A stretch of 38,850 nt of DNA from Planctomycetota bacterium (GTDB lineage Bacteria; Planctomycetota; Planctomycetia; Pirellulales; Lacipirellulaceae). The position numbers and the translations under genes are program-made. The notes beneath the pieces were generated by a model. The model saw nothing but the letters and a program-made list of their open reading frames with translations. It made no database searches and had not been told where the DNA came from. The stretch lies in assembly GCA_039190745.1 (NCBI GenBank), contig JBCCXZ010000036.1, positions 1-38,850 of the forward strand, in the 5' to 3' direction. Below are positions 1-38,850 of the stretch, piece after piece (the first letter of the stretch is position 1; the number at the start of each line of letters is the position of its first letter).

Positions 1-401
<401 letters not shown>

Positions 402-1466
402 TTACTCCCGGGCCGCCTTGAGCTTGTCGCCGTTGCGCTGCAGCCAGATCCCGCGGCGGTTGGCCTCTGTCATCGCCGCTGCTTCGACTGACTTCTCTTC
501 CCGCGTCTCGACATCGCGGAGCCGCAGCGAGACCGTCTCTCCTGGCAGGTGCTTCATGCCCCACAGCACCTCGATGAGGTCTTCCGCGATTCGCTTCTCC
601 CACCGCTCGCCGAACTGCCGCTTGGCGGACGCGGCGATCTTCTCGACCGAAAACCCGTCCAGCGCAAGCCATTCGTACGTGCGGCCTTCGTAATTCACAA
701 GCACCTTGCCGCCTTCGAATTCCACGCGGGTGAACGGCGAGAGCTTCGGCGGCTCCGCATCGGAGTTTCGGTGGAGCGACCGCAGCAGATTGAGTGTTTC
801 CTTGTTGCGTTCGGCGTAAAGCTCACGGCGGTTCTCTTCGGTCATCACGGCTTGCGTGACAAGTGTCTCCTCACGGGTCTCAGGGTCGCGGAGCTTGAGG
901 GACACCGTCGGGCCCGGCGTGTGACCCATGCCCGAGAGCACCTCGACCAGGTCCTCGGCCGTGCGCTTCTGCCACTTGCGGCCGAACTGCTTCTTCGCCG
1001 CGTCGGTGATCTCGTCGACGGCCACGCCGTCCAACTCCAGCCACTCATAGGTCTTGCCCTCGTAGTCCACAAGCACTTGCTGCTTCTCGAACTCCACCTT
1101 CGTGAACGGGGAGACCTTGGGGTACTCGCGGTGCATGGCGACGGCCACACCGCTGGAGAGGGCCAGCACCAGAAACGCCGCGGCGATCGACGACCACCAC
1201 CCGCGCGCCGGCGCCTCGTCGCCCTGCGGCATCGCGTCGAGGTACTCGGCCGCCACCTCGGTCGGCGTGCCGAACCGTTCGGCGAACCGCGCGTCGAGCT
1301 GCTCTTCCGACAACGCTCCTTCCGCGGAGAGCGCCCCGACCTCACTCGCGAGGAACTCGGCGGCGTCGCTCAGCGCGGTCGTTCGCACCGAGCGGTCCGC
1401 ACCGCGGAGCGCCTGCTTAAGCTGTTCGAGATACCTTCGGACGGCGGCCTGCTGCGGGCTTTGCAT
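402..1466 (-). CDS. Membrane-anchored hypothetical protein: N-terminal HAAS/DUF1700-like region, one TM helix, two tandem ~100-aa domains
   Basis: YLEQLKQAL...FGTPTEVAAEY N-terminus, hydrophobic IAAAFLVLALSSGVAVAM segment, duplicated PK(V/L)SPFT.VEFE...MTE.NRR domain, GGAG before ATG 1466. Confidence 0.8.
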   Translation of the reverse strand: MQSPQQAAVRRYLEQLKQALRGADRSVRTTALSDAAEFLASEVGALSAEGALSEEQLDARFAERFGTPTEVAAEYLDAMPQGDEAPARGWWSSIAAAFLVLALSSGVAVAMHREYPKVSPFTKVEFEKQQVLVDYEGKTYEWLELDGVAVDEITDAAKKQFGRKWQKRTAEDLVEVLSGMGHTPGPTVSLKLRDPETREETLVTQAVMTEENRRELYAERNKETLNLLRSLHRNSDAEPPKLSPFTRVEFEGGKVLVNYEGRTYEWLALDGFSVEKIAASAKRQFGERWEKRIAEDLIEVLWGMKHLPGETVSLRLRDVETREEKSVEAAAMTEANRRGIWLQRNGDKLKAARE

Positions 1467-1821
1467 GACGGTTCTCCACGACTGAGTCGACAAAGTGCTT
1501 GGTGTCGTGCCAGGCCGCGAGCCAGTGCTTCAGCACCGCCTTGCCGGCCTTGGTCACCCGGTAATACTTGCGGGGCGGGCCCGCGTCGGAGGGCTCGGTC
1601 CGGCTGGCGAGCAGGCCCTGCTTCTCCAGCGACCGCAGCACGGGGTACAACGCCCCCGGCTTCATCGGCAGCTCGCCGCCGATGCGCACCTCCAGCTCCT
1701 TGGCCACTTCGTAACCGTACATGGGGCGCTTCCGCTCGTGCAGCAACGCCAGCAGCGTCAGCGAGGTCGCCCCCGCGTTGAGCTGCTTCTGGAGGTTGTT
1801 CTTCGCGGCTTCGATGTCCAA
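1417..1821 (-). CDS. PadR-family transcriptional regulator
   Basis: Winged-helix signature MYGYEV...GALYPVLRSLEKQGL...PPRKYYRVT.AG; TTG start. Confidence 0.93.
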   Translation of the reverse strand: MDIEAAKNNLQKQLNAGATSLTLLALLHERKRPMYGYEVAKELEVRIGGELPMKPGALYPVLRSLEKQGLLASRTEPSDAGPPRKYYRVTKAGKAVLKHWLAAWHDTKHFVDSVVENRHAKPAAGRRPKVSRTA

Positions 1822-1876
1822 GTTCGGCCCCCTTCCTGCGGGGCACGCAACGAAGCGGCCCTCTAATGTTCACCTC

Positions 1877-1904
1877 ATACTAGTGTTTGCTGGATACTAG
1901 TCAG
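1877..1904 (-). promoter_or_regulatory. Candidate padR promoter/operator
   Basis: ATACTAGT at 1877-1884 and 1894-1901. The minus strand reads CTGACT-N16-TAGTAT. Confidence 0.4.
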
Positions 1905-1970
1905 CCCTTTTTCTGCCGCGGTACCTTCACGCCTACAAGAACCATTGAGCCTCGGGCGAGTCGCCCGGAG

Positions 1971-2879
1971 CTATTCAGCGGCGGCAAGATCGAGGTCGAA
2001 CACGACCCCCTGTTGCCACGAACCGAAGGCCGCATGGGCCCCGGTACCGTCGAAGGCCACGCTGCACGGGTATTCCAGCGGGGAGACAAGCAGCGGCTCC
2101 CCGTCCTCGGCCCGGTAGACCACGACGCACCCGTCTTGCACAGAACCCAGCAGCCGCCCGCACGGAGACCATCGGACCGCGTCGCCAGACCCGCCAATCG
2201 CTACGGTTCGCGACCAAGCCGGCTCGCCGCCTCCGATCGGGATCACGGCCAACTCCGACGGCGGCTGGCCGCTCACTACGGCCAGTTTAGCGCCGCACGG
2301 GCTGAGGGCTGTCGACCACACCCGTGGCCACTCCACGCGAAGCCGCTCGGGGTCCGCCGCGTCGAACGGCCAACCCCAACGCAGGCCGTAAGCGGGCGGA
2401 CGTGTTTCCACGCCGTTGGTTTGCTTGGGCGTGTGGATCGTCACCCAGGCCAAGCCGCCCGCGGCGGCGTGGACGCCGGTGATCATCTCCCCGGGCCAAG
2501 CGCGGGAGAACACGACCTCGCCGCTGTCGGCTCGCCGGGCCGTGAGCACCCCGTCCCAGGAAGCATCGACCAGGAACCCGCCGCAGGGCGAGACCACCGG
2601 GGCGCACCCCTCCCCCATCGACTCGTTTTCGTAGTCGCGCAGCAACTTGCCGGAACCGGAGTCGAGCAGCACCATCCTCCCGGAGGTGCTCTTCACGACG
2701 CACCCAGTGCCGTCCGGCGTGAACGCGGCGTGCGACGGGTGCTTCAGCGGGTGCGAAGTCCACGCCTTCTTGCGGGCGCTCAAGTCCCACAGACTCACGT
2801 CCCGGCCGAACGTCAGGCAGCAAGCGCCCGCCGGATCGAACACGACGTCGTAGCTGCGGCCGATCTTGAGGGGTCGCAC
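1971..2879 (-). CDS. WD40-like beta-propeller protein
   Basis: Repeated units such as VFDPAG, AFTPDG, VSPCGG, LSPCGA, WSPCGR, AFDGTG and SLWDL at ~40-aa spacing. Confidence 0.8.
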   Translation of the reverse strand: MRPLKIGRSYDVVFDPAGACCLTFGRDVSLWDLSARKKAWTSHPLKHPSHAAFTPDGTGCVVKSTSGRMVLLDSGSGKLLRDYENESMGEGCAPVVSPCGGFLVDASWDGVLTARRADSGEVVFSRAWPGEMITGVHAAAGGLAWVTIHTPKQTNGVETRPPAYGLRWGWPFDAADPERLRVEWPRVWSTALSPCGAKLAVVSGQPPSELAVIPIGGGEPAWSRTVAIGGSGDAVRWSPCGRLLGSVQDGCVVVYRAEDGEPLLVSPLEYPCSVAFDGTGAHAAFGSWQQGVVFDLDLAAAE

Positions 2880-2964
2880 AACGGACTCCGGGCCAACACC
2901 AGGATCTCACACATTCGCCGCACAAGCGTAGCATACGGGGCTTGGTCCGCCCGAACCCGAGGCG

Positions 2965-3102
2965 TTGGAACCTTCTTGGGCCCGTCCCCGCGGCCTCTAC
3001 CGCAAGCTCGGCTACGAAGAAGAGGCCCGCCTGTGCGACTTCTACGACGCGGGGGACGACAAGATCGTGTATTGGAAAAGACTGACTAGCGGACAGGGCT
3101 AG
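2965..3102 (+). pseudogene. Remnant of a GNAT acetyltransferase (C-terminal ~45 codons)
   Basis: Reads LEPSWARPRGLYRKLGYEEEARLCDFYDAGDDKIVYWKRL, a GNAT motif-B-like end. In-frame TAG at 2929-2931 and no N-terminal half. Confidence 0.65.
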
Positions 3103-3162
3103 ATGGGTTCGGAAGGGTTCGAATCCCAAGACCAAGCAATGTGATTCTCTTCGAACTGCCCA

Positions 3163-3717
3163 CTACGAGGCGAGCGCGAGGAAGACCGATGCGGTCGTGA
3201 GCGTGAGGATTAGCTCGCGAAGGCTAAACTGCCAAATGCTTAATGCGTAATTGGCCTTGCGGTAACGGACATACCAGACAACAGGCAGTATGAAAGCCAG
3301 CAGCGTGGGAAGCCATGGCCGAACAGCGATCACATAGTTGTAGTCGCCGTCTCCCTTGGACCAGCTCTTGGCAGAAAAGCCCGGTGGATCCGGCGCCATG
3401 AACCTGGTGTTGTCCTCACCAAGAAAAGTAAAAGTCCATCCCTCGCGATAACCGAAGGTCTCGCGAGTCCGTTGCAAGCTACCGTACTTCTTGAAGTACT
3501 CCGCCGTCAGTGGCCAGTAGTGCATGCGTAATCGGAGCGTGTTGGAGTACCAACTGAGGCCCACAAAGCGGGTACGGACTTCGTTCGTCTCGGGCCAGGT
3601 CACACTCCGGATGTGGATCTTCTCGGAGTGACAAAGGCTCCGGGCCCACAGCGCTGCCAGCACAAGGAACGCGACCAAAGAAACTGCCGACGCCACGTTC
3701 AACAGCCTTACCCACAT
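3163..3717 (-). CDS. Hypothetical membrane protein
   Basis: 184 aa with N- and C-terminal hydrophobic helices. Ends in QFSLRELILTLT, a motif common in planctomycete proteins. Visibly lower GC than flanks. Confidence 0.7.
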   Translation of the reverse strand: MWVRLLNVASAVSLVAFLVLAALWARSLCHSEKIHIRSVTWPETNEVRTRFVGLSWYSNTLRLRMHYWPLTAEYFKKYGSLQRTRETFGYREGWTFTFLGEDNTRFMAPDPPGFSAKSWSKGDGDYNYVIAVRPWLPTLLAFILPVVWYVRYRKANYALSIWQFSLRELILTLTTASVFLALAS

Positions 3718-3864
3718 CTCACTGCACCTCTAGGTAATTCACCTACTAGTTGCGTGTGGCCAAGCTTCTATCGACCGTCGATCCCGTCCATCGTAGTGTG
3801 AAAACGGCCTGAAAACCAAGTGTGCCGATGCCCGCGGCGCCCACAGCCGCATGGGAGCACGGCC

Positions 3865-4404
3865 TCAGCCAGACAGCTTGCCGATGAACGACGCGAACTG
3901 CTCCGCCTGATCTCGCAGACGCCCCGAGAGCTCCTCGTCCGCCAGCTTGCCGTCGACGAACGCGTTGAAGCTGTCGCCGATGAACAGCCGCCGGGGGAAG
4001 AGGTGCGCGTTGCGGTACCCGGCGACCTGCTGGAAGTGCTCGACCGCCCGCAGGGCCTTGAACTGGCCAGCGGCCAGCCCGATGAACGCGCACGGCCGGC
4101 TGTCCAAGCCCTCGGGGAACGGAAGCATGTCGACGAACAGCTTCAACACCCCGGGGTAGCTGCCGTTGTACTCCGGGATGACGAACAGCACCCCGTCGCA
4201 CGCCACGAAGCGGTCGACCAACGCCTGCACCGCCGGCGCCTTCTCCTTATAGGCGGTGGCCGCTAGCGCTTCGGGCGGGAGCTCCGCCATGTCCAGCGGG
4301 TCGACCTCGTGCCCCAGCTCGCGGTAGCACTCGGCCGCTTCGGCCGCCAACAGACGCGACAACGCGCCTTCCCGATTCGTTCCGCAAACCACCGCGATCC
4401 GCAT
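3865..4404 (-). CDS. NADPH-dependent FMN reductase (flavodoxin-like)
   Basis: GTNREGALS and PEYNGSYPGVLKLFVD motifs; AGGAG before ATG 4404. Confidence 0.92.
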   Translation of the reverse strand: MRIAVVCGTNREGALSRLLAAEAAECYRELGHEVDPLDMAELPPEALAATAYKEKAPAVQALVDRFVACDGVLFVIPEYNGSYPGVLKLFVDMLPFPEGLDSRPCAFIGLAAGQFKALRAVEHFQQVAGYRNAHLFPRRLFIGDSFNAFVDGKLADEELSGRLRDQAEQFASFIGKLSG

Positions 4405-4581
4405 CTGCACTCCTCTCGTGTGAAACAACTCCGTGGGATGGGGCATCGTACAGCGGCCTAGGCGTGTTTGGGAATCGGCCGCCGCCAAGCCGGTGCGCCC
4501 CAGGGCGACTTTCCGTGCCCCGCCCGCCGATCGAGGTTACTCTGGTCAGTAGATAGACCGCGATCAACGGAGACTCTTCTC

Positions 4582-5433
4582 ATGTCGAAAGACGGCAAGA
4601 AAGCCAAGAAGTCGAAGAAAGACTCGCCCGGCAAACCCAGCGGGAAGGACCGCCCGAAGCTGAAGAACAAGCAGTACGAGAAGGAGCTCGAAAAACTGCA
4701 AGTCGAGCTGGTCCGGCTCCAGGCCTGGGTCAAGCACACGGGCGCCCGCATCGTGGTGGTGTTCGAGGGCCGCGACGCGGCCGGCAAGGGCGGCATCATC
4801 AAGCGGATCACTGGCCGGGTGAGCCCCCGCGTGTTCCGGGTGGTGGCGCTGCCCGCCCCCAGCGACCGCCAGAAGTCCCAGATGTACTACCAGCGGTACA
4901 TCGAGCACCTGCCCGCCGCGGGCGAGATCGTGATCTTCGACCGCAGCTGGTACAACCGGGCCGGCGTCGAGAAGGTGCTCGGCTTCTGCGACGACCGCCA
5001 GCACGAGAAGTTCCTGCAGGGCTGCGACCGGTTCGAGGGCGCACTGGTCGACGACGGCATGCTGCTGATCAAGTACTGGGTGTCGGTGAGCGCCGAGGAG
5101 CAGCGCCGCCGCTTCCGGGCCCGCGTCGAAGACCCGCTGCGGCAGTGGAAGCTCAGCCCGACCGACCTCTACTCGGTGAGCAAGTGGTACGAGTACTCGA
5201 TCGCCCGCGACACGATGATGCTGGCGACCGACACCGACTTCGCCCCGTGGCACATCGTGCGGTCGGACGACAAGAAGCGTGCCCGCCTGAACTGCATCCG
5301 CCACCTGCTGAGCTGCATCCCCTACGAAGACGTGCCGGTCGACGAGGTGGAGATCCCCGAGCGCGAGACGACGCTTGAGTACGACGACGTCGCGTCGCTG
5401 TCGCGGCGGCGGTTTATTCCTGAGCACTACTGA
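4582..5433 (+). CDS. ppk2: Polyphosphate kinase 2
   Basis: FEGRDAAGKGG (Walker A), IFDRSWYNRAGVE and QWKLSPTD motifs; GGAG before ATG 4582. Confidence 0.97.
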   Translation: MSKDGKKAKKSKKDSPGKPSGKDRPKLKNKQYEKELEKLQVELVRLQAWVKHTGARIVVVFEGRDAAGKGGIIKRITGRVSPRVFRVVALPAPSDRQKSQMYYQRYIEHLPAAGEIVIFDRSWYNRAGVEKVLGFCDDRQHEKFLQGCDRFEGALVDDGMLLIKYWVSVSAEEQRRRFRARVEDPLRQWKLSPTDLYSVSKWYEYSIARDTMMLATDTDFAPWHIVRSDDKKRARLNCIRHLLSCIPYEDVPVDEVEIPERETTLEYDDVASLSRRRFIPEHY

Positions 5434-5609
5434 TCGGTGTCGGTCACAGGCCGTGGTCCTCTGCCCGGATCATTTCGCTCCGGACGATACACGACGATAC
5501 ACCTGGACACTAGCCGCCAGAGAATCGAGCTCAGAGTGAAGCGGGGCAAAATGGCCCCGGCTGTCAAGTAACCGCGCGCCACATTCCGGTAAGAAATCCG
5601 GAAAGTCGA

Positions 5610-5637
5610 TTGACAACCGCCCCCTCACCCGTATCTT
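5610..5637 (+). promoter_or_regulatory. Sigma70-type promoter (sense leader)
   Basis: TTGACA (5610-5615), 16-bp spacer, TATCTT (5632-5637). Confidence 0.65.
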
Positions 5638-5648
5638 ATGCCTAACGC

Positions 5649-5689
5649 AAAAACCCCGCCGAGCGCGGGTTCGCTCTCGACGGGGGTTT
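5649..5689 (-). terminator. Intrinsic terminator (minus strand)
   Basis: Minus strand AAACCCCCGTCGAG...CTCGGCGGGG followed by TTTTT. One pair is G-U on minus but C/A on plus. Confidence 0.65.
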
Positions 5690-5758
5690 GTGTGATTGCC
5701 GGCGGCTGGTACCCGGCGGCGATCGAGTCACAGGACCGTGTTTAGTCTCCTGCGATGG
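5649..5758 (-). ncRNA. Candidate ~110-nt antisense sRNA with three stem-loops
   Basis: Lies between the minus-strand promoter at 5765-5792 and the terminator at 5649-5689. Hairpins at 5728-5755, 5694-5724 and 5651-5689. Ends are approximate. Confidence 0.55.
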
Positions 5759-5764
5759 ATGCAA

Positions 5765-5792
5765 ATTCTAGCCAGCCCCTTAGCGGCGTCAA
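5765..5792 (-). promoter_or_regulatory. Sigma70-type promoter (antisense)
   Basis: Minus strand TTGACG (5792-5787), 16-bp spacer, TAGAAT (5770-5765). Confidence 0.65.
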
Positions 5793-5823
5793 CTAGCATT
5801 TAGTCCGGAATCAGACATTCACG

Positions 5824-5862
5824 GCCCTCCTCCTGATCGTTCAGGAGACGAGGGCTTTTTTT
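5824..5862 (+). terminator. Intrinsic terminator/attenuator
   Basis: GCCCTC-CTCCTGA-tcgt-TCAGGAG-ac-GAGGGC followed by T7. Confidence 0.8.
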
Positions 5863-6008
5863 GTGCCAATAGACCCAAAAAACTGGCCGCCTGCGAGTGC
5901 TGGCAAGTCACCCCGCAGGCGGCCCGATGTGCAGGCCCTACCTCGTGCCTCGAGAGGGAGATAAGCCTGCTGTTGCGTCGGGGCTAACCCAGTTATCTGA
6001 GGTGGTCC

Positions 6009-6143
6009 ATGAAGACCATCGACGAACTGGGGCGTGCATTTGTGTTCGTCCGGAGCTACTGGCGTCGTCCCGCCTACAGCTTCGGGCGAGGCCCAAAGAC
6101 TGAGCACGTCATCCAGCACGTCAGGCGACTACCGCGTCGCTAA
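6009..6143 (+). CDS. 44-aa Arg-rich small protein (below ORF-track cutoff)
   Basis: MKTIDELGRAFVFVRSYWRRPAYSFGRGPKTEHVIQHVRRLPRR*. GAGGT at 5999-6003 sits 5 nt before ATG; a strong hairpin follows. Confidence 0.6.
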   Translation: MKTIDELGRAFVFVRSYWRRPAYSFGRGPKTEHVIQHVRRLPRR

Positions 6144-6185
6144 CCTGGCCTAGTTGCCCGGCCGGCAGCCGATCTGCCGATTGCT

Positions 6186-6225
6186 GGCCTCGGGCGGTTG
6201 CAGCCGCCCGGGGCCTCTCTCGTTT
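6186..6225 (+). terminator. Terminator-like hairpin after the small ORF
   Basis: GGCCTCGGGCGGTT/AGCCGCCCGGGGCC stem, then TCTCTCGTTT (imperfect U tract). Confidence 0.55.
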
Positions 6226-6481
6226 AACTCTGTGTTTAATCGCCAACAGGCCAGTAGACGCAGTGGGGCGTCCATTTGCAAGTAATTCGATCAAACTCTC
6301 GGGCGAATACTAATCGGACTCCAGTTTGCGGAAAAGACCAGCAACCGCAGATATGGTTCCATGAAATCTTGCGGTTTTGTGCAGGAAATGCTGTCGCAGC
6401 AGGTTATCAGCGGACTCAGCGACTGAAGCGGTATAGGGCAAGAACGTTGCCGTCCTCCAGACACTCTAACCTCAAATTTCG

Positions 6482-9382
<2,901 letters not shown>

Positions 9383-9502
9383 AAGAAGACCGGCGCGGGG
9401 CGGAAAAGAGAGGGCCGCCCTCCTGTGGCGGCCGCCCACTGGTGTCCAATCCCGTAGGTTACCAGGGGTAGAACGCGGGGGCAAACGAGCGGCGGATGTG
9501 CG

Positions 9503-10774
9503 CTAGACCTTCAGAAAAACCCGCTGCCTGTAGAGCCACCAGCAGGCCAGCCACCAGCCGCCGAGCCACGCCAGCACGAAGCCCCAACCCGCCGCGGCGG
9601 GAGAGCCGGTCGCGTGCCGCACCCACGCCTGGAAGCCCGCCGCGAGGCTGTCGGCGCCCCCCTCTGGCAGCGGCATCTGCCACTTCGAGAAGACTGTCTT
9701 GAACGACAGCTCGGCGCCGACGTAGAGCGCGATCGCGTTCAGCCCGAACACCCGCAGCGGCCAGGCGGTGGTCCAGCGGGCGACGTCGATGACCGCGAAG
9801 CACCCGGCCAGCAGCACGGCGCCCGTGCCCACGGCCAGCAGGCAGTACGCCGGGCTGAAGAACAGCTTGCTGAAAGGCACGGTGTACGCCCCCCACAGCC
9901 CGCCGCCCTCGGCCGCGTAGCCGCTCTGCAAGAGGAACGCGACGCCAACCATCGCCGCGCCGGCGAGCGCAACCGAGGCCGCGCGTTTGGCCGTCCGCTC
10001 GCCGTTCAGCGCCGCGGTGACGAACCCGCCCAGCACCGCCGCGGCGGCGAGTGGAAGGTACTGCTGCGCCATCCCCAGCCAGCCGAGCGTGTTCCGCAGC
10101 CACGCCGTTTCGACGAACTGGAAGTTCGCCGCGCGTTTGATCGCCTCGAAGTACGCCCACGTGCCGTGCCCCTCGGGCGCGCCCTCCGGCGTGCGGGCGC
10201 CGACCAATTCGACGACCGTTTCCCAAGGCAGCGCGGTCATCAAAGCCCACTTCCCCAGCAGCACCGCGGCCACAAACCCCGCGCGCCACCCCGGCGGTAG
10301 CATCCACACCCAGACCGACACGAAGTACGCAGCCCCGATCAGCTGCAGGATGTTCCACTCCAAGAGGTTCATCCAAGAGAGGGGCGTCTCGTACGCCCGC
10401 GACGCCACGGTGAGCACCACGCCCAGCAGGTAGAGCACCGCCCCACGGCGTGCGGCGATAAGCACCACCCCCGCCGCCGACCGCCCCTTGCCACGGCCCG
10501 AGTCGGTCGACAGCGGCAGCGACGCCCCCATGATGAACACGAACCAGGGGAACACCAGGTCGGTGAACGTGGCCCCTTGCAGCGGGTCGTCCCAAGGGAC
10601 GTGGAACAACTGCCGGTGAAACACGCCGCGGTCCCAGGTCATGTTCACCAGCAGCATCGAGCCCATGACCAGCCCGCGGAAGGCGTCGAGGGAGTGCAGG
10701 CGGGATGGGTTCGGCTCAGCTTTACTTACGCCATGTGAGTCTTCGATACTTGGTTCCCGCGTACTCACGCTCAT
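9503..10774 (-). CDS. HGSNAT-like (DUF5009/DUF1624) membrane acyltransferase-family protein
   Basis: RLHSLDAFRG, TFTDLVFPWFVFIMG, ILQLIG and FG.NAIALY motifs with many TM helices; ATGA overlap with the upstream gene. Confidence 0.88.
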   Translation of the reverse strand: MSVSTREPSIEDSHGVSKAEPNPSRLHSLDAFRGLVMGSMLLVNMTWDRGVFHRQLFHVPWDDPLQGATFTDLVFPWFVFIMGASLPLSTDSGRGKGRSAAGVVLIAARRGAVLYLLGVVLTVASRAYETPLSWMNLLEWNILQLIGAAYFVSVWVWMLPPGWRAGFVAAVLLGKWALMTALPWETVVELVGARTPEGAPEGHGTWAYFEAIKRAANFQFVETAWLRNTLGWLGMAQQYLPLAAAAVLGGFVTAALNGERTAKRAASVALAGAAMVGVAFLLQSGYAAEGGGLWGAYTVPFSKLFFSPAYCLLAVGTGAVLLAGCFAVIDVARWTTAWPLRVFGLNAIALYVGAELSFKTVFSKWQMPLPEGGADSLAAGFQAWVRHATGSPAAAGWGFVLAWLGGWWLACWWLYRQRVFLKV

Positions 10775-11550
10775 CCCGTCCACTGCTTCAGCAGCTTCTG
10801 AACCTCGCTCGCCGATTCTTCGGTGAACATCGGGCCATCGGCCAAGCGGACGCGGCGGCTGTCTTTCGTTCGGATCGATAGGAAGTAGCTCTCGGGTAAC
10901 TGTGAGTGGCGGCTGCCCAAGCGGAAGACCCTCTGCTCGAAACCGTCAACCTGATTCAGCGCGACGGTTTCCGCCCGTCGGCGGAACGGCAGCAGCCACC
11001 GCCGGTTGGCGACCTCTATTTGCTTTGCCGGTCGGTCTACGGTGATCGTCGACGTTTGCAGAAAGGCGAGGCAGTAGTAGCCGCCGACCAGGCACATTGC
11101 GCCGAGGGCGAAGCCGATCCACATCAGGCCCGTGCTCGAACGGTAGTCTAGGTCGCTGCCGCCAACGAGCGCGGCCTGCATCTGCTCCGCGAGTGCGGCC
11201 TTCTGGTCGCCGTCGAGGCTGGCCACCGGGATCGGAAACTCGTCGGAACTGGTGACGACATTCACTTCGTAGCTGCGTGAGATGCCGTAGTTGTAGATCT
11301 TCGTGTTAACCGCCTCGATTTCGGTCGCGGCTGCTTCACGTCGTTCGATCGCGAAGCGGCCGAGGAAGAGCTGCTCGGCAGCCAGCCCTTCGGAGCCAAC
11401 CTCAATGCGAGTAACGCAACCGAGCGCCCACACCGTACCCACGCCCCCACAGAGTAACGCCAACCCAAACAGGAGCATCCACGGCACCCCTTTCGGCGTC
11501 AGCTTGAACGCAAACTGGTCGGGGTCATTGCATGTTGTCGTGAGCTTCAT
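10771..11550 (-). CDS. Hypothetical membrane protein
   Basis: 259 aa with two hydrophobic segments, each followed by a beta-rich soluble region; coupled to the next gene. Confidence 0.7.
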   Translation of the reverse strand: MKLTTTCNDPDQFAFKLTPKGVPWMLLFGLALLCGGVGTVWALGCVTRIEVGSEGLAAEQLFLGRFAIERREAAATEIEAVNTKIYNYGISRSYEVNVVTSSDEFPIPVASLDGDQKAALAEQMQAALVGGSDLDYRSSTGLMWIGFALGAMCLVGGYYCLAFLQTSTITVDRPAKQIEVANRRWLLPFRRRAETVALNQVDGFEQRVFRLGSRHSQLPESYFLSIRTKDSRRVRLADGPMFTEESASEVQKLLKQWTG

Positions 11551-11602
11551 GCAACCGCGAGCATTGAGGAATAGCGAGTCCAGGTAGCGGGTCTTGGGGG
11601 GC

Positions 11603-13183
11603 TCAGCCCACCGCCACCAGCCCCTGGCTCACGCCCGGCGCCGGCAGCGTGCTTGAGCCCATCAGGTACTGGTCGATCGCCCGAGCGGCGCCGCGGCCCT
11701 CGTTGATCGCCCACACCACCAGACTCTGGCCCCGGCGGCAGTCGCCCGCGGCGAACACGCCCTCGACGTTCGTGGTGAACTCGCCGTGCTCGGCGGCGAA
11801 CGTCTTCCAGTTGCCGCGGGGGTTCTGCGTCTCCAGGCCCAGCATCTCGCCAACGGTCAGCTCGGGGCCTACAAAGCCCGTGGCCAGGAACACCAGGTCG
11901 GCCGGCCACACCTTCTCGCTGCCGGGCACCTCGCTGAACGGCGGGCCGTTCTCCACCGGCTTCGACCAATCGACCTGCACCGTCTTCACGCCCGAGACGC
12001 TGCCGTTGCCGTCGTCCACAAACTCCTTGGTGAGCGTCTCGTACACCCGCGGGTCGTCGCCGGTCTTAGCGCGGAGCTCGGCGTGCGAGTAGTCCACGCG
12101 GTACACGAAGGGCCACTGTGGCCAAGGGTTGTGCTCGGCCCGGTCCTCCGGCGGCTGCTTCACGAGCTCGAGGTTCACGATGCTCGTCGCCCCGTGCCGC
12201 AGCGAGGTGCCAATGCAGTCGGCCCCTGTGTCGCCGCCGCCGATGACGATCACGTTCTTGCCCTTGGCCGAGAGGTACGAACCGTCGGCCAGCTCCGAAT
12301 CGGCCAGGCTCTTCGTGTTGCGGGTGAGGAAGTCCATCGCGAAGTGGACGCCCTTTAGGTCGCGCCCCGGCGCGCGGCCGGTGGGGTCGAACGGCTTGGT
12401 CGCCCCGGTGGCCATCAGCACCGCGTCGTACTCGTCGACCAGGTGCTGCGGGTCGATGAACTTCATCTCCAGGCCGCGCTCCTGCATGATCTGCGTCATG
12501 TGGCCGGGCTCGAAGTCTTCCTCCTTGCCGACGTGGGCGCACGTGACGAACTCGACCCCTTCTTCGCGGAGCAGGTTCACGCGGCGCTCGACGACGCCCT
12601 TGTCGAGCTTCATGTTGGGGATGCCGTACATCAACAGGCCCCCGATGCGGTCGGCCCGCTCGTAGACGGTCACCTGGTGGCCGACCTTGTTGAGCTGGTC
12701 CGCCGCGGCGAGCCCCGCCGGGCCACTGCCGACGATGGCGACCCGCTTGCCGGTGCGCTCCTCGGGGGGGTCGGCCACGACCCAGCCCTCCTCGAAGCCG
12801 CGGTCGATGATCGCGTTCTCGATGTTCTTGATCGTCACCGGCGGATTCGTGATGCCCAGCACGCACGCCCCCTCGCACGGAGCCGGGCAGGCACGTCCGG
12901 TGAACTCGGGGAAATTGTTCGTCTTGTGCAGCCGGTCGAGCGCGTCGCGCCACCGGCCGTGGTAGACCAGGTCGTTCCACTCGGGGATGAGGTTGTCGAT
13001 CGGGCACCCCGTGCCGCTCTGGCAGAACGGCACGCCGCAGTCCATGCACCGCGCCCCCTGCGTGGCGAGTTTCTCCTCGTCGGCGGGGGTGTAGATCTCT
13101 AGGAAGTCCCCGGCCCGCTCGATTGGGTCGCGGTAGGGGACGGGGTTGCGGTCGTACTCTTTAAAACCGGTTGGCTTGCCCAT
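11603..13183 (-). CDS. gltD: Glutamate synthase small (beta) subunit
   Basis: MGKPTGF start, [25 protein letters not shown] and [18 protein letters not shown]. Confidence 0.97.
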
Positions 13184-13213
13184 CTTCGTTCTTCTATCGC
13201 TTAGTTCTCGATT

Positions 13214-13242
13214 GTCTCTCGCAAAGGCGCTAAGGCGCAAAG
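13214..13242. repeat. Left arm of a 29-bp perfect inverted repeat flanking the GxxExxY gene
   Basis: GTCTCTCGCAAAGGCGCTAAGGCGCAAAG is the exact reverse complement of 13660-13688. Confidence 0.95.
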
Positions 13243-13251
13243 CTCTTTGGC

Positions 13252-13638
13252 TTAGTTTTCGCTCAGGGCGTTTGCGATACGTGTAATCCCAGTCTTGATG
13301 AGTTCTTCATTGAAGTTGATGAGGAGACCGAGGCGTTTGTCCATGAGCCGCAAGTATGTCAGCAACTGCTTCTTATGCACGTTGGTGACGGTCTCGACGG
13401 ATTTGATCTCGACAATAACCTTGCTCTCCACCAACAGGTCTAGTCGATAACCCTCTTCAAACCGCAGTCCTTCGTATCTCACTGGCACAACGACTTGTCG
13501 CTCTACCTGGAATCTCCTGTTCTTCAGCTCGTATTCCAATACCGTCTCGTACACAGACTCCAGCAACCCGGGCCCAAGAGCCTTGTGGACCTTGAAAGCA
13601 GCGTCCACTATCACTCGAGAGATCGGATTCTCATCCAT
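13252..13638 (-). CDS. GxxExxY protein (PD-(D/E)XK nuclease superfamily, PDDEXK_3)
   Basis: [31 protein letters not shown] and QLLTYL...GLLINF motifs; lower GC than flanks. Confidence 0.95.
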
Positions 13639-13659
13639 TGCACTCTCTCTTGTCTTCTT

Positions 13660-13688
13660 CTTTGCGCCTTAGCGCCTTTGCGAGAGAC
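13660..13688. repeat. Right arm of the 29-bp perfect inverted repeat
   Basis: CTTTGCGCCTTAGCGCCTTTGCGAGAGAC, separated by 1 nt from the gltB stop codon. Confidence 0.95.
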
Positions 13689-13689
13689 C

Positions 13690-18360
<4,671 letters not shown>

Positions 18361-18378
18361 AGGTCTACTTCTCTTGTC

Positions 18379-19308
18379 TTAACGACTCTCTTGCATGTGC
18401 GTTGCGCCGGCGGGCGACACGGTTGCCTGGGTATCTTCGATCAGCAGAGCGACGAACTCCTTCGCCACTTCGCTCAAGGATCGGTCGCGCCGGTGGATCA
18501 GCCCCACCGGCCGTGTGATGGGGGCCCCTTCGAGACGGACCGTCTGCAGCGAACTCAACGCGATCTCCCGCTCAAGGGTCGGCTCGGGAAGGATGCTCAC
18601 CCCCGCATCGATCTCGATCGCCCGCTTGATGGTTTCGGTGTTGTCGAACTCCAACGCGACATTCACCTCGATGCCCTCCGACTGCAGGGCCTGGTCGACC
18701 GCCTGACGGATCGCCAAGTCGGACTCGAATGCCACAAACGAGGTGCCGGCCAACGCGTGCAACTCGACCGAGTCGCACCCGGCGAGCGGGTGCTGCGGGT
18801 GGCAGACGAGCACCAGCGGCTCGCTCCGCCAGTCGATCACGGCCAGATCGTGCGTCTCCTGCGGGTAGCTCATGATGCCGAGGTCGACCTCTCCGGCCTG
18901 CACCACTTCCATGACCCGCGAGGGATGCAAGTAGTCGAGCCGCACTTGGGCCCGAGGGTGCTCTTCTTTGAACCGCTCCAGGAACTTGGTCATATGTGCC
19001 AGCCCGACCGAATAGATCGACGCGAGCACCAGCTTCCGTGCCGCCTCGTCGTGCAGCGAACGGACCTCCTGCTCGAGGTCGTAGTACCGGCGGACGACGT
19101 CCCGGCTGCCCTCGTAGTACCGCTTGCCCTCGGCCGTCAGTTCGAAAGGGCGCGTCGAGCGGTCCAAGAGCTTCACGCCCAACCGCTCTTCGAGCTGCTG
19201 CACGAGCTGGCTGGCGGTCGACTGCGACATGTCATTGTCTTCGGCGGCGCGCGAAAAGCTCCGCCGGGCGATGACGTCGCAGTAGACTTTGAGGGCCTTA
19301 ATCTGCAT
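18379..19308 (-). CDS. LysR-family transcriptional regulator (probable glt regulator)
   Basis: SFSRAAEDNDMSQSTASQLVQQLEERLGVKLLDRS helix-turn-helix plus substrate-binding domain; directly upstream of gltB on the same strand. Confidence 0.95.
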   Translation of the reverse strand: MQIKALKVYCDVIARRSFSRAAEDNDMSQSTASQLVQQLEERLGVKLLDRSTRPFELTAEGKRYYEGSRDVVRRYYDLEQEVRSLHDEAARKLVLASIYSVGLAHMTKFLERFKEEHPRAQVRLDYLHPSRVMEVVQAGEVDLGIMSYPQETHDLAVIDWRSEPLVLVCHPQHPLAGCDSVELHALAGTSFVAFESDLAIRQAVDQALQSEGIEVNVALEFDNTETIKRAIEIDAGVSILPEPTLEREIALSSLQTVRLEGAPITRPVGLIHRRDRSLSEVAKEFVALLIEDTQATVSPAGATHMQESR

Positions 19309-19587
19309 CGGTGTCTTCGTCTTGCGCGGGGACGCAGGATTGGTGCGTGAAATCTCTCGGGCCTCTGCGCGGAGTCTTCCCGAGAGAAGCATCTCCAAGC
19401 GGGCGGTTAATCCGGCGGGCGGTTTTCATTGACCACCCAGCCGAATCGCTCGTTTGCCCAGTCGGCTGGGCAGATCTACACAACCCCGGCGGCGGGCGAG
19501 TGGAGGAGCCGTCGGAGTGACGCCCCTGCGTCAACGCCGCGTGCCCGCCCGCGAGAACCTCCGGGTGTTCTCTCGAACCGCTGATCC

Positions 19588-19665
19588 ATCGTGAGAGCCG
19601 ATACCGCTTGCCGCCAGGATCGGAAATCGAGATAGTAGAGTAGCCGCTGCGCATCAGCGGGTCAA
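19588..19665 (-). promoter_or_regulatory. Sigma70-type promoter with two LysR-type boxes
   Basis: Minus strand TTGACC (19665-19660), 17-bp spacer, TACTCT (19642-19637). ATC-N9-GAT at 19619-19633 and 19588-19602. Confidence 0.55.
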
Positions 19666-19708
19666 GCTGGCCCGGCAAGGACCTCTCGGCCACTAACAGT
19701 AAGGCCGT

Positions 19709-20281
19709 TTAGGCCGAGAAACCGATCCGCGCGTAGACATCTGCCAAACGGATAGTGGCTCCCAAGGACGCTAGCTCAATACGACCTTCCGGCCCAGCGG
19801 CATCGCTTAGCAGCCAATGGTCGCCCCCCTGGCGCGCGTAGTGTTCGACCCGCGGCTCGTTCTGCGAGACGATCAGGTACTCCTGCAGGGAAGCGAGTTG
19901 GCGGTAATGGCCCGATTTCCTACCCCGGTCGTAGCTCTCGGTCGATTCGGAGAGCACCTCAATTAGCACGGTGGGGTTTAGGAGCGTGTCGAGCACGTCG
20001 TCTTCGAATTCGGGCTTCTCGCACGTGACGACCACGTCGGGGTAGGTGTAGAAGGAAGTGGTGACCTTCACACGCATCGAACTTGCGTAGACCTCGTAAG
20101 GCCGATCAGAGACTGCTTCCATAAGCAGACGCACTAAGCTAGCGACGATCAGATTATGCGGGCGCGACGCGCCCGACATCGGAAGCATCTCGCCCGCACG
20201 GAATTCGCTCTTGTACTCCGCTGCGCGCTCAGTCTTGAGGTATTCGGACGAAGTCAACGTCCGTGGCTGTTGAGGAGTCAA
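19709..20281 (-). CDS. Uma2-family (DUF820) putative endonuclease
   Basis: EYL..ER..E.KSEF, MSGAS..HN, YTYPDVVV, P.VLIEVLSEST.SYDRG.K and SLQEYLIVSQ. Confidence 0.93.
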   Translation of the reverse strand: MTPQQPRTLTSSEYLKTERAAEYKSEFRAGEMLPMSGASRPHNLIVASLVRLLMEAVSDRPYEVYASSMRVKVTTSFYTYPDVVVTCEKPEFEDDVLDTLLNPTVLIEVLSESTESYDRGRKSGHYRQLASLQEYLIVSQNEPRVEHYARQGGDHWLLSDAAGPEGRIELASLGATIRLADVYARIGFSA

Positions 20282-20362
20282 GCTATCCTCCGATATGAAC
20301 CCTGAGTGGCTGGCGAACGGCCGCAGGCCGCTCGTAGTTTTTTAGCTGCCAGTAGGACCACA

Positions 20363-20998
20363 TCAAATGGATTCTATGCCACCCTTCGTCAACTCGCCCA
20401 GCAATAGAAAGTCCCCGCTATCGAAGCCAATGGCCACCCCAAGCCGGTCTGAACGGCCCAAGATCAGTGACGGTTCGATCTGCTCGAGCAGCTCACGAAC
20501 TGTGAATGCGCCAAAACCCAAGCAAAGTGGATACTCCGCGTCGTTGCCCAAGCAGCCCTCTTTGTCTGTGGCCTGAGGGCTTCGCCGATAGGCGATCGAG
20601 TAAAGCTCCGCCAGGACCGTCGAGTTCGCGTAGCGTGAATCGGGCCACCAGTCCGGGCCACATGCCCAACTGTTGTCGTGAGGATCCGGTTCGAACCGCT
20701 CCGAACCGCACACGTACATATCCGCTACCGGCGTGTTGTCTTCTAAGCACGGATTAAACAAACCGAACCAAAGTCCCCTTAGCGGTACCGGGGGCGGCTC
20801 CTCACGAAACGGCTCTTGGACCCAGTCGATCAGAGGCGACAAGTCGCCGTAGGGCAACTCGCGCAGCTTGCTCCAATCAGGGTGTGGGCGTCCGTGCTCG
20901 CACTCATCGATCAAGGCTAACATTGACTCGGCGACTGAGAGCTTGTGGGAGACCAAGTCGGCGATTAAACCGTGCATCTGCGCCAGATCGAACCCCAT
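20363..20998 (-). CDS. Hypothetical protein
   Basis: 211-aa acidic ORF with a strong GAGGAGGTGAGG RBS region before ATG 20998; family not recognised. Confidence 0.75.
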   Translation of the reverse strand: MGFDLAQMHGLIADLVSHKLSVAESMLALIDECEHGRPHPDWSKLRELPYGDLSPLIDWVQEPFREEPPPVPLRGLWFGLFNPCLEDNTPVADMYVCGSERFEPDPHDNSWACGPDWWPDSRYANSTVLAELYSIAYRRSPQATDKEGCLGNDAEYPLCLGFGAFTVRELLEQIEPSLILGRSDRLGVAIGFDSGDFLLLGELTKGGIESI

Positions 20999-21024
20999 CC
21001 TCACCTCCTCAGCCAAAGAACCCG

Positions 21025-22161
21025 CTACCGCTCCGGCAGCTTCTCGAACTCGTACCCATGGCCCCGGTCGCGGAGCACCTCGGCCTTCACGATCTTGTCC
21101 GGGGCGACCCGGCTCGGGGCCTGGGGGTCGATTCGCTTGAGCGACGCGGCGACATCCATGCCCTCGACGACGCGGCCGAACACGGTGTGCCGGCCATCAA
21201 GAAAATCGGTCGGCACGAAAGTCAGGAAGAATTGCGAGCCGCCGGTGTCGCGGCCCGCGTGGGCCATGCTCAGGCTGCCGCGGAAGTGGTGCCGGTAGTT
21301 GGGCTGGTGGCACTCGCACTTGATGTTGTAACCCGGCCCGCCCGAGCCGGTGCCCGTCGGGTCGCCCCCCTGGGCCATGAAGCCCGGCAGCACGCGGTGG
21401 AAAACGACGCCGTCATAGAAGCCCTTCTTCACCAGCGAGAGGAAGCTCGCCGTGGCTACCGGCGCTTCGTTCTCGAACAGCTCGATCACGACTTCGCCCT
21501 TGGAGGTGGTGAGCTTCACGCGCGGCAGGTCGTCGGCCGCGGCTTCGGCGGCGCGGATCTGCTGCTCTTTCTCCCAGTTCTTGCGGAGCGTTGCGAGGTT
21601 GCCGCCCATGCTTCCCGCGAGCTGAGCCACCCGCGGGTCGCCGCCCTGCGCGGACGACTGCCCTGCCTTCGCGAAGTAGACCTCGGCCTTGTCGAAGTCG
21701 TTGGTCGCCGCGGCCGCTACGCCGGCCCAGCTGTAGAGCTGCCCCCACGACTCGGCTGCGCCCGCCTCGATCAACGCCTCGACCAGCGGCAGCGCCTTCT
21801 CATACTGGTCGCCGCCGTCCCCCGCGGGGTCCCCGGCGATGAAGAAGCTGGCGATCGCTGCGAGCGTGTCGCCCACCTGCGCGTACTTGGCAGGGTCGAG
21901 TTGGTAGACCTCCAGACCCTTGGCCACGATCTGGTCGACCATCTGCAGCGCCTCGCCCCGCAGCCGGGCTTGCTCGGCCGGGTCGCGTGCGGCGCCGATC
22001 TGTTGGGTCTTCTGGCCCCACTCTGCGATGAGCGCGTTGAACTCTGCAGCAGCGGGGTCGGCCGTCGCCGCCACCAGCGCGGTCGCCGGCCGCGAGGCCA
22101 GGCCAACCATGAAGAGGGCCGTGAGCAGCAGAACCGTAGGGATATGTCGCGTGAAAGCCAT
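21025..22161 (-). CDS. Cyclophilin-type peptidyl-prolyl isomerase with signal peptide and helical (TPR-like) N-terminal region
   Basis: FYDGVVFHRVLPGFMAQGGDP.GTGSGGPG, LSMAHAGRDTGGSQFF and LDGRHTVFGRV. Confidence 0.95.
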   Translation of the reverse strand: MAFTRHIPTVLLLTALFMVGLASRPATALVAATADPAAAEFNALIAEWGQKTQQIGAARDPAEQARLRGEALQMVDQIVAKGLEVYQLDPAKYAQVGDTLAAIASFFIAGDPAGDGGDQYEKALPLVEALIEAGAAESWGQLYSWAGVAAAATNDFDKAEVYFAKAGQSSAQGGDPRVAQLAGSMGGNLATLRKNWEKEQQIRAAEAAADDLPRVKLTTSKGEVVIELFENEAPVATASFLSLVKKGFYDGVVFHRVLPGFMAQGGDPTGTGSGGPGYNIKCECHQPNYRHHFRGSLSMAHAGRDTGGSQFFLTFVPTDFLDGRHTVFGRVVEGMDVAASLKRIDPQAPSRVAPDKIVKAEVLRDRGHGYEFEKLPER

Positions 22162-22355
22162 GGGGAGTCCCTTCGCGTAATGTGATTGCCTGGGCGGGAC
22201 GGCGGGAGCGTCCTGGGAGATCGCCGCTTGGCGGCGGTCCTCTGGTAAGATGCCTATGGCCGCGACCACGTCTCGACCCCGCCACGCCGCTTAAGATATC
22301 AGAATCACCCACCCACCGGCAGGCGACCGCCCTGCTGGGCCCACGAATCCGCCGC

Positions 22356-23072
22356 ATGCCGACTAAGAAACGCGCCCCCAAGCCGCACCGAGACGCCGAC
22401 CCGCCAGCCGATCTCCGCATCATCGGAGGCAGCATGCGAGGCCGCAAACTCACCTACGGCGCCCACGAAGCCGCGGACGGGTCGATGGTCACCCGGCCCA
22501 TGAAACACCGCGTCCGCGAGTGCATCTTCAACCTCATCAGCACCGAGAGCAAAGGCCGCCACGCGATCGACCTGTTCGCCGGCACCGGTGCGCTGGGGCT
22601 CGAAGCCCTCAGCCGCGGCGCGCCGACGGCCACCTTCGTCGAGAAGCACGTCCCCAGCGCCCGCGTGGTGCAGGCCAACATCGACGCGCTTCAGGTCGCC
22701 GACCGCTGCGAACTGCTCACCACCAGCGCCTTCCTCTGGGGCCAGCGCGACCTCCCAAACGCAGAGTTCGGAATAGCGCACGCAGAATCCGAAGCCGAAG
22801 AGCCCGAAATCCGCAATCCGCAATCCGCAATACCTTGGCTCGTCTTCTGCAGCCCGCCGTACGCGTTTTACATCGACCGCGCGGACGATATGCTCACGCT
22901 CATCACGGCCGTGTACAACCGCGCCCCGCAGGGCAGCATCCTGCTCGTTGAGGCGGACGAACGGTTCGACTTTCAGCAACTGCCCGCCGACGACTGGGAC
23001 GTGCGCACCTACCCGCCTGCGGTGGTGGGCGTCCTCCGCAAGACGGCCTCCGCCCCGGAGCAACCATCGTGA
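22356..23072 (+). CDS. rsmD: RsmD-family 16S rRNA methyltransferase, with a ~25-aa insertion
   Basis: LRIIGG..RGRKL, TRPM..RVRE.IFN, DLFAGTGALGLEALSRGA and FCSPPY. Confidence 0.9.
   Translation: MPTKKRAPKPHRDADPPADLRIIGGSMRGRKLTYGAHEAADGSMVTRPMKHRVRECIFNLISTESKGRHAIDLFAGTGALGLEALSRGAPTATFVEKHVPSARVVQANIDALQVADRCELLTTSAFLWGQRDLPNAEFGIAHAESEAEEPEIRNPQSAIPWLVFCSPPYAFYIDRADDMLTLITAVYNRAPQGSILLVEADERFDFQQLPADDWDVRTYPPAVVGVLRKTASAPEQPS
22808..22831 (+). repeat. (AATCCGC)x3 heptamer tandem repeat inside rsmD
   Basis: AATCCGC AATCCGC AATCCGC AAT, encoding IRNPQSAI. Confidence 0.9.
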
Positions 23073-24040
23073 AGACCCTCGCTTACTACGCGCTTGTAGC
23101 GGTGCTGCTCGCCCTGTCCACGGCCCGAGCCGACGACCCGCAAGAGGCCCCACGAGAGGACCCCGTGACCACCGAAGTCATCACCCTGTGGGGCGACCCG
23201 GCCCCCGGCTCGGAGGGCTACGACCAGCCGGAAGAGGTCGAAGAACGCGGCACGCCCGAGCGGGCGAACGGCTGGCTCACCGGCGGCGCCACGCCGACCC
23301 TCACCGTCTACGTCGCCCCCGAAAATCGCCGCAGCGGAGCGGCCGTCGTCGTCTGCCCCGGCGGCGGTTACACGGGGCTCGCCATCGACAAAGAGGGGCA
23401 CGAGCTCGCCCGTTGGTTCGCCGAACGCGGCGTCACCGGAGCCACGCTCAAGTACCGCTGCGGCGGCGGCGCCCACCAGCATCCCGTGCCGTTGGCCGAC
23501 GCCCAGCGGGCGCTGCGGCTGATGCGGTCGAAGGCGGAAGACTGGGGCGTCGACGCCGACAAGATTGGCATCGCCGGCTTCTCCGCCGGCGGGCACCTCG
23601 CTTCCTCGGCCGCCACGCACTACGACGACGTGCTCAAGATCGACGACCCGCTCCGCGGAGACGTCTCCGCCAAGCCCGATTTCCAAGTCCTCGTCTACCC
23701 GGTGATCTCGATGGACGCCGACATCACCAACGGCGGCTCGCGGCAGCGGCTCCTCGGGGACGAACCGCCGCAGGAATTGGTCGACCGCCTGTCTAATGAG
23801 CTCCAGGTGACCGAGGCGACGCCGCCGGCGTTGTTGGTACACGCCTCAGACGACATGGGCGTGCCGGTCGAGAACAGCCTCCGCTTCTACGGAGCCCTCC
23901 GCGCCGCGGGCGTCGACGCCGAGCTGCACGTCTACCGCCGCGGCGGCCACGGCTTCGGCTTCTTCCGCGGCGAGCGGCCCGCCGACCGCTGGCCCGAGGT
24001 GCTCGCCGCCTGGATGCGCGACCGCGGCCTCATGGAGTGA
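23069..24040 (+). CDS. Secreted alpha/beta hydrolase (acetylxylan/feruloyl esterase-like)
   Basis: Signal peptide, PGGGY, GFSAGGH nucleophile elbow, HASDD and GGHGFG; GTGA overlap with the rsmD stop. Confidence 0.9.
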   Translation: MKTLAYYALVAVLLALSTARADDPQEAPREDPVTTEVITLWGDPAPGSEGYDQPEEVEERGTPERANGWLTGGATPTLTVYVAPENRRSGAAVVVCPGGGYTGLAIDKEGHELARWFAERGVTGATLKYRCGGGAHQHPVPLADAQRALRLMRSKAEDWGVDADKIGIAGFSAGGHLASSAATHYDDVLKIDDPLRGDVSAKPDFQVLVYPVISMDADITNGGSRQRLLGDEPPQELVDRLSNELQVTEATPPALLVHASDDMGVPVENSLRFYGALRAAGVDAELHVYRRGGHGFGFFRGERPADRWPEVLAAWMRDRGLME

Positions 24041-24120
24041 CGCCCCGCCCAGAATTCTGGCAAGAAAGCGGCTCCGCCAGCGGATTACCGGCGGACCCAT
24101 TCACCTTTCTGGAGCAACGA

Positions 24121-24303
24121 GTGGACAACGAATTCTACGTCGGCTGGGCCACCTTGATGCTGATCAACGCTGGCATCGCCCAGGGCAAGAACCGCAGCGG
24201 TTTGTCATGGGGAGCACTGTCGTTACTTTTGGGTCCGGTGGCGACGTTTCTGCTTGTGGTGTTCTTCGACAAGCTGCCCGCGAGCGCGATCGAAGCGCAC
24301 TAG
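24121..24303 (+). CDS. Small two-TM membrane protein (60 aa)
   Basis: GTG start after GGAG; VGWATLMLINAGIAQGKNRSGLSW..LSLLLGP.ATF pattern. Confidence 0.75.
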   Translation: MDNEFYVGWATLMLINAGIAQGKNRSGLSWGALSLLLGPVATFLLVVFFDKLPASAIEAH

Positions 24304-24318
24304 CCGCACGGGCCCATC

Positions 24319-24843
24319 ATGCGATCGATACAGACCGTCTGGTTGCCCCTTGCCGCTTTCTTCACCGCGGTTGGATTCTGCATCGGCGATTTGATGGTTT
24401 CGTACGCCGACCTACCCGACCCAGTGGCCAGCCGCTTCGCAGTCGACGGCTCCGCCATCGGGTGGAGCCCGAAGGGCCGATTCCTGACGACCTCTCTGGG
24501 CCTGCTCGCGGCGCTCTCGGCGGTGCTCCTCGGCAGCGCGGGGCTGATGCTCGCGGCGCCAGCCTCGACGATGAACCTACCGAACCGAGGGTATTGGCTG
24601 GCACCCGAGCGGATCGCCGAGACGCGCCGAATGGCCTTCGGCCGCCTGCTCTGGATCATGGCCGCCACGATGCTGCTGATCGCGGCGATCTACCACGGCG
24701 TGCTGCAGGCCAACCTCAACCCGCCGCCGACACTCTCGATGGGGGGTTACCTTATCCCCTACCTGGTCTTCACCGTCGCCTGGCTCGTCGAGTTCTTCTG
24801 GCGTTTCTCGAAGGCGCCGACCGAGCGCGTTGTGGACGATTGA
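24319..24843 (+). CDS. DUF1648-domain membrane protein
   Basis: Y..LPD.VASRF..DG...GW..K and NLPNR.YWLAPER motifs; four TM helices. Confidence 0.85.
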   Translation: MRSIQTVWLPLAAFFTAVGFCIGDLMVSYADLPDPVASRFAVDGSAIGWSPKGRFLTTSLGLLAALSAVLLGSAGLMLAAPASTMNLPNRGYWLAPERIAETRRMAFGRLLWIMAATMLLIAAIYHGVLQANLNPPPTLSMGGYLIPYLVFTVAWLVEFFWRFSKAPTERVVDD

Positions 24844-24922
24844 CGCCCGAGGCTGAGACTTTGGGCAAAGGCAGGCTTCTCTTGAGCATTCTCCGAAACG
24901 CGGCCGGCACATCGGCTCACAA

Positions 24923-25414
24923 TTACCTCTGCCCCTCAGCGGCACCGAAGCCAAACCGACCGACCACGATCCAAAGTACCGAGCCAGCAAACGCGGCCGT
25001 CATCGACGAGACCCAAAAATAGAACCCCGGACCAACACGGGTGATGGTCCCTTCGTTCCCGGCCTCGTCTATCAGCAGTGTCTCACGCCCTAGAAAAACA
25101 AGTGCCAAGTACACGGCCAGCCCAGAGAGTAAGACGCCCGTGATCTGCCAGGTCAGTCTGCTTTCGTCGTCCTCGGCGCATTTGGCCTGATTGACTGCAG
25201 CCGACCAGAGAACAAGCACCACGTTCGCCCCCGCTTCCCAGTAGCCTCCCAACAAGGCAATCGGGGTCAGGAACAGGCACATGTAGCCCGGGTACGTTTC
25301 ATGCCTATTCTCAAAATAGCACACGGACCATGGCAACGATGAGGCATAGAGCACCATTACGGCGAGCAGCACCTTCTGCTGCACAAACTCGGATAGACGC
25401 CGCGCTGCTACCAT
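24923..25414 (-). CDS. Hypothetical membrane protein
   Basis: Several TM helices and a GPGFYFW end motif. ATG overlaps the ABC-F gene end; start uncertain; lower GC. Confidence 0.65.
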   Translation of the reverse strand: MVAARRLSEFVQQKVLLAVMVLYASSLPWSVCYFENRHETYPGYMCLFLTPIALLGGYWEAGANVVLVLWSAAVNQAKCAEDDESRLTWQITGVLLSGLAVYLALVFLGRETLLIDEAGNEGTITRVGPGFYFWVSSMTAAFAGSVLWIVVGRFGFGAAEGQR

Positions 25415-27186
25415 CCTTCCAACTCCGACGAGACCTCCACCCACTCCCCCTCGAGCACCTCCACCTCGCCGCCCACGCGGGCCAGCTCCTCGTGCAGCCG
25501 CTGTGCATCGGCCGCCTCGGTCGCGGTCATCAGCTGGTCGCTGAGCGCCTTCTTCTCTTCGTCCAGCTTCGCAATCTTCCGCTCCAGGGCCCGCAGCTTC
25601 TTCTGCAGATCGCGCTCCTCTTTGCTCCCCGCGCGGGGCGTGCCGCCCTTCGCGTCCGACGGCGCAGCGCCGCGCGTTGTGTGTTCCGCCCGGAGGCCTT
25701 CGGAGACCTCCTTCTCAACGCGGTAGACGTAGTCGTCGTAGCTCGCGGGGTAGGCCGCCACGCGGCCGTCGCGCACCTCGATCACCGCAGTGGCCACCCG
25801 CTGCATGAAGTGCCGGTCGTGGCTGGTGAAGATCACCGTCCCTTCGTACCGGTTGAGCGCCGTTGCGAGCGCCTCGATCGTCTCCACGTCGAGGTGGTTG
25901 CCCGGTTCGTCGAGCACCAGCACGTTGTGCTTCTCCAGCAGCAAGCCGGCGAGCACCAGCCGGGCCCGCTCGCCGCCGCTGAGCACCTTGACCCGCTTCT
26001 CGGCCAGTTCGCCGCTGAACAGGAAGCTGCCCGCGACGTCTTTGATCTGCTGGATCGTCGTCCCCGGCGCCGCCTGGTAGTGCAGGTAGTCTTCCACGGT
26101 CTGCTCTTCCTGCAGCGTGGTGTAGACGTGCTGCGCGTAGACGCCCACCTGGCAGCCGTAGCCCCACTTCATGTGGCCGCCCAGCGGGTCGAGCGAGCCG
26201 CACACCGTTCGCAAGAACGTCGTCTTCCCCTGCCCGTTGTCCCCCACCACGCCGACCCGCCAGCCGTGCTCCACCTCCACGGCCACCTCATCGGCCACGC
26301 GTTTGTCGGGGTAGCCGATCGCCATCCGCTCGGTGCGCAGCGCCGTGCCGTGCCGCGGCTCGATCTTGGGGAAGCTGAACCCCACCGAGGCCTCCTCGCC
26401 CCGCACGTCGACCAGCTCCAGCCGCTCGAGCTGCTTCGCCTTGCTGCGGGCCTGGCTGGCCGTGTTCGCGTTGGCCCGGTTCTTGTTGATGAACGTCTCG
26501 AGCTGCTTTCGCTTGGTGAGCGTCGCGGCGTTCACCCGCTTGTCGTGCTCGCGGCGTTCTTCGAGGTTCTCGAGGTACGACTCCACGTCGCCGGGGTACA
26601 TCGTGAGCTGCCCCCGCGAGAGCTCGAGCGTGTGGTTGCACGTGCGCTTGAGGAACGCCCGGTCGTGCGACACCACCAGGCACCCGCCCTTGTAGTCGCG
26701 CAAGAACTCCTCGAGCAGCACCTGCGTGCGTAGGTCGAGGAAGTTCGTCGGCTCGTCGAGGATCAACAGGTTGGGGTCGTGCAGCAGCAGCGCAGCCAGC
26801 TTCACGCGCGTCTGCCAGCCGCCCGAGAGCGAACGCACCGGCTGGTCGAGCATCGGGTCGGGCAGCTGGAACGTCCACGCGATCTCGCCGCACCGCCACT
26901 CGGGCTGGTCGCTGTCGCGCTTGAGGAAATCCAGCACGGTCTCGCCGTCCTCGAACGGGTCGTGCTGCCGCAAATACCCGAGCCGCAGCTTCCGGCTGCG
27001 GACGACCTCGCCCGAGTCGAGCTCCTCGTCGCCCAGCAGCACCCGGCAGAGCGTGCTCTTGCCGGCGCCGTTGCGGCCGATGAGCCCCACCTTCTGGTCG
27101 TCGGCCAGCGCGCACCCGGCGCCGTCGAGCAGTTCTTGCTCGCCATACCGCTTGTGGGCGTCCTGCAACTGAAGAACAACGGCCAT
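25408..27186 (-). CDS. ABC-F family ATPase
   Basis: Two NBDs (GRNGAGKST/LSGGW/LDEPTN and GDNGQGKTT/LSGGE/LDEPGNHLD), no TM domain, C-terminal coiled coil. Confidence 0.95.
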   Translation of the reverse strand: MAVVLQLQDAHKRYGEQELLDGAGCALADDQKVGLIGRNGAGKSTLCRVLLGDEELDSGEVVRSRKLRLGYLRQHDPFEDGETVLDFLKRDSDQPEWRCGEIAWTFQLPDPMLDQPVRSLSGGWQTRVKLAALLLHDPNLLILDEPTNFLDLRTQVLLEEFLRDYKGGCLVVSHDRAFLKRTCNHTLELSRGQLTMYPGDVESYLENLEERREHDKRVNAATLTKRKQLETFINKNRANANTASQARSKAKQLERLELVDVRGEEASVGFSFPKIEPRHGTALRTERMAIGYPDKRVADEVAVEVEHGWRVGVVGDNGQGKTTFLRTVCGSLDPLGGHMKWGYGCQVGVYAQHVYTTLQEEQTVEDYLHYQAAPGTTIQQIKDVAGSFLFSGELAEKRVKVLSGGERARLVLAGLLLEKHNVLVLDEPGNHLDVETIEALATALNRYEGTVIFTSHDRHFMQRVATAVIEVRDGRVAAYPASYDDYVYRVEKEVSEGLRAEHTTRGAAPSDAKGGTPRAGSKEERDLQKKLRALERKIAKLDEEKKALSDQLMTATEAADAQRLHEELARVGGEVEVLEGEWVEVSSELEGW

Positions 27187-27206
27187 GTTGGGAGGTCGAT
27201 TTACGG

Positions 27207-27485
27207 GAAGGGGATGGGGGGGGTGTTGGGGATAAAGGGGGATGAATCCAGGGAGTGGCGATGTTGGGGTCGCGATCGTCAAGAGGCTAATGCCTGCTCT
27301 ATGGACGAAAGGAAGGTGAAAGAATGGAGTTTAGACACTGAGGAAAGACGAACCCCAAGTCTCCTTCTCTATCCTTTTCTTCTCCTATGTATCGCTTCTC
27401 TCTAAATCAGCCTCATCACAAGCAATCAGATGCTCCGCACCGAAAGGCCATCCCCCAACATCTCCATCATCCCCCCATCCCCTTC
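27207..27485. repeat. Purine/pyrimidine-biased inverted repeat bracketing a lower-GC spacer
   Basis: GAAGGGGATGGGGGG (27207-27221) pairs with CCCCCCATCCCCTTC (27471-27485); additional TGTTGGGG/CCCCAACA copies nearby. Confidence 0.6.
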
Positions 27486-29122
27486 TTCTTCAATGCGCCC
27501 ACCAGCGCGAAAACGGTGCAGCATACCAGACACAAACCCGCGAACCAGTCGCCGTGGCGGGTGTAGAACGTCGGGTCGCGTCGCTCTTCAGGAACGGGTA
27601 CGTCGACGATCAGAAAACCCGGCTTCTGCCGCCGTGTGACTTTCACAATGTGCCCCGTCCTGGAGATGTACGCGCTCAGCCCGCCGTTGGCGGCGATCAC
27701 CATCGGCGTGCGGTTCTCGACCGCCCGGAAGACGCCGCACGCCAGGTGCATGTCCAGCTCGCTGGAGCCCTTGAACCACGCGTCGTTAGTGAGGTTCACC
27801 AGCACGTCCGGCCGCTGGCCCTCGTTGGCGAGCGTCTTCACCTGCCGGCGGATGAAGTGCGGCACGGCCGACTCGTAGCAGATGTTTACCGAGTAGGTGA
27901 CGCCGTCCAGCTCCATCGCCACCGGTGCCTTACCCGGTTGCGTCCCCCCCGCGATCGGCATCATCCCCGCCAGCCCAGGCACCCAGTCCGCAAGCGGGAT
28001 GTACTCCCCGAACGGCACCAGGTGCATCTTGTCGTACACGCCGACGATCTCACCGTCGGGCCGCACCATGATCGACGAGTTGTAGACGTCCGAACCGACG
28101 GCAATGCTCGCCGTCGCCTCGCGGTCGTGCGGCGCACGGACCCCAAACCGGTTCACTCCAACCAGCAGCGCCGCGTCCGCGCCCTTCGCAATCTCCGTCA
28201 GGTACTCAGGCGTCTGCTTGAGGCGCTCTTCGTCCAATAACCCCTCCGGCGGCGTGTACCCCGGCACGAGCACCGAGTACGTGTAGGGGAACATGCACTC
28301 CGGCCAGACGATCAAATCGAGCGGCTCGTCGGAAGCCTCGACCGCTTGCGAAGTCAGCTCCAGATGCTGCTTGAGCACATCTTCGAGCGTTTCCGCGCGC
28401 ACAGAGAATAGTGCGGGGGCGGTGCCTTGGATGAGGGCGATGCGCGAGGTCGGTGATTCGATCGGAGACCAATGAACCGAAACCCAAGCAGGCGATAATG
28501 AGGTCGGTATGTAGACCGCTACGGGAAGAAAAGGAACGATCCAAGCCTTGCGTGGAAAGTAGGCCTCCCCTTTGCCGAAAAGGAGGAATGCGGACGCAGC
28601 GACAAACAGGATCGCAAACGAGATACCATATTCGCCCGTGAGATCAGACAGTTGGATGAGGCCGGGCCAATCGTAGAGTGCGTGAGCCAGCGACCCCATC
28701 AAAAACCCGCTAAACAAATGCCCGCGCACCCAGTCGAGCCCCACCCACACCGCCGGCGCCGCGAACCACAGCGGCACGCGCAGCCGATGGACGCCCACCC
28801 GCGCCAGCCACACAAATGCCGGCAGGTAGGCCCCCAAGTACGCCGCCAGCAGGAACAGCCCGAGGTGGTTCAGCGGGTGCGGCAATCGGATCCAGTGCAG
28901 GGTGAGCAGCCAAAACACCCCCCCAGCGAGCCACACCTTCAGGTAGGGCCTCTGCCCAGAGAGCGTCGGCCGCTGCACCAACAGCAGCCACGCCATGGGC
29001 CCCAAGAAAACCAGCGGCGACCACCCCACCGGCGGGAACGCTAGGAACGTCGCCACGCTCCCCAGCAGCGCAGGCGCGAAGACGCCTTCTCGAAAACCAA
29101 CGCGTAGCCGCTTCCCGTCCAT
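27467..29122 (-). CDS. lnt: Apolipoprotein N-acyltransferase
   Basis: N-terminal TM helices; nitrilase-fold triad motifs IVWPE, YDKMHLVPFGEY and ICYE; TNDAWF and RAVENR. Confidence 0.95.
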   Translation of the reverse strand: MDGKRLRVGFREGVFAPALLGSVATFLAFPPVGWSPLVFLGPMAWLLLVQRPTLSGQRPYLKVWLAGGVFWLLTLHWIRLPHPLNHLGLFLLAAYLGAYLPAFVWLARVGVHRLRVPLWFAAPAVWVGLDWVRGHLFSGFLMGSLAHALYDWPGLIQLSDLTGEYGISFAILFVAASAFLLFGKGEAYFPRKAWIVPFLPVAVYIPTSLSPAWVSVHWSPIESPTSRIALIQGTAPALFSVRAETLEDVLKQHLELTSQAVEASDEPLDLIVWPECMFPYTYSVLVPGYTPPEGLLDEERLKQTPEYLTEIAKGADAALLVGVNRFGVRAPHDREATASIAVGSDVYNSSIMVRPDGEIVGVYDKMHLVPFGEYIPLADWVPGLAGMMPIAGGTQPGKAPVAMELDGVTYSVNICYESAVPHFIRRQVKTLANEGQRPDVLVNLTNDAWFKGSSELDMHLACGVFRAVENRTPMVIAANGGLSAYISRTGHIVKVTRRQKPGFLIVDVPVPEERRDPTFYTRHGDWFAGLCLVCCTVFALVGALKKKGMGG

Positions 29123-29173
29123 GCCGACAAGCTACGGCCCTAGGAATCTGCTAACCAGATCAATTCCCCAATA

Positions 29174-29197
29174 GCCGCGACGCTGCGCGTCGCAGGC
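29174..29197. repeat. Short GC-rich palindrome (REP-like hairpin)
   Basis: GCC-GCGACGC-tgc-GCGTCGC-a-GGC, just downstream of the metallophosphoesterase gene. Confidence 0.4.
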
Positions 29198-29212
29198 GCC
29201 CCGCCGAGCGGC

Positions 29213-30085
29213 TCACGCCGCCGTCAGCGTAAACACCGTGATCTCCGGCCGGCAGTTGAACCGCACCCGCTGCATGTAGCCCAGCCCGCGGTTGATATAC
29301 ATCCGCCGACCCTCAGCCAGCTCGTACTCGCCCGCGATGTAGTCGCGGTTCACGCACGGCAGCACCGGCGGCCTGAAGAACGGCGGCTTGCACTGCCCGC
29401 CGTGCGTGTGCCCGGCCAAGAACCAGCCGCGGAACGACGCCCACGCCCGCTCGTCCGCCGCGTCGGGGTTGTGTACCAGGGCCACCGCGTCGCGGTCGGT
29501 CGCCAACTCCCGCGCGGTCCGCTCGGCGTCGAACCGGCTGGTCATGAACTCGTCGAGCCCAGCGATCTGCAGCCCGCCCATGTGCGCCACTTCGTTCTGC
29601 AGCACCCGGACATCGAGCCGTTCCAGGCGATCGACTAAGCCGTCCGCTACCTTGGGGAACGACCACCGGTGGCCGTAGTCATGGTTGCCCAGCACCGCAA
29701 AACGCCCCAGTGGCGCCGGCGCGAGCTCGGCCAGCACCTCCTCCGCCTGCGCGAGCTGCTCGGCGTGGTCGCACGTCATGAAGTCGCCGGTGAGCACAAT
29801 CGCGTCCGGCCGCAACCGTTCGAGCCTCTGGAGCTGGTCGATCATCCACCGCTTGTCGACCACCGGCCCGATGTGCAGGTCGCTCACCTGCACCAGCCGT
29901 TTGCCTGCGAGCCCTGACGGCAAGCCGGCCAGCGGCATCGTCCGCTCGACCACCTCCGGCCAGTGCGGCTCAACACGCCAGGTGTACAGACCGACGCCCG
30001 CCCCGCCCGCAACAGCCGCTGCGGCCGTGCGACGCAGAAAACCGCGCCGGCTAACGTTCGTGTGGGGTTCGTGTCCGTCCATCAT
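29213..30085 (-). CDS. Metallophosphoesterase (YkuE/YaeI-like) with twin-arginine-like N-terminus
   Basis: SRRGFL; SDLH, TGDF, GNHD, HNPD and GHTHGGQ motifs. Confidence 0.93.
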   Translation of the reverse strand: MMDGHEPHTNVSRRGFLRRTAAAAVAGGAGVGLYTWRVEPHWPEVVERTMPLAGLPSGLAGKRLVQVSDLHIGPVVDKRWMIDQLQRLERLRPDAIVLTGDFMTCDHAEQLAQAEEVLAELAPAPLGRFAVLGNHDYGHRWSFPKVADGLVDRLERLDVRVLQNEVAHMGGLQIAGLDEFMTSRFDAERTARELATDRDAVALVHNPDAADERAWASFRGWFLAGHTHGGQCKPPFFRPPVLPCVNRDYIAGEYELAEGRRMYINRGLGYMQRVRFNCRPEITVFTLTAA

Positions 30086-30157
30086 CCGCGTTGATCGCCG
30101 CCAAGAATCGAGCCAAACTGGGAATCGACCTCACGCCCCACAGCCGAGCCGCAAACC

Positions 30158-30361
30158 ATGCCAACTGCCTTACGCACCACAATCCACAGGGTTCGCCGAT
30201 GGGCCCTCCCCGCGGCGCTGCTACTAGCTATCGGCGGCTGCTGGGAGGTGGTGCACTACGACCCGCCGGGGTCGGAAAGTACCGACTCCACGGCGAACCA
30301 ACCGGCACAAACTGGGGGAACCGGCGTCACCAACGACGCAAAGCCGCCCACCACACCGTAA
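30158..30361 (+). CDS. Putative small lipoprotein (67 aa)
   Basis: Basic n-region, hydrophobic LPAALLLAIGG-C lipobox-like site, P/T/S-rich tail; weak RBS. Confidence 0.45.
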   Translation: MPTALRTTIHRVRRWALPAALLLAIGGCWEVVHYDPPGSESTDSTANQPAQTGGTGVTNDAKPPTTP

Positions 30362-32516
30362 AGCTTAGTAGCGCCAGGACCGCCGAAGGTTCCGGCACCG
30401 CCGAAACCGGCGATAGATCCGTGCCGAAGTTCCGCTGCCAATCGAGCAGCCCCGCCGAATCGAACCCCGGCGTCCCCACCCCGGCCTGCCAGGCCGTTAA
30501 GTCGTCGTCGTCGACGTCGAGGTCGCCGTCGAAGTCGCCCGGCAGCGTCGATATCACCGAGAGGAGCACCCCGGTCGCGTCGTACGCCAGCCCCCAGACA
30601 AGGCCGCCCGGCAGCCGCACCGAATCGAACTCGCCGAAGCTCTCGTCGCCCGCCTGCACGATGCGGAACGCGTCCCCAATCCCCGGCGTGTAACCGCCCG
30701 CGAGCTCGACCTCCAGAGCGCCGCTAAGGAACACGAACCGCTCGGCGTCGACCTGGTCAAACTGCGTGCCTGCAATCGTCCCGCCCAGCTCGATCTCGAG
30801 CGTGCCCAGCTCGCCCTGCGAATAGTCGCCCAACACATCAAGCCGCCCGAACACATCGCCCAGCGGGTCTCCCGGCGCCACCACGCCCGCCTCGTTGCGG
30901 ACCGAGCCCGAGAGCGGCCCCGACCCGAGCATCAACTCGCCGTCGCCCGTCAGCGATCCGCCCTCGATCTGCACGAACTGCGCGTCGAGACCGCCCCCGC
31001 CCAGATGCAGCGTCCCGCCGGCGTTGATCTCCACATCGGCGAACACGGTCAGCGTCGCCCGGTTCTCCACGTCGACCGTCATGCCCGCCTGGCCGTTGCC
31101 CTCAAGGGTCAACCGGAACACGGTCGAGTCGGCCGACACCTCGGCAATCTGCGACTGGCCCGAACGCGGCGCCACGGTCACGTCCCACAACTCACCGGGC
31201 GTGCCGGGGCTCGCCCAGCTCGATGTCGCCGCCCAGTCGCCACCGGCGCCCGCCGCGTTCCACCGCCGCTCGTCGGTCACCTTGTCGCCGATGTAAAGGC
31301 TCGGCCCCACGCCGCCCTGGCCGATCGAGGGCGTCGTGTCGATCGCGATGTTCCGCCCCACAAAGGCGTGCATGCCCAGGATGCCGTCCACGATGTTCCC
31401 CGGGTCGGTCGGATTCGTCACGTCGAGCACCGCCACCGGCACGTTGGTCAGTTCGAAGCTGCCTCCCACCGTGTCGAGCCTCAGCGTGTCGACCACAAAC
31501 CCCGGGATGCCGTCCTGGATGCCCCCCGAACCCTCCACCTGCACGATGAAGTCGGGCGTATCGAGAACCGGGTCGAACCCCAGCCGCACCGCCGTCTGCT
31601 GCGAGACCACCGTGAAGTCGGCCCCCGTGTCGAACAGAAACTCTTTGTCGTCGATCGCGTCGCCGTCGCGGGTCATATCGACGTCGATCAACAAACCGCC
31701 GTTCTCAATCAGCGACGGCGTGGTCGGGTTCTCGTGCAGCGGCTCGAAGCCGAGCAGATCGAGGCTCTGCACGTAGATCGGCCCCTGCACGAAGCCGATG
31801 CCCGGCCGGAGCTTCAGCGCCGACCGCCGCACGATGCCGTGCGTCGTGCTCCCAAGGTCAGTGAACTCCACCTGCGGCGAGCGGACCGTGCGGCCCTGGT
31901 ACTCAAAAATCTGCGGCTGGTCGTTGCGGATCACCAGTTGGTGCTGCGCCGCCATCGGCAGGCCCAGGATGCTCGGCAGCTCGAACGCCGGCGGAGCCGA
32001 CAGCGTCGCGAAGCTCGACTGCCCTCGGAAAGCCGAGTCAGGGAAGTCCAGCGCCGCCCCCGCACCGGTCCGGTCAGCCAGCCCCGCGGCGAAGAACCCG
32101 TGCGGGTTGTTCACCCCGAGGTTGATGACGCCCGTTGCGCCGCCGATCTGCTGCACCCCCAAGCCGTCGAAGCCGTTGCCGTCGATGTCGAACCCCGCCG
32201 ACCCCGAGGCCTCGGCGTTGAGGATGTGCGTCACCGCCCCCGTGTCGACCAGCGCCAAATCAAAGTACTCGCCGCTGGCGCCGGTGAGTTTCGACCCCAC
32301 GAGTGAGGTCTCCGTATCAGTGAAGAAGAAGTCGGCGGCCCCGAACACATCGCCGCTCTTGAACTCGTCGGTCAGCGTGATCCCCGCGAATGGCAGGAAC
32401 CCGCCGAAGGGCACGTCGGTCTCCACCGCCGCCACGCGCGGCGTCGCGAGAAACACGGCGCAGAACGCCGCAAGCAATACCTGCCGGCAAACGAGCCGGT
32501 ACACAAAATCAGCCAC
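30327..32516 (-). CDS. Secreted aspartic-protease-family protein with dockerin-like repeat and PEP-CTERM sorting signal
   Basis: GTG start after AGGAG, signal peptide, ALVDTGA and FLFDTGA motifs, GDFDGDLDVDDDDL, and VPEPS + TM + RR. Confidence 0.85.
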   Translation of the reverse strand: MADFVYRLVCRQVLLAAFCAVFLATPRVAAVETDVPFGGFLPFAGITLTDEFKSGDVFGAADFFFTDTETSLVGSKLTGASGEYFDLALVDTGAVTHILNAEASGSAGFDIDGNGFDGLGVQQIGGATGVINLGVNNPHGFFAAGLADRTGAGAALDFPDSAFRGQSSFATLSAPPAFELPSILGLPMAAQHQLVIRNDQPQIFEYQGRTVRSPQVEFTDLGSTTHGIVRRSALKLRPGIGFVQGPIYVQSLDLLGFEPLHENPTTPSLIENGGLLIDVDMTRDGDAIDDKEFLFDTGADFTVVSQQTAVRLGFDPVLDTPDFIVQVEGSGGIQDGIPGFVVDTLRLDTVGGSFELTNVPVAVLDVTNPTDPGNIVDGILGMHAFVGRNIAIDTTPSIGQGGVGPSLYIGDKVTDERRWNAAGAGGDWAATSSWASPGTPGELWDVTVAPRSGQSQIAEVSADSTVFRLTLEGNGQAGMTVDVENRATLTVFADVEINAGGTLHLGGGGLDAQFVQIEGGSLTGDGELMLGSGPLSGSVRNEAGVVAPGDPLGDVFGRLDVLGDYSQGELGTLEIELGGTIAGTQFDQVDAERFVFLSGALEVELAGGYTPGIGDAFRIVQAGDESFGEFDSVRLPGGLVWGLAYDATGVLLSVISTLPGDFDGDLDVDDDDLTAWQAGVGTPGFDSAGLLDWQRNFGTDLSPVSAVPEPSAVLALLSFTVWWAALRRW

Positions 32517-32822
32517 AGCAAACTCCTGGAAAGAGGGTCGCTCTCCCGGCCGGGGGAATATGGAATGAGAGCAATCGGCCGGGCCGTCGAAGCGGTGCGC
32601 GCAAACCCATCGTGGGTCGCCGCGATGCCGCCGGCCCCGCGTCCGCGATCGCGGCCCGTGCGGGGGAAGAGTGCCCTTCTCGTGCGTCCCGGCGGCAGCC
32701 CCAACGCCATCCTGCAAGCTAAACACGCCCTCCGGGCTGGTCAAGCAACAGGGGGCTCCGGGTATCCTGACGGCCGAAGAGATTTCTACACGACAAACTA
32801 CACACCCGAGGTGCAAGAGAAC

Positions 32823-33317
32823 ATGTACCTGGCGCTCCTGATTCTCAGCACCGTCGGCAACGGCCTCATGGCAGGCCTCTTCTGCTCGTTCTCCAACTTC
32901 ATGATGAAGGCCCTCGCCGACCTGCCCCCCGCCGAAGGCGCCCGCGCGATGCAGTCCATCAACCGCGTGATCCTCAACCCGCCGTTCTTCGCGGTGTTCT
33001 TCGGCACGGCCGCGCTGAGCCTTGTGGCCGTCGTGCTCGGCGTGCGGAACCTCGGCAATCCTAGTGCGGCGTGGGCGCTCGCCGGCGGCGCCGCTTATGT
33101 CCTTGGTTGCTTCGCCGTGACCGCCGCCGGCAACGTGCCACTGAACGACAAGCTCGAAGCCGTCGACGCCGACAGCGAAGAAGGCCAAGCACTCTGGGCC
33201 GACTACCTCGTCCGCTGGACATGGCTCAACCACCTCCGTTCGGCGGCGACGCTGTTCTCGACGGCCGCGTTTACGATCGCGGCGTACTACGCCGGTCGAG
33301 CCGTCGCGCTTCAGTAG
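32823..33317 (+). CDS. DUF1772 / anthrone-oxygenase-family membrane protein
   Basis: GLMAGLF.SFS.F.M.AL, AMQSIN, GNVPLN..L and W..Y..RWT..NH.R. Confidence 0.9.
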   Translation: MYLALLILSTVGNGLMAGLFCSFSNFMMKALADLPPAEGARAMQSINRVILNPPFFAVFFGTAALSLVAVVLGVRNLGNPSAAWALAGGAAYVLGCFAVTAAGNVPLNDKLEAVDADSEEGQALWADYLVRWTWLNHLRSAATLFSTAAFTIAAYYAGRAVALQ

Positions 33318-34180
33318 TCACTCGACCCGTAGAACACCGCCGCCTCCAGCCCGGTCCGCTCCCGGACCTTCGCCGCGATCGCGTCGACTTCTTCATCGGC
33401 CAACGGCGAGACGATCGCCTCCGCCGGACGCCGGGCCACCGTGTAGACCTGCACCAGCTTCAGCGACCCGCCCGCCGCAACCACCTCGTTCAGCCGGTCG
33501 CAGAACGCCTCGATCTCCGCCCCGCTCGGCCCCTCGCCCGCCACACGCATAAACAGCGCCTGGATCACCAGCGGCCGCACCCGCGCCGCCGCGGCGATGT
33601 TGTCGAGCACCTGCTGGAACGGGATCGGCGTCCGCTCGATGAAGCGGTAGTACTCCTCGGTGCCCGCGTCGAGCTTGGCCCACACCTCGCCCTGGTTTGC
33701 GTCCAGCAGCTCCAGCCCCCGCACCACGTGCGGCCGGTGGAACATGCTCGCGTTGGTGATCAGCACCATCTTCACCTCGTCGAGCCCCAGCGAACGCTTC
33801 ACCCCCGCGCACCGCTCGATGATCTCGTCGAAGTTCCGGTAGGTGGTTGGCTCGCCGTCGCCGCTGAAGGCGATGTCGTTCAGCCGCCGCAGAGGCTCGG
33901 GCGTGTCGGCGAACTTCGCCGTGGCGTAGACCTCGCCGCTGGCGACCAGGCGCAGCACGCTCTCCAGTTCCGCGAGCAGCCCGTCCAGCTCCACGAACCG
34001 CGTCTCACTCTGCGTGGTGCGGTCCACCTGGCAGTAGATGCAGTCGAAGTTGCAGACCTTGTCCGGGTTGAGGTTCACCCCCACCGACACCCCGCCCGAC
34101 CGCCGGCTCAGCACCGGGTAGACAAAGCGGTTCGCCTCGAACGAGCGCTCGTGCAGCGTATGGAGCTTGTGGGTGGACAA
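33311..34180 (-). CDS. Radical SAM protein
   Basis: YPVLSRRSGG.S.G.NL, CNFDCIYC (CxxxCxxC) and AFSGDGEPT. Start is TTG 34180 or TTG 34231. Confidence 0.92.
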   Translation of the reverse strand: MSTHKLHTLHERSFEANRFVYPVLSRRSGGVSVGVNLNPDKVCNFDCIYCQVDRTTQSETRFVELDGLLAELESVLRLVASGEVYATAKFADTPEPLRRLNDIAFSGDGEPTTYRNFDEIIERCAGVKRSLGLDEVKMVLITNASMFHRPHVVRGLELLDANQGEVWAKLDAGTEEYYRFIERTPIPFQQVLDNIAAAARVRPLVIQALFMRVAGEGPSGAEIEAFCDRLNEVVAAGGSLKLVQVYTVARRPAEAIVSPLADEEVDAIAAKVRERTGLEAAVFYGSSDY

Positions 34181-34181
34181 C

Positions 34182-34222
34182 GGAGTGGGAGTGGGGAGAG
34201 GGAGTGGGAGTGGGAGTGGGAG
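34182..34222. repeat. (GGGAGT)n hexamer tandem repeat
   Basis: About 6-7 units, partly degenerate, at the 5' end of the radical SAM gene. Confidence 0.85.
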
Positions 34223-34260
34223 CAAAGACAACGGTACCTATAGTACCGCAGCACCGACCC

Positions 34261-34511
34261 GGGCGGCACTGGCGTCTCGCCGGTGCTTGTCAACACACAG
34301 TGGCCACCACGGGTGGCACGGACTGTCGGCCGCGAAAGATCTTGCCTGCAAGAGAAACACACTCGGCCGATTGTCCGTGTGCGCAGCACAAGAGGCTAAT
34401 CGGCAAGCTGCTAGAGAACGGATCACCTCCTGTCGCAAGCGACACCGACAATCGGCCGATCCCATCCTACCCTTCCGCGACGCCTCTTCCGGCCGACAGT
34501 CGGCGCCACCC
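34261..34511. repeat. Cluster of REP-like palindromes (BIME-like)
   Basis: GCACTGGCG-tct-CGCCGGTGC (34266-34286), plus two inverted ~70-bp hairpin units at 34311-34380 and 34442-34511. Confidence 0.75.
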
Positions 34512-34525
34512 AAAACCGTTGGCAA

Positions 34526-36523
34526 CTAAGCGCTCTGCCGGAAATCCAGATGCGCCAGCTTGCGGAAGAGTTCGCACCGGCCGGCTAGTTCGTCGAACGT
34601 CCCCTGGTCGACGATCTGCCCCTGATCCATCACCACAATCCGGTTCGCCAAGCTAAGCGTCGCCGGCCGGTGCGTCACCATGAAGGCCGTCCGCTCGCGG
34701 ACGAAGCCCTCGAGCACCTGGTGGATCAACCGCTCGCTCTCGACGTCGATCTGGCTGGTCGCCTCGTCGAGGATCAGCACCTCGGGGTCGCGCAGGATGG
34801 CCCGCGCCAGCGCGAGCCGCTGCCGCTGCCCGCCCGAGAGCCGCCCGCCCCGGGCGCCGCAGTTCGTCTCGTAGCCGTCGGCCAGTTTCTCGGTGATGAA
34901 CCCGTGCGCGTGCGCCCGCTTGGCCGCCTCGATCACTTGCGCGTCGGTCGCCCCCGGCGAGCCGTAGCGGATGTTGTTCGCCACCGTGTCGTCCAGCAGC
35001 ACCGTCTCCTGCGTGACTAAGCCGATCCGATCGCGCAGAGCCCGCACGCGCACGTTCTGGATATCGGCACCGTCGATCGCCACCGCCCCTTCCACCGGGT
35101 CGAAGAACCGCGGCAGCAGGTTGATCAGCGTGCTCTTGCCGCAGCCGTTGGGCCCGACGATCGCCACCGTCTCGCCCCGGGTCACCTGCAGGTCGATGCC
35201 CCGCAAGATCGGCTCGTCCGGCGTGTAGTGGAACCGCACCCCGCGGAAGTCTATCCGCCCGATCCGCTCCGGAAGCGTCGCCGGCGCCGCGGGGTCGGTC
35301 ACCACCGGCTCGCGGTCCAGCAGCTTATAGATTCGGTCGCTGGAAGCCGACGCCCGCTGCAACGAGCCGAACACGTCCGACAGCCGGCGGATCGGGTCGC
35401 TCGCTCCTGCGAGGAAACCGTAGAACAAGGTCAGCATTCCGTGCGAGAGCGGCTCGTCGCTGATGCGGATCCCCAACAATTTCGTCTGATCGTTGAGCAC
35501 CAGGTAGCCGCCCGCAAGCATCACTGCCAGGATAATCCCGATGCCGATCGTCTCGGTCACCGGGCTGCTCAGGGACTGGTACAGCTCGATCCGCATCGAG
35601 TTTTGGTAGTAGCGCCGCGACGCGCGGTGGAACCGGCTCCGCTCGTGCGACTCCATCGTGAAGGCCTTAATCACCTTCACGGAGTTGAGCGTCTCTTCTA
35701 GCCGCTCGAACACGATCGTCAGGCCCTCGAGGGCCCGGCGGTTGGTCCGCTTGAGCGACTTCGCCAGCCAGTGCACCGCGAACCCGCCCACCGGCGCGGC
35801 CAGCAGCGTCAGCAGCAAAAGCTGCCAACTCACCCAAGCGGCGCCGATCAGGCACGCGACCGCCTTGAGCGGCTCACGCACCGCCACACCCACCAGAACC
35901 TGCACCCCAAACGCCACGCCGGACAGGTCGCTGGCGAAGTGGTTCATCAACTCGCCGTGCGACGTCTGCCGGAGCGTGCCCAGGTCGAGCCGCAGCGTCC
36001 GGCGGAAGAACTGCCGCCGCAACTCCAAACCCGTGAGGTGCCCCACCCGCGCAGTGAAGTACGTCCCCAACACGCGGAACAAACCCTTGATCAACGTCCC
36101 GAGGAACAAAGCCACGCACACGAACGCCAGCGTGCCGAACGCCGTCGCCGGCAGCCGCTCCCGCGCCCACGGCACGACCCGCCCCAGCGTGTCTTGTTTC
36201 AACAACAACGCCCCGCGCCACTGCTCTAACGAGTGCGCCTCGGAGAGCGCCTCGCGACGCGGCTCTTCCGGCAGCGTCTCCGCGCGGGCCCGCATCTGGT
36301 CGATCTGAGCGGTCAGCTCCTCGATCTTTGCCCGGTCGGCCTCCGAGACCTCTTCCAGCCAATCGGGGATCGAGTGCCCGTGCATCACCGCGTCGACCAG
36401 CGGCCACACCGCCGTGATGTTCCCCGCCCAGAACACCGCCACCACCAGCGAGCACAGCACCGACGCCGCCACCGAGAAACGGTGGCGTAGCGCTATCCGA
36501 ACCACGCGGGCGAAATTCGTCAT
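34526..36523 (-). CDS. ABC exporter, fused permease + ATPase (MsbA-like)
   Basis: N-terminal TM domain; GPNGCGKST, LSGGQRQR and LILDEATS. Confidence 0.93.
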   Translation of the reverse strand: MTNFARVVRIALRHRFSVAASVLCSLVVAVFWAGNITAVWPLVDAVMHGHSIPDWLEEVSEADRAKIEELTAQIDQMRARAETLPEEPRREALSEAHSLEQWRGALLLKQDTLGRVVPWARERLPATAFGTLAFVCVALFLGTLIKGLFRVLGTYFTARVGHLTGLELRRQFFRRTLRLDLGTLRQTSHGELMNHFASDLSGVAFGVQVLVGVAVREPLKAVACLIGAAWVSWQLLLLTLLAAPVGGFAVHWLAKSLKRTNRRALEGLTIVFERLEETLNSVKVIKAFTMESHERSRFHRASRRYYQNSMRIELYQSLSSPVTETIGIGIILAVMLAGGYLVLNDQTKLLGIRISDEPLSHGMLTLFYGFLAGASDPIRRLSDVFGSLQRASASSDRIYKLLDREPVVTDPAAPATLPERIGRIDFRGVRFHYTPDEPILRGIDLQVTRGETVAIVGPNGCGKSTLINLLPRFFDPVEGAVAIDGADIQNVRVRALRDRIGLVTQETVLLDDTVANNIRYGSPGATDAQVIEAAKRAHAHGFITEKLADGYETNCGARGGRLSGGQRQRLALARAILRDPEVLILDEATSQIDVESERLIHQVLEGFVRERTAFMVTHRPATLSLANRIVVMDQGQIVDQGTFDELAGRCELFRKLAHLDFRQSA

Positions 36524-36831
36524 GCTCGAAGCGACGCCGCGCTCGGGGGTTACGGGGGCGGGAGGACCAAGACCGTGGGTGACAGCAACGACAGCACCGC
36601 CGGCAGTGCGTACCCGGGCCGGCGTGCAAGCGCGGCGGTTTGTAGCAAACGCACCCCCGGCCACCAATGGCAGACCGGCCCTTTTGCTGAACTCTGCCGG
36701 ATGGGCCGCCGATACAGGTTGTACCGGTAGAGCCGCCGCACGCCTCAGCGTGCCGACGCGGCCTCCGCTCCCGGCCCGGCCGCACAGCAAGCGGCCGCGA
36801 CGCCGACACCAAATTTCCTGGGGGGGAAACC

Positions 36832-37227
36832 ATGCTCCGGCTCTCGATCGCGCTCGCCATAGCGGGCCTTGCTACCACAGGCTGCGCGACCAGCCCGTTC
36901 ACCAAGAAGAACAACGCCCAGCCCATCGCACAGCAAGCGGCCGCGGGCAATATCCAGCTCACCGGCTACTGCGACTGCGACGACGACTGCTGTTGCGAAG
37001 ACGGTAGCTGCGGGTGCGGTAACGGTAATGGCTGCGGAAACGGCAACGGCGACTGCGGCGGACGCTGCGGCCTGCTCGCCCGCATGCGGGGTTGCAAACA
37101 GACCTACCCCGAGCAGTACAGCTTCCAGCCCGGACCGCCCGCCGGCCAGGTCGCCTACCCCTACTACACCACCCGGGGCCCCCGCGACTTCCTAATGGAC
37201 AACCCGCCCTCGATCGGCCCCCACTAA
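36832..37227 (+). CDS. Cys/Gly-rich putative lipoprotein
   Basis: Lipobox-like ATTG-C, Cys-rich middle, and C-terminal GPPAGQVAYPYYTTRGPRDFLMDNPPSIGP. Confidence 0.8.
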   Translation: MLRLSIALAIAGLATTGCATSPFTKKNNAQPIAQQAAAGNIQLTGYCDCDDDCCCEDGSCGCGNGNGCGNGNGDCGGRCGLLARMRGCKQTYPEQYSFQPGPPAGQVAYPYYTTRGPRDFLMDNPPSIGPH

Positions 37228-37303
37228 ACAACCGAGTGAGACAAGAGCCAACGCGGGCTCATAAAAAACACACCGCCTAAGCGTGCACGGACGCACGCGT
37301 GTC

Positions 37304-37349
37304 AGCCGGCCGACTGGTGCAAGGAAGCACCCCAGTCGGCCGGCTTTTT
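37304..37349 (+). terminator. Intrinsic terminator
   Basis: AGCCGGCCGACTGG...CCAGTCGGCCGGC followed by TTTTT, between convergent genes. Confidence 0.8.
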
Positions 37350-37390
37350 CTATGCGCTAGTCGAATCCTCCGCAAAACTGCTGCCCGCCC

Positions 37391-38850
37391 TTACGACCAC
37401 CGCCCGAACACGGCATCGACGAGCTCTTCTTCGTCAGCGTCTGCGCTGTAGGAGAGCACGTTCTCCAGCCCGTCCGCCGCCGGGGATTGCACTGCTTGTT
37501 CGTCCCACAGCACCGAATGGGCCGGAGGCCCCGAACCGAACTGAGTCACCCACACCGCCAGGTCGTATTCATCAACGTCCCAGTCGTGGTCCGCGTCACC
37601 GTCGACAGAAAGCGTGAAGGGCTCGAACGAGCCGTACCCGCGCTGCAACGCGAGCAGGTCCGCAAGGTCCACGTCGGCGTCCGCGTCGAAATCGGCGCTC
37701 TCTGGCTCGTCGTACAGCATGCCGAACTGCGACGCCCAATGCGTCTGATCGTCGGCGTCCACGTCCAGGTCGGCGTCCGCGTCGCCGTCCGACAGCGCGG
37801 CCTCGGCCGCCCCGAACCCCCTCTGCTGCGCAAGCAGATCGGCCACGTCGACGTCCCCGTCGGCGTCGAAGTCCGCGTTCGGCCGCGACTCGTAGGCCCC
37901 GATGTCGATCCGCCCTGCGAAGACCCGCTGGAACGCCACGCCACGCTGGTCGCTCGGCACCGCGTCGTCCGTGAGCGGATCGCCGTCGGGGTCGGCGGGA
38001 TCGAAGACGGGGTCCCCCATATCGATCGCGGGGCTCCCCGCCAGCAGGGCGTGTGTCTTTGTCGGCCCGCCGTTGTCGGTCAGCGGGCCGAGCAGAGGGT
38101 CGACCAAGCCACTGCCCAAGGAATTCCCGATCAGGTTCCCATTCGCGTCGGGGGTGTGAGCTTCTTCGTAGAACTGCGTCCAATCACCGTCGCCCAAGAT
38201 GTTGAATCGAAAGAGCTGCGCTTCCTGCGAGCCTTGGTACACGTCATTGGCTCCGAAGCTCGCGGTGTTACCCGCGATGATCGAATGGAGGATCGAGGGA
38301 CCGGGGCCCAAGTACCTGCCCGTGAGGTAGACCCCTCCCCCACGCCACTCGGAGTGGTTCTCGGTAATGGTCGAGTAGCGCGCGTCGAGAGCATTCACTG
38401 AGACCCCGCCCCCCTCACGCTCCGCGTGATTGCCGCTCACCGTCGAGCTGTGGAGGAACAGCTTGCCCCGAAAGACGTTCACCCCTCCTCCCCTCGCCCA
38501 CATGCCCGTCGTGGAATTGCCGCTTATGGTGGACCTCAACAGGAGGATGTCGAAGTCACTCCAGATGCCGCCTCCTTCTGCGCGGCCACCCGACGTGGAG
38601 TTGCCTTCCACCGAGGACTCCACGAGAGTGAAACCCGGTCCGTTCGTGTCCAAGACACTGCTCGCGAACCCTCCCCCGATCGCGCTTTGACCGACTGCTT
38701 GATTGCCACGGACCGTTGTGCGAACGACTCGGGCCTCGTGTCCGGCGATGAAGAAACCGCCGCCGAAAGCGGAGTCCCCCGTAACGCTGTTGCCCTCGAT
38801 CAGAGAATCTTCAACAAGAGACTCGGCCCCGCCCAAGCCAGACGCAAAGA
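37391..38850 (-). CDS. Surface/secreted beta-helix protein with choice-of-anchor-Q-like region and dockerin/EF-hand-like repeats (5' partial)
   Basis: GN....GGG repeats; [32 protein letters not shown] and [16 protein letters not shown] repeats. Frame runs off the window end. Confidence 0.88.

Follow-up and report, generated by a model that had tools for sequence, protein, structure and literature searches.

The spacer between ppk2 and uvrA in a marine planctomycete, represented by a metagenome-assembled genome, holds a conserved gene for a 44-residue basic protein whose relatives adjoin mobility functions, preceded by the sequence signals of two complementary RNAs. We tentatively favour the interpretation that this 1,048-bp spacer carries a solo cassette derived from a mobile element, in which a cis-antisense RNA would control the tiny basic protein, with attenuation as one possible mechanism. 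The window, meaning the whole 38,850-nucleotide stretch of DNA analysed, had previously received an initial annotation, and every promoter, terminator, hairpin, and open reading frame (ORF) named there was recovered at the positions listed in Table 1, with signals exceeding those expected by chance.

Promoter, RNA, and terminator signals

Table 1. Coordinates of the features identified or predicted in the ppk2–uvrA spacer.
Feature	Position	Strand	Evidence
P+, sigma-70-like promoter, TTGACA-16-TATCTT, perfect -35	5610..5637	+	10/12 match; predicted start ~5644
Predicted ~220-nt RNA/leader	5644..5862	+	Fold -96.9 kcal/mol, z -4.19
Candidate ~110-nt small RNA, three hairpins, the last being the terminator	5645..5758	-	Fold -53.3 kcal/mol, z -4.56
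Terminator of minus-strand RNA, hairpin + T5	5689-5649	-	-25.3 to -27.0 kcal/mol, z about -4.6
P-, sigma-70-like promoter, TTGACG-16-TAGAAT	5792-5765	-	10/12 match; predicted start ~5758
T7 intrinsic terminator, proposed attenuator	5823..5862	+	-23.4 kcal/mol, z about -4.5
Intrinsic terminator, hairpin 5925-5885 then T6 at 5882-5877	5877..5925	-	About -31 kcal/mol (-30.8/-31.1), z -3.72
Shine-Dalgarno-like GAGGTG	6000..6005	+	Read off sequence, 5' of ATG
Gene for 44-aa strongly basic, strand-rich protein	6009..6143	+	ATG 6009, stop 6143; homologues, codon pattern
G+C-rich 13-bp hairpin 3' of ORF, weak T-rich tail	6186..6215	+	-30.0 kcal/mol, z -4.57
Second copy (19/22) of ORF-internal 22-nt word 6021-6042	6257..6278	+	Repeat search, family D1

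The two promoter-like sites, P+ and P-, compare with 0.3 +/- 0.6 such sites in shuffled sequence, a result obtained both for a 3-kb stretch and for the spacer alone. A script scan of the whole genome (3.89 Mb) returned just 92 sites matching at least 10/12 positions, with 75 of these lying in the non-coding 22% of the genome (the remainder after a crude gene caller), mostly directly 5' of genes. Ten of the 92 sites have a terminator (-15 or better) within 400 nt, compared with 0/92 in the control, and P+ and P- are two of these ten. Within the genome's non-coding DNA, a T-run of at least five following a hairpin with a folding energy of -20 kcal/mol or lower occurs 115 times, compared with seven in a mirrored A-run control. 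These organism-specific controls indicate that sigma-70-type promoters and intrinsic terminators are readable from sequence in this lineage.

The predicted transcripts span 219 nt from P+ to the T7 terminator and 112 nt from P- to the minus-strand terminator, with the first ~115 nt of the plus-strand RNA complementary to the minus-strand RNA and covering the whole of it. The earlier proposal of a nested minus-strand promoter giving a fully complementary RNA of ~110 nt is borne out as a set of sequence signals. Each of the three sub-regions is far more stably folded than its shuffled versions (z -4.2, -4.6, and -4.9), and the minus-strand unit of promoter, ~110 nt, and terminator makes a sound small-RNA gene prediction. 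Read on the plus strand, the U-rich run after the hairpin at 5649-5689 is weaker, and one minus-strand G-U pair becomes a mismatch. The Infernal/Rfam search proposed at the outset gave no family match for the region, with nothing at E <= 1 in 4500-7500 and nothing at gathering score across the whole window; nine other genome regions (eight promoter-plus-terminator units and the C4 promoter pair) yielded nothing named and one sub-threshold row. A search of 4500-7500 for tRNA and tmRNA genes found none. None of the candidates for a hidden peptide in the 220-nt RNA has a ribosome-binding site or a hydrophobic product.

The stem of the T7 terminator comprises 14 pairs, formed by two helices of seven around a 2-nt bulge. 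When the fold is cut before the 3' arm of this terminator, its 5' arm (5820-5837) pairs with 5727-5740 inside the antisense target, a modelled pairing that could serve as a pre-emptor; the T7 terminator nevertheless forms when the full-length RNA is folded, and it is far more stable than the putative pre-emptor. The long hairpin at 5885-5925 had been assigned to the plus-strand layout, however an A6 run at 5877-5882 precedes it on that strand, and it is therefore a strong terminator of the minus strand, lying back to back with the T7 terminator at a distance of 14 nt. With the supposed leader hairpin reassigned in this way, the left and right halves of the locus could be separate units.

Opposite-sense terminators in such close apposition are usual between convergent units, and this arrangement, along with the strength of the T7 terminator, would also fit two abutting independent units, namely a sense/antisense RNA pair (5644-5862 on the plus strand, 5758-5647 on the minus strand) and a separate gene at 6009-6143, with the RNAs having no control over the protein. 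The small gene would then possess its own unrecognised promoter, and the 5925-5877 terminator would end read-through from uvrA or an antisense transcript crossing the ORF. Pairing in trans between the small RNA and the start region of the ORF is also not special, with 24% and 40% of shuffles equalling it. The promoter scan speaks against independent units, with no site of at least 8/12 found between 5863 and 6008 on the plus strand, or between 5925 and 6480 on the minus strand.

A conserved gene for a small basic protein

The small basic ORF reported initially proves, from its homologues and a third-codon-position bias in their differences, to be a real conserved gene of an unnamed family. An exhaustive phmmer search of 1.84 billion representatives returned eight proteins at E <= 0.001, the query included, with five of the matches being small proteins of 56–71% identity across the core; a word-indexed protein search returned the query alone. 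A profile search of 5.8 billion clusters yielded seven proteins, and one further genome among 400 of the order has a family member. Three loci with DNA context (L116, L118, and L121) supplemented the protein searches, and the ORF has eight small relatives in all (33–82 aa as called). Differences at codon positions 1/2/3 number 11/9/17, 12/9/21, and 10/5/24 in the three comparisons, with the third position dominating throughout. Alignment defines a conserved core of two V-x-V-x-S-[YH]-W-R-R-like words and a P-P-Y-S-x-G-x-G-P-K loop linking them. By codon score the ORF ranks at the 6th percentile of windows from real genes, and among 2,838 chance small ORFs it falls in the top 6.6%.

Several candidate relatives were excluded. 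P0007 (1,693 aa, 11 stretches) and P0008 (344 aa) were judged to be repeat or low-complexity matches, L117 has only half the motif, and L122 and L123 fall in another frame of a transporter gene.

The Shine-Dalgarno-like GAGGTG belongs to a class of words (GGAG, GAGG, or AGGA) found 5' of 25% of 2,503 called genes, compared with 9.8% of the chance small ORFs. It is predicted to be enclosed in a hairpin of 7 bp whose loop contains the start codon (-14.5 kcal/mol), although the z-score of -1.44 is not significant. Downstream of the ORF, the hairpin at 6186-6215 is identical at 18 of 21 bases (E 0.05) to a hairpin 3' of the L116 homologue, and is the probable end of the ORF transcript.

The AlphaFold2 model of the 44-aa protein (pLDDT 74.9) consists of five short strands with no helices, and the product has no hydrophobic stretch. 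Searches with the protein gave nothing below E 0.04 in Pfam, NCBIfam, PHROGs, and PADLOC, no Rep domain, a best Foldseek E of 1.7 and a best VIA-align Z of 2.7 for the model, a best ESM Atlas score of 0.80, equivalent to chance, and rows of E 0.1 only in a translated search of plasmids.

Linkage of the relatives to mobile elements

Mobility functions adjoin the gene in all three relatives with DNA context. In L121, from the complete genome G293, the gene shares a 5,377-bp unit with genes for a tyrosine integrase and a G2P-like Rep, and this unit is flanked by 45-nt copies of the 3' half of a tRNA-Lys that are 96% identical. On an IMG/VR contig, the L118 gene and an integrase gene are 1 kb apart, and the L116 gene lies 63 nt from a tRNA-Ile, with a TacA/NikA-like gene and an IS1-like transposase nearby. 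The description of the locus as stand-alone is accurate within the window, but does not extend to the relatives of the ORF, which are found in integrative elements with Rep and integrase. The presence of these relatives inside such elements suggests that the cassette is best seen as derived from a mobile element.

Conservation of the RNA and the attenuator

A covariance model of the minus-strand RNA (R1) identified a minus-strand match in L116 at 2438-2312 (25.7 bits; E 5e-4 for 23 kb), 45 nt 5' of a TTG start codon having an AGGAGG box, and this match is the sole one at E <= 1 in that distant 2.4-Mb genome. The look-alike has three hairpins, is encoded on the same strand as the window RNA, and lies directly 5' of the homologous ORF. 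In the alignment of the two RNAs, which was itself fitted to the model, 92.5% of pair cells hold standard pairs and six pairs are changed on both sides, compared with none or one when partners are slid. R1 also matched the region 5' of the ORF in two other loci, at 15.7 bits for L121 and 14.6 bits for L118; these matches disappeared with R2, a two-sequence model built from the window and L116, and were rejected as generic terminator matches. With R2 finding nothing 5' of the ORF in L118 and L121, the RNA family has two members, and a linked look-alike is present in one of the three other loci, with generic minus-strand terminators in the remaining two. Degenerate DNA patterns derived from the alignment gave 0 matches in viral contigs.

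Across the homologous loci, the RNA–gene pairing is kept in L116 but the attenuator is not kept in two of the three loci: no plus-strand terminator was found 5' of the ORF in L116 or L121, and the counterpart in L118 lies at -221. A minus-strand terminator precedes the ORF in all four loci (at -85, -129, -97, and -342), which would suit an antisense transcript running across the ORF itself and so also fits two independent units. However, only ~30 nt separate the L116 look-alike from the ribosome-binding site, a distance at which a transcript of the ORF can hardly avoid overlapping the RNA. Given this proximity and the promoter scan, we regard two uncoupled units as a possible explanation, albeit an unlikely one.

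Setting and origin of the spacer

The slot between ppk2 and uvrA is, by sequence comparison, variable. The sister species (G001) matches the flanks at 89% and 94% identity, yet its spacer bears no relation to this one and carries a PIN-toxin pair in the same position. Spacer DNA was found among relatives only as chance-level pieces of 26–65 nt (2 of 40 relatives, 8 of 119 family genomes), and searches of the organism's own genome for a second copy, of plasmids and phages, and of 80 metagenome loci retained out of 162 ppk2 relatives all gave none, with uvrA beside ppk2 in 0/80. One Logan contig from DNA run X1, which may correspond to the source sample, spans 5526-6634 with zero differences. 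Slight extra read depth was seen at 6005-6218 in the Logan contigs of DNA runs X1–X3.

These surroundings also bear on whether the spacer is a decaying relic, left from the end of an integrative element nearest its tRNA or att site after Rep and integrase were lost, with signals and ORF having no present role. The earlier statement that no integrase is adjacent holds for the contig (C36), where none of the genome's ten PF00589 matches lies, and an absence of integrase is what a relic would show, as are the lack of att-like flanking repeats beyond 11-nt words, a G+C content of 52–64% compared with 65% for the genome, the absence of the spacer from the sister species, and the partial second copy of the 5' end of the ORF at 6257-6278, possibly a duplication relic or a recombination joint. 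Against decay stand an ORF that retains its start, ribosome-binding site, and full conserved core, two promoters at 10/12, and three strong terminators. Furthermore, addiction cassettes typically persist solo in this way. We therefore consider a functionless relic improbable.

Least probable of all, and in our view very doubtful, is a DNA-architectural or recombination-directionality helper, a tiny basic partner of an integrase at its att site that is orphaned here with the RNAs as the element's former switch, given that its high positive charge, its position adjoining att/tRNA or integrase in the three other loci, its chance-level structural rows to HU/IHF arms (Z 2.1–2.4), and a PHROG "integrase" fragment (E 0.3) are set against a length of 33–44 aa where known excisionases have ~55–100 aa, a helix-free model that is neither winged-helix nor Xis-like, no significant family or fold match of any kind, and a retention in this genome without an integrase that is hard to explain.

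Discussion

In the cassette interpretation that we favour, the spacer would be a species-specific accessory insert originating from a small integrative mobile element. P+ would start a plus-strand transcript near 5644, with its first ~115 nt the exact complement of the P- RNA, and the strong T7 terminator at 5862 would stop most of these transcripts, so that only a few read-through molecules would include the 44-aa gene. By pairing with the nascent leader, the antisense RNA may lower protein output, because it promotes termination, because the duplex becomes open to a double-strand RNase, or for both reasons. The protein itself might bind nucleic acid and either supply the harmful component of a type-I-like addiction pair or serve the element as a small regulator, although this is a guess.

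In support of the cassette we count the promoter and terminator signals, which are informative in this genome, the folding z-scores, the coding ORF, the mobile linkage, the variable slot, the L116 RNA, and the possible pre-emptor. Counted against it are the lack of the spacer in all other genomes searched, the unconserved attenuator, the two-member RNA family, the back-to-back terminators, the weak pre-emptor, the low codon score, the lack of a hydrophobic stretch, and the lack of a fold or family match hinting at activity. An RNA-controlled cassette with a small basic protein, as first suggested, is thus supported in part, by its signals, its gene, and the RNA–gene pairing in L116, but neither a conserved attenuator nor a hydrophobic product accompanies them.

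A more specific form of this proposal, which we consider doubtful, is an RNA-controlled addiction or exclusion mini-cassette located at the att-proximal end of small elements encoding Rep and integrase, with a solo copy residing here in a chromosomal hotspot. Its components, taken jointly and with the same doubt, would be an arginine-rich two-repeat beta-protein of 33–44 residues, lacking known relatives, and a conserved cis-antisense RNA of three hairpins that restrains it. If true, this would represent a type-I-like toxin-antitoxin class with a soluble nucleic-acid-binding toxin rather than a membrane peptide. A full-text literature search combining type I toxin-antitoxin systems and Planctomycetes returned, as judged by title and abstract, only an unrelated subject, and to our knowledge there is no earlier planctomycete example of such an RNA-controlled class.

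Small RNAs are barely described in the planctomycete group, with a 2022 review tabulating eight annotated families of such RNAs for the PVC group as a whole (PMC9029176), and the small-RNA gene predicted here is a concrete candidate with a promoter, a terminator, and a look-alike. The 44-aa ORF additionally defines a very rare protein family that is unnamed in any library. As this family travels with small integrative elements, a role in their maintenance or movement is testable in the complete genome G293.

Of the known systems, the type III toxin-antitoxin (ToxIN-like) loci share the one-strand order of promoter, structured RNA, terminator, protein gene, and terminator. Unlike ToxIN, the spacer has no tandem RNA repeats in 5600-6010 (Tandem Repeats Finder reports a 10-nt x2 repeat outside the RNA), encodes a protein of 44 aa rather than a ~170-aa endoribonuclease, and has a dedicated antisense promoter.

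Type I toxin-antitoxin systems offer another parallel in the combination of a small protein gene with a predicted antisense RNA of ~100 nt against its leader, in the ribosome-binding site predicted within a hairpin, and in carriage by mobile elements, with solo copies persisting on chromosomes; in the sister species, this position is taken by a toxin-antitoxin pair of a different type. The product departs from the usual type I toxin in being basic, rich in strands, and devoid of a membrane helix, and it has no sequence relation to families described in Pfam, NCBIfam, PHROGs, PADLOC, or Rfam. Furthermore, the complementary region ends 242 nt 5' of the ribosome-binding site, and antisense pairing with the ORF mRNA would require read-through of the T7 terminator.

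A close resemblance is also seen to the countertranscript-driven attenuation of plasmid rep genes (pT181, pIP501, and pAMbeta1), with RnaG/icsA and Anti-Q/prgQ the nearest examples not involving rep. Attenuation by antisense RNA is reviewed for pT181 and pIP501 (PMC5415839), and RnaG has been reported to promote premature termination of icsA (PMC2879508). As in pT181 and pIP501, a short multi-hairpin RNA would be transcribed from the opposite strand, here judged by sequence signals alone, from a promoter inside the leader and end near the leader start; this cis-antisense RNA has its own predicted promoter and terminator and is complementary to the leader, a Rho-independent terminator (5823-5862) lies 3' of the antisense target and 5' of the ORF and its ribosome-binding site, and the context is that of mobile elements. 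The locus differs from these plasmids in its weak pre-emptor pairing, in an extra opposite-sense terminator between attenuator and ORF, in the absence of the attenuator from two of the three other loci, and in a downstream gene encoding a 44-aa protein rather than a replication initiator.

An accessory spacer between ppk2 and uvrA

The genes ppk2 and uvrA are convergent on the window contig (C36 of a 3.89 Mb genome in 125 contigs), with the finding located in the 1,048-bp spacer between them. The assembly of this spacer is corroborated by a contig of 1,109 nt from run X1, which spans 5526–6634 with zero differences; X1 may be the source sample, and the sole run containing the window stretch carries the label marine metagenome. 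This spacer is accessory DNA. The genus has one other species, G001; there the ppk2 and uvrA flanks align at 89% and 94%, and the 2,042-bp spacer has nothing in common with that of the window by blastn or tblastx. It holds a PIN-domain gene pair flanked on both sides by a ~165-nt direct repeat of the uvrA 3′ end and downstream sequence (about 6443–6608 and 7450–7615 of locus L017), which looks like a cassette inserted via recombination at the uvrA end. Against the DNA of 40 relatives and 119 family genomes the window spacer had matches in 2 and 8, respectively, all of them chance-level pieces. Its own genome has no second copy, and searches of plasmids, of phages and of 80 ppk2 loci from metagenomes found nothing. 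Outside all predicted RNAs, 50 nt past the ppk2 stop, a 10-nt word is perfectly duplicated in tandem (5483–5502).

Features of the window spacer and of the loci compared with it
Locus	Feature	Position	Strand	Remark
Window	polyphosphate kinase 2 gene (ppk2)	4468–5433	+	
Window	plus-strand unit	~5644–5862	+	predicted
Window	minus-strand unit	~5758 to ~5647	-	predicted; nested in plus-strand unit
Window	44-aa ORF	6009–6143	+	
Window	uvrA	6482–9484	-	
L017 (G001:C4:158000-172000)	234-aa orphan membrane ORF	5634–6338		low G+C, beside PIN cassette
L017	PIN-domain gene	6630–7052	-	79-aa partner upstream
L121 (G293:C1:2053000-2065000)	integrated 5.4-kb element	964–6385		bounded by 45-nt tRNA-Lys repeats
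L121	G2P-like Rep	2527–3735		
L121	tyrosine integrase	3749–4894		
L121	126-aa Cys-rich ORF		-	
L121	about 700 nt without convincing ORF			
L121	tiny gene	5976–6077		
L130 (G000:C4:113500-119600)	integrase	1493–2704	-	preceded by tRNA-Ser
L130	78-aa ORF	2668–2904	-	helix-turn-helix, excisionase-like judged by eye
L130	promoter-like site	2926	+	face to face with next, 546 bp apart, no large ORF between
L130	promoter-like site	3472	-	
G000 (genome of the window)	candidate unit	C1:30364	-	
G000	candidate unit	C2:98622	+	
G000	candidate unit	C5:5994	-	
G000	candidate unit	C5:509	-	
G000	candidate unit	C14:31406	-	
G000	candidate unit	C17:57578	+	
G000	candidate unit	C32:28847	-	
G000	candidate unit	C47:17755	+	

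A rare small gene linked to integrative elements

Judged by comparison of its homologues, the 44-aa ORF of the spacer is a real gene, and it founds a new family, unnamed and very rare, with a link to small integrative elements. A word-indexed protein search recovered the query alone; exhaustive phmmer against 1.84 billion representatives returned five small proteins (38–82 aa, 56–71% identity over residues ~10–44, E-values of 6e-8 to 6e-5), with one further relative added by a profile search. Homologues lie on a contig assigned to a Solirubrobacterales MAG (L116), on an IMG/VR viral contig (L118), and in the complete genome G293 of the same order (L121), the sole match among 400 other genomes of that order. 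The binning of L116 may be wrong, as the region is only ~52% G+C. When 400 more genomes of the phylum were searched, 2 gave marginal matches, both rejected as false since they overlap a transporter gene in a different reading frame.

The nine-member alignment has an invariant core, W-R-R-P...S-G-G...V...R, with the word V-x-V-x-S-[YH]-W-R-R seen by eye twice in the conserved core. Across three DNA pairs, differences at codon positions 1/2/3 number 11/9/17, 12/9/21, and 10/5/24, with synonymous/replacement codon counts of 10/11, 13/13, and 17/11, which is the pattern of translated sequence. The ORF has a middling codon score for the genome it lies in, ranking in the top 6.6% of 2,838 chance small ORFs and at the 6th percentile of windows from real genes, which fits a foreign gene, and the ORF is among 13 small ORFs with an ATG, a Shine–Dalgarno word and at least equal codon score. 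No model in Pfam, NCBIfam, PHROGs or PADLOC fits the product, and no solved structure resembles its AlphaFold2 model of five short strands (pLDDT 74.9). Contigs of runs X1, X2, and X3 add slight depth, at 85% likeness or more, over the ORF and hairpin only (6005–6218), and related sequences may be present in other organisms of these samples.

In L121 the tiny gene lies 265 nt from a tRNA-Lys(ctt), a 45-nt copy of whose 3′ half, 96% identical, is found 5,377 bp away, with the two differences between the copies being compensatory in the T-stem. The start of an integrase gene lies about 1 kb downstream of the tiny ORF in L118, and in L116 a tRNA-Ile 63 nt past the stop is followed by a TacA/NikA-like gene and an IS1-like transposase. 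This tRNA-Ile (2668–2754, anticodon TAT) is unusually long at 87 nt, as called by ARAGORN. The window contig carries no integrase, in agreement with the initial annotation, which saw none adjacent; convincing flanking repeats were likewise not found around the cassette, which is thus a solo copy or relic. A second integrative element of the same genome occupies 1410–3472 of L130.

Predicted transcription units

Taken together, the promoter scan, controls from the genome itself, and RNA folding give good grounds for predicting two short transcription units, one on the plus strand and one nested within it on the minus strand. The scan found exactly the two sites initially annotated, scoring 10/12 each; this count of two compares with 0.3 ± 0.6 sites in shuffles (3 kb; the spacer alone likewise). 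As a consensus match by itself says little, organism-specific controls were built from the same genome. Only 92 sites of equal quality occur in 3.89 Mb, with 75 falling in the 22% non-coding fraction (that which a crude self-trained gene caller leaves uncalled), mostly no more than 200 nt upstream of a same-strand gene. Runs of at least five T after a hairpin at least as stable as −20 kcal/mol number 115 in non-coding DNA, versus 7 for the A-run control, and a terminator (hairpin threshold −15 kcal/mol) lies within 400 nt of 10 of the 92 promoter-like sites versus 0 of 92 in the control, the spacer pair being two of the 10. Fold z-scores for three spacer sub-regions are −4.2, −4.6, and −4.9. 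Eight further places in the genome, where a promoter-like site of at least 10/12 is followed by a strong terminator within 48–375 nt, are candidate small-RNA or leader units, with Rfam supplying a name for none of them.

The features initially described in the spacer are confirmed, but one, the long hairpin at 5885–5925, calls for a different reading. Six A precede it on the plus strand, and it is therefore a minus-strand terminator, with a −31 kcal/mol hairpin followed by T6. Three strong predicted terminators fall within 280 bp, with the plus-strand T7 terminator (ending at 5862) and this minus-strand terminator (ending at 5877) back to back. Between 5925 and uvrA the scan found no minus-strand promoter of at least 8/12, and the terminator at 5877 may end uvrA read-through, which would cross the small ORF in antisense.

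A predicted antisense RNA beside the small gene

Also new is a look-alike of the predicted antisense RNA accompanying the ORF in one distant genome. Blastn shows no relation among the sequences that precede the four ORFs. A first covariance model, built from the window minus-strand RNA alone, found its best foreign match in L116 (2438–2312, minus strand; 25.7 bits, E = 5e-4 in 23 kb), the next one scoring ~10 bits less; it is the sole match at E ≤ 1 in the 2.4-Mb genome (E = 0.05). An AGGAGG box lies 30 nt beyond this look-alike, and 45 nt beyond it lies a TTG at which a 40-aa version of the tiny protein would begin. Both RNAs have three hairpins, a loop containing GUAC and an ACAAACC linker, with standard pairs in 92.5% of pair cells and six pairs changed on both sides versus 0–1 with partners slid; these counts are no more than suggestive, as the two-row alignment was fitted to the model. 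It is very unlikely that chance, in 2.4 Mb of genome, placed a match on this strand and no more than ~200 nt from the homologous ORF; the RNA–gene pairing in the window and L116 is probably real. A two-sequence model of these RNAs found no match ahead of the ORF in either L118 or L121 and no further match in five genomes or records, and degenerate RNA patterns found none in viral contigs. A minus-strand terminator precedes the ORF in all four loci (−85, −129, −97, and −342), a sign of modest weight given that these regions are terminator-rich.

In L116 the RNA gene lies too close to the ribosome-binding site for an ORF promoter to fit between them, so the mRNA must start further upstream, overlapping the RNA in antisense; the transcript from the plus-strand promoter of the window would overlap the minus-strand RNA in the same manner. 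The initial interpretation, an RNA-controlled cassette with a layout like that of antisense-mediated attenuation, is supported in part: a cis-antisense RNA directed at the leader of the tiny-protein mRNA is likely, with the attenuation step possible but weaker. The T7 terminator is placed as attenuation would require, and in a fold cut before its 3′ arm the 5′ arm pairs with 5727–5740, inside the antisense target. However, the terminator is far more stable than this pairing and forms in the full-length fold, and no counterpart was found in L116 or L121. Expression of the units and activity of the product we infer throughout. In L118, an ORF of 16 codons (2822–2872) with a strong AGGAGG box ahead of it, located between a plus-strand terminator (2768–2796) and the tiny ORF, possibly encodes a leader peptide without counterpart in the window.

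Comparison with known systems

The initial annotation knew of no such system in planctomycetes, and full-text literature searches found no such RNA-controlled locus among the matches listed, and no type I toxin–antitoxin locus of this kind for Planctomycetes, the one match being unrelated. A type III toxin–antitoxin layout is excluded by the absence of RNA repeats. The product is not a Rep, and the locus is therefore not of the pT181 type; nor is it a membrane peptide, which sets the locus outside the classical type I toxin–antitoxin families, although it may work like either pT181-type control or a type I toxin–antitoxin system.

Follow-up and report, generated by a model that had tools for sequence, protein, structure and literature searches.

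In a planctomycete genome, the leader ahead of a short gene for an Arg-rich peptide raises the question of how one of its hairpins (5728-5755) relates to an intrinsic terminator downstream (5823-5863) and to an antisense RNA predicted to cover the hairpin; positions are those of the window, the whole 38,850-nt stretch of DNA that was analysed. The original prediction held that both arms of the hairpin can invade the terminator, and that antisense binding masks the anti-terminator and causes termination, its loss permitting read-through. We assign a probability of about 0.5 to the reading that the cassette is an antisense-RNA-controlled transcription attenuator, similar to that of pT181, in the leader of the peptide gene. 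The masking idea is consistent with the promoters, the folding series and two of the four testable homologues; its both-arms version is not supported. Within the attenuator reading it is most likely that only one of the two pairings, the 8/9 match that had been ranked second, does the work, and that it does so as part of a longer helix.

Predicted promoters, terminators and RNAs of the cassette

The cassette comprises the following features.

5434..6481, strand not assigned: variable insert between ppk2 and uvrA, from GC comparison, same-site comparison with G098 (a genome of the same genus) and contig comparison
5610..5637, plus strand: sense sigma70-like promoter, TTGACA-16-TATCTT; start site placed near 5644
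5644..5863, plus strand: leader RNA, ~220 nt when terminated, predicted ends; folds better than shuffles (z -4.2)
5647..5690, minus strand: terminator of the antisense RNA, a hairpin and U tract ending near 5647; doubles as the first hairpin of the sense leader
5647..5758, minus strand: 112-nt cis-antisense RNA, a prediction, with three hairpins (z -3.6); start placed from the promoter
5694..5724, plus strand: second hairpin of the leader, with its mirror image in the antisense RNA
5728..5755, plus strand: sensing hairpin; 12-nt loop 5736-5747 open in the early transcript
5732..5762, plus strand: anti-terminator strand after refolding; 5732-5740 with 5820-5828 (or slipped to 5828-5831), 5743-5762 with 5796-5817
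5745..5752, plus strand: GTCTCCTG, which forms the 3' arm of the sensing hairpin and later pairs with 5805-5816; its perfect match to 5842-5849 goes unused
5765..5792, minus strand: antisense sigma70-like promoter, TTGACG-16-TAGAAT
5823..5863, plus strand: intrinsic terminator (attenuator); upper stem 5830-36/5841-47, lower stem 5823-29/5850-56, U tract 5856-5862
5863..5964, plus strand: possible 33-aa leader ORF, its GAGG inside the terminator 3' arm; not conserved as protein
5876..5924, minus strand: second terminator-like hairpin, between attenuator and peptide gene
6009..6143, plus strand: 44-aa Arg-rich ORF with a GAGGT ribosome site; unnamed family, predicted beta-hairpin
6186..6224, plus strand: terminator-like hairpin closing the read-through transcript (~580 nt)

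The two promoters form the sole convergent pair in the 3.89-Mb genome in which both score at least 9.5 bits and lie 100-300 nt apart, as scored with a hand-entered sigma70 weight table. Both RNAs would be expected from them. Both arms of the sensing hairpin lie under the predicted antisense RNA (5758->5647), as had been proposed, and the 5' hairpin of the antisense RNA has a 12-nt loop complementary to loop 5736-5747. The 112-nt antisense RNA stops 250 nt short of the 44-aa ORF and overlaps neither the ORF nor its ribosome site. The attenuator terminator lies ~65 nt past the sense/antisense overlap; its hairpin (5823-5856, -23.3 kcal/mol) was absent from an automatic terminator scan because of its bulge. 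Searches of the window against Rfam gave 0 matches at gathering score, and a match to RNAI (E 9.7) was rejected as noise. A short ORF directly follows the attenuator in three loci (window 5863-5964, L047 1621 and L051 2830, encoding 33, 24 and 16 aa, respectively); two of the three have strong ribosome sites, and the only shared residues are those encoded by the second hairpin.

Predicted refolding of the leader hairpin in the window and in homologous loci

The two complementarities underlying the original prediction are present in the leader. GTCTCCTG (5745-5752) and CAGGAGAC (5842-5849) are perfect reverse complements, and AGGACCGTG (5732-5740) matches CACGGCCCT (5820-5828) at 8/9 positions, with an A-C mismatch at 5735/5825. 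The bare matches do not rise above chance: among 1,000 leader shuffles, the terminator was matched at 8/8 positions in 9.4% and at 8/9 in 37%, and the stem base was matched at 8/9 in 15%. Folding of growing transcripts separated the pairings, as 5732-5740:5820-5828 forms and 5745-5752:5842-5849 does not. This series consists of equilibrium folds of nested structures. The 5728-5755 hairpin, itself borne out with P 0.95-0.99 in transcripts ending at 5760-5800, persists to ~5816 (P 0.99 at 5800) with its loop largely open. From 5824 it is replaced by a long helix of 5732-5762 with 5796-5828, and CCGUG:CACGG has P 0.98-1.00 from 5824 to 5854; keeping just loop 5736-5747 single-stranded abolishes this pairing. 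AGGA slippage into CCT repeats can additionally cover part of the upper 5' arm of the terminator (mean P 0.56 at 5840). The antisense effect predicted here is modest, as even in the leader without antisense the lower terminator stem closes once 5854 is transcribed (P 0.98).

On these grounds the following sequence of events is proposed. Transcription from 5644 would first fold the 5728-5755 hairpin with its 12-nt loop open. Were the antisense RNA to catch this loop, a loop-loop contact could extend to a full duplex during synthesis of the following 60-70 nt, and the trapped strand would leave the terminator to close freely near 5863, giving the 220-nt product. If the loop is not caught, the hairpin would refold to 5732-5762:5796-5828, holding the base of the terminator 5' arm; this anti-terminator helix would cut the stem-closure gain from -9.1 to -5.7 kcal/mol, and part of the polymerases could then read through to the peptide gene, giving the 580-nt product.

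The computed effect of masking the antisense-covered part of the leader is the converse shift, from -5.7 to -9.1 kcal/mol, a switch energy of 3.4 kcal/mol. This value was equalled in 12/143 dinucleotide shuffles and is thus not significant for the window alone; in a control set, 6/89 other terminator-like hairpins of the genome reached 3.4 kcal/mol and 1/89 did so on both measures. Computed mutations behaved in a compensatory manner: the stem-closure gain was -5.7 kcal/mol for the wild type, -9.3 and -9.5 kcal/mol for the single changes at 5738-5740 and 5820-5822, and -5.6 kcal/mol for the double. At equilibrium the terminator is favoured with or without antisense, by 4.8 kcal/mol over the forced anti-terminator. 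The modelling of the window's own switch is suggestive only, and any such switch would by necessity be kinetic and partial; the attenuator is probably leaky because the terminator wins at equilibrium either way.

The arrangement most likely works like the pT181/pIP501-type systems, by analogy rather than as a member of that plasmid family. In the descriptions drawn on here, pT181 repC (RNAI/II; PMC4878617, PMC3753616) and pIP501 repR (RNAIII; PMC4981023) are turned off on binding of a cis-antisense RNA from a convergent promoter, and the sensing hairpin contains an anti-terminator that, in the absence of antisense binding, ties up the 5' side of an intrinsic terminator (PMC4878617, PMC3753616, PMC4981023). 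The window likewise has a predicted convergent-promoter cis-antisense RNA over the leader, with its own terminator, and an intrinsic terminator (5823-5863) between the leader and the regulated gene. An anti-terminator in the sensing hairpin forms in the nascent folds of the window, at a level matched by some of the shuffles and control hairpins, in the numbers noted above; it is strong in two homologous loci (L046 and L051) and not in two others (L042 and L047). The window differs from the plasmid systems in that its gene encodes a 44-aa peptide and not a replication initiator, there being no Rep gene or plasmid match, in the lack of an Rfam match and in its planctomycete host.

Six homologous loci were retained (L015, L042, L043, L046, L047 and L051), among which L015/L043 and L047/L051 are related pairs. 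L015 was the only one kept from a search that gave weak matches in 36 other genomes. Out-of-frame chance matches (L044, L045 and L048-L050), repeats or noise (P0007 and P0008) and duplicates of L015 and L051 (L053 and L064) were left out. The layout is shared. In 7/7 loci, the window included, the promoter-like site that scores best among the 700 nt upstream belongs to the minus strand and faces a minus-strand hairpin 53-121 nt on, predicting an RNA of 53-121 nt. The number of shuffles equalling this promoter (n = 500) was 3 in the window, 2 in L015, 151 in L042, 6 in L043, 41 in L046, 0 in L047 and 47 in L051, so that the scores are individually weak in L042, L046 and L051. A clear sense terminator lies 159-233 nt ahead of the conserved RRP motif in five loci. 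None was clear in L015 and L043, and a search for a ribosome-site switch in these two was negative. L015 contains a 17-nt inverted repeat (94%) linking the antisense-covered region (1027-1043) to a site (1225-1241) upstream of an AGGAGG box; it is weaker in L043, and no switch of the box was predicted. Multi-locus leader DNA alignments were uninformative; the leaders are not alignable across groups and therefore provide no base-pair covariation for the window's helix. Rfam searches of the six homologous loci returned tRNAs only.

Switch energies were computed for five of the seven loci, two of them kin, with start sites and blocked intervals chosen by the analyst. L046 gave 6.7 kcal/mol (reached by 0/200 shuffles) and L051 2.0 kcal/mol (1/77), while L042 (0.9 kcal/mol, 18/107) and L047 (0.0 kcal/mol, 61/131) showed no clear switch; Fisher's combined p was 0.002 for the five loci and 0.003 without the window. 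In L046 a 7-bp anti-terminator (566-572:637-643), in which GGCCUUG is 566-572, occupies the terminator base with P 0.99 and lies ~19-25 nt inside the antisense 5' end, compared with 18-26 nt in the window. The L051 seed target (see below) itself pairs across the terminator base. For L047, alternative start sites or blocking of the seed alone gave no gain, which appeared only when a second, weaker site (1557-1563) was also blocked, a post hoc choice. A conserved GGTCGTTT box, at 1499-1505 in L047 and ~2711-2717 in L051, can pair with the terminator base, and in the L051 folds this pairing forms once the seed target has been blocked.

It is conceivable, though rather unlikely, that the terminator is not switched at all, closing constitutively with a fixed leak or being bypassed by a protein antiterminator, and that the antisense RNA acts through transcriptional interference of the convergent promoters and decay of the leader duplex. 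The terminator is favoured at equilibrium in all five loci folded, the effect in the window falls only within the top 7-9% of controls, and interference is documented for the convergent icsA/RnaG (PMC2879508) and pIP501 (PMC4981023) promoters. The Gram-negative Shigella RnaG/icsA system, as outlined there, combines such interference with antisense-induced intrinsic termination in a leader with convergent promoters (PMC2879508); it differs from the window in that its terminator lies within the early mRNA (+78 to +105) rather than ~65 nt beyond the overlap, and its target is a large virulence gene. Against an unswitched terminator stand the switch energy of L046, matched by none of its shuffles, and the small RNA of L047 and L051, which lies upstream of the putative sense promoter and has a duplicated seed target, neither of which interference would need.

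In the attenuator reading, these last two loci are of particular weight. Their predicted 53-63-nt RNA is placed upstream of the putative sense promoter, and antisense nucleotides 3-13 (L047) and 3-14 (L051) perfectly match a second copy of their target, 169 nt and 173 nt farther downstream, respectively, and partly in a hairpin loop. Such a duplicated seed target occurred in 1/1000 shuffles of L047 and 0/1000 of L051 (p about 0.001), and the two seed sequences are unrelated. The duplicated seed is, at the level of sequence, the strongest apparent sign of selected antisense pairing. A separate RNA with a duplicated target is a further difference from pT181/pIP501. It recalls the target boxes that P4 CI and P1 C4 have elsewhere in the leader; L047 and L051 have 11-12 nt, the longest downstream match to the antisense is 7 nt in the window, and L042 and L043 have no 7-nt match. 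Phage P4 CI RNA (seqA/seqC) is a prophage RNA that controls premature termination via short complementary leader sites, as summarised in PMC4825925. Short terminated and long read-through forms, predicted for the present cassette, are shared with P4 CI and Gifsy-1 IsrK. CI, in contrast, is processed from the sense transcript, where 7/7 loci here have an opposite-strand promoter and terminator, and IsrK, as presented in PMC4825925, activates rather than represses. The cassette has no Rfam match.

If the attenuator reading is true, mobile elements of planctomycetes would add a set of attenuators that have unrelated seeds, control an undescribed family of peptides, include cis and trans antisense versions side by side and offer a compact, directly testable switch (220 vs 580 nt). 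Natural antisense-triggered attenuators comprise few systems in the account consulted (PMC2879508), namely the pT181 and pIP501 plasmids, RnaG/icsA and a proposed repABC case, and PMC3753616 and PMC4878617 describe antisense attenuators as wanted orthogonal parts. The literature searched (mostly open papers, outside candidate-RNA tables such as the supplements of PMC10690425) yielded no description of the cassette or the peptide, and none of planctomycete prophage regulation.

The Arg-rich peptide and its transcript

The 44-aa ORF carries a coding signature. Across six loci, mismatches fall on codon positions 1, 2 and 3 in the numbers 130, 94 and 276, and different codons are used at 186 of 280 identical residues. 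The family consensus is VFVRSYWRRPPYSYGxGxKTVxVxxHxRR. An initial search gave eight matches, of which seven were other proteins and five of those true members; a later search gave 10 proteins. The family is rare: its profile was found in 1/400 other genomes of the host's order, 0/119 of its taxonomic family and 0/400 of its phylum. Pfam, NCBIfam and PHROGs hold no family for the peptide, tblastn against a phage collection gave no match, and Foldseek found none in the PDB or viral models at E 0.001; the best ESM Atlas score, 0.80, is a lead only. The AlphaFold2 model is a beta-hairpin with strands 11-19 and 32-40 (mean pLDDT 75, pTM 0.35). That the peptide binds nucleic acid is a guess from its charge. 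In L015, L046 and L051 the ORF contains an internal 60-nt direct repeat that corresponds to a duplicated VxVxx(Y/H)xRR motif, which forms both strands of the predicted hairpin.

A bolder extension of the attenuator reading, which we consider quite unlikely, is that the cassette gives prophage-like elements of planctomycetes an immunity switch made of RNA only. A small RNA made constitutively would shut the attenuator that heads a peptide-integrase operon, and the family would range from cis-antisense RNAs (window, L042 and L046) to small RNAs that stand alone and have a duplicated seed target of 11-12 nt (L047 and L051), the 33-44-aa Arg-rich beta-hairpin serving as an RNA-binding feedback factor, a miniature N/Tat-like antiterminator.

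Several loci have a second minus-strand terminator just before the peptide gene, at 5876-5924 in the window and near 1656 in L047, 2862 in L051, 2848 in L043 and 1332 in L015; in L015 and L043 it is the only hairpin at that place. In the same five loci minus-strand promoter-like sites with raw scores of 7.3-11.1 bits lie past the ORF. With these sequence features, the ORF may be overlapped by a second antisense RNA about 300-430 nt in length. In L042 an 87-nt tRNA-like gene (ARAGORN: tRNA-Ile, anticodon TAT; 3168-3254) lies right after the peptide ORF, below the Rfam gathering score, and its homologue in L046 (about 936-1023) was called by neither ARAGORN nor Rfam.

A small ORF, a cis-antisense RNA and a mobile context are shared with type I toxin-antitoxin modules. 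We regard it as improbable that the cassette is such a module, with a toxic peptide controlled mainly by a second antisense RNA reaching over the ORF to 5876-5924 and the attenuator minor. The minus-strand terminators between attenuator and ORF in 5/7 loci, the promoter-like sites after the ORF in those five and the mobile setting are consistent with it; the main 112-nt antisense RNA, which ends well before the ORF and is clear of its ribosome site, argues the other way. Typical type I toxins are small hydrophobic membrane helices. The present peptide, which has no family match, is basic and Arg-rich, with two beta strands in the model rather than a hydrophobic membrane helix.

The perfect match and the genomic setting

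The remaining pairing, the perfect 8-bp match that was to let the 3' arm of the leader hairpin also invade the terminator, found no place in the folds: 5745-5752:5842-5849 has P <= 0.01 at all transcript lengths tried, and forcing it costs 8.2 kcal/mol (at 5850) and 11.5 kcal/mol (at 5856) above the free ensemble. Instead, 5745-5756 pairs with 5803-5816, lengthening the anti-terminator helix. As 5745-5752 pairs elsewhere, changing 5745-52/5842-49 would mostly damage the terminator and the sensing hairpin. The leader 5' arm and the terminator 3' arm share CAGGA, at 5731-35 and 5842-46, respectively, and AGGAC (5732-36) resembles AGGGC (5851-55). The leader 5' arm thus appears to be a mimic of the terminator 3' arm, and 5/8 bases of the perfect match arise because CAGGA recurs and the leader hairpin is symmetrical.

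The pairing crosses the 5732-5740:5820-5828 helix, and the two can coexist only as a pseudoknot. It is very unlikely that the original prediction holds in that full form, 5745-52:5842-49 clamping the freed 3' arm on top of 5732-40:5820-28. Before the pseudoknot loop cost the double structure comes to -0.9 kcal/mol (5850) and +3.4 kcal/mol (5856) relative to the free ensemble, which together with the perfect match speaks for it. Pseudoknot loops cost several kcal/mol on top, which counts against it. So do its near absence from the nested folds, the chance level of the match with its five by-product bases and the prior claim on 5745-5752 of a partner that emerges 30 nt sooner. Moreover, the competitor pairs on the 5' side of the terminator when L042, L046 and L051 are folded.

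The attenuator cassette is best read as belonging to prophage-like elements, with the copy in the window an isolated remnant. Integrase genes follow in L047 and L051, methyltransferase and portal genes surround L042, L015 and L043 adjoin tRNA-Lys, and L046 is a 1.3-kb contig; L015 is also preceded by an integrase-like fragment, labelled by eye. No integrase or phage gene adjoins the cassette in the window. It was not found in 119 other genomes of the family, where two matches to region 5560-6260 were rejected as chance similarity in coding DNA. The same region gave no match in a plasmid search and, short chance matches apart, has no DNA homologue elsewhere in its own genome. That the cassette is a decayed relic, prophage-region leftovers in which both pairings are chance matches among GC-rich hairpins, is highly improbable: the chance-level matches, the missing phage genes and the absence from related genomes would fit, yet two near-consensus promoters, every terminator and an open ORF with its ribosome site remain intact, homologous loci repeat the layout, and the ORF mismatches are mostly at third codon positions.

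The insert of ~1 kb has a GC content of 0.58 vs 0.65 genome-wide and lies between ppk2 (plus strand, ending at 5433) and uvrA (minus strand, 3' end at 6482). G098 has unrelated DNA at this site, and contigs from one sample jump across 5431-6488, leaving the cassette uncovered, with a 116-nt go-back in uvrA. A look through sequencing runs listed none of RNA that contains the cassette. The planctomycete host is inferred from protein content: PF07596, a family expanded in planctomycetes, has 41 matches in this genome and none in 14 control genomes. The ppk2/uvrA site is a cargo hotspot, and the 3' end of uvrA acts as a site of integration. Within the insert, a 22-nt direct repeat (86%; 6021-6042 and 6257-6278) places a degenerate copy of the peptide ORF start downstream, within a minus-strand promoter-like site. 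In G098 (L059, 1501-1619 and 2507 onward) the uvrA 3' end is duplicated over 119 bp around two short minus-strand genes, which by eye resemble a PIN-type toxin-antitoxin pair.
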